A stretch of DNA of 64,000 nt from assembly GCA_963843145.1 (NCBI GenBank), contig CAWJJC010000027.1, forward strand, positions 256,001 through 320,000, read 5' to 3'. The number at the start of each line of letters is the position of its first letter. The first letter of the stretch is position 1. Shown piece after piece: positions 1-64,000 of this stretch. The stretch comes from an uncultured delta proteobacterium (GTDB taxonomy: Bacteria > Desulfobacterota > RBG-13-43-22). Both the position numbers and the translations under genes were made by a program. The notes under the pieces are model-generated. The model ran no database searches. It had not been told where the DNA came from and saw only the letters and a program-made list of their open reading frames with translations.

Positions 1-15
1 TTCCCATAGAAAAGC

Positions 16-50
16 CTGGATTCCCGCCCAGAAGCGTGGCGGGAATGACG
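16..50. repeat. REP-like palindrome (GTCATTCCCGC family, partial)
   Basis: ctggattcccgcc-cagaagcgt-ggcgggaatgacg hairpin; related to copies at ~12.0, 15.3 and 18.8 kb. Confidence 0.6.
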
Positions 51-209
51 TTCTATGAATGGGAAAAAATAGCCCGCGCAGATTCCGCGGGAAGGCTTCC
101 CAGTCCGGGAAACGCGTGGCTGAGCTACATTATTCAGTAAGGGATGGGGGGGAGGTGGATTCAGGCTAACGGCTAAAGACCTTTTCAACCGTAATGAGGG
201 TCGGTTAAC

Positions 210-443
210 TTAAGATAAAGCAATTACCGGAACCGAAATAATTTCCTGGGGGACCAGCCTGTCTTCCTCTCGCATCATTTCTCCAATTTTTTCAGCCCAT
301 TTGCCCGGGATATATTGTTCGCCACACTGGCGGCATTGGCTGAGCGGAAACCCTCTAAAAATAATCAAAGTTCCATCTTTCTTCGTCATTCTTACGGAAC
401 CAATTGTTTGGATGACTTCGCCACCGCATTCAAAACACTTCAT
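210..443 (-). CDS. YgiT-type zinc finger protein (MqsA-like antitoxin N-terminal domain)
   Basis: 77 aa, CFEC...CRQCGE motif, SD GGAGG upstream. Confidence 0.8.
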   Translation of the reverse strand: MKCFECGGEVIQTIGSVRMTKKDGTLIIFRGFPLSQCRQCGEQYIPGKWAEKIGEMMREEDRLVPQEIISVPVIALS

Positions 444-586
444 TTACCACCCTCCTCGTTTCCGGATTAACCCATTCTGCCGGGTCCGGTTCATATACCG
501 TTATTATCCACATGAAGCTTTAATTGATAATTCGCCTTTTCTACCTGCTCTTTGATCCAATATAGATCACCATCAGATGGTTGCAT
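430..586 (-). pseudogene. DUF4258-type toxin with internal deletion
   Basis: N-terminal MQPSDGDLYWIKEQVEKANYQLKLH is joined out of frame to C-terminal WIITVYEPDPAEWVNPETRR, which overlaps the YgiT start. Confidence 0.65.
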
Positions 587-698
587 GGATTCCTGGCTAC
601 CCCGAAAGCACATTAAACCGATTATTCTCTAGTAAAACAAAAATAACAAGTTTGCCAAGCATTATCGGGGAAAGGTCAAAACCGCCTCCCGCTTTTCC

Positions 699-782
699 GG
701 CTTGGTCAAAGGCCGGCAGCACCCCTCCACCAGGGTCAAAGGCAAGGCCGAGGAGGTGGAGGTCTTCGAGGTGGTGTATTAG
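699..782 (+). pseudogene. 3' fragment of a class III adenylate/guanylate cyclase
   Basis: Translates ...RVKGKAEEVEVFEVVY-stop, the typical cyclase C-terminal VKGK motif; rest of gene absent. Confidence 0.5.
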
Positions 783-840
783 ATCCTGGGAGTAACCTGT
801 AACAGTTTAGTCCCTATTTTATCCGGTGGCGTTGGAGTAT

Positions 841-872
841 TGGCAAAGGTGTCAGGCCTTGCCATTTGACAG
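841..872. repeat. 32-bp direct repeat, copy 1
   Basis: TGGCAAAGGTGTCAGGCCTTGCCATTTGACAG, identical to 2243-2274. Confidence 0.9.
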
Positions 873-1001
873 CGGAAAGCTGGCAATAATTGCACAAATT
901 TGGTTTGTTCGGCAATAGAGCGGTGAGGAAACGAATCAAAATCGTCCGGTATTGAAATCGCCTCGTTTAAAAGTGCCGGCCTGGGCTTGAACAATCAAGA
1001 C

Positions 1002-1355
1002 TCACCGTGGCGGTAGTTCCAGATGAATCCGGATGGCCTCCTCCAGGGCTTTGATTGCCCCGGGATCCAGTCGACCAATCATTTTGAACAGGCGGGCCTT
1101 GTCCAGGGTGCGGATTTGGTCGGCTTTCGCCTTGGAATCTTTGGTCAGACTCCCTTTTCCTTTGGGGAGCAATACTTCAAAAGGAAAACTTCTCTCCAGG
1201 TTTCGGGGAGTGATAGGCAGGATGGTTACTGTGTCGGAAAAACGATTATTGAGGTCGTTGGAAACCACCACCACCCGCCGGGTCTTGGCGATTTCCTTTC
1301 CCTTGACCGGATCGCGGGAAGGCTTACCGGTCACGCGAATCGCGGGATTGGCCAC
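1002..1355 (-). CDS. mazF: PemK/MazF family toxin, N-terminus aberrant, no adjacent antitoxin
   Basis: DPVKGKEIAKTRRVVVVSND...DQIRTLDKARL motifs; canonical N-terminal RG(D/E)I strand missing. Confidence 0.75.
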   Translation of the reverse strand: MANPAIRVTGKPSRDPVKGKEIAKTRRVVVVSNDLNNRFSDTVTILPITPRNLERSFPFEVLLPKGKGSLTKDSKAKADQIRTLDKARLFKMIGRLDPGAIKALEEAIRIHLELPPR

Positions 1356-1820
1356 ATAACGGAAAGGGAAAAACGCCCGGGGTCTTTAAGGACTGCGGCG
1401 ATGAAGGATAGAAAGGTATAGAAGTCTTCAAGATCTTCCTGGATAATCCTGAAAAGCTCGTCCGAATCTATATTGCCATAGAAATGAACCATCCGATTGC
1501 GGTAACCGGCCATTTTGATCATTTTTTCCCTGGCAAATTGGGAAGGGATAATCCGGTTTTTTTCCAATAGCCTGGGTATGTCCTTATAACTGGAAGGACG
1601 TCCTCCCGGGATTCGAGACAATAGGTGGGAGCCCGATATCCATCACCGCCTCCAGGGCCCGGTGCAGATCATAAAAAGCGATGCGGAAGTTATCGGGATT
1701 GGATAGAAAAGTTTCAATGGATGTTCCCTGAAATCGCCCCAGACTCCTGAGGGATTCCTCAATATAGCCGATTCGCGCCTCCAGCAACTCGCGATTCAAA
1801 GGAATGTCAGGCGGGGGCAT
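1331..1820 (-). pseudogene. hepT: HepT/DUF86 HEPN ribonuclease toxin, frameshifted near 1620
   Basis: ORFs 1584-1820 and 1331-1621 join; RNRMVHFY (Rx4H) motif. Confidence 0.8.
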
Positions 1821-2205
1821 ATTTTTCCAAAGTTACCCGGCTAAATTCATCCAAGACGTAACGGAAATCAAGATAGCGATTAATTACCTGGTGGATATAA
1901 TCCGCCGTCAAAACCGGATCTTCTTCAAACAATATTTTTCCCTCGGCAACGGCGGCATATTGGATGGGCAGGGGGGCGTTCTGCAGCGTCACGATATCCA
2001 ACCGGGAACCGGGGAAGAGGTCCGAAAACAGGTCGTAAAAACGATGATAAAGCAATGTGTTCTCGGCCTCTGTCGGATGGACTTTCATCAGCACCCCGAT
2101 ATCCGTATCACTGAGCGCAGAGGCGTTGTCGGATCCCCGCGATCCGAATAGAAATACGGTGGCCACCTCCAGCTTCTTTAATTGGTTCCGGTACTGCTTT
2201 TTCAT
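1807..2205 (-). CDS. mntA: MntA-type minimal nucleotidyltransferase antitoxin
   Basis: FLFGSR...SDTDIGV...LDIV...EGKILFE motifs; directly upstream of the HEPN gene. Confidence 0.85.
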   Translation of the reverse strand: MKKQYRNQLKKLEVATVFLFGSRGSDNASALSDTDIGVLMKVHPTEAENTLLYHRFYDLFSDLFPGSRLDIVTLQNAPLPIQYAAVAEGKILFEEDPVLTADYIHQVINRYLDFRYVLDEFSRVTLEKYAPA

Positions 2206-2242
2206 GTAGCGATTTTATTTTAAGTGGCGCAAATTGTCAATA

Positions 2243-2274
2243 TGGCAAAGGTGTCAGGCCTTGCCATTTGACAG
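2243..2274. repeat. 32-bp direct repeat, copy 2 (inside palindrome 2235-2273)
   Basis: Identical to 841-872; TGTCAA.ATGGCAA...TTGCCAT.TTGACA dyad. Confidence 0.9.
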
Positions 2275-2312
2275 GAGTAACTCCTCAAAAAGTCCGGGGT
2301 CCGTATTCGCTT

Positions 2313-2819
2313 TTATTTTACATTTTTCAGGCGGTCGTTGAAGTCCTTCCAGAACTGCCCCTCCTTGTTTTGCCAGTCGGGGCCGAAACGGGCATTGAAG
2401 AAATTCCCCAGTTTTTCGAAGAGCCGTTTCCAGCCGGGCAATTGTTCATAGCGGAGGATATCCTCTAGAAAAGGGACAATCTCCCCCATTTTTTCTTTGG
2501 GCAGGTAAGCCCGGGCACCCAATTCAATGGACTGCTGTATCGCTTCCGGGGTCAAGGCATGGGCGGTCAGCATAGCCACCGGGAAATTTCGCACCCGGGC
2601 CAGGGAAAGGAGATCAAACCCTCGCACCCCCATGATATCCAACACCACCAGGTCGTAGGTCCAGGAGATCATGAGTTCCTTGGCCAGCTCGTAGGTGCCG
2701 GCCTCGTCGATCTGGCAGTCCGGACAGGCTTCCTGGATTTCCTCCCGCAGCAGGTCCAACACATCCGGTTCATCATCGACAATCAGCAGGCGCAAATTTT
2801 TCAACAGCGATTCTTTCAT
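2313..2819 (-). CDS. Stand-alone response regulator receiver with Trp-rich C-terminal tail
   Basis: IVDDEPD, LDIMGVRG, MLTAHA, YLPKEK motifs; tail GWKRLFEKLGNFFNARFGPDWQ. Confidence 0.85.
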   Translation of the reverse strand: MKESLLKNLRLLIVDDEPDVLDLLREEIQEACPDCQIDEAGTYELAKELMISWTYDLVVLDIMGVRGFDLLSLARVRNFPVAMLTAHALTPEAIQQSIELGARAYLPKEKMGEIVPFLEDILRYEQLPGWKRLFEKLGNFFNARFGPDWQNKEGQFWKDFNDRLKNVK

Positions 2820-2865
2820 GGTCTCTCCTCTTTCGATACTTTTTCAGGTAATCTTTAAGGACGGC

Positions 2866-4632
2866 TTATTCGATGTCTTTGATCTCCACGGCCTTCAGCG
2901 CAATCCCGGCCTCCTTCACCTTCCGGGAAAACTCCTCTAGCAAGGCGTTGAGCGCCAGTCGGTGATCCTCCCGGTAAAAGAGGAAGAGACTCGTCATCTT
3001 CCGTTCGACCCGGCCGCCTGCCGGACCGGCCAGGCCCAGGTCCCGAGAAACCTGCTGCAGGTGGTTCCGGATTTCTTCCATGGTCTGGAAACGGTCTTTC
3101 GGGTCTTTGCGCGTGGCCTTTTGGATAAATCGGCAGAGCCCTTCCGGTAATTCAGGGACCCAATCCCGGGGATCGGGAATTTCCCGGGTCAGGTGGGCTT
3201 CCATTAAAATGGAAGGGTCGTCCTCGGGATAAGGCCGCACCCCGGTGCTCAGCTCAAAGGTCATGATGCCCAGCGAATAGATATCGGCCCGGCCGTCAAC
3301 CAGTTCTCCTTCGATCTGTTCCGGCGAAACATAATGGGGAGTTCCCAGACTGCAGAGGGTGTCCGTGCCCGGCGGACAGGCCAGGCCGAAATCCAGGATT
3401 TTCAACTGATCGGTCGAGGGCAAAAAAATATTGGCCGGCTTAATGTCCAGATGCACCAGCCCTTTCTCATGGGCGTATTCCAATCCGGAAATAATCGGAT
3501 AGAGCAATTCCAGAATCTGGGCGACCGGCAGCGGCCCGAGTTTTTCCAGGAGGGCGTCGAGCGGGGTTCCCTCCAGGTACTCCATGATAATAAACAGTGT
3601 TCGATAACGCTCCTCAAAGTCGTAAACCTTGACGATGTGCGGGTGATTCAAAGCGGCCACGTTCCTGGCCTCCTGACGAAAATTCCGGATAAAATCCGGA
3701 TCCATGGCCATATCGTGTTTCATCATTTTGATGGCCACCGGCATTTCGAGGTCCAGGTGGCGCCCTTTATAGACGATGCTGTACCCCCCCTGGCCGATGA
3801 TATCGGTGATCAAATATTTGCCGATGGTCCGGTCGGCGGTGATATTGGAGGAAGTAAAACGGTAGGCCACCAGTTCGGTGAGGAATTCCCGCAGATCGGG
3901 ATGTTCTGTGGACAGGAGGTCAAATCGCTCCTTGGTCAACCCCCAGAGGACCAGATCGGTCTCGGCCGTCACCCGGGCGCTTCGGGGTTCCCCGGTAAGC
4001 ACGGCCATCTCGCCCACCAGATCCCCTTCCCGGAGACGGGTGATAAAGATCAATTCGCCGCCCTTCTCCAGATGGACCAAACAGGACCCCCGCTGGATGA
4101 TAAAAAAAGTATCCCCGGGATCCCCCTGGTTGATGAACCGTTCCCCGGCCGGGACCGATACGCGGAAAATGCTGTTCAGGACTGGAGCAACCGCCTTGCG
4201 GGGGATAGCCTGCAAAAGCTTGGTGCGGAGAAAAAACTCATAATCGGTTGTCAGCGGACGACGGTTGTCTCCGTTAGCCGGGGGGTGGGGGATCGGCCAT
4301 TGCTGATCCGCCGGATGAAGGTCCAGACCTAAGTGGAAGAGGCCTTCTTTTTGACTCACCGGGGCGCACCAGACGACCCGGCCCTGAAAAGGACTCCAGA
4401 TTTTTTCTTTGGGGGAGTAAACCTCCAGGCCGATGGGAGTCCCTTCCTCCAGGGCGGAATCGGTCAGGGCCAAAAACCCGTTCCGGCTTTCATTGAGGAG
4501 ATCTACAAAAAGAGGAACCCACTCCGTTGAAGCGGGGGAAAAAGGCTCCTTGAGGGAAGAATAAAGGGCGCCTATTTTCGGGACTGACCGTCCCTCCCTG
4601 GCCGATCGGCGGCGTTCCGATTGAGGATTCAT
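2866..4632 (-). CDS. PilZ + cyclic-nucleotide-binding + Ser/Thr protein kinase
   Basis: RRSAR and NESRNG (PilZ RxxxR, NxSxxG); GEMAVLTGEPRSA (cNMP); GQGGYS, VAIK, HLDIKPAN, DFG, SPE (Hanks kinase). Confidence 0.85.
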   Translation of the reverse strand: MNPQSERRRSAREGRSVPKIGALYSSLKEPFSPASTEWVPLFVDLLNESRNGFLALTDSALEEGTPIGLEVYSPKEKIWSPFQGRVVWCAPVSQKEGLFHLGLDLHPADQQWPIPHPPANGDNRRPLTTDYEFFLRTKLLQAIPRKAVAPVLNSIFRVSVPAGERFINQGDPGDTFFIIQRGSCLVHLEKGGELIFITRLREGDLVGEMAVLTGEPRSARVTAETDLVLWGLTKERFDLLSTEHPDLREFLTELVAYRFTSSNITADRTIGKYLITDIIGQGGYSIVYKGRHLDLEMPVAIKMMKHDMAMDPDFIRNFRQEARNVAALNHPHIVKVYDFEERYRTLFIIMEYLEGTPLDALLEKLGPLPVAQILELLYPIISGLEYAHEKGLVHLDIKPANIFLPSTDQLKILDFGLACPPGTDTLCSLGTPHYVSPEQIEGELVDGRADIYSLGIMTFELSTGVRPYPEDDPSILMEAHLTREIPDPRDWVPELPEGLCRFIQKATRKDPKDRFQTMEEIRNHLQQVSRDLGLAGPAGGRVERKMTSLFLFYREDHRLALNALLEEFSRKVKEAGIALKAVEIKDIE

Positions 4633-4688
4633 GCTTCTCCCCTTGTTCTTTGGATAGTAATAAATGCTAGGACATTAATTCTGAAAAC

Positions 4689-5261
4689 TTAATAAAACCC
4701 CAGCTTCTGGCCCGGCGTTTCCACATAAGATATGCCGTCGGTCTTCAATTTTTCATTAAATTCCTTCCAGAATGGTTCATCATCCATTTGCCAATCCGGT
4801 CCAAAGCGCCGGCTGAAATAATCGCCCAACCGTTCAAACAGGCGCCGCCAACCCGCGATCGGTTCGTGGGCTAGGACATCCTCCAGGAAGGGAACTATTT
4901 CTCCGATCTTTTCTTTCGGCAGATAGGCCCTGGCGCCCTGCTCTATGGCTTTCTTCAGGGTTTCGGGAGAGAAGGCATGAGCCGTGAGCATCACCACCGG
5001 AAATTTTCGCTTCACCGCCTGGGTCAGGAGGTCAAAGCCCCGAACGCCCATGATATCCAAAATAACCAGATCGTAGGAAATCGAGCTCAGCAAATCCACG
5101 GCCCACTCGTACGTCTCGGCCTTGTTCACCCTACAGTTCGTACAGGCCTCGCCGATCTCTTCCTCCAGCAGGCTGAGGATATCCGGCTCGTCATCTACAA
5201 TCAAGATACTTATATTCTGAAGCTTGGAGTCCATGGTCCTTATCCCTTCCTGATCGGCCAT
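4689..5261 (-). CDS. Stand-alone response regulator receiver, paralog of 2313-2819
   Basis: Same LDIMGVRG, MLTAHA, YLPKEK and GWRRLF...RFGPDWQ motifs. Confidence 0.85.
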   Translation of the reverse strand: MADQEGIRTMDSKLQNISILIVDDEPDILSLLEEEIGEACTNCRVNKAETYEWAVDLLSSISYDLVILDIMGVRGFDLLTQAVKRKFPVVMLTAHAFSPETLKKAIEQGARAYLPKEKIGEIVPFLEDVLAHEPIAGWRRLFERLGDYFSRRFGPDWQMDDEPFWKEFNEKLKTDGISYVETPGQKLGFY

Positions 5262-5286
5262 TCGGGGGTGTCAACAAAATCGTCCG

Positions 5287-6594
5287 TTATTTAATCACCA
5301 CCCGGTCGAAGCGGCCCCCGATTTGGCCCGAAAAAGAGTTCCAGAACCTGGTATCCTTCTGCTGCCAGTCCGGGCCGAAGCGGCGGTCAAAAAAATCTCC
5401 CATGCGGCCGAACAGGCGATTCCAACCCTCTTCATTTCCGTATAGCAGGATATCCTCCAGGAAGGGAACTACATCCCCCAGTTTCTCCTTGGGCAGATAG
5501 GCCCGGGCGCCCTTCTCAATGGACTTTTTCAGGGACTCCGCGGACAAGGCATGGGCCGTCAACATAGCCACCGGCAACCCTCGTCTTTTGGCCTCGTCCA
5601 GCAGCTCGAAACCCCGGACCCCCATAATGTCCAGGATCACCAGATCGAATGGTTCCTTGGCCAGATACTCCATGGCCTGATCATAGTTCGTGGCCCGTAG
5701 AATCCGACATCCCCGGCATTCCGCGTTAATCTCCTCCTCCAAGATATCCAGAACATCGGGTTCATCGTCCACCGCTAAGATAGATTTATCGTTCAGAATT
5801 GAATCCTTACCCATTGCCGACTCCTTTCTTCGGTATAGAGGGGGAATGATAACGGTGAAGGTTGTACCCGCCCCTTCCCGACTTTTCAATGTGATTTCAC
5901 CTCCCATGGCCTCGACCAGAGTCTTCACACCGGCCAAGCCCAGGCCCAACCCCGCCAAAGGAAAGACGGCAGCCGGCTCCAATTGAACAAATCGACCAAA
6001 AATCGTTTTCTGCCCCTCGGTCGAGATCCCCGGCCCGTCATCTTCTACCTGAATGACTAAATCCGCCTCTCCGGCAATCTGAATCCGGACTTTTTTTCGG
6101 CGGTATTTCAAGGCGTTGCTGATCAGGTTGCGCAGTATTTGCTGGATCTTTCGTTGGTCATGGCAAAAAAAAGAGCTGCAGAATCTTCCTTCGACCCGAA
6201 AGAAAATCCCCTGGGATTCCAAGAGGGTCTGAAATTCATGGGGTTGGACGGCTTGGAGAAGCCGATCATGAATCTGGGGCAGCGTTACCCCCAGGGCATC
6301 CATCAAGGCCTCCCGCAAAGCCGGTTCCAGGTAAAAATATTCCCGTTGGAAAATCCCCTCCTCGGAGCGCAGGATTTCAATCATCTCCTGGATCAAGCAC
6401 TGGGACTTTTGGACGTTCCGAGCGATTCGCTCCATAACCTGACTCTGTTTTTCATTCAAAGGCCCGTACCGTTCCCCTCGATGGAGGAGGTTATGGACAC
6501 TGGTGGCCGCAACCGCCAAGGGGCTGCGCAGGTCATGGATGAGAAGGTCGAAAAGACGTTCCTTGTCCTGGAGAGGGTATTTATCTTGGGTCAT
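5287..6594 (-). CDS. Cytoplasmic hybrid histidine kinase (HisKA-HATPase-REC)
   Basis: HDLRSPL H-box at about residue 20; NLISNALKY, DDGPGI, GLGLG boxes; C-terminal REC of the same family. Confidence 0.85.
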   Translation of the reverse strand: MTQDKYPLQDKERLFDLLIHDLRSPLAVAATSVHNLLHRGERYGPLNEKQSQVMERIARNVQKSQCLIQEMIEILRSEEGIFQREYFYLEPALREALMDALGVTLPQIHDRLLQAVQPHEFQTLLESQGIFFRVEGRFCSSFFCHDQRKIQQILRNLISNALKYRRKKVRIQIAGEADLVIQVEDDGPGISTEGQKTIFGRFVQLEPAAVFPLAGLGLGLAGVKTLVEAMGGEITLKSREGAGTTFTVIIPPLYRRKESAMGKDSILNDKSILAVDDEPDVLDILEEEINAECRGCRILRATNYDQAMEYLAKEPFDLVILDIMGVRGFELLDEAKRRGLPVAMLTAHALSAESLKKSIEKGARAYLPKEKLGDVVPFLEDILLYGNEEGWNRLFGRMGDFFDRRFGPDWQQKDTRFWNSFSGQIGGRFDRVVIK

Positions 6595-6781
6595 AGCGCT
6601 CCTGATGGTTCCGAGGCTTCCATTTGAATTTTTGGTTTAAATTTGAAATCCGAAACAAATCCAAATGCCCGCATAGCAACTTCATCCTAATAAAGAGTCA
6701 TCCCGCTAAATACAATAAAGAAAGCGATAAGAATTTAGCCTAATAATTGCTTTTTATCAACTCCTTTTCAAGGGGGAGATC

Positions 6782-6810
6782 TTGACAGTCTGGAGGGATT
6801 CGTTTATAAC
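6782..6810 (+). promoter_or_regulatory. sigma70 promoter of bio operon
   Basis: TTGACA-17 bp-TATAAC. Confidence 0.75.
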
Positions 6811-6840
6811 TGTAAACCTTATTGAACAAATTGGTTAACA
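6811..6840 (+). promoter_or_regulatory. BirA operator
   Basis: TGTAAACC-N14-GGTTAACA dyad right after the -10 box and before bioB; matches the BirA box pattern. Confidence 0.8.
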
Positions 6841-6853
6841 GACAGGAGAAACC

Positions 6854-7840
6854 TTGAATCTATCTCTTTTGGCCGATTACGCCCGGAAAGTGATCGCGGG
6901 CGAGGCCCTCACCAAAAAAGAAGCCCTCTGGGTAGCCCGCTTAAAAAAGCCTGAGCATATTCTGGAACTGCTCTTTTGGGCCAATCGGATACGGAATCAT
7001 TACAAAGGAAAAATCGTCGATCTGTGTGCCATCGTCAATGCCAAGTCCGGGAGCTGTTCGGAGGACTGTACCTTTTGCGCCCAATCTTCCCATTATCCGG
7101 CCAGGACCAAAAAGTATCCCCTGCTGAGCGAATCCGACCTCCTGGAGGCCGCCGGCCGGGCCGGGTCCCTGGGGGCGGCCCGGTTCAGTCTGGTCACCAG
7201 CGGCCGTTCCCTGCTGAGTCCAAAGGAACTGGACCGGATCTGTCGGGTAGTCTCCCACCTGGGGGAAAAGAAGAAGATCAGTCCCTGCGCCTCTCTGGGC
7301 CTATTGACCCCGGAACAGGCCGGGTCTTTAAAGAAAGCCGGGCTTGTCCGGTACCATCACAATCTAGAGACAGGACCTAGGCATTACCCGTCCATTTGCA
7401 CTACCCACTCTTTCTCCGATCGCCTGGCCACGCTCCGCACCGCCCGGGAGGCCGGCTTCGATCTTTGTTCCGGAGGGATCTTCGGGTTGGGTGAAACGTT
7501 GAACGACCGGGTGGAGCTGGCCTTCATTCTCAAAAAAATGAAGGTGGACTCGGTGCCCTTGAATTTTTTGAATCCTATCCCCGGGACGCCGCTGGCCTCC
7601 CAGCCGCCCCTTTCGCCGCTGGAGATTTTAAAATCCATCGCTTTGTTCCGTTTGATCCTGCCCCAAGCCGACATCCGCACCTGCGGGGGCCGGGAAAAAG
7701 GGCTGCGAACCCTGCAGCCGCTGATGTACCTGGCCGGCTGTAACGGGACCATGATCGGGAATTATCTGACCACCGAGGGGCGAAGCCCGGAAACGGATAT
7801 ACAGGAAATAATCGACCTGGGGCTTACGCCCAGAGTGTAG
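6854..7840 (+). CDS. bioB: Biotin synthase (radical SAM)
   Basis: CSEDCTFCAQS, YHHNLET, CSGGIFG, VPLNFL motifs. Confidence 0.95.
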   Translation: MNLSLLADYARKVIAGEALTKKEALWVARLKKPEHILELLFWANRIRNHYKGKIVDLCAIVNAKSGSCSEDCTFCAQSSHYPARTKKYPLLSESDLLEAAGRAGSLGAARFSLVTSGRSLLSPKELDRICRVVSHLGEKKKISPCASLGLLTPEQAGSLKKAGLVRYHHNLETGPRHYPSICTTHSFSDRLATLRTAREAGFDLCSGGIFGLGETLNDRVELAFILKKMKVDSVPLNFLNPIPGTPLASQPPLSPLEILKSIALFRLILPQADIRTCGGREKGLRTLQPLMYLAGCNGTMIGNYLTTEGRSPETDIQEIIDLGLTPRV

Positions 7841-7847
7841 ATATAAG

Positions 7848-9326
7848 ATGGAAGACGGAAGACGGAAGAGGGAAGAAAAAAAACGGCGGGAAAAGAGCAA
7901 CCCGACCCCTTTGGCGCTCAGCGCTCAGCGCTCAGCCCTTTGCGCTTTGCGTGAAAAAACTGAACCCGCTCAAGAGCGGAACCAAAAAAAACTAGCCCGC
8001 TGGGATCATCACTATCTCTGGCACCCTTTTACTCCCCAGCAGTATTGGGAAAGGGAAGAGCCGTTGATCATCGAGCGCGGCCGGGGATTCTATCTTTATG
8101 ATACCCGGGGTAATCGCTATATCGACGGCGTTTCCTCCCTCTGGGTAACCGTACACGGGCATGGCCACCCGAAACTGAATCGGGCCATTAAAGCCCAACT
8201 TGCGCGGATGGCCCATTCTACCCTGCTCGGTCTTTCCCACCCGCCGGCCATCACCCTGGCCAGGGAGCTGATTCAGGCGGCGCCCGAAGGCCTGCAACGG
8301 GTCTTCTATTCCGACTCCGGATCTACCGCGGTGGAGGTCGCCCTGAAGATGGCTTACCAGTTCTGGGCCAATCAGGGGCGGCGGGACAAAAAGACCTTTC
8401 TCTGCCTGGAAAATGCCTATCACGGGGATACGCTGGGGGCCGTTAGCGTGGGAGGCATCGCGCTGTTTCACCAGGTCTATCAACCCCTGCTCTTTAAAAC
8501 GGTTCAAGCCCCTTCCCCCTACTGTTACCGCTGCCCGCTCCGAAAAAAACCGGATACCTGTCGGATCCAATGTCTGGATCGCCTGGAGCAGGTCATGGCC
8601 CGGCGCCATCGCTCCCTAGCCGCCTTTATTTTGGAACCGCTGGTTCAAGGAGCGGCTGGGATGATCACCTTCCCCTCCGGGTACTTGAAAAGGGCCCGCG
8701 AACTATGTGATCATTATAAAATCCTGATGATCGCCGATGAGGTGGCCGTGGGTTTTGGCCGGACCGGGACCCTTTTTGCCTGTGACCAGGAAAAAGTAAC
8801 CCCGGACCTGCTCTGCCTGGGAAAAGGGATTACCGGCGGGTATCTCCCCCTGGCGGCCACTTTGACCACCGAGACCCTGTACCAGGCCTTTTTAGGTCCG
8901 GTGGAGGCCTTAAAAACCTTTTACCACGGACACACTTACACGGGGAATCCTTTGGCCTGTGCCGTGGCGCTTGAGAATCTAAGTCTGATGCACGAACAGA
9001 ATTTTTTCAAAAAACTTCAAGAAAAAATTCTGTATATGAAAGGGCTGCTGGAGCCTTTTGACGGGCTGAGACAGGTGGGGGAAGTCCGACAGAAGGGGTT
9101 GATGGTGGGCATCGAACTGGTTCAGGACAAAGGATCCAAGATCGCTTACCCGCTGGAAACCCGCATGGGTCATCGGGTTATTCTCGAGGCCCGGAATCAG
9201 GGGATCATCATCCGCCCCCTGGGAGACGTCATCGTTCTCCTGCCGCCACTGGGTATCTCGCTGCCGGGCTTGAAACAGTTGGTTCAGGGAACCTACCGGG
9301 CCATAGAAAAGGTTACCGGGCCTTAA
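7848..9326 (+). CDS. bioA: Adenosylmethionine-8-amino-7-oxononanoate aminotransferase (true start probably ~7950)
   Basis: LWHPFT, SDSGSTAVEVALKMA, YHGDT, IADEVAVGFGRTG, LGKGITGG; the first ~30 codons are heptamer repeats. Confidence 0.92.
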   Translation: MEDGRRKREEKKRREKSNPTPLALSAQRSALCALREKTEPAQERNQKKLARWDHHYLWHPFTPQQYWEREEPLIIERGRGFYLYDTRGNRYIDGVSSLWVTVHGHGHPKLNRAIKAQLARMAHSTLLGLSHPPAITLARELIQAAPEGLQRVFYSDSGSTAVEVALKMAYQFWANQGRRDKKTFLCLENAYHGDTLGAVSVGGIALFHQVYQPLLFKTVQAPSPYCYRCPLRKKPDTCRIQCLDRLEQVMARRHRSLAAFILEPLVQGAAGMITFPSGYLKRARELCDHYKILMIADEVAVGFGRTGTLFACDQEKVTPDLLCLGKGITGGYLPLAATLTTETLYQAFLGPVEALKTFYHGHTYTGNPLACAVALENLSLMHEQNFFKKLQEKILYMKGLLEPFDGLRQVGEVRQKGLMVGIELVQDKGSKIAYPLETRMGHRVILEARNQGIIIRPLGDVIVLLPPLGISLPGLKQLVQGTYRAIEKVTGP

Positions 9327-9394
9327 TGAAAATACCCTATGACCTTTCATTATCCCTCCACCTCTGGATGGACTTCGGAAGGGTTATTGAAAAG

Positions 9395-9534
9395 ATGAAC
9401 GTCGAACATCGAACTTCCAACATCGAATGTTCAATGGGAAGAGATGAAGAAACAGAAATAGGTGCTCCAATTCGTAAAAGAGGTTTGTTTTTCATTCGAG
9501 GTTGGGCGTTCGATGTTCAATGTTCGACGTTCAT
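9395..9534. repeat. Heptamer-armed inverted-repeat element, copy 1
   Basis: (GAACATC)n left arm, (GATGTTC)n right arm, purine-rich core. Confidence 0.8.
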
Positions 9535-9540
9535 TACTAT

Positions 9541-10713
9541 ATGATTCCTGATTCTTTCCTTCGCTTTTATGATGCCGAACTGTCCCGTTTCCGGCAGAAT
9601 GGCCTTTACCGCTCGCTGCGCGTGGTGGAGGGCCCGATCGGTCCGACTATCCAAATCGATGGCCGGTCCCTGATCCAGTTTTCCTCCAATGACTATTTAG
9701 GGCTGGCCACCCATCCCCGGATGATCGAAGAGGCGGGGGCCGTCACGAAACAATTGGGGACCGGTATGGGGGCCTCCCGGCTAATTTCCGGAAATCAACA
9801 AAACCATTCCCAACTGGAAAAGGAATTGGCTCTTTTCAAAGAGACCGGGGCCGCCCTTATCTTCTCCTCGGGTTATCTCACCCATATCGGGACCATTCCC
9901 GCACTGGTTGGGGAAGGTGATTTGATCTTCAGCGATGCCCTCAACCACGCCAGTTTGGTGGATGCCTGCCGCCTCAGTTCGGCCAAAGTGGAAATTTACC
10001 CTCACTTGCAGGTTGATTTTATTAAAAAACGGCTCCAGGGTACCCCCCCCAGACCCGGCACCCGGATACTCATAGCCACGGACGGGGTTTTCAGCATGGA
10101 CGGCGACCTGGCACCGCTTCCGGAACTGATGAAACTGTCTGAAAAATTCGGAGCTCTGGTTCTGGTCGATGACGCCCATGCCACCGGGGTTTTGGGTCCC
10201 CGGGGGGAAGGCTCCGCGGGATACTGGCAACTGGACCCGGAGGGACTGTTGACCATGGGGACTTTCAGCAAGGCCCTGGGGTCCTTGGGCGGTTTTATTA
10301 GCGGACCTGAAACGGTGATCGAGTACCTGCGCAACACCGCTCGAACCCTCTTCTATTCCACGGCGCTACCACCCTCGGTCTGCGCGGCCGCACGCTGCGC
10401 CCTGCGTCTGCTGGCGGATGAACCCCAACGGCTTCAAACGCTCCGGGCCAATATCGTCTATTTTCAGCAAGGCTTGAAAAGGATCGGGATCGACCCCTCC
10501 GCGCATCCGGTGCCGATCATTCCGATCGTCGTGGGGTCGGAGGACAAGGCCCTGCGTCTTTCCGAAGCCCTGGGGGACAGGGGGCTCTTTATTCCGGCCA
10601 TCCGCCCGCCCACCGTACCCGCCAACCAGTGCCGCCTGCGGATCAGTCTCATGGCCACCCATACCCGGGAACACCTGGATGAACTTTTGTCGGCGTTGCG
10701 GGCGTTGCTTTAG
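9541..10713 (+). CDS. bioF: 8-amino-7-oxononanoate synthase
   Basis: FSSNDYLGL, NHASLVD, DGVFSMDGD, DDAHATG, GTFSKALG, IRPPTVP. Confidence 0.95.
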   Translation: MIPDSFLRFYDAELSRFRQNGLYRSLRVVEGPIGPTIQIDGRSLIQFSSNDYLGLATHPRMIEEAGAVTKQLGTGMGASRLISGNQQNHSQLEKELALFKETGAALIFSSGYLTHIGTIPALVGEGDLIFSDALNHASLVDACRLSSAKVEIYPHLQVDFIKKRLQGTPPRPGTRILIATDGVFSMDGDLAPLPELMKLSEKFGALVLVDDAHATGVLGPRGEGSAGYWQLDPEGLLTMGTFSKALGSLGGFISGPETVIEYLRNTARTLFYSTALPPSVCAAARCALRLLADEPQRLQTLRANIVYFQQGLKRIGIDPSAHPVPIIPIVVGSEDKALRLSEALGDRGLFIPAIRPPTVPANQCRLRISLMATHTREHLDELLSALRALL

Positions 10714-10813
10714 GAGGAAAGAGTAAGAGGAACAGGGTGTAGGGTAGAGGGTCTCGGGGGTAGAGAAAGATGCAAAGGATACTGAATATGAATAACGTAG
10801 CCCGATTAAGGAG

Positions 10814-11656
10814 ATGATTTTTCGCCGAACGCCGAACACCGAACACTCAACAGCAATTGCTCGGCACCGAACAACGAACGCGGGTCCGGGTATCTTCATT
10901 ACCGGGACCGACACCGGGGTGGGAAAGACCATCGTTTCCGCCGCCTTGATTCTGGCCCTAAAGAAACAGGGAATTGACTGCGGTTACTTTAAACCGGCGG
11001 CCAGCGGAGCGGTAAAAACCAAAACCGGATGGATGTCGCCGGATCTGCGGCTGATCTTGAATACCACTGGACTGATGGATCCTCCGCCTTTGATGAACCC
11101 GGTCTGCCTCGTCCCCCCCTTGGCCCCGCTGCCGGCAGCCGAATACTCCGGGGTCGAATGGTCTCGATCTATAATCAATAAAGCCCTCAAACTTCTCCAG
11201 CGTTATCACGACTTCCTGGTGGTGGAAGGGGTGGGTGGGCTGATGGTGCCCTTGAAAAAAAAGTTCTGGGTGATCGACCTGATTAAACAGGTAGGGTTTC
11301 CAGTCCTGGTAATCGGACGTCCAAACCTGGGCACGATCAACCATACCCTGATGACACTGACCCTGCTTAAATTGCATGGGATCAAAGTGTTGGGCTTCTT
11401 GTTTAACGGGCAAAAAGGCAAACCCGACATGGCCGAAAGAACCGCCCCCCAAATTATCCAAGGCTATTCAAAAATCCCCTATTGGGGGACCCTGCCCTGG
11501 GACCCAAGGGTGTCCGAAGAAAAATTTCGGCTGGGTTCAATTCCCCATCGGTTGGAGGTCATAGTGACTCGTTATATAAAATCCTTGAATGCCGGCTCAA
11601 TCTCATCCTTACCGAAAACATCCTCTATGGAGGGGAGGCATTCAAGGATTCTATGA
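10814..11656 (+). CDS. bioD: Dethiobiotin synthase (start uncertain)
   Basis: FITGTDTGVGKT, FKP, VVEGVGG, LGTINHT. Confidence 0.92.
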   Translation: MIFRRTPNTEHSTAIARHRTTNAGPGIFITGTDTGVGKTIVSAALILALKKQGIDCGYFKPAASGAVKTKTGWMSPDLRLILNTTGLMDPPPLMNPVCLVPPLAPLPAAEYSGVEWSRSIINKALKLLQRYHDFLVVEGVGGLMVPLKKKFWVIDLIKQVGFPVLVIGRPNLGTINHTLMTLTLLKLHGIKVLGFLFNGQKGKPDMAERTAPQIIQGYSKIPYWGTLPWDPRVSEEKFRLGSIPHRLEVIVTRYIKSLNAGSISSLPKTSSMEGRHSRIL

Positions 11657-11922
11657 AGATCAGCCTGACTTTCCTGGAAGGGACCGGGACCTGCGCCCGT
11701 TGCGGTCTAAAAAAAATCGACCTGGATTTTGCCGGGCAGACGCTGGAGGATCTGTTGCGCTTGCTCCCGGAGAATCTGGGTCCGGAGGTGGAAAACGACT
11801 TAAAAGATCCGGCCTTGCAACTGATCCTCAACGGCCGGATTCTGGCAGCCCCCTTTGATCGGCGAGAGGAATTGCATCCCGGAGACCAGCTCACTTTTTT
11901 GAAGGCCCTCGATGGAGGCTAA
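11653..11922 (+). CDS. MoaD/ThiS-like ubiquitin-fold protein
   Basis: 89 aa from ATG 11653 (ATGA overlap with bioD stop, GGAGG upstream); LILNGR...LHPGDQLTFLKALDGG; N-terminal CARC. Confidence 0.8.
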   Translation: MKISLTFLEGTGTCARCGLKKIDLDFAGQTLEDLLRLLPENLGPEVENDLKDPALQLILNGRILAAPFDRREELHPGDQLTFLKALDGG

Positions 11923-11993
11923 TCCCTAATATAATTCTTGACAATTACCGGGTTCTTTTTGGATACTTAATCTACCTACCTTTGGTGGCGTAA

Positions 11994-12166
11994 ACGAAGC
12001 ATGAAAATAAGGATTGACCATGATTCGTCATTCCGGACAAACGAAGTGCGATCCGGAATCCAGCCTCGGGCAAGCTCCGGAGGTCCTGGATACCGGATCA
12101 AGTCCGGTATGACGACCGTGGACAAAAGCCTAAAAAACGGTATTCAATTTTATTTACATACTAAAC
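11994..12166. repeat. Composite REP/MITE-like element, copy A
   Basis: ACGAAGCATGAAAAT...GTCATTCCGGAC...CCGGTATGAC...GCCTAAAAAACGGT; colinear with 18713-18888. Confidence 0.75.
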
Positions 12167-12170
12167 TCCT

Positions 12171-12750
12171 ATGGCCTCCCCTGCTGAAAAAAACCAAAAA
12201 TTTACCTACGGCGATTACCTATCGTGGACGGATGAAGAACGGTGGGAGATAATTGACGGAGAACCTTTTAATATAACCCCCACTCCCTCCCGACGGCATC
12301 AAGACGTCCTAATGGCCCTGGCCAGCAAATTTTACAATTTTTTGGAAGATAAACCCTGTGAAGTATACGTAGCCCCTTTTGATGTCCGCCTTCCGGAGGG
12401 CGATCAATCTGAAAAGGACATTACCTCGGTAGTTCAGCCGGACCTGACCGTTATCTGCGATCCCGCCAAACTGGACGACAAGGGCTGCCTGGGCAGTCCG
12501 GACCTGATCATCGAAATTATTTCCCCCTCCACCGCCGCCCATGATTACATCGAAAAACTAGCCTTGTACGAAAGCCGGCAGGTCCCGGAGTACTGGATCG
12601 TGCATCCCATTGATAAGACCGCCATGGTCTTTCAGTTGAACGACAACCATGAATACGGAAAACCTCGCATCTATGCTCGGGGATCACCAAATTCAAGTCG
12701 GCCTGTTCCCGGACCTGGTGATCGATCTAAAAAAGATATTCAGGGATTGA
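12171..12750 (+). CDS. Uma2 family (DUF820) endonuclease-fold protein, frameshift near 12680
   Basis: WEIIDGE, VVQPDL, PDLIIEIISPST, VPEYWIVHP; C-terminal QVGLFPDLVIDLKKIF lies in another frame. Confidence 0.8.
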
Positions 12751-12882
12751 CGACTGACACAGAATGTTTAAATTTTTGCTTTGAACCCGAAACCCGAAGG
12801 GCTATTGTTTCGATCATTTGGATTTTGAACATTCGGGCTTGTTTCGGATTTCGTGCTTCGAATTTCGGATTTAGGGATCACG

Positions 12883-13416
12883 ATGGAAATATATCCCCCT
12901 GATTTACAAGAAACCGTCCGCTTCCACGGGCATCTCTGCCCGGGCCTGCTCATCGGCTACCGGGCGGCGAAGGCGGCCATGGAAAAACTGGGCGTGACCC
13001 GTTCCGAAGACGAGGAACTGGTGGCCGTGGTGGAAAACCAGAGCTGCAGCGTCGACGCCGTGCAGTCCTTGTGCGGCTGCACCTTCGGCAAGGGCAATCT
13101 CTTTTTTCTGGATTATGGAAAACAGGTGTTTACGATCGGATCGCGCAAATCGGGAAAAACGGTACGGATCGCCCTGCGGGGAGACCTGGTCAAGCCGACC
13201 GGTCCCGACGGCCGGACCGACCGGGAAAAATTCATCGAGCAGCTTTTGAACGATCCCCTGGAGTCGCTCTACCGGGTCTCGGAACCCCAAATCGAATTCC
13301 CCGCCGAAGCCCAGATTTTCCCCACCCTCGTCTGCAGCCGCTGCGGCGAAGGCGTCATGGAAACCCGCACCGTCACCCGCGACGGCCGCCTCTACTGCAT
13401 ACCCTGCGCTCGCTAA
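12883..13416 (+). CDS. FmdE family protein with C-terminal zinc finger
   Basis: FHGHLCPG, CSVDAVQ, CTFGKGN, CSRCGE...CIPC. Confidence 0.88.
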   Translation: MEIYPPDLQETVRFHGHLCPGLLIGYRAAKAAMEKLGVTRSEDEELVAVVENQSCSVDAVQSLCGCTFGKGNLFFLDYGKQVFTIGSRKSGKTVRIALRGDLVKPTGPDGRTDREKFIEQLLNDPLESLYRVSEPQIEFPAEAQIFPTLVCSRCGEGVMETRTVTRDGRLYCIPCAR

Positions 13417-13533
13417 CGAGGTGATCGGCTAACCTTCCCGGAAATCGCCGGCCAGCTCCAAAACCCGCTGCAACGAATCTGTATACCGGGGGCGGCGTAG
13501 ACTTGGGATCAAGTCGCCATAGTCATTAGAAAT

Positions 13534-13562
13534 ATCTAACCGGTGCAGCGACTTGTTAAGCC
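13534..13562 (-). mobile_element. Collapsed attC-like site
   Basis: Minus strand GCTTAAC (contains the antitoxin stop)-AAGTCGCTGCACCG-GTTAGAT; centre missing. Confidence 0.5.
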
Positions 13563-13835
13563 TTCTTTTCAACTAAATAGCCCGATACGTACTTATGAAT
13601 GATACTTGATACGAGAGTCTGGTATGGAATGCCTTCTCGTGCCGCAATTACCTGAACCTCGTCGAGATCCTTGGAAGACATTCGAATGTTAATCCTTTTA
13701 TCTTTTTGAAGGGTTTTTTGCGTATTGCTGGAGCTTCTTAAATTCCTTTTTTGCATTCTTGACCGGCACCCATTCTCCTCGTTCATATGATTCAAGGATA
13801 TCTTTTTCCTCTTCGTCCAATACTAACTTTTTCAT
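13556..13835 (-). CDS. CopG/BrnA-like antitoxin (frameshift in A-run ~13715)
   Basis: MKKLVLDEEEKDILESYERGEW...KDKRINIRMSSKDL...EGIPYQTLVSSIIHKYV. Confidence 0.75.
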
Positions 13836-13921
13836 GTCTTTAACCTCACGTACTTATTGGTAGCTTTTCTGCTGGGAATGATGGTCTTGAGGAATATTTC
13901 ATCATTATTTTCAACATACGG
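13832..13921 (-). pseudogene. C-terminal fragment of BrnT-like toxin
   Basis: PYVENNDEIFLKTIIPSRKATNKY overlaps the antitoxin start; 5' part absent. Confidence 0.65.
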
Positions 13922-13948
13922 ATCAAGTCGCCATATTCCTGGAACTAT

Positions 13949-15166
13949 TTAATATGTCTCGTCATTGGAAGAGACGGCCGGTGAAAAAAACCCGGCGATA
14001 CCCTTGTAGATGGGTGTGAGAGAAGAGCGGTCGAAGCCGGGAGGGTCCTTTGCCCACGCACCCAGACCACGAACGATCTCGTCAGGCAGGGGGGAGAGGA
14101 TCGACATGTGACCTCCCCCCTTGAGCGTGCCAAGGGCCGTGCACGAGGAACAGGTCGCTTCCACGGCGAGTACGTGCCATCGGGGAGCGAGCACCTGATC
14201 CTTGTCGGCGGAGATGAGACCCGTTGAAGCGCGAAGGGCGCGGAGGCTTGCCGGGTCGATGACGGCGGCCACCGGCACTGCCGCAACCACCGCCTTCACC
14301 CGGCCGTCCTGATGGCCGTATTCCCTGCTGTCCACCTTGCCGGACTTGGCCCCCTCCACGAATTGTTTCTTGAGACGTTCCATCATCTCCTGGTCAAGTT
14401 TTCCCGCGACCATTTCCCGGAAGGCGCAGAACCCCTTATCTTCTTCGAGGTGATCGGCACAATGCTGGACGAGGCGATTCAGGCTCCACGTGGCGCCCGC
14501 AAACTCGAGGGCCGTGAGCCCTCCCGCCGACATGCCGAAGACACCGACTTTGTCCCTGTTGAGCAGGGGGGCAAAACGCCGTTCTCCCTGAACCCGGTCA
14601 ATAGCCGAGGACACCTCGGCCGGTCGTAGCTTCCAAGATTCAGGGCCGGTCTTCGTCTGATCCCGCCAGTTGTCGCCCTGGTGTTCCGGCGCCGCAACGA
14701 CGAACCCTGCCTCCACGAGGACGCGCGCCAGGTCGTGATACAACATGGCGGAGCCCCCCGACCCGTGAGAGAGTATGATCAGGCCGCCGTTGCCGCGAAT
14801 GGGCGCACCATCCCAAGCGGCGCTCAGCACGAAGGGACCCCTGGTGAGGGTAGTTTCCGGAGCATCGCTCGGGTACCAGAGGGTGATTGGGCCGGAAGGC
14901 GATCCCTGACCCGACAGCGCGGGAAGGGTGGCGCTACCCATGGCCCTTACCGGAGAAGGACCGGCCAGAACCATTGCCAATATGAGGAACGGAAGAAAAG
15001 AAAAAACGGTCGAAATTGCGAAACATCGACTAAGACGGGTCATGACGAACATCCTCACTTTCATAGGTGGTTTTTCGCGGGGGTTAGTCGGGGTCCGTCG
15101 GGGGAGTCGGGCCACGCCAACCAATTGATAATTAAACATTGTCAAACCGTACTGCTTCCTGGCCAA
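13949..15166 (-). CDS. Exported alpha/beta hydrolase (dienelactone hydrolase-like; true start probably downstream of 15166)
   Basis: ILSHGSGGS, GMSAGG nucleophile, GGHMS; hydrophobic N-terminal signal. Confidence 0.75.
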   Translation of the reverse strand: MARKQYGLTMFNYQLVGVARLPRRTPTNPREKPPMKVRMFVMTRLSRCFAISTVFSFLPFLILAMVLAGPSPVRAMGSATLPALSGQGSPSGPITLWYPSDAPETTLTRGPFVLSAAWDGAPIRGNGGLIILSHGSGGSAMLYHDLARVLVEAGFVVAAPEHQGDNWRDQTKTGPESWKLRPAEVSSAIDRVQGERRFAPLLNRDKVGVFGMSAGGLTALEFAGATWSLNRLVQHCADHLEEDKGFCAFREMVAGKLDQEMMERLKKQFVEGAKSGKVDSREYGHQDGRVKAVVAAVPVAAVIDPASLRALRASTGLISADKDQVLAPRWHVLAVEATCSSCTALGTLKGGGHMSILSPLPDEIVRGLGAWAKDPPGFDRSSLTPIYKGIAGFFSPAVSSNDETY

Positions 15167-15236
15167 GTATAACCACTTTTAGAGAGCAAGATTGCCAACA
15201 ATCTATCTAAAATCAGTTAGTTCGCGTGGCCAGACC

Positions 15237-15391
15237 CAAAGCTGTTAACTTAACAGATTTAGTCCTAAAATTAAGTCGTTGCCGTCATTCCGGCGGAAAG
15301 CCGGAATCCAGATTTTTCAGGCCTTCTGGACCCCGCCTTTCGCCGGGATGACACTTTAGGCAAGGGAATTACCCTTAAGTTAACAGCATTG
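15237..15391. mobile_element. MITE with IS4-like terminal inverted repeats
   Basis: CAAAGCTGTTAACTTAAC / CTTAAGTTAACAGCATTG ends; flanks GGCCAGACC and GGCCCGACC (8/9 direct repeat); internal REP-like palindrome. Confidence 0.65.
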
Positions 15392-15420
15392 GGCCCGACC
15401 CCCATTCCGATCCCCACGAA

Positions 15421-15464
15421 GTGAAACGACATTTTAGGATCGTCTCAATCCTAATTGGTTAGGC
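15421..15464 (-). mobile_element. Truncated attC-like site
   Basis: Minus strand GCCTAAC contains the DUF2442 stop, then AGGATTGAGACGATCCT..GTCGTTTCA, nearly identical to the 16302-16357 site. Confidence 0.6.
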
Positions 15465-15701
15465 CGGGACGGATTGTGCCCAAAGTGTCTCGGGTGCAAT
15501 ATCTATATTTCCGGGCCAAACTACGGTTCCATATCCGACAGATGCCTTAAAGAAAAGAGGAGAATTAAAGAGTTTGACAAATGGCTTTTTATTAAGAAAA
15601 GGCTTCATGTCAAATAGTCGTTTATCCCCATTTTCAAAAACAAGCTCTAACGTATAGTCCTCATGACTTTTCACGCTGATAACATCCATCAGTGTTTCCA
15701 T
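15459..15701 (-). CDS. DUF2442 family protein (putative antitoxin)
   Basis: DYTLELVFENG...FDMKPFL...GTVVWPGNIDIAPETL. Confidence 0.8.
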   Translation of the reverse strand: METLMDVISVKSHEDYTLELVFENGDKRLFDMKPFLNKKPFVKLFNSPLFFKASVGYGTVVWPGNIDIAPETLWAQSVPA

Positions 15702-16301
15702 TATGTCAGTAAAACCGTCTCCTTAATTCGCCCTTTTATAAAGAGGATGTTGTTAATTTTATTCACTTTTAGGATTACCACAGTTTAGTCTACTAGTAAA
15801 CCTCAAAAAAAGTTATCACTAATGAAAAGGGGTGATTCTTTAAGCAAGAAAGAAGAAGTATCATGATGACCGATTTGATATGACAAGACGATCCAAGCCC
15901 TCATCAAAGTGAAAAATACACCGTCTTCTTCTGCTATCCCAAACCCGGGAGCCGGCGGTTGAGAACGATGGCCCTTGATTCCCTGGAATTCATCCGGCGT
16001 TTCCTTCATCACGGGTCTTACGCCTCAATTGACCTTCGACAGTTCTTGAACGGTCTGCCTACGACCCTTTTCTTAAATCCAAAATGTCAAAGAACTAAAT
16101 CGGCAGGGACTTCTATGCCCTGAGTCTGAAAAACCAATTGATTCTTCCAAATGATGGGTGAAAATGGCGAAGTTTACTTTCTTAAACCACTTTACCTGTC
16201 CTCTTCCGGTCTTCTTGGTCCGACACCTTCTCTGATCCACTCCTCAGTCTTCCCACCTCTTACCTTTACCCTATATACTTCATCTAAATATAGCCGGGCT
16301 T

Positions 16302-16357
16302 CTTGAACAAGGGATTGAAACGACCTTTCAGGATCGTCTCAATCCTTATGGTTATGC
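16302..16357 (-). mobile_element. attC-like site
   Basis: GCATAAC...GGATTGAGACGATCCT-GAA-AGGTCGTTTCAATCC...GTTCAAG, 56-bp imperfect hairpin at a gene 3' end. Confidence 0.65.
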
Positions 16358-17403
16358 GCCTCTTTTTGGTCTGATCTCCACGGATAGTTTCCAGAGTAGC
16401 GGTCCCGTAGTTCTTCAATCGTTGATTCGGCCCATTGGACGGCTTCGATCAAAACCTTTTCGATGTCGGTAAAATCGTATTCGATCTCCAAGATGGTTTG
16501 GAAGTCACACTTAGGCCACGGGTGACAAACGTCGATTGGGAGCCACGCAGTCTCATCACAATTGTTGTCACGCGGAGCATTTCTATGATTGGAAGCTCCG
16601 CCGCCTGTCCAGCACGTGATGAATCGTCCACTACAACGAACCGACACACAGGCGCTACCGCCGTAAGTTTCTGACGCAAATCGTACTCGGGCACTTCACG
16701 CACATCCTGGAGGGTAAAGCCGTAGTACCCCAGGGCACCAAGAACTCCGTGATTCTCTGAATACGCTCTGTGCCCTCCGGACCGAAATCGCCAAGGAGAA
16801 GGACATGCCCCTTCTTGAAGCGTTCTAAATAATCGCTGACGGTCGTCTTGAATCGCTTCACGCCGCCGGCGTAAACGCTCGCCTGCACAAGCACTTCATC
16901 CATTGCCCGCTCTACAGCCTTTTCAACCGACCAGTAATCGGATGCCCTGTTGGCGAAAAACTCGGCGTAAGAAATCCGCCGAGACTGTCGCCTAAACGTC
17001 CACTGAAGATTTTCAAGTGTGACGGAAGCTTCCGGCCCTTCAAGCCGAAGTGGAATTCGGTCTTCAACAGTGCAGGATACCATTTTGAAGTCGCGCCCGG
17101 TCAGACAAATAGAAATCCCCATCATTTTCGATGAGCCCTCTCGGATAGCCATAGAAGTACTCATCCGCGTGACGGCTGCCAAAAGAAGCCTCTATCGTGC
17201 CGGTGGTACCTGGCCATACTCGTAGCCGACTCCGTAAGTCGTTGATACGTAACCAACAACCTTAGAGTCTTGCAGATGCCGAACCCGTAGCAAATCCCTG
17301 CGATACTCCTCGGGCACGTAGGTAACGAGTTTGTCGAATAAACGCGGTGGAACGTTTCAAGATATGCACGAAAATCATCATTTGTGATATTTGACATGGA
17401 CAC
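16339..17403 (-). pseudogene. Multiply frameshifted ~340-aa protein with C-terminal TIR/NDT-like alpha/beta domain
   Basis: ORF pieces 17161-17403, 16655-17182, 16449-16703 and 16339-16647 join: HVLLLGDF...GYYGFTL...DLRQKL...CRFVVVDDSSRAGQAAEL. Confidence 0.5.
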
Positions 17404-17425
17404 CCATCAACATTCTCTTATTCTG

Positions 17426-17483
17426 GGCTAACGTTCAAATCAGCGGCGCGGCTTTTTGCGTCCGCTGAATTTATTTGTTGACA
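17426..17483 (-). mobile_element. attC-like site
   Basis: TGTCAAC-aaataaat-TCAGCGGACGC-aaaaagcc-GCGCCGCTGA-tttgaac-GTTAGCC, 58 bp with an extrahelical base. Confidence 0.75.
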
Positions 17484-18273
17484 AATTGTTTATTTTAAAT
17501 TCTGGTAAGCACAAATATGCATCTGAAATATCTTTATCAATATCGTCTTTGTAAATATTTTTTAATTCTTTCACATGATGCACATATTTTTCTTTTAACC
17601 ATTGATATTTAATAAGTATTGAAGGATCAGAACTCTTTAATCCTTCTTTGATAATTTGACCTAACTCATGCATATACTGTGGATAGTCATATGTAGGATC
17701 ATCAAGCTCGGATTGTGATTCTGTTATATAATCTATGTAATACATTCCATCTGAATCTTTCTTCAACAGACTCATGATGCTTTCTTTTTCATGATGGGCA
17801 AAATGGTGTTTCCCATGAGCCTTCATGCCAGAAATAATTATCGACTCATCAAGGATAACTCTTGGATAGAGAGCCGCTTTTGATTCAAGCGTATATGCAT
17901 TGACCATTGCAGGGCCAAATAAATATTTCTCTGTATGGACAAGCTTCCCTCTAACAATTCCTCCACGGCATAAAATTCCATGACGTACTAAGCTTATTTG
18001 GATCCATAGAATCGTCAATAATGAATTAAAGACACCACTTTCTTCATCAGATAGGAAAGAGATAACCAATGAGTCTGAAAACTGTGTGATTTGCTTCCCC
18101 TCATTTCCTTCTGGCTTGTCCATGTCCGTAAAATATCTAATTGCTTCTATTGAACTTGCAATATTATCGATATTTTTTATATTTTCTTTATTATCTTTAG
18201 TGTCTGTTTTTTTGACATGAGCCTTGAAACCAAGGATGTCCATAAAACAGACAATTCTATCTTCGTATTCCAT
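17440..18273 (-). CDS. Class III nucleotidyl cyclase-like protein
   Basis: FMDILGF, QFSDSL, RGGIVRG, FGPAMVNAYTLES, YPRVILD; visibly AT-rich. Confidence 0.6.
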   Translation of the reverse strand: MEYEDRIVCFMDILGFKAHVKKTDTKDNKENIKNIDNIASSIEAIRYFTDMDKPEGNEGKQITQFSDSLVISFLSDEESGVFNSLLTILWIQISLVRHGILCRGGIVRGKLVHTEKYLFGPAMVNAYTLESKAALYPRVILDESIIISGMKAHGKHHFAHHEKESIMSLLKKDSDGMYYIDYITESQSELDDPTYDYPQYMHELGQIIKEGLKSSDPSILIKYQWLKEKYVHHVKELKNIYKDDIDKDISDAYLCLPEFKINNLSTNKFSGRKKPRR

Positions 18274-18479
18274 TTTTCCTCTTGCCAACAATATATTGAA
18301 TAGTTTCTTTTCAAATACTAAGCAGTTCCGCAATTATCAAAAATAAACGTGAATTCAATTGATAGATCTAATTGATATTATTATATTATTTAAGTTGTTC
18401 AATACCGAATTAGTATTCTTGGGAGGTTTCTTTTCAATGTCTAGGCTACCCGTGCGGGAAAAGATAGATCCTGGACCAG

Positions 18480-18965
18480 CGCGTCTGAGCCGATCCGGGT
18501 CCACCCAGGGGCGGATGGGGATGAACGGCTCGACTGAGCCTTTCGATAAACTCAAGGCCCCGAGCCGGTCGACGGGCTCGCCGAAGTCCGGTCGAAGGGC
18601 TCGCCGAAGTCCCCTACCCTACTTCAAAAACTTCGAAATTCGAAATTCAGCGTTCGAAGTTCGACATTCGTTTTTAATTTTGTATTAAACCCCCATGGCC
18701 CAGGGGCCACCCACGAAGCATGAAAATGGCCTTAAGCCAGTATAAGTCGTCATTCCGGACAAGTGAAGCGCGATCCGGAATCCAGGGCCGTGAAGGTCTT
18801 GGGTCACCTCGATCCCGGATCGAGTCCGGGATGACGGCAAAAACAAAACGCCTAAAAAGCGGTGATCAATTCTATTTTCGTATTAACCCCTATGCCCGGA
18901 AGGAAACCAGCAAAACATGTAAATAGCAAATCATGAGAGCACAGCCGAGGGCGGCTGTGCTACAC
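18480..18965. repeat. Dense patch of nested palindromes and heptamer repeats, including composite element copy B (18713-18888)
   Basis: GGCTCGACTGAGC..., GGGCTCGCCGAAGTCC x2, (TTCGAAA)n, GTCATTCCGGAC...CCGGGATGAC, AGCACAGCCG-AGGG-CGGCTGTGCT. Confidence 0.75.
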
Positions 18966-18991
18966 AAATAAAATCGTTTTACAACGGTCAC

Positions 18992-19720
18992 CTATGACAA
19001 CTGCTCGATCAAGGCGATCATCTCCCGCACCGCCTGATCCAACCCCACGTAGATGGCCCGGGCCATCAGGCTGTGACCGATGCTGTATTCCTCTATCTCC
19101 CCTACCCCGGCAAAGCGCTTGATATTGACATAGTTCAACCCATGGCCGGCGCTGACCTTCAGTCCCAGGCCGGCGGCCTGTTCGGACCCCTCCCGGATCC
19201 GCTCGAAGAGCTTAACGGCTTCCTTTTCGTTGCGGGCATTGGCGTAGTGGCCGGTATGGAGCTCCACGATATCGGCCCCCACCTCCCGGGAGGCCTGGAT
19301 TTGAGCGGGGTCGGCATCGATGAACAGGCTGACGTCGATGCGGGCCCGGTGAAAGCGGCCGATGATCTGGGAGAGGCGCTTTTTCTGTTTGACGATTTCC
19401 AGCCCCCCCTCGGTGGTCAGCTCCTGCCGCTTTTCCGGGACCAGCGTGACCAGATCCGGTTTGGTCTTCAGGGCGATGCGGATGATCTCTTCGGCCGCGC
19501 CCATTTCCAGGTTCAACTTAGTCTGGACGGTTTCCCGCAGCAGACGGAGGTCCCGGTCCTGGATGTGCCTCCGGTCTTCGCGCAGGTGCACGATAATGCC
19601 TTCGGCCCCGGCCAGTTCGGCGATGCCGGCGGCCAGCACCGGATCGGGTTCGATACCCCTGCGGGCCTGCCGCAGGGTGGCCACGTGATCCACGTTGACG
19701 GCCAAACGTGCTTTGGACAT
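18992..19720 (-). CDS. pdxJ: Pyridoxine 5'-phosphate synthase (in frame with upstream ybeY)
   Basis: LAVNVDHVATLRQAR, HLREDRRHIQ, TTEGG, ELHTG, AGHGLNY, SIGHS; own SD AAGGAGG. Confidence 0.95.
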   Translation of the reverse strand: MSKARLAVNVDHVATLRQARRGIEPDPVLAAGIAELAGAEGIIVHLREDRRHIQDRDLRLLRETVQTKLNLEMGAAEEIIRIALKTKPDLVTLVPEKRQELTTEGGLEIVKQKKRLSQIIGRFHRARIDVSLFIDADPAQIQASREVGADIVELHTGHYANARNEKEAVKLFERIREGSEQAAGLGLKVSAGHGLNYVNIKRFAGVGEIEEYSIGHSLMARAIYVGLDQAVREMIALIEQLS

Positions 19721-20170
19721 AAAAACATTCCTCCTTTGTTCTTTCCCCATCCGTTCCACGATCTCCCCGGTGCGAAGTTCCATGAGCCGCTCCTCTTCCT
19801 TCGATCGTTCATGGTCATACCCTTGGAGGTGCAGCCAGCCGTGCACGATCAGGAAAAACACCCGATCCAGCAGAGAGGTCCCATACTCCCGGGCCTCGCG
19901 GGCCGCTGTTTCCGTGGAGACGACGATGTCACCCCAGAGACCGGGATTAATTTCCGGAAAAAGTCCCTCGCGCAGGGAAAAAGCTAAAACATTCGTCGGC
20001 CCGGGCCGGTTGAGGTACCGCCGATTATAGCGCGAAATCTCCCGGTCCTCCACCAGCAACAGGCTCACTTCACCCGCTTGAGGCTCCAAGACCCTTATCA
20101 GCGACGGCAGCCTTTGTTGAATTTCCTTCAAAGGAATCCAATTCTGGCGATTGTTTAGTTGAATCTCCAT
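19721..20170 (-). CDS. ybeY: rRNA maturation endoribonuclease YbeY (no stop before pdxJ)
   Basis: NRRYL..PTNVLAF, GDIVVS, HGWLHLQGYDH. Confidence 0.9.
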
Positions 20171-22491
20171 TGCTCCTCTTCTTGGCCTGGCCGGTCTTGC
20201 CCGGCGATTCCGGGTACTCGATCCGATGGTGAAAAATACCATTTAAGATTTTATTGAAACTGCCGGCGATCTGATTGAGATCTTTCAAGGTCAACTCACA
20301 TTCATCCAATTGGCCGTCGGCAAAAGCGTTGGTGATGATCTTGCTCACCAGACCTTGAATCCGGGCCGGGGTGGGATCCACCAGGGTTCGAGAAGCCGCC
20401 TCAATGCCATCGGCCAACATGACCAGACCGGCTTCCCGGGTTTGGGGTTTTGGTCCGGGATAGCGAAAATCTACGGTGGAAACCTGAGCGGGATCATCGC
20501 CCTTCAATTCCAGGGCCTTCTGGTAAAAATAGGAAATCAGGCTGGTCCCATGATGTTGCTCGATGATATCGACAATAGGCGATTCCAATTTATAGTGTTT
20601 GGCCATATCCACTCCCTCCTTAATGTGAGAGATCAGGATCAGACTGCTCATGGAAGGGGCCAGTTTCTCATGCTTGTTCTCACCCCCCATTTGGTTTTCA
20701 ATAAAATATAGGGGCTTGGGGGCCTTGCCGATATCGTGGTAGTAGGCGCTCACCCGGGCCAGCAGGGGTTTGGCGCCAATGGCTTCCGCCGCCGCCTCGA
20801 CCATATTGCCGACGATGATACTGTGGTGATAGGTCCCGGGCGCCTGGATCATCAATTCCCGGAGCAAGGGCTGGTCCATGTTGGCCCGTTCCAGCAGGCG
20901 CATATCGGTGGCATAACCGAAGAGTTTTTCCACCAGAGGGCTGAATCCGGTCACTACGATACCGGACAAAACGCCCCCTGAGAAACCCAGGAGCAGGTGG
21001 ACAATGGTTTCCCAAGAAAACAGTCTGGCCCTGCATCAGTTGCAGGGTCAGGGAACTGCCGATGTTCAAGAGGCCCAAATAAAAACCCAGTCGGATCAGG
21101 TCCCAGCGATTGTGGCAAGTGCGTTGACTTTGAGCGGCCCAGAGTCCGGCAATGGCGAAATACAGGGAAAGGCCCGGTCCGACGTCTAAGAACAGGGCCG
21201 TTAAGGAGGACTGAATCAGTGTGAAGAGAATAGCCGGCACCGGCCCCAAAACCAGGCTGACCATCATGGGAGCGGCGGCCAAAGGGATCGCCAGCAAGAA
21301 ATTGCGTGGGGTCATGCCGGGTAGGCCGCCGACAAAAGCCTGGGCGATGAAATCGGCGGTTCGGATCGTCAGGAAGGAAAGGGCCAGCATGATCGTTAGA
21401 AAAATAAGGTCCCGCCAATTATTCAGGTTGGGCTTGAGGCTGTCCACCACCAGGCGAAAAGACATATAGACGAACAGCCCCCAGAGCAGTACCAGGCCTA
21501 AGGAAGTGAGGAAGATATCGAGTCCCTGCTGCTGCTTGAACTGGAGTTGAATTTTGGTCAGGGCCGCCTCGTCGATCTTTTCTCCTTCCCGAACAATAGG
21601 CTCCCCTTTCTTTATCTGAAAAAAAACCGGCCGGGTTTCTTGGAAGGCTTTCGCGCGCCTTTGATCGGTCTCAATTTTATTAAAAAAAAGGTTGGGGACC
21701 ACCAGTTTTTGGGCCAAGGCAATGCTTAATGGCCGCATTCCCCCTCGGGGGCCGGTGAGCAGGTAAGCCGCTTGTTTTTCCAGACGGTCACGGGCCTCGT
21801 TCAGGTCGGGAAATTGCTCCACATCCTTGACCGGCAATTCCCGGCCAAAGGGCAGTTTCCGAACTACAATCCCCCGCTGGTGTTCACTCATCAAGGTAAG
21901 CTTGTTGCCAACTACGCCTACGGCCATGACCGATTGGATCATTTTGGTCAGACCTTCTTCCAGGGAAACTGAAAAGCGGTCTTTGGTCAGGGCTTTGGTT
22001 TCCGACGGGGTCAACTCTATCCCCCAAGCCTTTTCCAGTTTCCCCCGAACCTCATTTCCCGCCAGGCCGGTCTTGCCGGCGCCTTTACTGGCGCTTTCTC
22101 GGAGCAGTTGAAAACCCTGATGGATACGTTGCGTCAAAGCGCTTACCGCCCCCTCGTCGAAATCGTAGACCGCCGGAACGGCATTGGCGGCTTCTTTCTT
22201 TTTTGAATCGGTGGCGTCCTGATCTTCCACCAGCAGATCCTGCTTGGCCTTGATATCATAAGGCGCCACCTCGCCGACCTGGAAATGGTGCGGGGGAATA
22301 AGCAAGCTGGGGGTATTCACGACCATAATGAACAGACAAAGACCGATTAAGAGGATTAATTTCCCCTTAACCAGATCCTGAACCTTGTTCCATTGCTCCA
22401 GGAACCGGTCCTTGGGGGAAATCGGTTCCTTCTCCCACCTACCGGAGATCCGGAAGGATTTGACTTTCTTATCGCGATCAGAGCGTTCCAT
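20070..22491 (-). CDS. 7TM-HD phosphohydrolase (PgpH-like), frameshift near 21000
   Basis: Extracytoplasmic domain with IKKGEPIVREG, TM helices, then APGTYHHS, YYHDIGK, EQHHGT, MLADGIEAA. Confidence 0.85.
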
Positions 22492-22515
22492 GATTTAGGC
22501 GAATTTCAAAGCGAC

Positions 22516-23505
22516 TTAAAAGCCCTTTCCCCTTTTCTCCCGTTCCTCATAGGCCTGGATGATTTCCTGCACCAAGGGGTGGCGAATAACGTCTTTTTTG
22601 GTGAAATAGATAAAGTCGATGCCCTTGATCCCCTCTAAAACTTTCCGGGCCTCCACCAGCCCCGACATTTTTCCCTCCGGCAAATCAATCTGGGTGACAT
22701 CACCGGTAATAACCGCCTTCGAACTGAACCCCAATCGGGTCAGGAACATTTTCATTTGCTCCGAAGTGGTATTCTGGGCCTCATCCAGGATGACAAAAGA
22801 ATCATTCAGGGTCCGGCCGCGCATAAAGGCCAACGGGGCGACCTCGATGACTCCCCGTTGCACCAGCTTGCTGGCCTTTTCAAAATTCATCATGTCGTGC
22901 AGGGCGTCATAAAGCGGACGAAGGTAGGGATTTACTTTTTCATAAAGATCTCCGGGCAGGAACCCCAGTTTCTCACCGGCTTCCACGGCCGGGCGGGCCA
23001 AAACAATCCGAATCACCTCGTTTTTCATCAACGCCGCCACGGCCATGGACATGGCCAGGTAGGTTTTCCCGGTCCCGGCCGGGCCGATGCCGAAGACGAT
23101 ATCCGTTCTTCGAATGGATTCAATATAATCTTTTTGTCTTTGGGTTTTGGGGGTGATGACCCGTTTTTGCGAAGTCACGTAGACGGTATCCAAGAATACC
23201 GCCTGAAGAGATCCCTGACGGTTTTCCTGCAGGAAGCGAATGGCGAACTCCAGGTCGTTGGGGTAAAGCGGAAATCCTTTTTTTAGGAGCTCATAGAGTT
23301 CCAGAAATAATTTCTCGGCTAAAAGGATATCCGGACTTTCCCCCCTGATTTGGAGGGTATTGCCTCGGGTGGTGATTTTAAGCCCCAGTCGCTCCTCGAC
23401 TAATTTGACGTTGAGATTATGCTCGCCGAATAAGTTCTGGGCGGCCTGGTTATCCTCAAAACTGATCCGGCGGATGGGTTCCTGCTCGGCCATGTCTTTT
23501 TCCAA
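22516..23505 (-). CDS. phoH: PhoH family ATPase
   Basis: GPAGTGKT, RPAVEAGEKLGFLPG, FMRGRT, DEAQN. Confidence 0.95.
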   Translation of the reverse strand: MEKDMAEQEPIRRISFEDNQAAQNLFGEHNLNVKLVEERLGLKITTRGNTLQIRGESPDILLAEKLFLELYELLKKGFPLYPNDLEFAIRFLQENRQGSLQAVFLDTVYVTSQKRVITPKTQRQKDYIESIRRTDIVFGIGPAGTGKTYLAMSMAVAALMKNEVIRIVLARPAVEAGEKLGFLPGDLYEKVNPYLRPLYDALHDMMNFEKASKLVQRGVIEVAPLAFMRGRTLNDSFVILDEAQNTTSEQMKMFLTRLGFSSKAVITGDVTQIDLPEGKMSGLVEARKVLEGIKGIDFIYFTKKDVIRHPLVQEIIQAYEEREKRGKGF

Positions 23506-23810
23506 GGTTTCCGTGAGTCTTTCCCCCCTTTTGCGGATGCCCGTTCAGGGCCTTGGGTTTTCCCGATAAATCGTTTTTATTATACCATCTTTTCTGCTTT
23601 CCCAACATTTTTTTCTACCCGGCTCTTTTTCGCAATCTTATGAATTTACTTGACTATTGATTTCTCCTTTGCTACCACCTTCTATAGACACTTTTCTTGT
23701 TCCATGGTTAGCTTCTTACTCCATTGTTCTGAGAATTTGTCTTTGAATCTGTTAAGTGGTTTTTATTACAGCCAAAAATATTTTAAATACTTTTTGGCTA
23801 GGGGTTACTC

Positions 23811-24389
23811 ATGAACCTGCTCGACTTGGCCATCCTGATTATCGTAGTTCTAATTGCCGTTCGAGGCTTTTATCGCGGGATCATCCAAGAGGCCGCCACC
23901 CTTCTCGGAATTATCGCCAGCTTCTTCCTGGCTTTTTATTATTACAACGATTTGGCCCACTTTCTGTTTCGTTTTACTCAAAATTACCTGGTAACGCTTT
24001 ATTTTTTCTCATTCTTCCTTCTTCTCGCCTTGAGTTTTTTTCTATTCCGGGCCTTTGGGCTCCTGATAAAAAAGATAACTCAACTCACCCTCTTCGGTTG
24101 GGTGGATCGGGCCCTGGGTGGATTATTCGGCCTGATCAAGGGAATAGTCGTGGTGTTTTTCTTGGTTACCCTGTTGGCCCTGCTCCTGCCCAAGCAGCAT
24201 TCGATCATCAACCAGTCCCTTTTTTTCCCCTGGGTGATCTCCCTGACCGATCGAATCACCCTGCTCGTCCCCGGCAAAATAACGGAGGACTTCGTTCGGA
24301 AGAAAAAAGAACTTCGGGAGTATTGGGAAGAAAAACAACGACTCCTCAAAAGCAAGCCGAAATACCCCGATTATGACAATTCCCGATAA
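23811..24389 (+). CDS. cvpA: CvpA family membrane protein
   Basis: MNLLD...RGFYRGIIQE...DRALGGLFGLIKG. Confidence 0.85.
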   Translation: MNLLDLAILIIVVLIAVRGFYRGIIQEAATLLGIIASFFLAFYYYNDLAHFLFRFTQNYLVTLYFFSFFLLLALSFFLFRAFGLLIKKITQLTLFGWVDRALGGLFGLIKGIVVVFFLVTLLALLLPKQHSIINQSLFFPWVISLTDRITLLVPGKITEDFVRKKKELREYWEEKQRLLKSKPKYPDYDNSR

Positions 24390-25161
24390 GCCGCCAGTCG
24401 GACTTGAGGATCTTCGAGAACTCCTGGCCCGCCTGCGAGGTCCCCAGGGTTGCCCCTGGGACCGGAAGCAGGACCCGGAAAGCCTAAAAATCTATCTTCT
24501 GGAAGAGACCTACGAATTGGCCGAGGCCCTGGATCGGGAAGCCCCCCAAGATATCTGTGAAGAATTGGGAGATCTCCTCTTTTTGATGGTGTTTATCTGC
24601 CGGATCTATGAAGAACGAGGGGTCTTTGACCTCTCTGAAGTTATGGAAAAGATCCAGGAGAAGATGATCCGCCGTCACCCCCACGTTTTTGGCGAGGCGC
24701 GGTGGCGCAAAGCGGAAGAGGTGGTCCAGGGTTGGCAGGGGCTAAAGGCCGAAGAAAAACCCGACCAAAGTCCCTTTGATTCCATCCCGGCAGCCCTGCC
24801 CAGCCTGTTGAAGGCCCATCGTATTTCCCAGCGGGCGGCCGGCTTAGGCTTTGACTGGCCTGATATTCGCGGCGTTCTGGAAAAGGTGCACGAGGAATTG
24901 GGGGAGTTGGAGGAGGCCATCGAAGGTCCTGACCCGTCCGCGGCCCGGGAAGAACTCGGGGACCTGCTCTTCGCCCTGGTAAACCTGGGAAGATTTTTAG
25001 GCATCCATACTGAAAATGCCCTCAGAAGTGCGAACCGCAAATTTTTAACGCGATTTCTGCGTCTGCTGGCTGACCCGGAATATATAGGAAAAAATTCCCA
25101 GTCCCTGACTCCGGAAGACTGGGAAAACCTCTGGAACCGAACCAAGTCCCGCCCGGATTAA
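24373..25161 (+). CDS. mazG: Nucleoside triphosphate pyrophosphohydrolase
   Basis: GCPWDRKQ, EELGDLL twice, RRHPHVF, GFDW. Confidence 0.93.
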   Translation: MTIPDKPPVGLEDLRELLARLRGPQGCPWDRKQDPESLKIYLLEETYELAEALDREAPQDICEELGDLLFLMVFICRIYEERGVFDLSEVMEKIQEKMIRRHPHVFGEARWRKAEEVVQGWQGLKAEEKPDQSPFDSIPAALPSLLKAHRISQRAAGLGFDWPDIRGVLEKVHEELGELEEAIEGPDPSAAREELGDLLFALVNLGRFLGIHTENALRSANRKFLTRFLRLLADPEYIGKNSQSLTPEDWENLWNRTKSRPD

Positions 25162-25412
25162 CCCTTTCCGCTGCCCTAAGGGGCTTGCCCATTTTGAAGG
25201 TACGATAAGATCAAGCCGCTTATGAACTGCGACGAAGCGAACAATCCCCCAGTCGAGCTTGGGGAACGTTGTACCCAATTGGGGATTGATTGTCATTACT
25301 CTCATCGCAATGACTGGGGGTCTGTTATTTACATGCTTCGCGGGCGCCCCGCGGGGTAGAGGGGTTTAATCCAAAACCGGTTCCTTGAACTTTGATGAGC
25401 CCGTTAGGCCAA

Positions 25413-27824
25413 CTAAACCCGAAATTCAAAAATCCAGACCCGGTCCTGATGATACAGCAGCCGCATCCGGGGATTTGCGCTTAGCCCGGAAATTCCATAA
25501 AGACTATCCTGCCCGGATTTCTGCCCGATATAAATATGGGTGAGTCCCCTTTTTTTTATTTCGTTGATCACTTCCGGACTACTAAGCCCCTGTTTCGCTA
25601 TCAGGCGGGGCAGGGCATTGACCCAGGATACATAATCCGGACGTGGACCGGTTTCCGATCCGTAATTCAGCGGGGGGAGCATCGTCTTCCGATCGGCCAA
25701 CAGAGGCAACCACCAACCGCCGTCTACACCCACAATCATGGTATCATCGTAGGCAAAGGCGGAATTCACCAGAAATCGGGCCTCTTTCGGGAGGTGCTGA
25801 TCGATCCAAGTGTAGGCCCTCATGTCGGAACGAGTGGCTAGGGAGTGTTTGATCCTCTCCACTTCGTTAAGCCGTTTCCCAGCCCCCCAGAGGCCCAGCC
25901 CGATACAGAGCATTACGGCGAGATAAGTCCCGGCGGATCGCCTCCCCCGGATCCGGGATTCCAGGATCGTGCCGGCCCAGATCCCAATGATTACGGCCGC
26001 CGGAATATAAACGGCGATCATGACGGCAAAACTGCTCAGAGTTCCCGCCCCCGGCAAGCCCAGCCATTGGGGATTGGCCGCCAAAACTACCCAGAACCAC
26101 CAGAGCCCCAGTAAAGCGATGCCCTTTTCTCTCCGCCATAACCCGATTCCCAGGGCCAAGGCCAACAGCAGCCAACCCTTAACTGGAAGATAGACCCGCA
26201 AATCACCGATGGCATTGTATCCCCTGGTCCAGTCGGATAATTTTTGGGGCGAGGTCGTTACCTGGTAAGAAAAAATCGATAAAATTTTTCCGGAAAAGAC
26301 ATGAATAAACCAGGGAAGGAAAATAATCCCCGCTCCCGCGCCGATCAAAAGAATCCTCTGTAAAGCGGGCCAGCTTTTCCTTTTGTCCGTTTCCAGGAGA
26401 TAATAGGACACCAGGAAAAACAGGAAAAAAATTAATACGCGATAGTGGGTCAAGGCCAGTCCCCCTAAGGTCAGCCAGGCCAGGAAAAGCACCGGCCAAA
26501 CCCGCTCGCGATTTTTAAGCCCTACCCAGGCCAACACCACCATGGCCGGCAAAATGGTTTGACCGGCAAGCTGGGTGTAACGACCCCAATTGACGTACCC
26601 CATGGGCAAAGGGAAGAGGAGCCCGGCCAACAGAACCGATCCTACCCCCGCCCAGCGGTTGCCCGTAAACCGAAAGGCCAGGGGATAGAGACTGACCACT
26701 GCCAGGCCATTCATTATTTGCCCCAGCCAAAGCGTAGCCCGCTCCAAAGTCCATCCGGTCGCCCAATGAAGTACCGCCGCGTTGGCATGAAAACCAAAAT
26801 GGTAAGTAAAGGATTGCATTTCCGCGTAGGGTTCCCAGGAATTAAAGAGCCCCCCGTGGTCCGTAATCAGTCGGGCAATCATGGTATGCTGCAAAGAATC
26901 CCCCCAGAGAGGGATGGCCAGAGTGCGTATGGCGTAAAAACGAACGAAGAAAACGATAGCCAGGAGTATAACCAGAGCGATATCCGGCGCTGGGGCCTCG
27001 GAATGACGCCAGGTCCTCCAGGACGCGGCCCAATGGGCCGGCCGCCAACCGCGGTTAACATAAATAAGGGCCGCCAGGGAACCGGTTAGGGTAATCCAGA
27101 CCAGACCGGCTCCGAGATAAATCCCCAGCAGATTCGTCCAGAGCAGGAATACCGGATAAAGGGCCAAACTAATCCCTGCGGCTACCCCAAGTTTCTCCGC
27201 CCAGGAATGCAGTTGTAACCTGGAACCGAATAAGGAGATCAAGGACCATCCGGGAAGTACATAAAGGAGCAGAGCGATCCCCATGATCCCCAGCCAATTG
27301 ACCGCTTCCTGCATCAGGCCCCAGATCAACAAGGCGGGATCGTAGGCTAACCGAAAGACCAATTGAGCGTCCTGCGGTTGGTCATTTTGATAAAGGGCGC
27401 CCTCGAGGTAGCTTTCTCCCGGTCCGACCTCCATTTCCAATCGACCTTCACCGATCACCCGGCACTTCAAATAATAATCTCGGAGGCTTGAATGGTCTTG
27501 GGGTGGAAAAGTAAAACGATAAAACCCGGGGTTGGATATCCGGGCGAAGGGGATCTCACTCTTGACGATTTCTTTTGGATCAACGGGACTGCCGCTAAGC
27601 GAGATTTGAATAGAACCGGATCTGAGGTCCGCCGGTTTCAAAAAAAGGTCAATCGCCAAAAGTCCGTCATGCCAGGAGGTGAAGGTTTGACCGACTTCCT
27701 GATTTTTTGAAACCATCCTCGTTCCGCTGGCTTGAGGCTGCCCCCAGCCGGATAGCGGGGAGCAACCGCAGACAACGATGAGCAGGCAACCGAGGAGGGA
27801 GACCACCGGCCAGCGCGGTTTCAT
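25413..27824 (-). CDS. GT-C-like polytopic membrane glycosyltransferase with N-terminal soluble domain
   Basis: More than 10 TM segments; WGDSLQH, YHFGFH, WGRYTQ, LTHY, DGGWW motifs shared with 28977-30818. Confidence 0.6.
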   Translation of the reverse strand: MKPRWPVVSLLGCLLIVVCGCSPLSGWGQPQASGTRMVSKNQEVGQTFTSWHDGLLAIDLFLKPADLRSGSIQISLSGSPVDPKEIVKSEIPFARISNPGFYRFTFPPQDHSSLRDYYLKCRVIGEGRLEMEVGPGESYLEGALYQNDQPQDAQLVFRLAYDPALLIWGLMQEAVNWLGIMGIALLLYVLPGWSLISLFGSRLQLHSWAEKLGVAAGISLALYPVFLLWTNLLGIYLGAGLVWITLTGSLAALIYVNRGWRPAHWAASWRTWRHSEAPAPDIALVILLAIVFFVRFYAIRTLAIPLWGDSLQHTMIARLITDHGGLFNSWEPYAEMQSFTYHFGFHANAAVLHWATGWTLERATLWLGQIMNGLAVVSLYPLAFRFTGNRWAGVGSVLLAGLLFPLPMGYVNWGRYTQLAGQTILPAMVVLAWVGLKNRERVWPVLFLAWLTLGGLALTHYRVLIFFLFFLVSYYLLETDKRKSWPALQRILLIGAGAGIIFLPWFIHVFSGKILSIFSYQVTTSPQKLSDWTRGYNAIGDLRVYLPVKGWLLLALALGIGLWRREKGIALLGLWWFWVVLAANPQWLGLPGAGTLSSFAVMIAVYIPAAVIIGIWAGTILESRIRGRRSAGTYLAVMLCIGLGLWGAGKRLNEVERIKHSLATRSDMRAYTWIDQHLPKEARFLVNSAFAYDDTMIVGVDGGWWLPLLADRKTMLPPLNYGSETGPRPDYVSWVNALPRLIAKQGLSSPEVINEIKKRGLTHIYIGQKSGQDSLYGISGLSANPRMRLLYHQDRVWIFEFRV

Positions 27825-27825
27825 T

Positions 27826-28812
27826 TTACGATTCGTCGGAGGCAGGCCCTGTTCGGTCCAGGGATTCCCGATTCTGAGGGAGGTCCATTCTTTTTAAACG
27901 ATAATTTACTTCTTCCAGTATTTTCCGGTTGGACCCGATCAGATCAGCCAGGAGTCCGATCAACAGAACCTGAAATCCCACGATCAGCAGGATGGCCGCG
28001 AGGATTACCGACTGGACATGTCCCCCACCCTGGCCGTGGAGGTAAAAATACAGATAACGGAACCCGAAAAGAAACCCTCCCAGGAGCAACAGCAAGCCTC
28101 CCAGGGAAAACACCCGCAGGGGACGATAGGTGGTATAGGCCCGGATGATGGTCGCCGTGGAATACCCCAGATAGTGGGAGAGGTTACGCATCAATCGCGA
28201 AGGACGTGTGGGAGCGTTCACTCCGATCGGAACATAGGCCACGGCCATCTTGCGCGCCCCGGCCTGGATTAACGTTTCCAGGGTATAGGAGTATTCGCTC
28301 AAGACCACGGTCCGCAAGGCCCCTTCCCGGCTGAGGGCGCGGAAACCGCTGGTGGCATCGGGGATGGATATACCGGCGGCCTTTTCCACTACCCAGCTTC
28401 CGAACTGCTGGAGCCGTCGTTTAGGCCAGGGAAAGGATTTCAATTGCCCCACCCCGCGGTCGCCGATCACCAGATCGGCCTTTCCCTCCAGGATAGGCTC
28501 AAGGAGACGGGCTATATCTTCTCCCCGGTACTGGTTGTCGGCATCGGTATTCACAATCACCTCGGCACCCAGGGAGAGGGCGGCCTCCAATCCAGCCACA
28601 TAGGCCTTAGCCAGGCCTTTGTGCCTTTTCAGTTTGACGATATGGCGAATCCCCAAGGCCTCGGCCACAGCCACGGTTCGGTCGCTGCTCCCGTCATCGA
28701 TCAGCAAATAATCCACTTCCCCCCCGCCCGGGAGCGCCCGGGGAAGGTCTTTCCAGGTGCCCGGCAGGGTTTTTTCTTCATTATAACATGGGATCTGGAT
28801 TATGATTTTCAT
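27826..28812 (-). CDS. GT2 glycosyltransferase, polyprenol-phosphate type
   Basis: [30 protein letters not shown], two C-terminal TM helices. Confidence 0.88.
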
Positions 28813-28976
28813 TTGAACTCCCATGCCCGCGGGACGGACACCCCAAGGCATGAAAATAATCCTAGTTTTCATTATTCGCAGGACTGGCCTTACCAAAGAC
28901 CACTTCGTCGTTCGAAATTCGGTGTTCGATATTCGAAATTCTTATTTATCTACATACTCCCTATCTGTTTAATATG

Positions 28977-30818
28977 TCAAGTAATTTTAAAAATGTAGAC
29001 TTGGCCGTCATGGTACTCCATTTTCAACCCGGGACAGGTCAGCAAAGATTCCGGAGTCAAAGTCTCGGCGCCCGAATGGGAATAAATGTGGGTGATGCCT
29101 TCTTCCCGGATCATACGCCACCAGCCGGGTTCGCCGGGGCCGATTTGCAGCGTTTCCGCGGCCCGCCGGTTAACTTCCTCTATCAATTCTTTTTTTCCAA
29201 AACCATAAATAAGGGGGGGGAGCGAGGTCCAGCGACCGGTCAGCGGCGTGATCCACCAGCCCCCGTCCGTTCCCCGGTAAAGGTTCCACTCCCAGGGAGT
29301 CACACCGATTAGAAATCGGCTCTCCGGCGGGGTCTTTTCCTTTATCCAGCGGATGGCCCGAAGATCATCCCTTCCGGCAAAAATGGTATCCGGGCGGATA
29401 ATACTGGCCGTCTCCACCAGCCCCCAAAGGCAAAAGAGACCGAGGATCAGCAGGCCGATCTTCTCCGCCTTCTTTCCCTTCCCCGTCGGAGAGAACCGAG
29501 CCAGTAGTTCAAAGGCCCCGTGACAGACTGTCAGGCAGGCCGGCAAGAACAAAACGATGGCAAAATGGTCCGGACGAAAGGGAAAAAGGCGAAATCCCCA
29601 GGACAGGATCCCCAGACCCAAGATCAGTCCCCAGACCGTTATGGCCCGCAGGCGCGAATCCCGGAGAGCCCAGAAACACCCCAACAGCGCCCCGGCCAAC
29701 AAGAAATAATTTCTCCAGGGACCGAGCAGATGGAAAAGATACTCCACATAGCCTGGGAAATAAATTTGGTCCATTGACGGCCCGGAGGGGGCTAACGTCA
29801 GCCCGACGTATTTTTCGGCCGAACTCCGGATGGTCAGCAGCCAAGGGGTAATCAAAAGCAGTCCTCCCAGGAGACCGGCCAGCGGGGCCAGGAGAACCCG
29901 ATCCCAGCGGCCTTTCCCGGCGAAGGCCCAACCGATTCCTTCCCCGAAAAATACCAGGACGAAGAGCAGGAAGAGAAAACCGGCGAAGTAGTGGGCCAGC
30001 ACCGTGCCGGCCACCAGAATCATTTGGAAAACAATCTTGAACAAATCCCGGTCGGACTCGCGGTTTTCCAGAAGGGCCGCCATGGCTAAAGGAAGCAGCA
30101 CCAGTCCGCTGATCAGGGTATACCGTCCCCAGGTGGCATAGTACGCCGGCATCTGGGAAACGAGGGCACTGAGCAAGGCTGCCACCGCGGCCCGGCGCGG
30201 ATCGCTCCAGACCACCCGACCCAGCGCATAGATGGAAAGAGAGATGGCGGCATTTAAAACCTGGCCCATCACCAAGACGGCCTTTTCCAAAGGCAACCCG
30301 GAGATCCCGGCAAATAAAGCCGTCACCACGTGGAATCCAAAATGATAATAAAAAGGTACCGGAAGATAGGGGTTTAAGTCAGTCGGCAGAATACCGGTTT
30401 CCATAATTTTCCGAACGATCAGCGCATGATGGGGGGCATCCACCCAGGGGGGAAAAGCCAGTCCTCTGACCTGAAAAAAGCGCCAGGCGATCAGGGCCCC
30501 CAACGGGGCGATTAAGGCTAGCGTCCGGCTGTTTAGCCTCGGAAGGTACCCGTTCACCAGCCAACCCGTCAGGGCCGTCCCTGCCGCGACCGCATAAAGA
30601 ACCAGCACTCCCCGGCCGGAGAGGGCCCATTGGAATTCAAAAAGAGTCAAGGCCAAAAGAGCGGTCAGGGAAAAGCTCAGGCCCAGGGCCAAAGCCAGGC
30701 GCTGCAGGAGGTCTTTTTGCGGCTCGGGCCGCCAGGCGAGCAAGGCGTACCCAGGAAGGACTAATACCAGCAGGGCGGCCGAGAGGCTTCGTCCAAAGAT
30801 CAGGATCGAGGACTCCAA
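28977..30818 (-). CDS. GT-C-like polytopic membrane glycosyltransferase (paralog)
   Basis: WVDAPHH, YHFGFH, WGRYTL, LAHY, DGGWW. Confidence 0.6.
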   Translation of the reverse strand: MESSILIFGRSLSAALLVLVLPGYALLAWRPEPQKDLLQRLALALGLSFSLTALLALTLFEFQWALSGRGVLVLYAVAAGTALTGWLVNGYLPRLNSRTLALIAPLGALIAWRFFQVRGLAFPPWVDAPHHALIVRKIMETGILPTDLNPYLPVPFYYHFGFHVVTALFAGISGLPLEKAVLVMGQVLNAAISLSIYALGRVVWSDPRRAAVAALLSALVSQMPAYYATWGRYTLISGLVLLPLAMAALLENRESDRDLFKIVFQMILVAGTVLAHYFAGFLFLLFVLVFFGEGIGWAFAGKGRWDRVLLAPLAGLLGGLLLITPWLLTIRSSAEKYVGLTLAPSGPSMDQIYFPGYVEYLFHLLGPWRNYFLLAGALLGCFWALRDSRLRAITVWGLILGLGILSWGFRLFPFRPDHFAIVLFLPACLTVCHGAFELLARFSPTGKGKKAEKIGLLILGLFCLWGLVETASIIRPDTIFAGRDDLRAIRWIKEKTPPESRFLIGVTPWEWNLYRGTDGGWWITPLTGRWTSLPPLIYGFGKKELIEEVNRRAAETLQIGPGEPGWWRMIREEGITHIYSHSGAETLTPESLLTCPGLKMEYHDGQVYIFKIT

Positions 30819-30846
30819 AGGGTTCCTCTATCCGCTGGATTCGGCT

Positions 30847-31689
30847 TTACTGATGATTAGAACCGGACTCTCGAATAAATCGTTGGACGTCGGCATTGTA
30901 GGTGTCCGGATCTTCCATCAGGAATAAATGCCCCAGGCCTTCATAAAGGATCAGCCGGGCGTGGGGGATCCCTTTCCCCAGGGTTAAGGCATTTTCAACG
31001 GGCAGCAACCGGTCGGCCCCGCCGTGCTGGATCAGGGTAGGCCGGGTCCATTCCTGAATTCGCCGGCTACAGTCAAACCCCCGCATGGCCTGACTGTGTC
31101 GCTGGAAGGTCGTCAGTGGAGGGCGCTGGGCCAGGCTCCGAAATAGGTACTCGTCAATGAATTGCTTATTTGCCAGGGTCCGGGCGCTGAAAAAAGCCGG
31201 CAGGGAGCGACGCACGTTCTCCTCATCCGAAAGTTCCGGCAGGGTGGCAAAAAGGGCCAGTACTTCCGGGTCGGCCGTCAGTCCCTGGTCGGCATTACAG
31301 GCGGTCCCGGCCAAGATCAGGGTCTTTACCAGGGCGGGCCTGGTCAGAGCCGCCTCCATAGCCACCATGCCCCCCATGGACAGCCCCAGCAGGTGAACCG
31401 GGCCGAGAGCTAACGATTCTATCAGGCTGATAGTATCCCCGGCCAGATCGGAAATGGTATAGGGCTCGGCCACTCGGTCGCTGTTCCCGGTATCCCGGTT
31501 GTCAAAGGTGATGACCTGAAAAGCCCGGCTCAGGGCCGGGACCTGGTGATACCACATGGAGGCGGCGTTGCCGTAGCCTCGAATCAGGACCAGCGGTTCA
31601 CCCGCGCCCTGCAAATAATAAGCGATCCGAATCCCTGGCCGGGTGACATGCAATCTCGGTTCGGGGTCGTGGGTCTTAAATGGCAGCAC
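30847..31689 (-). CDS. Alpha/beta hydrolase
   Basis: FDNRDTG, GLSMGG, HGGAD, GHLF. Confidence 0.85.
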   Translation of the reverse strand: MLPFKTHDPEPRLHVTRPGIRIAYYLQGAGEPLVLIRGYGNAASMWYHQVPALSRAFQVITFDNRDTGNSDRVAEPYTISDLAGDTISLIESLALGPVHLLGLSMGGMVAMEAALTRPALVKTLILAGTACNADQGLTADPEVLALFATLPELSDEENVRRSLPAFFSARTLANKQFIDEYLFRSLAQRPPLTTFQRHSQAMRGFDCSRRIQEWTRPTLIQHGGADRLLPVENALTLGKGIPHARLILYEGLGHLFLMEDPDTYNADVQRFIRESGSNHQ

Positions 31690-31723
31690 CTGCCGCTCCC
31701 TTTCAAATCAGGACATTTGTCCG

Positions 31724-32788
31724 TTATTCAAACAATCCCCGCTCCATGGCTATGCGGGTGAAGGTTTCCACCACATTGGCGGGAGGCACATACTGGTCTT
31801 TCTCGTCCTTGGGAAGGAGGTCAATGGCCGCCCCGCTGCAGGTGGGCACGCAAAGGCCGCAGCCGATGCAGCGGTCTAAGTCGATCTCGGCCTTTCCGTC
31901 GACCATCTGGATAGCTGCCATCTGGCAGCGGTCCAGGCAGACCTCACAGCCGATACAGTCCTCCTCCCGGATCTGAGCGTAGAAATTGGAATGGACGACC
32001 TCGGCCGGTTTAGGATGGCGTCGGATGTTTTTCAAAATCTGACAGCAATCCCCGCAACAAAGGCAGATATTAATAATCTTTTTAGCGTTGGTCGGCTGTA
32101 GTACCAGACCTTCCTCTTCCGCTTTCTTAAGAATCCCCAGGGCTTCCTCCTGATCGATAACCCGACCGATTCCGTTTTTTTCATAGTAGTGCGCTCCGCC
32201 GGAGAATACCAGACAGGTCTCCACCGATTTTCCGCAACCCTTACCGACCAGGGCATGTTCTTTCCGGCAAATGCAGGGAGCGACCAGGATCTTGCTCTGC
32301 GCTTCGATCAGGCGCCGGGCTTCATCATAGGGCAGGACCGACCCCTCCCCTTGAAGACTGGCCCCGATGGGGATGGTCCGCAACTGCTGGGTCTTCAAAC
32401 GGGTCATGGAGCCAAATAGCGTGGGAATGTATTCATTCATGTCCTTAATAAGTTCCAGATCCAGGTCATTGACGTGGTACTCCCAGATACCGATCACGTA
32501 TTGAGCCGCCATGTAGAGCGGCCCCTCCGGCCGGTCGGCCCGAAGTATCAACCCCTTGAGGGACATCTCGGATAACTGGTCGGCCAGGTCCTCAACCGGA
32601 CGCCCGGCGCGCTCGGCAATCTGCTCCACCGTTTCCGGAGCCATTTGGAGCAGACAGGCCAGTTCGGCCTCTCCCTCAGTAAATAAACGCCTGAGAATAC
32701 GCAGTTCCACCCCGGACTCGGTTCGAGGAAAACCCGCCGGTAACCGATCCAAATGATTAGCCAACTTTTCATACAGCCCCTCGGTCAT
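31724..32788 (-). CDS. Fe-S protein (N-terminal HTH-like region, C-terminal 2x[4Fe-4S])
   Basis: CICR, ICLCCGDCC, CIGCEVCLDRC, CIGCGLCVPTC. Confidence 0.8.
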   Translation of the reverse strand: MTEGLYEKLANHLDRLPAGFPRTESGVELRILRRLFTEGEAELACLLQMAPETVEQIAERAGRPVEDLADQLSEMSLKGLILRADRPEGPLYMAAQYVIGIWEYHVNDLDLELIKDMNEYIPTLFGSMTRLKTQQLRTIPIGASLQGEGSVLPYDEARRLIEAQSKILVAPCICRKEHALVGKGCGKSVETCLVFSGGAHYYEKNGIGRVIDQEEALGILKKAEEEGLVLQPTNAKKIINICLCCGDCCQILKNIRRHPKPAEVVHSNFYAQIREEDCIGCEVCLDRCQMAAIQMVDGKAEIDLDRCIGCGLCVPTCSGAAIDLLPKDEKDQYVPPANVVETFTRIAMERGLFE

Positions 32789-33052
32789 AATTCCTCCTGA
32801 ACAATATTTATTCATCGGTTTCTCAACTGGTAAGAACTACCGTCTTTATCCCGAACCGTCAAGGAATTTTTACCCTTTCACGAAGAGATGGAGTCGCGAA
32901 GGATTCGTCCTTTAAAGGTGAAGGGTTCAGGGTGGCCGTTCGAGACTTTTTAGGAACATATTTTAGGTTAGCCTTCAGGGGAGTCCGTCTTGCTATAATA
33001 AAATTTAGGCCATGTCTTTTGGTGAGCTTAAAATTTCTTCAAGGAGGAAACC

Positions 33053-34363
33053 ATGAATCAAGCCGCCCTGGATCCTCAGTTGCCCTTGATGCAGGAGGCC
33101 GACCTGCGCGACAAGGTCGTCCTGCTGCGGGTCGATCACAACGTGGTCAAAAAGGGCCTCATTCGCGACCCCTACCGGATCGAACAAACCTTCGGCACCC
33201 TCTATAACATCGTCGAGCGCGGAGGCCGTCCTATCCTGATGACCCATGTGGGTCGCCCCAAAGACAAGAAGACGGGGGAAATCGCCTGTACCCCGGACAG
33301 CGCCGTTGAACCCATCGTCCGCTACCTGGAACAGAAGCTGCACACCTCCTTTCATATTCCTTCCTTTCCCGCGGAAGGGGCCAAGGGGATCCCCCACCTG
33401 GATACCTCTGTCAACCTGGCGATCAAGGAACTGCGGGGACATAAAACCGGGGGGATTTATCTTCCCAACACCCGTTGGTTCCAGGGCGAGGAGAGCAAAG
33501 GACCGGAGCGGGAGGCCTTCACCCGGCAACTGGCCGGGCTGGCCGACGTCTATATCAACGACGCCTTCGGCTCTTGGCAATCCCATGCCTCCACCGTAGA
33601 CATCACCCGTTATCTGCCCTCCTATGCCGGTTTCCTGATGCAAAAAGAGATCAGCAACCTGGACCGGGTCCTGAATCCGGACCGTCCTTTTCTGGCCGTA
33701 GTGGCCGGAGCCAAATACGACACCAAAATCGGGCCCCTCAATAAACTCTATGAAAAGGTCGATCACCTGATTCTGGGAGGAGTGATCTACAATACCTACC
33801 TGGCGGCCAAAGGAGGGGTGAACATCGCCGGGGTTTCCGACAGTGATGTCCAGGCCGCCCAAGCCCTGGTGGCTATGGATGCCCGGGAGAAGAAAATCGT
33901 CGAACTGCCGCAGGTAGTTGAGAGCCAGTCCCTGGAGCCGCCCTTTCAGGGCCAATTCCGAACCATCCCGGTCGGAGAATTGAAACCCGGGCAGCGGTAC
34001 GGTTACTTGCTCGATATTGCCCCGGAGTCTTTTGAGGACCCGCGGGTCAAGGAAGTCCTCCTGGCGGCCAAGACCATCTTCGTCAACGCCGTCATGGGGT
34101 ACACTCCTCACTTCACCGAAGGCTCCAAGGCCCTGGACCAGGCTATCGACAAAAACCGGACGGCCTATAAGATGTACGGGGGCGGCGACACCCTCCAGGA
34201 ATTCAAGGACCTCAACCCCGGGTTATATCTGAGCGTGATCGACAACACGCAATATTATTTCTTCACCGGCGGGGGAAGCGTGCTGACGGCTATTGAAGCC
34301 GGCACGCCCTACGGTCTCAAACCCGTACAGGCCCTGATGGAAAACGGCGGGAAGCAGCCCTGA
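33053..34363 (+). CDS. pgk: Phosphoglycerate kinase (divergent)
   Basis: RVDHNV, THVGRP, NDAFG, GAKYDTKI, GGGDT, TGGGS. Confidence 0.85.
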   Translation: MNQAALDPQLPLMQEADLRDKVVLLRVDHNVVKKGLIRDPYRIEQTFGTLYNIVERGGRPILMTHVGRPKDKKTGEIACTPDSAVEPIVRYLEQKLHTSFHIPSFPAEGAKGIPHLDTSVNLAIKELRGHKTGGIYLPNTRWFQGEESKGPEREAFTRQLAGLADVYINDAFGSWQSHASTVDITRYLPSYAGFLMQKEISNLDRVLNPDRPFLAVVAGAKYDTKIGPLNKLYEKVDHLILGGVIYNTYLAAKGGVNIAGVSDSDVQAAQALVAMDAREKKIVELPQVVESQSLEPPFQGQFRTIPVGELKPGQRYGYLLDIAPESFEDPRVKEVLLAAKTIFVNAVMGYTPHFTEGSKALDQAIDKNRTAYKMYGGGDTLQEFKDLNPGLYLSVIDNTQYYFFTGGGSVLTAIEAGTPYGLKPVQALMENGGKQP

Positions 34364-34390
34364 TCCGGTGTTTGTATTAAACCTGAAAAG

Positions 34391-34532
34391 ACGAACGTCG
34401 AACATCCAACATCCAACATCGAATGGTAAATAGGAAAGGATGATAAAATAGAAATAGCTGTCCCCTGCTCGGTCAGGGAGGTTGGTATTTCATTCGAGGT
34501 TGGGCGTTCAATGTTCGATGTTCGATGTTCAT
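34391..34532. repeat. Heptamer-armed inverted-repeat element, copy 2
   Basis: Colinear with 9395-9534. Confidence 0.8.
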
Positions 34533-34573
34533 TCAGTTTGTAAACATAAACGAAGTTCTTTTGGAGGTACCCA

Positions 34574-35152
34574 ATGAAGGTCTTGGTCGTCTACGCCCAT
34601 CCCAATCCCGAATCTTTCAACCACGCCATTTTGGAAAGATTCGTTGAGGGTTTGCAATCCAAAAATCATGAGGTGGAAATCCTGGATCTGTACGCCCAGG
34701 GCTTCAATCCCCTCCTTTCGGCCACCGACCTGGCCTCCCTTCAAGCCGGAGAAACCCCGGCGGATATCCAATCCCAACAGGCCAAAGTGGCCCGGGCCGA
34801 AGGATTAGCCTTTATTTTTCCCATCTGGTGGTCCTCCATGCCCGCGATATTAAAAGGTTGGATCGATCGCGTCTTTTCCCTAGGCTTTGCCTATGCGTTT
34901 AGGGAGGAAGGACCGGTGGGGCTATTGAAACAGCAGAAAGCCTTGTTGATTACCACCTCGGGCGGCGACCAGGCCTTCTTTGATCACAGCGGGATACAAA
35001 AGGCCATCCAGATGACTATCGACCTTGGCATTTTTGGCTTTACCGGGATCCCTAAAATTCAGCACGAATTTTTCTATAATGTCGTTCAAATCGATCCGGC
35101 CACACGGGAAGCCTATCTGCAAGAGGCTTACTCTTTGGGCTTGGAGTTTTGA
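34574..35152 (+). CDS. NAD(P)H dehydrogenase (quinone), flavodoxin-like
   Basis: YAHPNPESFN, FPIWWSSMPAILKGWIDRV, TTSGG. Confidence 0.88.
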   Translation: MKVLVVYAHPNPESFNHAILERFVEGLQSKNHEVEILDLYAQGFNPLLSATDLASLQAGETPADIQSQQAKVARAEGLAFIFPIWWSSMPAILKGWIDRVFSLGFAYAFREEGPVGLLKQQKALLITTSGGDQAFFDHSGIQKAIQMTIDLGIFGFTGIPKIQHEFFYNVVQIDPATREAYLQEAYSLGLEF

Positions 35153-35167
35153 GGCGGGACGGTCCTG

Positions 35168-35911
35168 GTGCTCGAACACACCTTCGTACATATCCCGGGT
35201 ATTGGGTCGAAGACCGAGCAGGGAATTTGGTCCAAGGGGCTGCTAACCTGGGAGGATTTTTTGCGATACGATGGGGAGGTCTTTTCCGGGGAACGGGACC
35301 GTTTCATCCGTCGTGAACTGGAGGCCTCGCAGGCCCACCGGGAAGATCTTGATTTCTTCTGGCAGCGCCTGCCACCGAGTGAAAAATGGCGGCTCTATAC
35401 GGCCTTTCGGCACCAAGCGGTCTATCTGGACATCGAGACCACCGGAAGTTTTCAGGGAATCGATGAAATCACCCTGATCGGAATATATGACGGCCAACAA
35501 GTCCGGACCTTCATCAACGGGAGCACCCTGGATGAATTTGAAACGGCGCTCGCTCCTGATGCCTTGCTCATCACTTACAACGGGAGCGGGTTCGATCTCC
35601 CTTTCATCCGCCGCTGGTTTCGTCACCTTCACTTGCCTCCGGCCCATATCGACCTGCGGCACCTGCTCCATCGGTTGGGGTACCGGGGGGGTCTCAAGGC
35701 GATTGAAAAACAGGTGGGCATCTCCCGGGACCCCGATCTGGATGGTCTAGACGGCTTTGACGCGGTGATGCTCTGGAAGGCCTATCAGTGGGGCGACGAA
35801 CCCTCTTTACAACGCCTGATCCGTTACAATACCCTGGATATCGTCAACCTGGAACCCCTGATGGAACTCTGTTTTCGAAGACTGAGAAACGCCCTGGAGG
35901 CGTTTCCCTAA
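35168..35911 (+). CDS. YprB/RNase H-like exonuclease domain protein
   Basis: HIPGIG, YLDIETTG, TYNGSGFDLPFI, GGLKAIE, YNTLD. Confidence 0.82.
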   Translation: MLEHTFVHIPGIGSKTEQGIWSKGLLTWEDFLRYDGEVFSGERDRFIRRELEASQAHREDLDFFWQRLPPSEKWRLYTAFRHQAVYLDIETTGSFQGIDEITLIGIYDGQQVRTFINGSTLDEFETALAPDALLITYNGSGFDLPFIRRWFRHLHLPPAHIDLRHLLHRLGYRGGLKAIEKQVGISRDPDLDGLDGFDAVMLWKAYQWGDEPSLQRLIRYNTLDIVNLEPLMELCFRRLRNALEAFP

Positions 35912-35919
35912 TACTGGTG

Positions 35920-36029
35920 ATGAACATTGAACATCGAACGTCCAACATTGAATGTTTAATGGGAAAAGAGTTGGAGGTTTTGTTTTTCATTCGATGTTGA
36001 ATGTTCGATGTTCAATGTTCGATGTTCAT
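35920..36029. repeat. Heptamer-armed inverted-repeat element, copy 3 (between convergent genes)
   Basis: Same arms, shortened core. Confidence 0.8.
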
Positions 36030-36118
36030 TTTGTTTGTAATCGGTATCCTTCGCTCCCCTTGGAGTTCCGTAATCGTACACCTACTCGTACACGCAAATC
36101 TACCCTTGTGCCCCGCCT

Positions 36119-38639
36119 CTAGGGTTTGGGCAAAGAACCCAGCACCCGGCTTAATTCCTCCAGGGTATAAGGCTTGGCCATAACCCCTTTGAACCCGTGG
36201 GCCTGGTAGTCGGACATGACCGGGTCTGAGGAATACCCGCTGGAGGCAATGGCCCGTACCTCAGGATCAAATTCCAACAGTTTTTGTAACGCTTCCAAGC
36301 CGCCCATCCCGCCGGCTATGGTTAAATCCATAATCAAAAGATCAAAAGGTTGATCGATCTTTTTGGCCACCCGATAAATTTTAACCGCCTCGGCGCCGTC
36401 CTGCGCCTGCGCCACTTCAAAGCCCAGACGAGTAAGCATTTCTCCCAGGACTTCCCGGACAATGGCTTCGTCATCCATCACCAGGATTCGTCCCTGTCCC
36501 CTGACCAAAGGTAAAGACGTCTCTTCCTGAACCGCCGGAGTCTTCCCGGAGGCCGGCAGGGTGAGGCGAAAAGTAGCCCCTTTCCTGGGTTCCGATTCCA
36601 CCGTGATCAAACCGTCGTGTCTTTTAAGAATGGAATAAACCGTAGACAACCCCAGACCGCTGGCTCCCGGTTTGGTGCTAAAAAATGGATCAAAAACCTT
36701 GGAAAGGTTTTCTTTGGGGATCCCGATCCCCTGATCGCTAAACCAGATCTGGACATAGCGCCCTTCCCGGAGCGAAATCCCCTCCCCGGCGGTTATGGTT
36801 TTGTTTTCCATCCCCACCTGAAAAATCCCTCCTTCGGGCATAGCCTCGTCGGCGTTGATCACCAGGTTATGGATGACCTGCTGGAACTGACCCTGGTCAA
36901 AATCGACCGCCCAGATGTCGGCTGGAATGAGAAATTCCGCTTTCAACTTCGAGCCGCGCAGGGCAAAGGTAACCGCCTCCTGGACATATTCAGCCATGGA
37001 GGCCGTGGTTTTGACCGGCGCGCCTCCCCGGGAAAAGGTCAGTAACTGCTGGGTTAGTTCCCTGGCCAGATAAGAAGCCTTCTCGGCCTCATCCAAACGT
37101 TTTCGGACTTTTTCCGCGTCCTGAGCAAACATCTTGGCCAGGGAAATATTGCCCATAATGCCCGTCAAAATATTATTAAAATCGTGGGCGATGCCGCCGG
37201 CCAGGACCCCGATGGATTTAAGCTTTTCATATTTGAGCAATTCATCCGACAATCGCTGTTCATCCGTTATATCCCGGAAAACCAGCACCACGCCGATCAT
37301 GTTTCCGTTCCTGTCGCGGATCGGTGCTCCGCTGTCGGCGATTATTCTTTCCCGCCCGTTCCGATTGATCAGCACAGAAGGGGCCGCCAATAGTTCCGTT
37401 TGGCCGCTCAAAAGTACTTTTTCCACCGGGTTCTGGCACCGGTCCCGAGTCTTTTCGTCGACCAGGCAAAAAACCTCCTGCAATGACCGGCCGAAAGCCT
37501 CCTCCTGGCTCCAACCGGTCTGGTTTTCCGCTACCTGGTTGAGCATGACCACCCGCCCTTCCATATCCGTGGTGATCACGCCGTCCCCGATGGAGCGCAA
37601 GGTGACCGCCAGCCGTTCTTTTTCAGCCGCCAGTTCCTCCTCGGCCTTTTTCCGTTCGGAAATTTCCTCCACAATGCCCATGGCTCCCCTGATTCTCCCT
37701 TCCCGGCTGAACAGCGGGGCCGTGCGCATGGAGATTGAAATGTCGGCCGGGCCGGTGGTGGCGGAATAGGGTCCTTCGTAATACCCCGGCGTCCCGGCGA
37801 TGGCCATTTCTAGAGAAGGCAGCACTCTCTGGTCTTTCAAGGTTTTCATATCCAGATTGAGCAATTTTTCCCGGGTTGATCGAAGAATGGACTACAAAAC
37901 GATCGTTGCAGTCCGTGATATGCAACCGATGGTCATAATGAAAAACACCTACCGGAGATTGTTCAAAGAGCAGCCGATAGCGTTCCTCCTTCTCCTGAAG
38001 GTCCGACTCGGCCTTTCGGTAATCACTGATGACCCCCATCAGGGTCCGGGTTTCTTTATTGATCAATTGCCCCAATTTGGCGATCAATTCATTTTCGGAA
38101 TCTTCATGGGCGGCTACCGTGAGATTGCCGCCGGCGATCCGATTCAGGGTATCGTAGTGCTGACAAAGGCCCATGGCCAGCTCATGACTCTGGTCGACCA
38201 TTTCCTGCACGCTTTCACCCATCTGGTTGAGAACCTCTTCCAATTTTACCAGCATTTCATTGGGGCTGACTATTTTCACCCGGGCGGTCGGATCGCCCAG
38301 ACAGAGTTTCCGGACCATCTCCACGCTCTGCGAAAGGCCGATGCCCAAATCCAGATTCATGGCCTGCAATTCCCCATCCCGGTCCCGCAGTGCCCTCGTG
38401 ACCTCCTTGAATTGAAGGCCGACGACTCGCAGGATCTCCTCCAGGTCAGAAGGGTCGACCGTTTGTTTGAAATACTGGCATTCCAGGCACATTTCCATTT
38501 TTTCGATGAACAGCCCCTGGATCTCATTCCGGCAACAGGTCCCGGAACTCAGCCAGCAGCGGAACTCCTTCCGGATAAGAACCGGGCAGTTCTGTTCCGA
38601 ACAGCTAAAAAAATCCCAACAGTTGGTCCTCTCGGCCAT
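36119..38639 (-). CDS. Hybrid sensor kinase: Cys/Trp-rich domain, HAMP-like, PAS-PAS, HisKA, HATPase, REC; frameshift ~37890
   Basis: NCWDFFSC...CP...CWLSSGTCC...CLEC; AHDFNN H-box; ORFs 37623-38669 and 36119-37864 join. Confidence 0.8.
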
Positions 38640-38669
38640 GGCCGGCCTCCTTTTATTCACGCCTGACAA

Positions 38670-38894
38670 TCAAAACTGAATCTGAATCTTTTTCCGATAA
38701 CCGCCTTCTTCCCGCACCGAAAGCAGAGTCTTCTCGAGACGTTCACAATAGACTCGCACATCCCGTTCAAAGGTGGGGCAATCCCCCAGTACTTCCAGGA
38801 TATCCCCCGGATTTAGATCCGGAGAAAGCACGGCGATTTTAAGCACCGGCTGCGGGCATTTTAAACCCAGGGTATTCAGGGCCACCATTCCCAT
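38670..38894 (-). CDS. TusA/SirA family sulfurtransferase
   Basis: GLKCPQP, GDILEVLGDC. Confidence 0.85.
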   Translation of the reverse strand: MGMVALNTLGLKCPQPVLKIAVLSPDLNPGDILEVLGDCPTFERDVRVYCERLEKTLLSVREEGGYRKKIQIQF

Positions 38895-38990
38895 TTTATC
38901 CTCCTCGGTTCATCCCGGCCCCTGACCGGGGGAGAACACGTCAATAAGAAAATAGCCTCTTTGATCTACCACATAGCAAATAATCAATAA

Positions 38991-40520
38991 TCAATTGATT
39001 ATTAACAATTGAATATTGATTATTAGGTCAATCCCTCGTCTTACGTCTGCCCCCTTATTTCTAGGGCTTTGAGCTACCCGCCCCGGGCCGGGCTGCCCAG
39101 TAAAAAATTTCACGGTCAGGGGCAACTGCCCGGGCAGGCAATGGGTGGCGCAGGCCAGGCAGGGATCATAGGCCCGGTAAACCATTTCAATCTGGTTAAG
39201 TAAGTCCTCCGAGGCCTGTCCTTTGTGAATCAATCCCTTAGCCGCCTTTTCAATGGCTAAGCACAAAGCCGCCATGCTGTTCTGGGTGGCGACCAGCAGC
39301 TTCATCTCTTGTACCACCCCCCGGTCATCGGTCCGATAGTGATGGATCAAGGTGCCCCGCGAGGCCTCGCAGACCCCAATGCCTTCGCGGGGAACGGCCG
39401 AGGGGATTCTTCGGACCTCCGGGTTGGTGAGTTCCGGATCGGCCGCCAACTCCTGCATCCGCTCGGCGGCATAGAGGGTTTCGATCAATCGGGCCCAATG
39501 GTAGGCCAAAGTATGGTGGACCGGCCGGGCTCCAAAACGCGAGATCATCCGTTCATACTCGGCTTGGGCCTCCGGGGTGGCCATGCCCCGGGAGGCGTTT
39601 AAGCGGCCCAGAGGCCCCGCCCGATAGATCCCGTTGGCCTTTCCTTCAAACCACCCTTTCCAGCCGATGGCCTTCAGATACGGTATCCGACTGTACGTCC
39701 AAGGCTCCGTCCTTTCTCCCAGGTGCCGCGAATAATCCCCTGGTTGAAAACAAGCGAGTTCTTCTCCTTCCGGGTCCACCACGCGGAGCCGGCCGTCATA
39801 GAAATTGACCCGTTGGTCCTGATCGACCAGACCCAGGTAATAGGTGGACTGAATAAAAATGGGGTCCAGAAATTTGGCCCAAATTTTTTTATTTTCCAGC
39901 GTCTGATGAAACAACGTCAGGCTTTCTCTGGCCAGGTCCAGGGCCAAGGGGGCCACCCGGATAGCTTCGGCCCGATCTTCCTGGTCCAGGGTTTTGGACA
40001 CTCCCCCCGGAAGGCCCACGACCGGGTAAAGGGGACCGCCGCTCAATCGGGTTTGAAGGCCCCGGACTTCTTTTCTAACTTGAATAACCTTTTCCCCCAA
40101 AGACCGGCCGACCCGTTTCATGACGCCCAGGAAGTTCCTTTCAGCGACGGGGGTCTCCTCACCCAGAAGCAGGTCGCATCCGCCCAGGAAGTAGAAATGG
40201 AGCAGATGGTCTTCAAAAATAAAGGCATTGAGAATCAACTCCCGAATTTTACGGGCCGCCGGCGGCGGAGCCACCTGAAACAAGTCGTCCAGGGCCTTAC
40301 TGGAGGCCAAGTGATGGGCGGTGGGGCAAACCCCACAGATTTTCTGGGTCAGCACCGGCAGCTCTTCGGCGGCCCGCCCTTCGCAAAATTTCTCGAAACC
40401 CCGCAAATCCGTGCTCTGAAAATAGGCCCGCTCGACCTCCCCCCGGTCATCCAGAAAAATGGAAATTTTTCCCTGACCTTCCAGGCGGGTCAAGGGGTCG
40501 ATGTCGATGCGTTTACCCAT
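38991..40520 (-). CDS. mvhA: [NiFe] hydrogenase large subunit, group 3c-like
   Basis: TRLEGQG, KICGVCPTAH (L1), RAYDPCLACATH (L2); 3' end probably extended by an indel. Confidence 0.88.
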   Translation of the reverse strand: MGKRIDIDPLTRLEGQGKISIFLDDRGEVERAYFQSTDLRGFEKFCEGRAAEELPVLTQKICGVCPTAHHLASSKALDDLFQVAPPPAARKIRELILNAFIFEDHLLHFYFLGGCDLLLGEETPVAERNFLGVMKRVGRSLGEKVIQVRKEVRGLQTRLSGGPLYPVVGLPGGVSKTLDQEDRAEAIRVAPLALDLARESLTLFHQTLENKKIWAKFLDPIFIQSTYYLGLVDQDQRVNFYDGRLRVVDPEGEELACFQPGDYSRHLGERTEPWTYSRIPYLKAIGWKGWFEGKANGIYRAGPLGRLNASRGMATPEAQAEYERMISRFGARPVHHTLAYHWARLIETLYAAERMQELAADPELTNPEVRRIPSAVPREGIGVCEASRGTLIHHYRTDDRGVVQEMKLLVATQNSMAALCLAIEKAAKGLIHKGQASEDLLNQIEMVYRAYDPCLACATHCLPGQLPLTVKFFTGQPGPGRVAQSPRNKGADVRRGIDLIINIQLLIIN

Positions 40521-41469
40521 GAATTTTTTCTTTTACCTTGTGAGGAACCAGCGCTGCCGACAGCGAATACTGATAAGCCAGACCAACCGGGTCAATCCAG
40601 CCTTCCCTGAACTTCTGGAGAGCCTCTTCATCTGCGGCCTCACTCAAGGAAGCCAAAAAGGAAACCACCTTGGCCCCCTGGTCTTTCACCAATTCCAGAG
40701 GACCGAAACAGCCCCGGCAGGGCATGTTGGCGTTAAGGCAGCGGCCGGCACACCCCCCCCGAGTGGCCGGGCCCAGGCAAATGAGGCCTTCGGCCAGGAA
40801 ACAGCGGGACGGGTCCCAGATCTTTTGATGCAGACGACCAAAGGCATTCCAGGAAATCTTCTGCGGCCGGCTTTCCTTCCGGACGCAATAATGGCACAGG
40901 GCTTTGGGTTCACCGAAAACCCACCCTGGGGGGGGAAGCCGGTTCTCCAGGATGGCGGCCAGGACCTGGCGGTTCCAATCCGGGGTGGGCGGGCAGCCAG
41001 GGATGTAATAATCCACCGGAATCACCTGGTCTAAGGTTTTGACCCTGGAAGTTAGGCCCGGCAACGAGGGTTCTTGATTCGGCCGGGCATTTTCCGGGAC
41101 CGACCCCGGAGGTCTTTCCTGTTCACGGCCAGCCAGGATCTCCTCAGGGCCAAACAAATTCGCTAAGCCCACAACACCCCCTAAATGGGCGCAGGTTCCG
41201 TGGGCCACGATGAATTGCGATTTCTGGCGCAACAACCGAACGGTTTCCTCGTGTTCATCCAGGCGAATGGCCCCATTAATCCAAGAGGCTAAAAGGGCGC
41301 CATCCGCCAAGCGATCCAGGCGCTCCTTTTTATAATCCAAGGCAATCGGCCAGTATATGATTTCCGCCTCCCGGGTCAAGGACAGCAGGTCCGGCCCCAG
41401 GTCTAAAAGCGATTCTTCACAACCGCCGCAACTGGAGGTCCAGGTAAAAGCGATCTTGGGTTTTCCCAT
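40513..41469 (-). CDS. mvhG: [NiFe] hydrogenase small subunit
   Basis: SCGGCEES, GTCA, PGCPP, CLGPATRGGC...PCRGC. Confidence 0.88.
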   Translation of the reverse strand: MGKPKIAFTWTSSCGGCEESLLDLGPDLLSLTREAEIIYWPIALDYKKERLDRLADGALLASWINGAIRLDEHEETVRLLRQKSQFIVAHGTCAHLGGVVGLANLFGPEEILAGREQERPPGSVPENARPNQEPSLPGLTSRVKTLDQVIPVDYYIPGCPPTPDWNRQVLAAILENRLPPPGWVFGEPKALCHYCVRKESRPQKISWNAFGRLHQKIWDPSRCFLAEGLICLGPATRGGCAGRCLNANMPCRGCFGPLELVKDQGAKVVSFLASLSEAADEEALQKFREGWIDPVGLAYQYSLSAALVPHKVKEKIHG

Positions 41470-41575
41470 AGTACTTACCTACCCCGAAAAACAACAAAAT
41501 GATATCCGTTATGATGTCTTCGTAAAAATCCCCAGGACTGTCTTTGCGAGGAGAGAAACGATTTTTTATAAGCAA

Positions 41576-41992
41576 CTATTTGTCTATTTCCAACGGGCCG
41601 GCATTCTGGATTTCTTCGGCCCATTGGGAGACAACCGTCGCGAATTTTTCGCCTTCCTGGGCGCTGATATTGGTCACTCTTAAGCGGAGGTCAGCAAAAC
41701 CCAATTGCCGCAGCAGGGGTTTCAAAAGTTCCGTCATCCGGATCATCTGAGCGTTTCCTTTCTGAAAATGGCAATGGCCCGGGGGACAACCGGCGATCAG
41801 CACCCCCTGAGCTCCCTGGCGGAAGGCCAACAGGACCCAGGCCGGGTCCATCCGGCCACTGCAAGGGAGACGGACGGCCTTAAAAAAGGGGGGAATGGTT
41901 TTACCCGCCCGGCCGGCGGCATCCGCCCCGGCATAGGCGCACCAGTCACATAAGAATCCGATCAACCGGGGTTCGAAACGTTCCCTCAACAC
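41576..41992 (-). CDS. mvhD: Hydrogenase [2Fe-2S] delta subunit
   Basis: FLCDWCAYAGAD, PCSGR, GCPPGHCHF. Confidence 0.9.
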   Translation of the reverse strand: MLRERFEPRLIGFLCDWCAYAGADAAGRAGKTIPPFFKAVRLPCSGRMDPAWVLLAFRQGAQGVLIAGCPPGHCHFQKGNAQMIRMTELLKPLLRQLGFADLRLRVTNISAQEGEKFATVVSQWAEEIQNAGPLEIDK

Positions 41993-43941
41993 AACAACCC
42001 TTTCACTTCCGCCGCGACCTGATCCACCTGAAAATGACGCGCCTCAATGGCTGCACTGGGACAGGCGGCGGCGCACAGGCCGCAGCCCCGGCACAAGGCC
42101 TCCCGGATCCGGGCCGCTCCTTCCCCCGGCCCAATTTCAATCGCCTGGTAAGGGCAGAGGTCGAGGCAGAGGTTGCACCCCGAACAGTTTTCTTCCCGGA
42201 CGACAGCCGTGGCTGTTTCCAGAATCAGCTTTTCACCGGGAATCAGTCGGGATAAAATCCGCCCGGCCGCGGCCTGGGCGTCCAGAATCGACTCGGGAAT
42301 AGTCTTCAGACCCCGGGCGCATCCGGCCGCAAAGATTCCCTCCACGACCGTGTCCACCGGTCCCCAGCGCATTTCCTCGGTCATCAAAAATCCTTCTTCC
42401 CCGAGGGGGATCTTCAGCCTTCCGGCCAATTCCCGGGATCCTTTAGACCCTCCCGGGGAGCCGCCGACGATGAGCAGGTCCATATAATCCAACTGGACTT
42501 CCCCCTGGCCGTTCCGGTACTCCAGCCGCACCTGGTTTTCTCTTTCAACCCATTGGATCGCGGCGGGATCGTTCAAGCGGATGAAGGACACCTCCGGTTC
42601 CCCCGATAGCCGTTGATAGCTCCAGTAAGCCTCCGGCCCCCATCCGGCCCGGTCCTCTAAATAAACCGAAACCCGGCTCTCGGGGATCTGGTCCCGGATC
42701 ATCCGGGCAAATTTAAAGGAAACCTCCAAAAAAACCGGGGGCACAACGCCCGACAGACCTGGGGTTTTCAAGCCGGAGCCGGCAAGAATCCCGATCCTCT
42801 GGGGGATCCGATCGGGGGGAGTCAGGATTCTTCCCGCGGTCGGTCCGTTGCTGTTTAACATCTCTTCCATCTCCATAGCGGAAAGGATTCGTCCTCTTTC
42901 AGCTCCCCGGATTGGCTTTAAAGAATCTTCATCGGTCAGGTCGAAACCGGTGGCTAGAACAATCGCCCCCACTTCTATTTCCAGCATCCCGTCTTCTTCC
43001 CCCAATTCAATGGCTCCGAAGGGGCAGGCCTCTTGGCAAGCCCGGCAGGGGTCCCCCTGAAAATGCCGGCAATAGGTCCGGTCGATGAAGGCGGCATTGG
43101 GCAAAGCGCCGGGCAGGGGTAAGCTGATGGCCTTCCTCCCGGGCCATCCTTTAAGTGGGGTTTGATCTATTTCCACCGGGCAGACTTCCAGGCAGGCCCC
43201 ACAGCCCAGGCAATTTTCCAGTTTGACCCCCCGGGCCCGGCGTTGCACGACGACCTCAAAATTTCCCCAAAACCCCCTGACCTGCCGTACCTGGCTCAAC
43301 AGGTGGACTTCGATCCGTTCCTGATGCATAACCGTATCCAGCAGCGGACTCAGCAGGCATGATCCGCATTCCATCTGAGGAAATATTTTTTCGTATAAAA
43401 CGGCTTTGCCCCCCACAAAAGGAGATTGTTCAACCAGATAAATCCGCCGTCCTTTCTGGGCCAAGTTCAGGGCGGCGGTTATCCCGGCGACACCGGCGCC
43501 GACCACCAGGACATCCGGGTTCATAGCGAGCTCTAAGGACGGGATCGGCTGATGGAGTCGAACTCTTTCCACAGCCGCCCGGATCAGCGACCGGGCTTTC
43601 TCCGTGGCCTCCGCCGGATCCGTGGTCACCCAGGCGCACTGCTCACGGAGATTGGCCATCTGTAGTTGATAGGGATTAAGGCCGGCCTTTTCGAGGACAC
43701 CCCGGAAGGTCGATTCATGCTCGCGAGGCGAACAGCCGCCCACCACGACCTTATCCAGGGCGGATTGTCGAATCTCCCGGGAAAGAAAGGATTGTCCCTC
43801 GGCCGAGCAGAGCAAGGTCTGGGTATGAACTTCAACCACTTCCGGCAACGTCCGGGCAAAGGAGGCCAATTCTTCCACCGGGATTTTTTCCCCGATGTTC
43901 GGCCCGCAGCTACAGATGAAAATGCCCAGTCTATCCGCCAT
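41986..43941 (-). CDS. hdrA: Heterodisulfide reductase subunit A-like flavoprotein
   Basis: CSCG, GCSPREH, NLREQC, GAGVAG, two ferredoxin regions, GIFAAGC. Confidence 0.85.
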   Translation of the reverse strand: MADRLGIFICSCGPNIGEKIPVEELASFARTLPEVVEVHTQTLLCSAEGQSFLSREIRQSALDKVVVGGCSPREHESTFRGVLEKAGLNPYQLQMANLREQCAWVTTDPAEATEKARSLIRAAVERVRLHQPIPSLELAMNPDVLVVGAGVAGITAALNLAQKGRRIYLVEQSPFVGGKAVLYEKIFPQMECGSCLLSPLLDTVMHQERIEVHLLSQVRQVRGFWGNFEVVVQRRARGVKLENCLGCGACLEVCPVEIDQTPLKGWPGRKAISLPLPGALPNAAFIDRTYCRHFQGDPCRACQEACPFGAIELGEEDGMLEIEVGAIVLATGFDLTDEDSLKPIRGAERGRILSAMEMEEMLNSNGPTAGRILTPPDRIPQRIGILAGSGLKTPGLSGVVPPVFLEVSFKFARMIRDQIPESRVSVYLEDRAGWGPEAYWSYQRLSGEPEVSFIRLNDPAAIQWVERENQVRLEYRNGQGEVQLDYMDLLIVGGSPGGSKGSRELAGRLKIPLGEEGFLMTEEMRWGPVDTVVEGIFAAGCARGLKTIPESILDAQAAAGRILSRLIPGEKLILETATAVVREENCSGCNLCLDLCPYQAIEIGPGEGAARIREALCRGCGLCAAACPSAAIEARHFQVDQVAAEVKGLLC

Positions 43942-44338
43942 GAATCTATTTTCGGAATATTATAAAATTTCTTTAAATCCAAATGGTTGAATTGGTCTTG
44001 GCCCGCCTAAAAGTTAAAATATTTGGATTATGATAGGAGAAGAAAGGATTGTCAATCTTGTTTAAAATTCTCACTAAGCACCTAAAATCGAAGATCTGAC
44101 CAGCCGGGTATTCATTTGAAGCCATGAGCAAGAACAGGTTGTTCTATTCTTAAGAAAAATAGGTTGTTCGCCCTGCGGAGCGAGTGACCCCCATTCATGG
44201 CAGATTAATCTGGGAATTAGATAAAATTAGTAAGGAGTGCCGGCCAAGTTATCCTTGAATTTTCAACAAGTTCGTGGCATAATGACCATGATCGACGTTC
44301 CGAAACTAATTTAATAGGGGCAAAATTTACCCAGACAA

Positions 44339-46420
44339 ATGAATACTATCAAAACCTACTGCTCCCGCATGGATCACGGGGGCTGTGGCCTGCGGGTCAC
44401 GGTGGATCAAGGTAAAATCGTCAAAGTGCAGGGGGATCCCCAGTCCCCCAACAGCTTCGGCTATATCTGTCCCAAAGGCCTGGCCGGGGCCGCGCGGAAC
44501 ACCCACCCCGACCGGCTGACTACCCCGCTGATCCGGGAAGGCGATCGAGGAGCGGGCCGTTGGAAGGCCGTATCCTGGCCCGAGGCCCTGGAATTTATCG
44601 CCGGTCATTTGAATAAGATCCGGGAAGACTATGGCCCCCAAGCCGTGGTCTTCGCCCAGGGGGCGCCTAAAGGGCTGGAACATTTTGTCCTGATCCGCCT
44701 GGCCAACGTCTTCGGTTCCCCCAACGTCAGCGGCCCCCAGAACGTCTGCCACCTGCCCCGGGAACTGGCCGGAGTCATGACCGTCGGGTTTTTCCCGGTC
44801 CCGGACTATGATTCCCCCACGAGTCTAATCCTGAACTGGGGCAGCAACCTGCTGAAAACCAACGAGGAAGGCATCATTGCCTCCCGGCTGGTAGGCTCGC
44901 TGAAACGGGGGGCGGACCTGATCGTCATCGACCCCCGGCGTACCCACCTGGCCGAAATAGCCCAGAGTCACCTGCAGCTCCGTCCCGGGAGCGACGGGAT
45001 TCTGGCCCTCGGTCTGCTGCGAGTTATCCTGCGGGATGGCCTTTATGACCGAGAGTTCGTGGACCATTGGACCGTGGGTTTCGAGGAACTTAAGCAGCAG
45101 GTGGAACCCTATACGCCCGAACGGGTAGCCGAGCTGACCTGGCTCGAACCCCAGGAGATCCTCCACACCGCCTGGACTTACGCCACCTCCAAGCCGGCCT
45201 TGATTCAATGGGGAAACGCCCTCGAACATACGGAGAACAGCTTTCAGACCTGCCGGGCTGTACTCTGCCTCATGGCCGTGACCGGGAATTTGGACGTGCC
45301 GGGAGGGAATATCCTGCCGGAAATGCCCCCGGTGGCCCGCCTGGCTGATTTCGTCAAGGCTTCGCTCCTGCCGGATAAGGTTCAAAAAATGATCAGCCGG
45401 CACTATAAGCTCGCCCCTAATTTCATGATCGTTCCTCCCCCTCTGGTCCTGCAAGCCATTCGTCAGGCCAGGCCCTATCCGGTCCGGGCCATGTACGTCC
45501 AGGTGTCTAATCCCCTGCTGACCTACAGCCAGGCCCGGGAAACCTACGAGGCCTTAAAGGAGTTGGATTTCCTGGTGGTGGCGGATATCTTCATGACCCC
45601 TTCGGCTGCCCTGGCCGACGTGGTCCTCCCGGCCGCCACGGGTTTTGAATTTGACGACCTCGGCCACTATGGTCTGGCCCACGGGTGGATTTCGGCCAGG
45701 CCGAAGGTTGTTGATCCCCCGGGAGAGGCTTGGCCGGACATCCGGATCTTAAGCGAACTGGGGCGGGCCCTCGGCCACGGCGAACATTTCTGGGAGGATT
45801 ATCGCCAGGCCCTGGATGAGGTCCTGGCCCCATCCGGCCTGACTTATGAAAGATTCAAGGACCAGGGGCTGCTGAAAGGAAATATAAATTACTTTAACTA
45901 TCAGTCCAAAGGATTTAAAACTACAACACAAAAAGTAGAACTTTATTCAGCCCAGCTTTCTAAATGGGGCTTCGACCCGCTGCCGTCCTGCCCGGACCCC
46001 GTTCCGCCCAGTCTGGAATATCCGCTGCTGGCCACCAGCCGGAAGAGCCCTTATTTCTTCCATTCCGCCTATCGCCAGATAGAGTCTTTGAGAAAAAAGC
46101 ACCCGGACCCGGTAATCGAAATTCATCCCCTGGCGGCCCGGATTCTCGGTCTTCAGGACGGCGAATGGGCGGCCATCATCACCCCTCAGGGAAGAATTAC
46201 CCAGAAGGTCCGCTTCACCGAGGCCATCGATCCCCGGGTGGTCTATGTCGATTACGGCTGGTGGTTTCCAGAGGTCGGGCCGGAGCGGCTTTTTGACTGG
46301 GACCGATCCAATATCAATATCCTCACAGCCAATAGTCCTTTGAGGCCGGGAAATGGGAACCCCCTGCCTCCGCGCTTTTCCCTGCCGGGTAGAAAAATTA
46401 GACCTATGAAAAGGACCTAG
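44339..46420 (+). CDS. Molybdopterin (DMSO reductase family) oxidoreductase; frameshift near C-terminus
   Basis: CPKG, HPDRL, IDPRRT, LRPGSD, ADVVLPA, FHS, IHP; the GREMGTPCLRAFPCRVEK end lies in another frame. Confidence 0.85.
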   Translation: MNTIKTYCSRMDHGGCGLRVTVDQGKIVKVQGDPQSPNSFGYICPKGLAGAARNTHPDRLTTPLIREGDRGAGRWKAVSWPEALEFIAGHLNKIREDYGPQAVVFAQGAPKGLEHFVLIRLANVFGSPNVSGPQNVCHLPRELAGVMTVGFFPVPDYDSPTSLILNWGSNLLKTNEEGIIASRLVGSLKRGADLIVIDPRRTHLAEIAQSHLQLRPGSDGILALGLLRVILRDGLYDREFVDHWTVGFEELKQQVEPYTPERVAELTWLEPQEILHTAWTYATSKPALIQWGNALEHTENSFQTCRAVLCLMAVTGNLDVPGGNILPEMPPVARLADFVKASLLPDKVQKMISRHYKLAPNFMIVPPPLVLQAIRQARPYPVRAMYVQVSNPLLTYSQARETYEALKELDFLVVADIFMTPSAALADVVLPAATGFEFDDLGHYGLAHGWISARPKVVDPPGEAWPDIRILSELGRALGHGEHFWEDYRQALDEVLAPSGLTYERFKDQGLLKGNINYFNYQSKGFKTTTQKVELYSAQLSKWGFDPLPSCPDPVPPSLEYPLLATSRKSPYFFHSAYRQIESLRKKHPDPVIEIHPLAARILGLQDGEWAAIITPQGRITQKVRFTEAIDPRVVYVDYGWWFPEVGPERLFDWDRSNINILTANSPLRPGNGNPLPPRFSLPGRKIRPMKRT

Positions 46421-46423
46421 AGG

Positions 46424-47953
46424 CTAGGCCGGTTTATCCACTCCAATAAAATCGGCACTCACACAAATCCGATTCCGGCCACGACGCTTGGCCTCATACA
46501 AGGATTGGTCGGCGAGTTTGACCAATTCGTCTTTGGAGAGTTTGGATGCCGCTTGAAAGAAAGACAGGCCGAAACTCATGGTCACTTTGATAGGCCTTCC
46601 CTCATGCTCCACCACCTGAGACTCGACCAATTTCCTTAACCGCTCCACCACCGCCAGGGCTTCAGTGAATGGGGTCTCCGGCAGCAGGATACCGAATTCC
46701 TCTCCTCCATAACGGGCAACGATATCCGCGGTCCTGAGGAGGCTATTGAAACCGAGGGCGAGTTGACGCAGCACTTCATCGCCGGCGGGATGGCCGAAGG
46801 TATCGTTGACGTTTTTAAAATAATCAATATCGGCCAGGACCAGGGTCAAGGGGAGACGGTAGCGCAGGGCCCTCTGGTATTCCTGGTTGAGAAAATAGTA
46901 AAAACTTTTGTAATTAAAGAGCCCGGTCAAACCGTCCCGCATGACCTCGTCTTTCAGCGATTTAACCCGTTTCTGGTTTTCCAGCAACTCCTGCAAAAAG
47001 CGGTCGGAGATATGGATCAATTCCGTGCGGGCTTCATCGATTAATTTCAAGTAAGCCCCATCGGTTTCTAACTGGACTTCAAATAGATCGGATATCTCAT
47101 TAATATGCAGGAGTGCTTCTTCCAGCAGACTATCTGCCGGGATCTTTTGGTCAAAACCCCATTTGGTCAGATAACTCTTCATGGCTCCCAAGGAAAGGAT
47201 CCTCTTGCCGGAAAAGAATTCCACCGCCTGGGAGGCAATGAACAAGATCTTACCCAGCGTGTTGGCCGGTTTCATTGTGCCTTCAATCTGATCGGGAAAA
47301 TGGTGGATCTGGACGGATTCATAAAAAAACTTGGGCAACCCCCACTGCTTAATCAAGGCCCCTCCCAATTCCATGTGCGTGAAGCCCAGGATCTGCTTTT
47401 CCGCCTCATAATATTCGCACAGCGTATCCCTCCGCTCTTTGAGGACCAGGTGGTATTGTTTCGGCAGGGATCGGTTCAGACCCAGGCGTCCGATTTCATG
47501 AAGCAATCCTAAGGTGAAACTGTCTTCGGTCATGGAAGGAATAACTTCCTTGGCCAGCATTCGGCAAACCACGGCGGACATTACCGAATCCCTCCAGAAT
47601 TCGGCGTAATTGAACTCATCCTTCGTATTTGGCTTTACCAGGCGTAGCAGAGAAAAACTCAAGGCCACTTTTTTTACCGTATTGAGTCCCAGTAGTTTCA
47701 CCGCGTGGGAGACGGAGGTCACCTTTACCGGCAGGGCGTAGAAGGCTGAGTTGATCAATCCCAGTATTTTCCCGGACAGCGGCGGGTCGAGGGAAAGTAT
47801 CTTCCCCAGTTCATCCAAATGGGTGTTTTCGTTTTTAACCGCCTCCAGGATGCTCAAAGCGATCCCTGGAAGGGTAGGCAGGCTCTCCTGGTGCTTCAAA
47901 AGATTTTCGATTGGAGACGGATTCATGGGACTTTGCTCAAGGGAATAGCTCAA
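46424..47953 (-). CDS. HDOD-GGDEF diguanylate cyclase
   Basis: LPTLP, DPPLSGKIL, LLHEIG; DGLTGL, ARYGGEEF. Confidence 0.9.
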   Translation of the reverse strand: MSYSLEQSPMNPSPIENLLKHQESLPTLPGIALSILEAVKNENTHLDELGKILSLDPPLSGKILGLINSAFYALPVKVTSVSHAVKLLGLNTVKKVALSFSLLRLVKPNTKDEFNYAEFWRDSVMSAVVCRMLAKEVIPSMTEDSFTLGLLHEIGRLGLNRSLPKQYHLVLKERRDTLCEYYEAEKQILGFTHMELGGALIKQWGLPKFFYESVQIHHFPDQIEGTMKPANTLGKILFIASQAVEFFSGKRILSLGAMKSYLTKWGFDQKIPADSLLEEALLHINEISDLFEVQLETDGAYLKLIDEARTELIHISDRFLQELLENQKRVKSLKDEVMRDGLTGLFNYKSFYYFLNQEYQRALRYRLPLTLVLADIDYFKNVNDTFGHPAGDEVLRQLALGFNSLLRTADIVARYGGEEFGILLPETPFTEALAVVERLRKLVESQVVEHEGRPIKVTMSFGLSFFQAASKLSKDELVKLADQSLYEAKRRGRNRICVSADFIGVDKPA

Positions 47954-48004
47954 TCCTCCAGGAATGGATTTCAGGAATGATAAAATAGTTTCCTTTGAGC
48001 TTTA

Positions 48005-48020
48005 TGCACAAATTTTGCCA
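48005..48020 (-). promoter_or_regulatory. Putative sigma54 promoter
   Basis: TGGCAAAATTTGTGCA (GG-N10-GC) about 50 bp upstream of HDOD-GGDEF. Confidence 0.5.
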
Positions 48021-48369
48021 AGTCTCGGAAATATCATCTGGCGCTGAAGATGATTCAGCCAAGGGACAAAGATTTTAATTTTATTATGTTTAAACAAGAG
48101 GTTGCCTGTCGTCAGGCGCAGTGTTGTTTAAAATGAAGCCTGCCCCTGATTGAATAGAACAGAGGAAAGGACTTTCAGATTGTCATTTTTATGACATTCC
48201 GGATCCTGACAGGGAGGTTTTCCCATTTTGGCTTGATCTTCGCCGACAATTCCTGCACAATTCAAAATCCAAAGGAAAAATGATTTTAGTCCACTTTGGA
48301 GAGCGGAAGGATTTCAGATGAGTTCCCTTGTTCCAGATGCCCAGGCGATAGTTGGGTAGGATTTCCCCG

Positions 48370-49437
48370 ATGCCCCCTACTATCAGAAAACGATCCCAGA
48401 AAACCGGGCTGCCGCCGGGGGCCTTAATCCACGTAGGCGAGCAGAAGAGCGAGCGCACCCGCATCACCCTGCTGGAATACGACGAGCAGCGGGTTGAGGA
48501 AAAAGAGCTGCCGGTGGTTGACGAATGCCTCCTCTTCAAGGAAAAGAAATCCGTCACCTGGATCAACGTGACCGGCTTACACCAGGTCGAACTCCTGGAA
48601 AGATTAAACGGCTGCTTCGGGCTCCATCCCCTGGTCCTGGAGGACATTTTAAATACGGATCAGCGCCCCAAGACGGAGGACTTCGGCGACTATCTCTATA
48701 TCGTCCTGAGGATGCTGGACCTGGATAAAAAGGATGAAAACGCCATTATCAGTGAGCAGATCAGCCTGATTCTGGGAGAGAATTTTGTACTCTCCTTTCA
48801 GGAAAGGGAGGGGAACCTGTTTGACCCCTTGCGGGAACGCATCCGCAACGGCAAGGGTCGGTTGAGAAAAATGGGCCCCGACTACCTGGTTCACGCCCTG
48901 CTGGACGCCGTGGTGGACCAGTATTTCGTGGTCCTGGAGAAACTGGGAGAACGGATAGAATTCCTGGAGGAGGAACTGGTTACATCGCCTACCCCTTCGA
49001 CCCTGCAGATCCTCCACAAACTGAAACGGGAGATGATCTTTTTAAGGAAGTCGGTCTGGCCCCTGCGAGAGGTGATCGGGACGCTGGAACGGGGGGAGTC
49101 TTCTCTGATCAAAGCCTCCACCAATCTGTATTTGCGGGACATCTACGACCACACCATTCAGGTCATCGATACTATCGAAACGTTTCGCGACATGCTTTCC
49201 GGTATGCTCGATATTTATCTCTCCAGCATCAGCAACCGCATGAATGAGATCATGAAAGTCCTGACCATCATCGCCACCATCTTTATTCCCTTGACCTTCA
49301 TCGTCGGCTTGTACGGCATGAATTTCAAATATATGCCGGAGTTGGAGTGGCCCTGGGGGTATCCCGCGGTCCTGCTGCTGATGCTGGGGATTACGGTCTT
49401 TATGCTGTTTTATTTCAGACGGAAAAAATGGCTTTAG
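48370..49437 (+). CDS. corA: Magnesium/cobalt transporter
   Basis: GLPPG, HPLVLEDI, YGMNF, MPEL. Confidence 0.95.
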   Translation: MPPTIRKRSQKTGLPPGALIHVGEQKSERTRITLLEYDEQRVEEKELPVVDECLLFKEKKSVTWINVTGLHQVELLERLNGCFGLHPLVLEDILNTDQRPKTEDFGDYLYIVLRMLDLDKKDENAIISEQISLILGENFVLSFQEREGNLFDPLRERIRNGKGRLRKMGPDYLVHALLDAVVDQYFVVLEKLGERIEFLEEELVTSPTPSTLQILHKLKREMIFLRKSVWPLREVIGTLERGESSLIKASTNLYLRDIYDHTIQVIDTIETFRDMLSGMLDIYLSSISNRMNEIMKVLTIIATIFIPLTFIVGLYGMNFKYMPELEWPWGYPAVLLLMLGITVFMLFYFRRKKWL

Positions 49438-49475
49438 TATGCAAATAAAGGCTCGGTAGTTATTCCAGCTCCCTT

Positions 49476-49553
49476 GAAATCCTCCTAAATCCCCCTTTGC
49501 CAAAGGGGGACTTGGACTCCCCCCTTAGAAAAAGGGGGGCAGGGGGGGATTTT
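49476..49553. repeat. CCCCCTTT...AAAGGGGG palindromic repeat
   Basis: Two nested C-run/G-run hairpins. Confidence 0.65.
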
Positions 49554-49580
49554 CGTCCTGTCGGGGCAGGCTACGCCGAA

Positions 49581-50738
49581 ATGAAATTCTTTAAAATCAT
49601 CTTCAAAAATACCCTGCGCCACAAATTGCGCACCGGCCTGACCGTGCTGGGCATCGCCGTCGCCCTGTTGGCCTTTTGCCTGCTGCGAACAATCATCCAG
49701 GCCTGGTACGCCGGAGTGGAGGCTTCTTCGGCCAACCGCATGATCACGCGGAACGCCGTCTCGCTGATCTTTCCCCTACCCCTATCCTATCTCCCCAAAA
49801 TCCGGCAGATACCGGAAGTACGCAACGTTTCCTACGCCAACTGGTTCGGCGGGATCTACATCGATGAAAAACATTTTTTTCCTCAATTTGCCATTGACTC
49901 CCAAAACTTTTTCAACCTCTATCCCGAGATCAGCATTCCTCCGGAGCAGAAGGCCGCCTTTTTAAGAGAGCGGAATTCCTGCCTCGCGGGCCGAAAGTTG
50001 GCCGCCAAATACCAATGGAAAATCGGAGAGGTCATTCCCCTCCGCGGGGTCATCTTTCCGGGCAATTGGGAGTTTGTCCTCCGGGGGATCTATCGGGGGG
50101 CCCAGAAAACCGTGGATGAGACCCAATTCTTCTTTCATTGGGACTACCTTAACGAGCAGGTTAAAAAAGTCTCCCCGACCCGGGCCAACCAGGTGGGCTG
50201 GTATGTGATCCAGTTGAAGGATCCCTTTAAAGCCCCCGAGGTGACTCGGATCGTGGACCAGGGCTTTAAGAATTCCCTGGCCGAGACCTTGACGGAAACG
50301 GAAAAGGCCTTTCAGTTGGGTTTCGTGGCCATGACCGAGGCGATCGTGGTCTCCATCCAGGTGATTTCCATCGTGGTAATCGTCATCATTATGATCGTCT
50401 TAGCCAACACCATGGCCATGACCGCCCGCGAACGGATCGGGGAATATGCCATCCTGAAAACCCTGGGATTCGGGCCCGGGTACATCCTCTGGCTGATTGC
50501 CGGGGAATCGCTTTTGATCGCCCTGGCCGGCGGGTTACTGGGAATACTCCTGACTTACCCGACGGTTCAAGTGGTGGGTAAACCGTTGGCCACATTTTTT
50601 CCAATCTTCATTGTCACCGCCAAAACCCTTTGGCTGGCCATTGGAGCTTCGGCACTGGTGGGTTTGGCGGCGGCCGTCTTCCCGGTCTGGCGGGCGTCCA
50701 CTATCCGCATTGCCGATGGCTTGCGGGGGATTGGGTAA
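49581..50738 (+). CDS. ABC transporter permease (MacB/FtsX type)
   Basis: RHKLRT, NWFGG, NTMAMTARER..EYAILKTLGF. Confidence 0.85.
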   Translation: MKFFKIIFKNTLRHKLRTGLTVLGIAVALLAFCLLRTIIQAWYAGVEASSANRMITRNAVSLIFPLPLSYLPKIRQIPEVRNVSYANWFGGIYIDEKHFFPQFAIDSQNFFNLYPEISIPPEQKAAFLRERNSCLAGRKLAAKYQWKIGEVIPLRGVIFPGNWEFVLRGIYRGAQKTVDETQFFFHWDYLNEQVKKVSPTRANQVGWYVIQLKDPFKAPEVTRIVDQGFKNSLAETLTETEKAFQLGFVAMTEAIVVSIQVISIVVIVIIMIVLANTMAMTARERIGEYAILKTLGFGPGYILWLIAGESLLIALAGGLLGILLTYPTVQVVGKPLATFFPIFIVTAKTLWLAIGASALVGLAAAVFPVWRASTIRIADGLRGIG

Positions 50739-51003
50739 TTTTTTTAGGTAAATCCTCGGCAGGATTCAAGGGTTCAAGCGTAGGGGTGGGGACTTCGGCG
50801 AGCTCAGTCGAGCCGTTAATCCCCACAGCACCACAGCCGGGGGGAACTACCGGCGGGGTTCTCTTACGAAAAGGCAAATTATTAATAATCAATAATCAAT
50901 TGTTAATTATTAACCGTTCGTTTCTGTTTCATACTAAGTCAAACAATAATACAGTACGCCTAACTCCTTACGCCTTGCGACTCACGAATAGAAAGGAATC
51001 TTT

Positions 51004-51813
51004 ATGACCCTACCATACACCCCCTTTGTGGCGGTTGATTTTTCTTTAATCGATCAGCGGATTTTTTACCCACGGCGTGACCCGCACGCCCGGCCTCCCG
51101 TCGGGGCGGAAGATCATTCTTTCCCGGTCGAGCCGGGAATTGAAATCGGAGGCCGCTTTTACCTGGCGGAACCTTCCGGACCCCATATTTTATTTTTCCA
51201 TGGCAACGGGGAAATCGCCTCCGATTACGACGAACTTGGTCCTTTGTACAACCGCTGGGGAATAAGCCTTTTGGTGGCGGACTACCGGGGCTATGGAAAA
51301 AGCCAGGGGACGCCTTCCGTAACCACCCTGCTCCCCGACGCCCTGGCGGTCTTCGACCAGGTGCTCGACTGGAGAAAGGAACAGCAGCGCACCGGCCCCT
51401 TCCTGGTCATGGGCCGCTCCCTGGGCAGCGCCCCGGCCATTGAAATCGCTTACCGGCGCAAGGAAAAAATCGCCGCGCTGATCCTGGACAGCGCCTTTGC
51501 CTATTCCCTGCCCCTCCTCAAACTGATCGGCATCCCGGTGGAAGACTTGGGACTTCGTGAAGAAGACGGTTTCAAAAATTATGAAAAAATATTTTTTATT
51601 TCCAAACCCACTTTGCTGATCGCCGGACAGCAGGATGAACTGATCCCGCCGACCGAGTCCGAAACCCTCCTGCAGAATTCCGGGGCCCACCGGAAAGAAC
51701 TGACCCTGGTCCCCGGCGCGGGGCACAACGATATCTTCGCCCGCTGCGGAGAGGGCTATTTTGAGCTGGTGGCCCGCTTCACCAAACCGTTTATGAGGAA
51801 ACAAAAAAAATAG
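51004..51813 (+). CDS. Alpha/beta hydrolase
   Basis: FFHGNGE, DYRGYG, GRSLGS, GAGHND. Confidence 0.85.
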   Translation: MTLPYTPFVAVDFSLIDQRIFYPRRDPHARPPVGAEDHSFPVEPGIEIGGRFYLAEPSGPHILFFHGNGEIASDYDELGPLYNRWGISLLVADYRGYGKSQGTPSVTTLLPDALAVFDQVLDWRKEQQRTGPFLVMGRSLGSAPAIEIAYRRKEKIAALILDSAFAYSLPLLKLIGIPVEDLGLREEDGFKNYEKIFFISKPTLLIAGQQDELIPPTESETLLQNSGAHRKELTLVPGAGHNDIFARCGEGYFELVARFTKPFMRKQKK

Positions 51814-52063
51814 GGACGACAGAAAGATTACCTGCTAGTCCTTCCGGCAAAAAAACTCTGGAACCTGCCGATTACTGGTGGAAATATGGTAGAAAAGGCA
51901 AGGCAGCCTTGACATTGAACCCGGAGTGGCAACGCCCCTTTTCGCAATAGCCGCCTTTTCCCTTTGGCCTGGCACAGAGCTTATCCCTATGCTTTAATAT
52001 GAAGATACCCTCCAGATGGGTACGGCAGCCTATAGCCCAGGATGTGGAGCGCGCTTTAGCGCG

Positions 52064-54259
52064 TCAGCCAATCCGTTTCATGAGTCGTGCAGGTCGAGCG
52101 CCGATCGAGCCGGTTGGTAGTGGAGTCCTCCTAACCGGCTGACAATGATGCGCAGGGGACTTGCCCGTTTGAGGGGATGCGGGTCTTGACCGCTCAACGA
52201 TTGGGCCGGTTCCCTTGCCTTTTTCCAGTGCTGTTCTGACTTTGTAGGCCAGGTCCCTCATCGAGAAGGGCTTGGGGATAAACTGTACACCTTCCTCGAT
52301 CATGCCCCGCTGGGCGATCACGTCAGCGGTGTAGCCGGACATAAACAGGCACTTAATCCCCGGTCTGATTTTCTTAACTTCTTCCGCCAAGTGCCGGCCG
52401 CTCATTTCGGGCAGGATAACATCGGTCAACAGCAGGTGGATCTCCCCGGTGTATTCCTCAAGCAAATGCAGGGCCTCCCCCGGTGCGCCTGCGGACAGTA
52501 CGGTATAGCCCAACTTCTCGAGGATCTCGCTGGCGAGCTTGAGCAGTGAGACCTCGTCCTCCACCACCAGCACGGTCTCGCCGCGGCTTAGCGGGAACTC
52601 GCCCTCGCTGTCCTTCTGAGTCTCGACGGTCTGGCCCGCCTGCCGGGGCAGATAAATTTTAAAGGTCGTTCCTTCCCTTGGTTCACTGTAGACGTTGATG
52701 AAGCCGTTGTTCTGCTTGACGATGCCGTAAACCGTGGCCAGCCCCAAACCGGTTCCCTGCCCTACTTCCTTGGTAGTAAAAAACGGCTCAAAAATCCGGT
52801 CGAGGGTTTTCTTATCCATGCCGCAGCCATCGTCGCTTACGGCCAGCAGCGCATACTCCCCCGTCACAAACCCCGGGTGATCGGCGCAGTAGGCCTGGTC
52901 AAAGGCGGCATTTCCCGTTTCGATGGTCACCTTGCCGACTTGGGCAATGGCGTCCCGGGCGTTGACCAACAGATTGGCCAGGAGCTGTTCGATCTGGGTG
53001 GGGTCCATCTTGACCGGCCACAGGCCCGACCCCGGCAGGAAAACAAGATCGAGGTCTTCGCCGATCAGCCGCCTGAGCATCTTGAGCATAGCCTCCACGG
53101 TCTGGTTCAGGTCGAGCACCTTTGGGTCGATCGTCTGCTTGCGGGCAAAGGCCAGCAATTGCCGAATGATGCCTGTGGAACGCCTGACGGCATTCAAGAT
53201 TTCCTCGAGATAGGCATGAACGGGATGGTCCGGTTCCACCTTGCCCAGTGCCATCTCCGCATAACCGAGAATCACGCCGAGTATGTTGTTGAAATCATGG
53301 GCCACGCCGCCCGCCAGCCGACCTACCGCTTCCAACTTCTGGGAGTGGTTTAATTGCAACTGCAACTTCTCTCGCTCCTCCTCGGCTTGCTTGCGCTGGG
53401 TTGTGTCGCGAATATTACATTGCACTACACTTGACCTGTCAACGAGATAGATATCCGAATTGATACGCTTCCCAGACTTGGCTGTTATCGTGATATCCTT
53501 GTAAGTGATAATGCCCCTCAGGTCTAATTTGTTAAGTACTCCTGTAAAATCCAGCAGATCGATCATAACACCAATATCTTCCAGCTTACCGCCTATGAGT
53601 TCCTTTGCGGAAAATCCCAACATCTCTTCGGTGGCCTTATTAAAATTGGTTATTTTCCCTTCGCTTTTCTCGAGAAGCACGATCCCGTCGCTTGCCGTCT
53701 CAAAAAGCCGTCTGAATAGTTCTTCAGAGTCTCCTAAAATCTTTTCCCGGTGCTGGCGTTCGGTGATGTCCTCAATAGCCAGGAGGATGATCCCCTCTTT
53801 TCCCGACTCACTTTCAATCTGCCTGGCATTCAAAAGCAATATGCGCCTGCCCAGGGTATCAAAATCGTATTCAACCACAAAGTTATCAAAGGCCGTCTTT
53901 TGAGGAAGGATGGTTTCCAGCAGTTTCCGCAACTCAGGGATATCCCATTGTTTATTTCCCAGGTCATAAATTAACTGCCCCTTAGTCTCTTCCGCTTTTA
54001 CCTTGAAGCGTTCATAGAAGGACCGGTTGGCGGAAATCACCCTAAGATTTTGATTCAAAACGATTAAGGGTTCATGCAGGGTGTTGAGGATGCTCTCGGC
54101 ATAGCGCTTGGCCTCCTCAACCGCAAGCTCGACCGACCTATTCTCGCTTAGTAATTCTTCCAGCGCGACATTTTGCGCACGCAATTCGGTCAATTCATGA
54201 AAGAGTTGCTCTCTTGTTTTACCATCATCTTTCATTCGGCTCTGATTCTGGATAGGCAT
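52064..54259 (-). CDS. PAS-PAS hybrid histidine kinase (CckA-like)
   Basis: AHDFNN, NARDA, FFTTK, GTGLGL, REC with LTDVILP; C-terminus reads through into a structured segment. Confidence 0.88.
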
Positions 54260-54294
54260 AGTTCACCTCTTTTCCTTTTCCGCTAAGATTGGTT

Positions 54295-54597
54295 TTAAAC
54301 GGAACGGAAACTTTCCCTGGTCTCGCTCAACTTGGCCTTGACGCTGTCTCCTTGTTCTACTCCGAAAGTACTCTCGGTTTTTATATCCGTAAACAGCGGC
54401 AAGGGCATTTGACCATTGATTCGCTCCTGCATCCCAATAAAAATGATTCCTAATCGCCTTCCTTCTTTTTCGAGCTTTTTGATCAGGTCCTTTTCCCGGG
54501 GCTTGGCCGCGTTTCTTTTTTGGTGTCCGATCCTCGCGCGCTTGCCGTCCTCAGGTCGGGTCAAGACTGCTGAAACTGCCTGGCTTTTATCGTCCAT
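54295..54597 (-). CDS. Hypothetical protein at the end of the gvp operon
   Basis: ATG with GGAGG SD, co-oriented with gvpJ. Confidence 0.45.
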   Translation of the reverse strand: MDDKSQAVSAVLTRPEDGKRARIGHQKRNAAKPREKDLIKKLEKEGRRLGIIFIGMQERINGQMPLPLFTDIKTESTFGVEQGDSVKAKLSETRESFRSV

Positions 54598-54638
54598 GTC
54601 ATTCCTCCAGGTTTAGTTCTATGGTTTTGCCTTTTCAC

Positions 54639-54938
54639 TTAGACGGCGGCCTCCAGCCTGGCTATTCTTTCCTCCATCTTACCCCAAGAGCTTGTTTCCT
54701 GTGCTAACTGGGCCTTAGAGCTGAAGGCCGGGTTGTTTACCCACCAGTCCATGCCCATTTCCTTGGCTTTATCAACGGAACAGATAACCAGTCGGATCTG
54801 GATCGTCAGCAACTCGACGTCGACGAGGTTGATCCTGATATCGCCGGCGATAACGATGCCTTTGTCCAGGATCCTTTCGAGAAGATCCGCCAAGTTCGTA
54901 CTTTCCAGAGAATGTCGAGCGCCGCGTTGGATTGCCAT
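54639..54938 (-). CDS. gvpJ: Gas vesicle protein GvpJ
   Basis: [19 protein letters not shown]...VELLTIQIRL...MDWW. Confidence 0.9.
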   Translation of the reverse strand: MAIQRGARHSLESTNLADLLERILDKGIVIAGDIRINLVDVELLTIQIRLVICSVDKAKEMGMDWWVNNPAFSSKAQLAQETSSWGKMEERIARLEAAV

Positions 54939-54966
54939 TTTCTTTTCCCCCTTTTTCAACCGCCTG

Positions 54967-55368
54967 CTATAAGATTTTCCCCAAAGGTCCCAAATCCAAA
55001 TTCAAATCCTCTTCTTCGAGACCGAATTCGCAGGAGATCCTTTTAATTTCCTCGGACTGCCGCATCAGGGTGAACCCGAGACGCTCAATCTCTTCATCCG
55101 TAAGGCCTCCCCCCTCAATCCTGCGGATCGCCTGCTTCTCCAGCAGTTCGTGGAGGAGTTTGACCACGGTCAGCACAAGTTGCGCCAGGCCATTTTTCTT
55201 TTTATCATGATCGAGGTTCAGCCGCCTTGAAGATACCCCCATGGCCCGCGGCGCCATGGTTTTTGCAAAATCGCTTATGGCCGGCGACTCCACCCTCCTT
55301 AAAAGACGCGAGGGGTCTCCTAACTCCTGACTCCTAACTCCTAACTCCTCACCTGTGCTCATGTTCAT
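54967..55368 (-). CDS. gvpK: Gas vesicle protein GvpK
   Basis: GLAQLVLTVVKLLHELLEKQAIRR...LNLDLGPLG. Confidence 0.9.
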   Translation of the reverse strand: MNMSTGEELGVRSQELGDPSRLLRRVESPAISDFAKTMAPRAMGVSSRRLNLDHDKKKNGLAQLVLTVVKLLHELLEKQAIRRIEGGGLTDEEIERLGFTLMRQSEEIKRISCEFGLEEEDLNLDLGPLGKIL

Positions 55369-55559
55369 CGTACCAGCCCTTCCTCCCGCCGGGCCGTTTC
55401 CACAGAGGTCAGGATGACCTGCAGGCCCAAGTAAACCAGATCGATGTCCGCGACCGAGATCATGACATCGCCCACGATCACAGCGCCCTTATTGAGGACC
55501 CGGTCCAGGACCTCGCAAAGACTCACGTGCTCCTTTTCATCCAGGGCATAATCAGGCAT
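55365..55559 (-). CDS. GvpA-family accessory protein (GvpS/GvpM-like)
   Basis: SLCEVLDRVLNKGAVIVGDVMISVADIDLVYLGL. Confidence 0.85.
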   Translation of the reverse strand: MPDYALDEKEHVSLCEVLDRVLNKGAVIVGDVMISVADIDLVYLGLQVILTSVETARREEGLVR

Positions 55560-57639
55560 AGTGCACTTTACTTTCTATGATTTCGGGTTTGATTCGAATG
55601 CCTATATTTTCGATGTTTTTCGCGGTCTCCGGATTTTTGCCGATGCCCGCCCTGGCCCGCCCCTGAGGGAGGAGGGAACGACGACTTTTCCCCAATCTAC
55701 TTTTATCGTGGGAGGGATAAAGAAGCTGCCCGAGGGCCTGGAGATTTTCGATTCCCCGGGGATCGCTCTGCCAAAACACCACTGTCCGGCTTAGGCCGGA
55801 GAAAGCCGAGGCAAACCGGTCCTGGACGGCGGACTCCCGACGGAAAAGAGACGCGCAGAGGGGATCAAGGTCTTCGGGCGTGGCCATGTTCAAAAAAAGG
55901 CCGGCAACCGGAATGCCCAGACGTCCACAGGCGGCCACCAGATCCTTCGTTTCCGCCAAGGACATCTCCGAGAGGATACTGACGGGGTAAAGGGCCGCTT
56001 GGGCCGGATCGCGCAAAATTGCCCGCAAACGCTTAAGGTCCTTGGATAGTCTGACCAGGCGTTGAGAAATCACCGGCAATTGGAAGATTTTCCGGTACTT
56101 CAGCAAGAGATTAAATAACGCCTTCAACCATTTTTCGATGTTCTCCGGCAATTCCAAAAGTCGGATCAGGTGACCTGTCGGCGCCGCGTCGAGGACCAGG
56201 AGATCGTAGCCCTTCGGGGTCAGGAAATCCATCACCGCCGCCAAAGCCATTAGTTCATCGATCCCCGGGGGCGACAGGTCCATAATCCGTTCCATGACCT
56301 CCCGATCAAAAGCCAAATCGAGATTCGGCATCAACTGCGAGAGAAATTGCGACAGGTCCTTCCGGTACTGATTTTTCAGGGCATCAAAATCGGCTCTGGC
56401 GTCCATTTCCATGGCCCAGAGCCCCGGCGCTGCCTGCTGTGGCTGGGGACCGAGCGGCAGGGCCAGACAATCGGCCAGGGAATGGGCGGGATCGGCGGAA
56501 AAAAGTAGAATTCGTTTTCCCGGATAGATCTCGGCCAGACGCAGTGCGGTGGCGCAAGCCAGGGTGGTCTTGCCGACCCCTCCTTTACCGGCAAAGACGA
56601 GCAGGGCCTTATCCGGCGGCGGCCAGGAGATCGGGTTGGTCACGCGCGGAGGTACCGGAGGCAGGAGCGGCTGTCCCTCCCCGGGAGACGGGGCCAATTC
56701 CCTCACCCCAGTCCAGAAGGACCGCAGTGCTTTCCGGCCTCTGATTTCCTGGGGAACCATGGGAATCCCCCAGAGCAGGAGGTCGGAAAAAGCCGGTTCG
56801 CCGAAGATGCGGGCCAACTCCCGCAACTGGTGTGAGCGGATTTGGCGGCAGAGCAAACACTTGCTTTCCGGATAAAGACGGTTGATGATCACATCCGTGA
56901 TGCCGATACCGCGGCGCCGCAATTCCCGGATCAGATCTCGAGTCTCCTCGATACACAGGGCCTCGGCCAGCATGACCGGGACAAAGAGGCAACGCTGGTG
57001 GTCCTTGAGGAGTTTTTCCGTTTCCTGGACGGAGGCGGCGAGTCCTTCGATGAAATGATCGAGATCATCCCGCTCATAGAATCCCCGGAAAAGTTTCTTC
57101 ATATAACGATGTTTGGCCAGGAGGGCGTCAAGGGCCTCCAGCCAGGTCCGAATCAGCGCGGGCATCTCCATGAGGCGCAGGGTATGTCCCGTCGGCGCCG
57201 TATCCATGATAATCCGATCATAGGTCCCTTGCTTGACCCAGCGGCTGATCTCCAGGAAGGCTATCAATTCATCCATTCCCGGAAGAGAAAGTCCCAAAAA
57301 GCGATTGAGGTCCTCCTCATCCAGGAAGGTCCCGCGGGAGGCGATTTCCATGAGCCGCTGTTTATTTTTTTCCTGGAAGGTGTTGAGCTGGGCCTGAGCG
57401 TCCAATTCCAGGACCTTCAGATTGGGCGGCGGCGTGGCCCCGGCGAAGCTGTCTTGAAGAGAATGGGCCGGATCGGTGGAGACCAGGAGCAGGGAGCTTT
57501 GGGAATATTGGACGGCGAGATCAAGCGCCGCGGCCGCCGCGGCCGTTGTTTTTCCCACCCCGCCTTTGCCGCCGAACAGCAGGACCTGCCTGTTTACCTC
57601 GGTCAAAAAACCCGGTTTCCCTGCCGCAGCGACCATCAA
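55552..57639 (-). CDS. Tandem ArsA/Get3-family ATPase
   Basis: Two GKGGVGKTT P-loops, S(T/A)DPAHSL twice, DTAPTGH and DAAPTGH. Confidence 0.9.
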   Translation of the reverse strand: MMVAAAGKPGFLTEVNRQVLLFGGKGGVGKTTAAAAAALDLAVQYSQSSLLLVSTDPAHSLQDSFAGATPPPNLKVLELDAQAQLNTFQEKNKQRLMEIASRGTFLDEEDLNRFLGLSLPGMDELIAFLEISRWVKQGTYDRIIMDTAPTGHTLRLMEMPALIRTWLEALDALLAKHRYMKKLFRGFYERDDLDHFIEGLAASVQETEKLLKDHQRCLFVPVMLAEALCIEETRDLIRELRRRGIGITDVIINRLYPESKCLLCRQIRSHQLRELARIFGEPAFSDLLLWGIPMVPQEIRGRKALRSFWTGVRELAPSPGEGQPLLPPVPPRVTNPISWPPPDKALLVFAGKGGVGKTTLACATALRLAEIYPGKRILLFSADPAHSLADCLALPLGPQPQQAAPGLWAMEMDARADFDALKNQYRKDLSQFLSQLMPNLDLAFDREVMERIMDLSPPGIDELMALAAVMDFLTPKGYDLLVLDAAPTGHLIRLLELPENIEKWLKALFNLLLKYRKIFQLPVISQRLVRLSKDLKRLRAILRDPAQAALYPVSILSEMSLAETKDLVAACGRLGIPVAGLFLNMATPEDLDPLCASLFRRESAVQDRFASAFSGLSRTVVFWQSDPRGIENLQALGQLLYPSHDKSRLGKSRRSLLPQGRARAGIGKNPETAKNIENIGIRIKPEIIESKVHYA

Positions 57640-57706
57640 TCCTTACCCCCCGGTGAGTAGCCTTCAAAAATCCAAACAGGTTATTCATTTTGATTTTCAC
57701 TTCTAT

Positions 57707-57985
57707 CTAATGGATCACAAGACGCTCGTCTTCGCCGTCCTCTTCTTCCTCGCTGCCCTCCCCTTCCTTGATGGCGTCGAGCCGGTCGAGGAGGACCTTT
57801 TCCGCGGCGTCGAATTCCTCTTCAGTCATCTTGTCCGTTTCCAGCATCATATACAGTTCGCTCAACTGGGCGGTGATCCTGTCGGCCTCCCCGGCCTGTT
57901 CCTCCCGGGCGGCGTTGAGGATCTCGTTAAAGACCCAGTACAATCCCTTAAAGGGAGAGATCAAGATATCGTCGACGATGAACAT
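57707..57985 (-). CDS. gvpG: Gas vesicle protein GvpG
   Basis: DDILISPFKGLYWVF...LYMMLE...EEEF...LLDRL. Confidence 0.88.
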   Translation of the reverse strand: MFIVDDILISPFKGLYWVFNEILNAAREEQAGEADRITAQLSELYMMLETDKMTEEEFDAAEKVLLDRLDAIKEGEGSEEEEDGEDERLVIH

Positions 57986-58016
57986 ATCGTTCCTCTCTTC
58001 CTGCCCGGACCGGTCC

Positions 58017-58778
58017 TCACAACCTCAGCTCCACGTCCACGAAGTGGTGAGGGGCCCAGGGGCCGTTGAAATCGAAGGAAAAATTGTTGTCGAACCCGCC
58101 GGCCGCCTCGAAGATGGCCGCCTCGAAGGCCTTCTCGACCACTTCCCGCTTTACCAGGCAGGCCAGGTTCATGACCTCTTGTTCGTTCCGGGAGATGTTC
58201 CTCTTGATTTCAGCACAGCAGGAAGACAGGATCGACTCGACTCTTTCCGTGTGTTCCTCCCGATCTTCCTGAAGGACCCGGTCGAAAAGACGCCCGACTT
58301 CGATTTTATCTTCCTGAGAGGGGACACGATTGCTGCCGAGGAAATGATCCCTGGCCGCCCGGATCTCGGCATGGGTGTTAACGAAATACTCAAAAATATT
58401 CGGCACATCCCAGCTCACCCGTAACCCCATCTCCACTTTGCCCTGCACCCGGCGAAGCTGTTCGGCGAATGCTTTCCGGTTCAGGGACAAGATGCGTTTG
58501 ATCTCCTTGGCCCCTTCGGCGATAATGCCGAAAGTGATGGGTAAGGGGGTCTCATCCGCCATGAGGCGTTTCAGAACGGCCTGGTGGGCCCCGATATGAC
58601 GGCGTTCCGGACGAATTTTCCCATTGCTGAAATTACTGACCACCGCGCCGACCTGGTTATCGGCTATGAGGAAGACCTGTTCTCCCTCGATGCCGATAGG
58701 ACCGTACTCCCGGTCCCCTGCCGCCGGGATGACGGCATAGAGATATTTCCCTTCCTTATTCGTTTTCACTGCGCCCAT
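58017..58778 (-). CDS. gvpF: Gas vesicle protein GvpL/GvpF
   Basis: YLYAVI, AHQAVL, LPITFG, GKVEMGLRV, NLACLV, GPWAPHHFV. Confidence 0.88.
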   Translation of the reverse strand: MGAVKTNKEGKYLYAVIPAAGDREYGPIGIEGEQVFLIADNQVGAVVSNFSNGKIRPERRHIGAHQAVLKRLMADETPLPITFGIIAEGAKEIKRILSLNRKAFAEQLRRVQGKVEMGLRVSWDVPNIFEYFVNTHAEIRAARDHFLGSNRVPSQEDKIEVGRLFDRVLQEDREEHTERVESILSSCCAEIKRNISRNEQEVMNLACLVKREVVEKAFEAAIFEAAGGFDNNFSFDFNGPWAPHHFVDVELRL

Positions 58779-58947
58779 CTGGCCGTCTCCCTTATTCTAT
58801 TCCGACTCGGAATATACGCCTCGAACGGCTTCGCCGCCGGAGTCGCCCGGTCTACCGTCGTTGTTGTCGGCCGGGTCGCCTGCCCGGTACTTCGAGATTC
58901 CCAGCTCCGTGCGTTGACAGCCGGGCCGGCGGGAATGACTATCCGGT

Positions 58948-59130
58948 TTAAAGCTCGGCTTCGCCGTCACGCATCAGTTTAAGGAATTTGAGCGACCTGA
59001 GACGGCCTTCATCCAAACAAACCTCCAACAGGGCGCTGCAGACATAACACTTGATCTGCCCTGCGTAATCGCTGTAAACCTCATCATCCAGCTCCAGGCT
59101 GAAACCGCAGGATAGACAATTGATCTTCAT
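58948..59130 (-). CDS. Small zinc-ribbon protein
   Basis: 60 aa, CLSC...CYVC; SD AAGGAAG. Confidence 0.65.
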   Translation of the reverse strand: MKINCLSCGFSLELDDEVYSDYAGQIKCYVCSALLEVCLDEGRLRSLKFLKLMRDGEAEL

Positions 59131-59367
59131 GAGCTTATTTCCTTCCTTAATTGAAGTCGTTCCGCCTGCCCGCTCCATTGGTGGACCAGCCAGGAAAAAC
59201 GGATTCGCCGATTGACCAGGTCAGTGATTTCACGTCGGACCCGCCGCGCCTCTCCGGCGCCCAGGAAGAACCCCGAAGGCGTCCGGCAGGCCCGGTGACC
59301 CGGCAGGCAACGGTTCGTCGGAATGTGGTGTGAATCATAGATCGTCAGCATATCGTCCCCGCCCTTT

Positions 59368-59691
59368 CAGTATTTAATCTTGAATGGCCCTGTCGATGTT
59401 CGAGGCGCCACCGTCGTCGGAGGATCGTCTTGTGACCGGGGGGCGGCAGCGCCGAATCCCCTTGGCTTCCAGGGCCGTAACGATTCCCAGTCTTTCCGCC
59501 TCGATGTCTCGGAAGCGCTGATCAATATGCTGCACTTTTTCCAGGGCGCTCTGTTTCTCCTTTCCCCGACGGAACTTTTCCATTTCGAGGATACTGAGCT
59601 TCATATAAGCCTTGTAAGGAATCGTGCCTTCGTCCGCACGACCGGAGAGCGTTTTGATATCCTGTACGCCTCGCAAAATCTTCTTCGTCAT
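59368..59691 (-). CDS. GvpV-like protein (frameshift near 3' end)
   Basis: Follows gvpN with ATGA overlap; AYMKLSILEMEKFRR coiled coil; FKIKY-stop in another frame. Confidence 0.55.
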
Positions 59692-60686
59692 GGGCGTGCC
59701 TCTTTACCTTTCTCTTTGGTGGGTTTTGCGGACCCGCAGAAATGGTGGATCACTTCTTCCACCTTCTCCATCATAACCGGCTGACCGCCCCGGGTGACCT
59801 TGGCGGTATCCGTGGCCAGGACATCCCGGCAGATCATCTGAAAAAACAGATCATCCCCCCGAACGCGCCGTTTCTGAGAGGCCAGGATCCGGCCGATAGC
59901 GATCCCCGCCCGGATAGTGGGCCGATTATTATTTACCCCGAAATTCCTCAATTCCCTGACGATGTCCACAATCCGCTCGACATCTTCCCGAGGGAGTCCT
60001 GACTTTTTCATGACGATCAGGCGTTCCGTATCCCGGTCATAGTGCTCCAACTGGATAGTAATCAGACGGTCCATCAGGGCATCCTGCGTCTTGTGGACCC
60101 CGGCGTATTCTTCGGGGTTGGAGGTAAAGATCGCCCGGAACTCGGGATGCACGGCCATGTATCCCTCTCCGGAGCGGCGTAGTTTCGGCAGATTCAGAAT
60201 CCCTTCGGAAAGGACACTCAACAGGGGGTTGTTGGCTTCCGGACGGGAACGATTGAATTCATCATAAATGAGGATTTCCCCGGTCTGACAGGCGGTGGTC
60301 AACCGGTTGTCCACCCAAAGGCTTTTCATTTCTTCCTCGGTCTTCAGGACCGAGTGAATATAATTGTCGATCAGTTTATTTTTTCTATATCCGGCGTCCT
60401 TGCCGACGAGATCGGAACTGCCGAATTCATCATCCCCGTGGATCAGGGTGACGGGACGTCCCAGTTGGGAGGCCACATGAAAGGCCAGGGTCGTTTTTCC
60501 CGTCCCCGCTACCCCGGAAAAATGGACGGGATACCCGGCGACCAGATAGGCTAAGGCCCGCTGGGTGACTTGGTCCACATAGGGAGAAGAAACAAAGGTG
60601 TCGCCGGCCTCGGGCTGAATGCTGTCTTCCCCGACCGCTACGCGCACAGTGGACGTGCTGACCGCTCTTAAGACATTTTTAGACAT
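59688..60686 (-). CDS. gvpN: Gas vesicle AAA+ ATPase GvpN
   Basis: GVAGTGKTT, WVDNRLT, YDEFNRSRPEANN, FTSNPEEYAGVHKTQDAL. Confidence 0.95.
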   Translation of the reverse strand: MSKNVLRAVSTSTVRVAVGEDSIQPEAGDTFVSSPYVDQVTQRALAYLVAGYPVHFSGVAGTGKTTLAFHVASQLGRPVTLIHGDDEFGSSDLVGKDAGYRKNKLIDNYIHSVLKTEEEMKSLWVDNRLTTACQTGEILIYDEFNRSRPEANNPLLSVLSEGILNLPKLRRSGEGYMAVHPEFRAIFTSNPEEYAGVHKTQDALMDRLITIQLEHYDRDTERLIVMKKSGLPREDVERIVDIVRELRNFGVNNNRPTIRAGIAIGRILASQKRRVRGDDLFFQMICRDVLATDTAKVTRGGQPVMMEKVEEVIHHFCGSAKPTKEKGKEARP

Positions 60687-61062
60687 GAACTTCCTTCTCC
60701 TTCCAGATTTGATCGATAGTCCACCCGGTTCCCCGGCATTTCAAACAAGCCATGGCCGGGGCCGAGGCATCATCGCCCGTCCCCCGGCACTGGGGACAGG
60801 AAACCATAGGCCCCGCGGGCCGGGAGACAACCCCCTTCCCGCCGCAGGTGGTGCAGGTAAGCGTCTTGATGGCCCCCGAACCTTGGCAATGGGCGCAAGG
60901 GGCATAGGGCGTCTGAACCCGGACCTTCCCGCTTCCCCCGCAAACGCAACAGGCCGAAAGGGAAGACATGATCGCGAAAGGATCTTTGCCCCGACCGCGA
61001 CAAAAGGCGCAAGTCAGTTCCTCAAATACCACCGGGTCACGGCTTATGCGTGCTTGGACCAT
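60679..61062 (-). CDS. DnaJ-type zinc finger protein without J domain
   Basis: Six CxxCxGxG repeats in 127 aa. Confidence 0.85.
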   Translation of the reverse strand: MVQARISRDPVVFEELTCAFCRGRGKDPFAIMSSLSACCVCGGSGKVRVQTPYAPCAHCQGSGAIKTLTCTTCGGKGVVSRPAGPMVSCPQCRGTGDDASAPAMACLKCRGTGWTIDQIWKEKEVHV

Positions 61063-61270
61063 ACCAGCCTCCTGAAGAACCTTTTTCCGACCGGGGAAAT
61101 GCGGGGTTTACTTCCTGCCCCATTTCGCCCTGGTCATCGCTTGGGCGGGCTTTTCACCCCGTTACTCTTCTCTTTATGTTTCTGAAACGGCATCGAGGCG
61201 CTGACAGACGGCCGGGCCTTGCTCTTGGGGATTTTGACCACGGGGCTTCAGGCGCTGCGATGCCTTCTTT

Positions 61271-61588
61271 TCATCTGTTTTCGGGGTTTTCATGAAGGGG
61301 ACCGGGGGCTTTCCCGCCTTGAACTCCGGCGCTGCCGGTCTTCTCCGGGCTGCCTCCACTAGGCCACGGTTCCTTTTTCGGAACGGGCCGTGATTTTCCC
61401 GGACCCTCGCCGCGCCAGGCAAGCCGGGCGCCCCTCAGGTCGTCCGCCGTCTCCCGGCGCAAGGCCGCAACTGCCCTGGTCAGATCCCCGGCTCCGCGCG
61501 TCAAATTATTCATCAGCGCGCCCCGGGCGTCCCGCAGGGCTTCAACCTCCCTGCGCAACCGCGTCAGGTCATTCGTCAACTGACCCAT
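61271..61588 (-). CDS. GvpC-like helical protein 2 with low-complexity tail (possibly frameshifted)
   Basis: MGQLTNDLTRLRREVEALR...RRETADDLRGARLAW; paralog of 61960-62241; SD AGGAGG. Confidence 0.55.
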   Translation of the reverse strand: MGQLTNDLTRLRREVEALRDARGALMNNLTRGAGDLTRAVAALRRETADDLRGARLAWRGEGPGKSRPVPKKEPWPSGGSPEKTGSAGVQGGKAPGPLHENPENR

Positions 61589-61637
61589 AATTATCCTCCT
61601 CCTTTGACTTTGATCTTTTTCCGCCACCAGGGCCCCT

Positions 61638-61666
61638 AAAAGGCGAGGGCTTTTGGAGCCCCCGCC
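61638..61666 (-). terminator. Hairpin plus short U-tract after gvpA copy 2
   Basis: GGCGGGGGCT-ccaaa-AGCCCTCGCC-TTTT. Confidence 0.55.
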
Positions 61667-61689
61667 CCGCGGGAATCCTTCTTTCAGTC

Positions 61690-61908
61690 TTAGGCAGGAG
61701 CGGCGGCGCTGGCCGTCAACCCAATGGCCTCGGCATACTTGAGATAAGTTTCAACCGAAGCAATCACTACCCTGGCCTCGATGGAAAGCAGTTCAATACC
61801 CACCAGAGAGACCTTCACCCAGGCGTCGATCACGATACCCTTGTCCAGTATGCGGTCGACAACTTCTGCCAAACTGGATGAATCCGTTGATTTCTGAACC
61901 TTAGCCAT
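61690..61908 (-). CDS. gvpA: Gas vesicle structural protein GvpA (copy 2)
   Basis: [19 protein letters not shown]...[21 protein letters not shown]. Confidence 0.97.
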
Positions 61909-61959
61909 AATCATTTCCTCCTTTTAATTCACAACAGGGTTAGCGTTTCATGATTCCTT

Positions 61960-62241
61960 TTAAATGCACCAGGCCCGACGGGCGCCTGCCAGATCGGTGG
62001 CGGTCTCTTTTCTCATCCGGCCGACCTTTTTCTCGATGCCCGCTACGAAGGATCTCAGCTCTCTCTTGGTTTTTTTGGCCATGGCGGTGTGGGCCTTGGC
62101 GAAAGAAGCCTGCATGGCTGAAACCTCGGTGGCCAGATCCTTGGCCCCGCGCGCCAGATCCTGCATCAGCGCCCCCCGATCGCTCCGCAGAGCATCAACC
62201 TCTCCGCGTAAACGGGTCATGTCATCAGTCAGTTTTCCCAT
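61960..62241 (-). CDS. GvpC-like helical protein 1
   Basis: 93-aa Ala-rich amphipathic helix directly after gvpA. Confidence 0.55.
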   Translation of the reverse strand: MGKLTDDMTRLRGEVDALRSDRGALMQDLARGAKDLATEVSAMQASFAKAHTAMAKKTKRELRSFVAGIEKKVGRMRKETATDLAGARRAWCI

Positions 62242-62286
62242 ATTGATTTTCCTTCCTTTGATCTTTTCCTGAAACCAGGGACTTCG

Positions 62287-62315
62287 AAAAAGCGGGGGCC
62301 GGAAAAAGCCCCCGC
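62287..62315 (-). terminator. Hairpin plus U5 after gvpA copy 1
   Basis: GCGGGGGC-tttttccg-GCCCCCGC-TTTTT. Confidence 0.6.
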
Positions 62316-62339
62316 CCTATGGGAATCCTTCTTTCAGTC

Positions 62340-62558
62340 TTAGGCCGGGGCGGCGGCGCTGGCCGTCAACCCAATGGCCTCGGCATACTTGAGATACGTC
62401 TCAACCGAAGCAATCACTACCCTGGCCTCGATGGAAAGCAGCTCAATACCCACCAGAGATACCTTTACCCAGGCATCGATCACGATACCCTTGTCCAGTA
62501 TGCGGTCGACAACCTCTGCCAAACTGGATGAGTCCGTTGATTTCTGAACCTTAGCCAT
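62340..62558 (-). CDS. gvpA: Gas vesicle structural protein GvpA (copy 1)
   Basis: 72 aa, protein identical to copy 2. Confidence 0.97.
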
Positions 62559-62633
62559 AATAATTTCCTCCTTTTGATGTGGTGATGATTTTTTTGAAAA
62601 ACAAGTGCAGGCCTGCCTGACATCCTTTAGTAA

Positions 62634-62649
62634 AGCAAGACGTGTGCCA
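62634..62649 (-). promoter_or_regulatory. sigma54 promoter of gvp operon
   Basis: TGGCAC-ACGTC-TTGCT, matching the -24/-12 consensus, about 75 bp upstream of gvpA. Confidence 0.8.
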
Positions 62650-63021
62650 GTGCCCGAAAACTGGTTTCAGCCTGCCAGATCCGCTTCCCCAAAAGACGTC
62701 TTTCCCTGGCGGATGCTAACCGGAGAAGTTGGAACTGCCTGAAAAACCTGGTTTCTTCTAGGCGCGGGAAAAACGAAAAAGAAATTACCCGATCTTTTAG
62801 AAAGGGATCAATAGGTAAAGCAGGGGGAGGGGCTTCTCTTTTTAGCCGCTGTCTATGGAAGGCTATCTATGGAAGTTATTCCAGTTATGAAGGGCGGGCC
62901 ATACCTACTTAAAGCTATTTTAAATTCTTTTGAGGCGTTGCCCGTTCTTAAAAAAATATGCTGGCCTAACCCCTAACAGGGTTCAACCTGGAGATAAATT
63001 CTCAAATTATGGAGAGGGGAT

Positions 63022-63402
63022 CTACATCGCGGCGTGTAACTCAATGACCCGTTTGATTTCCTCGTGCGCGAAAGGCTTACCGATAAAGGCGGCGACCAGC
63101 CCTGATTGAATGGCCTCTTCGATGGACAGGTCATCCAGGTAAAAATAGGCGGAAACAATGACAATGGGCAGGCCGGGATGAGATTTCCGGATTTCCCGGG
63201 CCAGTTCGATCCCATCGAGGTCCGGAAGTTTGGCGTCTAGAAAGGCCATGCAAAAATTATATTTATCCGTCAGGGTCATGGCCTCCCCGGCGCTCTGGGC
63301 CTTCTGGCAGGCAAACCCGTTTTTCTTTAAAATATTTTCGATCACCCAACAGATTTCAGGTTCGTCATCGACCACCAGAAAAAGACCGTCTTCAGGACTC
63401 AT
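63022..63402 (-). CDS. Single-domain response regulator
   Basis: VVDDEPE, FLDAKLPDLDG, IVSA, IGKPF. Confidence 0.85.
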   Translation of the reverse strand: MSPEDGLFLVVDDEPEICWVIENILKKNGFACQKAQSAGEAMTLTDKYNFCMAFLDAKLPDLDGIELAREIRKSHPGLPIVIVSAYFYLDDLSIEEAIQSGLVAAFIGKPFAHEEIKRVIELHAAM

Positions 63403-64000
63403 GATGCACCTCAGGTTTAAAACGGATAGGCATTTTGAGGGTAAAGACACTTCCCCTGCCTTCCAGGCTCTCTACTTCAATGGTCCCCTTGTGCTGACGC
63501 ATGATGGAGTAGCAAATAGACAGGCCCAGGCCTGTCCCTTTGCCCGCCTGAGAAGTGGTGAAGAAAGGATCGAAGATTTTGTCGAGGTTTCCCTGGGAGA
63601 TCCCGCAACCCGTGTCGCTGATCTGTATCCGGACCTCGGAATCGACTGTCTGGACATCAATGTTCAACAGGCCCCCGTTGGGCATGGCGTTTATAGCGTT
63701 TAGAAAAAGATTCATGAATACCTGCTGCAGAAGCGTGACCGCACCATCCACCATCAGGGTCTCCTGGAAAAGAAGACCCTGATTTCGATCTTGTGAATCT
63801 TGGCATGGTGGGTAATCAGGGCCAGGGTTTCTTTGATCAGGGGAACGATATTCACTAGGGTAAACCGGGGCCTCGAAGAAGGGTAGGAATATTTGAGGAG
63901 ACTTTCGATGATCGCCGAGGTCCGCTGGATTCCTTTATAAATCTTTTCTGCGCATTCCCTGGGAAATTCCGGTAATCCCTCTTCTTCCATGAGAAACTGG
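63392..64000 (-). CDS. Sensor histidine kinase, C-terminal part (frameshift ~63760; continues beyond the window)
   Basis: QVFMNLFLNAINAM, DTGCGI, FFTT, GTGLGL. Confidence 0.8.

Follow-up and report, generated by a model that had tools for sequence, protein, structure and literature searches.

A family of tailed receivers in the Desulfobacterota, with a sensor-less hybrid kinase and a probably lineage-specific Ser/Thr kinase

Organization of the locus

The window, a 64,000-nucleotide stretch of DNA from an uncultured delta proteobacterium, contains four neighboring genes that the open reading frame listing places on the minus strand, as are all features described below. They are separated by gaps of 25, 56 and 46 nt, in keeping with the co-oriented arrangement proposed in an initial annotation of the region, and a consensus scan found no terminator-like site between any of them. 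Two overlapping promoter-like sites (6732..6771; 9/12 matches each), which are consensus-scan matches only, lie in the scanned intergenic region 6595-6853 upstream of the hybrid kinase gene.

The first gene (5287..6594) encodes a protein of 435 amino acids that combines a minimal HisKA-HATPase core with a tailed receiver. Pfam assigns residues 11-80 to the DHp/HisKA domain (28.0 bits; 6355..6564), residues 146-251 to the catalytic ATP-binding HATPase_c domain (93 bits; 5842..6159) and residues 272-370 to Response_reg (52.7 bits; 5485..5781). The H, N, G1, F and G2 boxes are complete in a motif scan, with the H-box HDLRSP at residue 20 and NLISNALKY, DDGPGI, IFGRF and GLGLGL in HATPase_c; the receiver carries VDDE (275), DIMGVRG (322), LTAH (345) and PKE (368). 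A Trp/Phe-rich tail follows at about residues 388-425 (5320..5433), as seen in a sequence alignment (A1) and with a tail HMM that matches this open reading frame (locus L083) at 7e-19. As first claimed, fewer than 20 residues precede the H-box: 19 lie before the histidine at residue 20, and the open frame is extendable by at most 14 codons. Three receivers had been counted at the locus, and three receiver domains are present, but one forms the C-terminal half of the kinase, which is therefore a hybrid kinase, and two are free. A classical His-Asp phosphorelay is unsupported, as Pfam detects no HPt in any of the four proteins.

The two free receivers are paralogue 2 (190 amino acids; 4689..5261) and paralogue 3 (168 amino acids; 2313..2819). 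Response_reg is the sole Pfam domain in each, at residues 19-117 (54.1 bits) and 12-109 (46.6 bits), respectively. The tail pattern originally described matches at residue 137 of paralogue 2 and residue 129 of paralogue 3, and the tails occupy 4755..4853 and 2337..2435 (alignment A1 and, for paralogue 3, an AF2 model).

Between the free receivers lies a gene (2866..4632) for a Hanks-type Ser/Thr kinase (STK) of 588 amino acids. Its catalytic domain (3061..3807), recognized by Pfam and NCBIfam, is Pkinase 276-524 (176.7 bits) with the motifs GQGGYS, VAIK, HLDIKPAN (non-RD), DFG and SPE. A cyclic-nucleotide-binding domain, cNMP_binding 158-238 (67 bits; 3919..4161), contains an RSA match at residue 217 in the motif scan and GEMAV as read in the translation, and the Gly-Glu segment of the cassette gave no match in a pattern search of the STK. 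The N-terminal region (4303..4632) had been labeled PilZ, a domain defined by the motifs RxxxR and [DN]xSxxG. Both are present here, as RRSAR at residue 8 and NESRNG at residue 47, and recur in 6/6 and 4/6 STK orthologues, respectively, but the Pfam match at residues 41-107 scores 17.1 bits, under the cut-off of 22.5. This sub-threshold match and the two motifs suggest that the STK possibly receives a c-di-GMP input.

Sequence and predicted fold of the tailed receivers

The free receivers are 55-56% identical to the receiver of the hybrid, and a motif scan finds VDDE, DIMGVRG, LTAH and PKE in all three. Each keeps the acidic pair, acceptor Asp, Thr and Lys of phospho-chemistry and is thus predicted to be phosphorylatable. 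Two residues are missing from the usual beta3-alpha3 loop, and Pro-Lys-Glu replaces the Lys-Pro with its cis-proline; these changes could modify normal switching or even abolish it. In alignment A1, the invariant tail columns of the free receivers are also found in the hybrid's receiver. The DIMGVRG loop, the PKE in place of KP and the common tail described earlier all stand.

The tail comprises about 45 residues in two helices and is amphipathic and rich in Trp and Phe. In the AF2 model of paralogue 3 (pLDDT 86.7), helices at 126-145 and 155-165 follow a (beta-alpha)5 core that a fold search aligns with CheY-like receivers (Z 15.7, rmsd 1.8, 120 aligned). Pfam and NCBIfam detect no DNA-binding family in any of the three receivers, as had been stated, making a protein-level output a reasonable inference. 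For the tail, neither Pfam nor NCBIfam gives a match, a PDB sequence search yields nothing beyond the receiver, and fold searches, including one with a tail-only model against the PDB, are empty. The tail therefore matches no known output domain in these searches and deserves its description as unnamed, and a literature search found no published description of the receiver-tail, in agreement with the initial annotation, which did not recognize the system as a described one.

The fold alignments that extend farthest, to residues 148-155 (7ve6, 4ldz, 3cz5 and 5o8y), superpose the first tail helix on alpha6 of NarL/FixJ-type receivers such as VraR, DesR and RcsB. Unlike these proteins, the receiver-tail has no GerE/HTH after the alpha6-like helix, and its second helix and FG..W...FW motif have no counterpart. 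CheY, DivK and MrrA resemble it as stand-alone receivers with full phospho-chemistry residues, no DNA-binding domain and, for the window receiver, a CheY-like fold (Z about 15). MrrA has been termed an 'integrating hub' (PMC5964349). In contrast to all three, the receiver-tail has the two-helix extension, the shortened loop and PKE rather than KP, is restricted to Desulfobacterota as sampled, and occurs fused to DctQ, USP and sensor domains.

Distribution of the receiver-tail family

The receiver-tail is a large unnamed Desulfobacterota family. Among 8000 scored candidates, 7827 proteins match at E<=1e-3, and PF00072 is the only Pfam domain among the 120 family matches listed. Of 201 Desulfobacterota genomes sampled, 25 contain the family, with 1-12 matches each, and as far as sampled it is restricted to Desulfobacterota-type genomes. 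Both the short loop and a Pro-Lys followed by a non-Pro residue occur in 84/84 family genes from 80 other genomes, indicating that these hallmarks did not arise by chance. The tail was not found without this receiver in a profile search of representatives or in a domain scan of 21 long or odd proteins among the best 150 of 417 representatives; the 21 comprised 14 with Response_reg, five fragments or unassigned proteins and two repeat proteins with spurious multi-hits. The tail would thus be a subfamily-specific extension of the receiver. The family loci belong to related species and are not independent.

Linkage of the Ser/Thr kinase

The initial annotation joined the four genes into a single relay merging His-Asp phosphotransfer, cyclic nucleotides, c-di-GMP and Ser/Thr phosphorylation, with the tail as a docking module. 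In such a relay, the tail would bring the receivers to the two kinases; the STK might, for example, act on the kinase core or on the receivers by phosphorylation, or might itself be controlled by phosphorylated receivers. The tight spacing and lack of terminator-like sites are consistent with such a relay, as are the intact, non-RD kinase motifs of the STK. G002 retains the synteny, G001 and G004 retain part of it, and a CHASE2-cyclase lies two genes downstream in G002; however, the window's cluster adjoins no orthologue of this cyclase, and only a 40%-identical cyclase domain is found about 7 kb away. A REC-tail-cNMP_binding fusion is known (P0190), but as a singleton cluster.

The relay presupposes linkage to the STK, which is largely absent. 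An STK is near 1 of 80 receiver-tail loci, where a TPR-PilZ-STK gene lies 3 kb off on the opposite strand (L017); a second set of 62 loci, with no overlap with the first, has none (1/142 pooled). Full-length STK orthologues occupy seven loci in six related genomes. Three of these have receiver-tail neighbors (G001, G002 and G004), but the other four (two in G018, one each in G012 and G005) have no receiver-tail within at least 3.6 kb. The kinase-receiver core also occurs without an STK in G003, G006 and G108, and in G003, which belongs to the window's genus, the hybrid and two receiver-tails stand in tandem. The rarity of STK linkage and the STK-free cluster of G003 place the four-signal hub at the level of the genus, outside the conserved system. 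What survives of it is the unnamed tail and the protein-level output; with conserved STK linkage mostly missing and the PilZ match under threshold, the complete relay is unlikely. Within the window's lineage, the tight spacing and retention in G001, G002 and G004 argue that the STK is functionally tied in. The family-level picture leaves this spacing and retention unexplained.

Kinase partners

The conserved system is the short kinase with its tailed receivers. For 18 of the 84 family genes, a sensor-less kinase of 244-320 amino acids is encoded no more than 300 nt away, and in the second set such a kinase adjoins 8 of 62 loci; these neighbors match the window's kinase core at E values of 1e-36 to 1e-75. 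Within 0-1 kb of the receiver-tail, histidine kinase genes number 2.07 per 10 kb, against 0.10-0.34 farther out. Larger neighboring kinases are GAF/PAS-HisKA-HATPase proteins, including those of same-genus G001 and of the cultured Desulfonema magnum (L153). Such a cytoplasmic kinase is often upstream of the short one, and a three-gene module of GAF/PAS kinase, short kinase and receiver-tail recurs.

DivK, which acts on its kinases, and RedF/RedE of the RedCDEF system offer models for tailed receivers that would have no downstream target and would serve as phosphate sinks or would allosterically regulate the short kinase together with its GAF/PAS partner, the tail docking on the kinase. RedF is not known to carry a tail of this kind. 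Kinases are the most strongly enriched neighbors, one receiver copy is fused to the kinase, and several near-identical receivers occur per kinase. The recurrent module also resembles the RedCDEF 'four-component' system of Myxococcus xanthus, which is reported to unite a sensor kinase, a sensor-less kinase-like protein and single-domain receivers (PMC2755868). However, RedE is reported there to be incapable of autophosphorylation (PMC2755868), whereas the window's short kinase retains all catalytic boxes, and the likeness described is one of gene composition. Feedback on kinases alone is quite improbable, as it explains neither the DctQ, USP, SnoaL_4, V4R and Fer4 fusions nor placement at transporter operon ends with no kinase nearby, and most family genes are kinase orphans.

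Hybrid histidine kinases of multistep phosphorelays share the kinase core and C-terminal receiver of the window's hybrid, and its best NCBIfam match is the NahK/ErcS hybrid family (110 bits, far under the cut-off of 400). The window's hybrid differs in having no sensor region and no accompanying HPt, and in that its fused receiver, which carries the same tail, is paralogous to the free receivers.

Transporter context and domain fusions

A transporter gene is the immediate neighbor in 19 of 80 loci, and within 0-1 kb transporter genes number 1.62 per 10 kb, compared with 0.34 at 6-8 kb. In ten loci, the receiver-tail closes a co-oriented run of genes after Liv genes, and in five it does so after TRAP genes. 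The association is weaker in the second set (6/62), and 107 of 155 immediate neighbors of family genes are unclassified. Fusion partners include the short kinase, USP (in both orders), SnoaL_4, V4R/XylR_N, Fer4, PEP-utilizers, cNMP_binding, DctQ and a FIST-GAF-HWE kinase. The DctQ fusion is represented by 41 protein clusters with PF04290 and PF00072, which have the Pro-Lys-non-Pro in 41/41, the short loop in 39/41 and a tail-HMM match in 38/41; in L107, a DctQ-receiver-tail fusion sits between DctP and DctM. Receiver-tail genes share this operon position with TeaD, the USP of TeaABC, a small cytoplasmic regulator whose gene ends a TRAP operon, and USP-receiver-tail fusions exist in the family. 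The comparison is a functional analogy only. The window's proteins lack both a USP domain and a transporter neighbor, and Asp phosphorylation would exert the control.

Anchoring, and not specific docking, could instead account for the closeness to membrane proteins if the amphipathic helix, with its Trp, Phe and Lys/Arg residues, were an in-plane anchor that moves the receiver to the membrane on phosphorylation or dephosphorylation. The first tail helix contains many Trp and basic residues, its hydrophobic moment is 0.5-0.56 and its mean hydrophobicity is near zero, and receiver-tails are both fused to and encoded beside membrane transporters. Amphipathicity by itself is non-discriminating, however, and the tail forms ordered helices in the AF2 monomer (pLDDT about 80). 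Its first helix superposes on the alpha6 linker helix seen in receivers of the NarL/LuxR type (VraR 7ve6, Z 15.4, 131 aligned over 8-150; DesR 4ldz, Z 15.3, 132 aligned over 7-148), which suggests that in the model it packs on the receiver core. Moreover, DctQ fusions are already membrane-tethered yet retain the tail, and a membrane anchor is very unlikely.

The window's copies adjoin no transporter gene. In a FastTree phylogeny of 193 rows, they group with L003, L004, an orphan of their own genome (context 'other') and L031 (kinase context), outside the TRAP and ABC sub-clades, and no starred clade includes them. Context labels cluster on the tree (38 changes versus 81-99 when shuffled), so function may differ among sub-clades and the transporter inference may not extend to the window's copies.

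Proposed mechanism and implications

We favor, at a probability of roughly 0.55, a cytoplasmic branched two-component module with a phosphorylation-switched output by protein contact and the STK as a lineage-specific addition. The minimal DHp-CA kinase would autophosphorylate and transfer phosphate both to the receiver-tail fused to it and to paralogues 2 and 3, the tail being the output end that acts by protein contact and not by DNA binding. Across the family, input would come from a neighboring cytoplasmic GAF/PAS kinase or from a fused domain that senses small molecules or redox state. In the window's genus, the gene between the two free receivers adds an STK that would be cNMP-regulated and possibly c-di-GMP-regulated, most likely as an extra input to, or target of, the receiver module. 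In many lineages, the target side would be a solute importer, as the ends of Liv-type ABC and TRAP operons and the DctQ and USP fusions suggest. The window's host, of sulfate-reducer type, carries a receiver family that in related bacteria is built into, or set beside, nutrient transporters.

Organization of the four-gene cluster

The cluster is encoded on the reverse strand. Its first gene (5287-6594, -) is a 435-aa ORF for a hybrid kinase with Pfam HisKA (residues 11-80), HATPase_c (146-251) and Response_reg (272-370) domains. The second (4689-5261, -) encodes a free receiver of 190 aa, the third (2866-4632, -) a Ser/Thr kinase (STK) of 588 aa with cNMP_binding (158-238) and Pkinase (276-524) domains, and the fourth (2313-2819, -) a free receiver of 168 aa; in both free receivers Response_reg is the only Pfam domain. 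The genes are separated by gaps of 25, 56 and 46 nt. In a consensus scan, promoter-like sites were confined to the intergenic region upstream of the hybrid gene (6595-6853), and no terminator-like sites were found between the four genes. ORFs, Pfam domains and motifs thus bear out the initial annotation of four co-oriented genes with atypical receivers.

The coded wetland metatranscriptome X1 contains 5% of the sampled words. Its contigs lie on the hybrid gene with 97-99% identity (5292-5557, 5910-6060 and 6136-6286) and on the STK gene with about 91% identity (3865-4079); the fifth of these five small contigs is a 36-nt piece, and the uncovered parts carry no meaning. As this is an RNA library that may contain DNA, the contigs hint at candidate transcription of the hybrid gene and the STK.

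The flanks are unrelated to the cluster, with bioB/A/F/D divergent upstream and a MazF-like toxin and a HepT/MNT pair downstream. The HepT-MNT region (1334-1820 and 1807-2205, both -) carries a HepT-like RNase toxin in two overlapping ORFs, one (1587-1820) corresponding to profile positions 1-45 and the other (1334-1621) to positions 55-118. Because the split ORFs adjoin an intact MNT/Polbeta nucleotidyltransferase gene, the toxin is probably a frameshifted member of a HepT-MNT pair. The PemK/MazF-like toxin gene (1002-1355, -; 85.9 bits) has no recognised antitoxin adjacent to it, and a Cys-rich 77-aa ORF (210-443, -) has no Pfam match. In the related genome G002, a MazE-like ORF lies immediately downstream of the receiver cluster. 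On the other flank, about 68 residues precede the Pfam domain of the bioA-like aminotransferase ORF (7848-9326, +); since they are rich in Lys, Arg and Glu, the true start may lie downstream of the annotated one. A gap of 175 nt separates this ORF from the bioF-like gene.

Chemistry and fold of the receivers

The three receivers match PF00072 with 52.7, 54.1 and 46.6 bits, all above the cut-off of 30.2, and identity to the receiver of the hybrid is 55-56%. The motifs VDDE, DIMGVRG (with the acceptor Asp), LTAH and PKE occur in all three and are invariant in the sequence alignments A1 and A2, so that each receiver retains the acidic pair, acceptor Asp, Thr/Ser and Lys by which receiver domains are recognised. 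Receivers typically, although not by strict definition, have a cis-Pro directly after the Lys (K-P) and a beta3-alpha3 loop whose length is canonical. Both are absent here: PKE replaces K-P in all three, and aligning the beta3-alpha3 loop to 3a0u takes two one-residue gaps. With these two changes, the phosphorylated state of the receivers may last unusually long or unusually briefly. The AF2 model of the 168-aa protein (pLDDT 86.7, pTM 0.82) nevertheless has a normal (beta-alpha)5 receiver (E10-14 ... H108-123), and in a structural search its core aligned with CheY 6tg7 over 120 residues (Z 15.7, rmsd 1.8). Homodimer prediction for the same protein (two copies, A2), in which controls were not folded, scored 0.00 in both runs and speaks neither for nor against a dimer.

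A CxxC motif lies in the alpha1-beta2 loop, where C34 and C37 are invariant in A1; it occupies residues 32-35 and 40-43 of the free receivers. By eye, it is present in most of 15 close homologues. The wider family carries it in only 10 of 84 genes, and a redox or metal site was therefore dropped as a family feature; with so few carriers, the motif may represent a site of this kind specific to a sub-clade.

A C-terminal tail confined to one receiver subfamily

Behind each receiver is a two-helix Trp/Phe tail. The free receivers match the tail pattern of the initial annotation exactly, and the receiver of the hybrid has the invariant tail columns of A1. No Pfam or NCBIfam family covers the tail in any member scanned. 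Against PDB sequences, a 22-member profile gave 89 distinct matches, and among the 60 listed none extends past profile position 134 of 169. Pfam found no C-terminal DNA-binding domain of the OmpR, NarL, NtrC or LytTR types in the window's receivers, and NCBIfam matches to DNA-binding regulators were limited to the receiver portion and fell far under the cut-offs. The proposal of an unnamed tail without a DNA-binding domain is thereby upheld, both by the family databases and by the lack of PDB matches to the tail in the profile and in a tail-only model.

In the AF2 model, the tail forms helices at 126-145 and 155-165, after the receiver. Foldseek matches to the full model align about 120 residues, covering the receiver only, and an exhaustive structural search returned CheY-like receivers at Z of about 15. 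A few receivers of the NarL/LuxR type (VraR, DesR, 3cz5 and RcsB) align as far as residues 148-155, and thus the first tail helix is placed, in the model, like the alpha6 linker helix of these proteins. The hydrophobic moment of this helix, 0.5-0.56, marks it as amphipathic. When beta5, alpha5 and the tail were modelled alone (pLDDT 71.9, pTM 0.36), Foldseek gave no match in the PDB at E<=10; because the pTM is low, this is weak evidence that the tail may adopt a new fold. The best scores in the ESM Atlas for residues 110-168 (0.79-0.81) are at noise level by the Atlas's own figures. Among 21 long or odd representatives scanned, the tail was not found on proteins lacking this receiver, barring fragments and two repeat proteins whose multiple matches were spurious.

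Distribution of the receiver-tail family

With the 168-aa receiver as query, 8000 candidates were scored, and 7827 of them are relatives at E<=1e-3. Identity in the 120 listed is 64-98% across almost the entire length; these proteins match PF00072 only, have generic names (CheY-like, response regulator) and come from metagenome-assembled genomes of Thermodesulfobacteriota or 'Deltaproteobacteria'; the short loop is present in 120/120 and PKE in 116/120. Species-representative genomes yielded 84 family genes at 80 loci, spanning Syntrophorhabdus, Desulfomonilaceae, Desulfobacterales, Desulfatiglandales and NaphS2, and all 84 have the short loop and a PK followed by a residue other than Pro. A profile of beta5, alpha5 and the tail retrieved 417 representatives (50% clusters) at E<=0.001 from 1.84 billion proteins. 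Within the window's phylum it matched 25 of 201 sampled genomes, from 17 of 141 genera; each of these genomes has 1-12 matches.

Besides the three clustered receiver-tails, the window's genome encodes an orphan between amidase and metallo-beta-lactamase genes. Another receiver-tail, on contig C29, was rejected as an independent copy, because it duplicates the C28 region with 94-99% identity. Positions 5000-23000 of C29 are an inverted 94-99% copy of part of C28:468000-486000 (L001, L002), including the orphan receiver-tail, which points to heterogeneous strains or to duplication of a contig, in a bin whose contamination is 6.89%.

No description of the receiver-tail family, or of its fusion to the transporter subunit DctQ, was found in the literature, with most subscription journals outside coverage. 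This agrees with the initial annotation, in which the system was not recognised as a described one, although absence from print is unproven. Taken together, the receiver-tail proteins are an unnamed subfamily of two-component receivers, marked by an output tail that is new and by fusions to transporters.

Kinase partners of the receiver-tail

The hybrid kinase scores 28.0 bits for HisKA (cut-off 26.9) and 93 bits for HATPase_c (cut-off 26.4), and its H, N, G1, F and G2 boxes are at residues 20, 156, 185, 198 and 215. With the H-box His at residue 20, the observation that fewer than 20 residues precede the H-box holds. These 19 residues leave no N-terminal sensor or transmembrane input region, which is usual in histidine kinases but not defining. 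Similarly short N-termini are found elsewhere, as in the representative P0158 (HisKA from residue 14) and in hybrids of 418-449 aa from other genomes. Among Pfam matches of the four cluster proteins there is no Hpt family, the HPt domain being the mark of a multistep phosphorelay.

Across the family, a sensor-less kinase of 244-320 aa (hereafter short kinase) resembles the window's kinase core with E values of 1e-36 to 1e-75. It is encoded within 300 nt of 18 of the 84 family genes (16 of the 67 with at least 1 kb on both sides), and in a second, non-overlapping set it is the immediate neighbour at 8 of 62 loci. The density of histidine kinase genes is 2.07 per 10 kb within 1 kb of the receiver-tail, compared with 0.10-0.34 further out. 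At eight loci (L005, L008, L019, L052, L064, L066, L076 and L082), a cytoplasmic GAF or PAS-GAF HisKA kinase adjoins the short kinase, and a kinase of this type is also beside the short kinase in the same-genus genome G001. In the cultured Desulfonema magnum 4be13 (L153), a PAS-PAS-GAF kinase of 775 aa is followed by a short kinase of 260 aa and then by a receiver-tail. Hybrids with adjacent free receiver-tails recur in several genomes: G003, of the same genus, has a tandem of a 449-aa hybrid and receiver-tails of 162 and 183 aa, without STK; G006 has a 628-aa kinase, a 437-aa hybrid and a 163-aa receiver-tail; and G108, from another family, has two receiver-tails and a divergent hybrid of 418 aa.

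In these sequences, kinase and receiver chemistry is intact, and the tail is specific to the subfamily, always standing behind this receiver. The neighbourhoods show that the short kinase is dedicated to the receiver-tail, which has no DNA-binding domain.

The large GAF/PAS kinases that precede the short kinase at L005, L008, L019, L052, L153 and L099 have weak HATPase_c matches (36-46 bits), in which about 140 residues align over about 105 profile positions. By implication, about 40 residues are inserted in the ATP-binding domain, which raises the question of whether these proteins would be active as kinases.

Linkage to the Ser/Thr kinase

The initial annotation described the STK as a PilZ-cNMP Ser/Thr kinase. 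The kinase and cyclic-nucleotide-binding domains are secure, whereas the PilZ domain is only likely. Pkinase PF00069 scores 176.7 bits (cut-off 31.7), and all Hanks motifs are present (Gly-rich loop, VAIK Lys, HxD..K..N, DFG and [AS]PE), with HLD in a non-RD catalytic loop. PF00027 scores 67 bits (cut-off 27.5). A pattern located RSA at residue 217, and GEMAV was read from the translation, the pattern search of STK for the Gly-Glu part giving no match; we take the two to form the phosphate-binding cassette for cyclic nucleotides. PilZ PF07238 scores 17.1 bits, below its cut-off of 22.5. The PilZ motifs RxxxR and [DN]xSxxG are represented at the N-terminus by RRSAR (residue 8) and NESRNG (residue 47), and are found in 6/6 and 4/6 of the orthologues, respectively. 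With the score under the cut-off and the motifs present, the PilZ domain at the N-terminus is a putative one.

The STK was also included in a proposed signalling hub together with the kinase and receivers. Conserved linkage of this kind largely fails. An STK is found near only one of 80 receiver-tail loci, a TPR-PilZ-STK at L017 that is 3 kb away on the opposite strand, and near none of the 62 loci of the second set. Full-length orthologues with 60-87% identity occur at seven loci in 6 of 40 related genomes. The entire four-gene order is kept in G002, while G001 has a GAF kinase, hybrid, receiver-tail and STK, and G004 has the STK and two receiver-tails at a contig end. At the other four loci, in G018 (two loci), G012 and G005, there is no receiver-tail within at least 3.6 kb of the orthologue. 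Conversely, G003 (94% complete) has the receiver cluster, and no STK orthologue was found in it at E<=1e-40. This sparse linkage shows that the STK was added to the cluster recently and locally. Still, the close spacing of the genes, and the presence of the STK beside receiver-tails in three genomes, suggest that the STK is functionally tied to the receivers within the window's lineage.

Two orthologues look broken. In G001 (L099 8743-10386) the N-terminal PilZ-like part is on a separate overlapping ORF, and in G012 (L097 8008-9780) an in-frame TAG splits the protein into 181 and 384 aa. A CHASE2 adenylate/guanylate cyclase (L100 5312-7354, -) is encoded in G002, two genes downstream of the four-gene cluster, and might supply the STK locally with cNMP. 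At that position the window's genome lacks an orthologue of this cyclase; it has only a cyclase domain of 40% identity (C27:251226-251834), some 7 kb away from the cluster, and an adjoining cyclase was accordingly set aside as evidence.

Transporter context and fusions

The 586 ORFs within 4 kb of receiver-tails were clustered and the cluster representatives named. Counted by loci, the recurrent neighbours are kinases (31), Liv-type ABC ATPases (17), permeases (10) and binding proteins (7), TRAP DctM (11) and DctP (9), and acyl-CoA ligases (10 + 5). The receiver-tail is the final co-oriented gene behind Liv genes at 10 loci (L010, L020, L027, L038, L039, L041-L044 and L080) and behind TRAP genes at five (L013, L052, L059, L073 and L078); it comes first at four (L040, L046, L055 and L075) and is convergent at seven. 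A transporter gene is the immediate neighbour at 19 of 80 loci, and more weakly in the replication set (6 of 62). Transporter gene density falls from 1.62 per 10 kb at 0-1 kb to 0.34 at 6-8 kb.

Fusions connect the receiver-tail with further domains. In P0250, DctQ precedes the receiver-tail. This fusion (PF04290+PF00072) forms 41 clusters at 90% identity, with lengths of 312-353 aa, that come from four sources, and one of them lies on a contig of 5.2 Mb; PK-non-Pro is present in 41/41, the short loop in 39/41 and a match to the tail HMM in 38/41. A locus search with P0250 alone gave only three matches, to unrelated receivers. With the alignment A5, one full-length DctQ fusion was found among species representatives, at L107, where it is located between DctP and DctM. 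Universal stress protein (USP) domains are fused to the receiver-tail at L042, L044, L048 and L056 and in P0172 and P0205, with the reverse order in P0231; these fusions are in other genomes only, the window's proteins having no Pfam match to Usp PF00582. Other partners are SnoaL_4, V4R/XylR_N, Fer4, the PEP-utilizer mobile domain, a FIST-GAF-HWE kinase (L041), a cNMP_binding domain (P0190, a singleton) and a second receiver following the receiver-tail (P0267). In P0181 (723 aa) and P0375 (516 aa), the fused parts are PEP-utilising/PPDK-like (PF00391 mobile domain; PF01326), which hints at a link to PEP-dependent phosphotransfer.

Two further arrangements recur. In a Desulfobacterales module (L027, L047, L057, L058, L065 and L067), a SIR2-family gene and small ORFs are followed by a receiver-tail that is convergent with a short kinase, a Memo-like protein and an M50 peptidase. 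At Syntrophorhabdus-type loci (L005, L007, L008 and L014), MlaD and ABC-auxiliary lipoprotein genes precede, on the same strand, a GAF kinase, short kinase and receiver-tail, in that order.

A possible role in the control of solute uptake

Many two-component receivers lack an output domain, and targets are known for only a few of them. For the receiver-tail, the kinase core would phosphorylate both fused and free receivers, and phosphorylation would alter the presentation of the tail, which may then contact a protein target. GAF/PAS kinases encoded next to the receiver-tail, or sensor domains fused to it, would provide the input. In many lineages, the target is plausibly a solute importer.

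There are partial parallels in described systems. USP proteins encoded with TRAP systems are reported as negative regulators of those systems (PMC11574862), and regulation of an importer by a receiver-tail would resemble the arrangement outlined there. A TRAP review mentions neither TeaD, USP nor response regulators (PMC5812351). The layout of sensor kinase, sensor-less kinase and single-domain receiver recalls RedCDEF (PMC2755868).

Genomic context also clusters on the family tree. In a context-labelled FastTree of 193 rows there are 38 label changes versus 81-99 after shuffling, and without the DctQ fusions 38 versus 53-64; because kin share context labels, these counts show clustering only. 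The window's four copies are among 'other' and kinase-context rows, outside the transporter sub-clades, with no starred support. For the window's receivers, the partner that matters locally may be the STK.

As a whole, the reading that receiver-tail proteins are phosphorylation-controlled gates of solute importers is tentative, with a probability of roughly three in ten. Under this reading, the receiver, either free or fused to DctQ, would bind TRAP membrane subunits or Liv-type ABC ATPases through its Trp/Phe tail, and binding would turn uptake on or off at the post-translational level. The shared phosphodonor would be the short sensor-less kinases, which would receive their signals from cytoplasmic GAF/PAS, cNMP or redox sensors, and the window's three receivers with the cNMP/c-di-GMP Ser/Thr kinase would act as a central controller of distant targets.

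This unnamed subfamily is large and sharply delimited. It has a conserved output tail, a minimal kinase of its own and 41 clusters of TRAP-subunit fusions, and Desulfonema magnum 4be13 is a cultured carrier. Recognizing the STK 'hub' as a recent local addition guides which partners deserve testing first. Given the defined tail, kinase and DctQ fusions, it becomes a concretely testable hypothesis that Asp phosphorylation would directly control nutrient uptake in anaerobic Desulfobacterota that degrade organic and aromatic acids.
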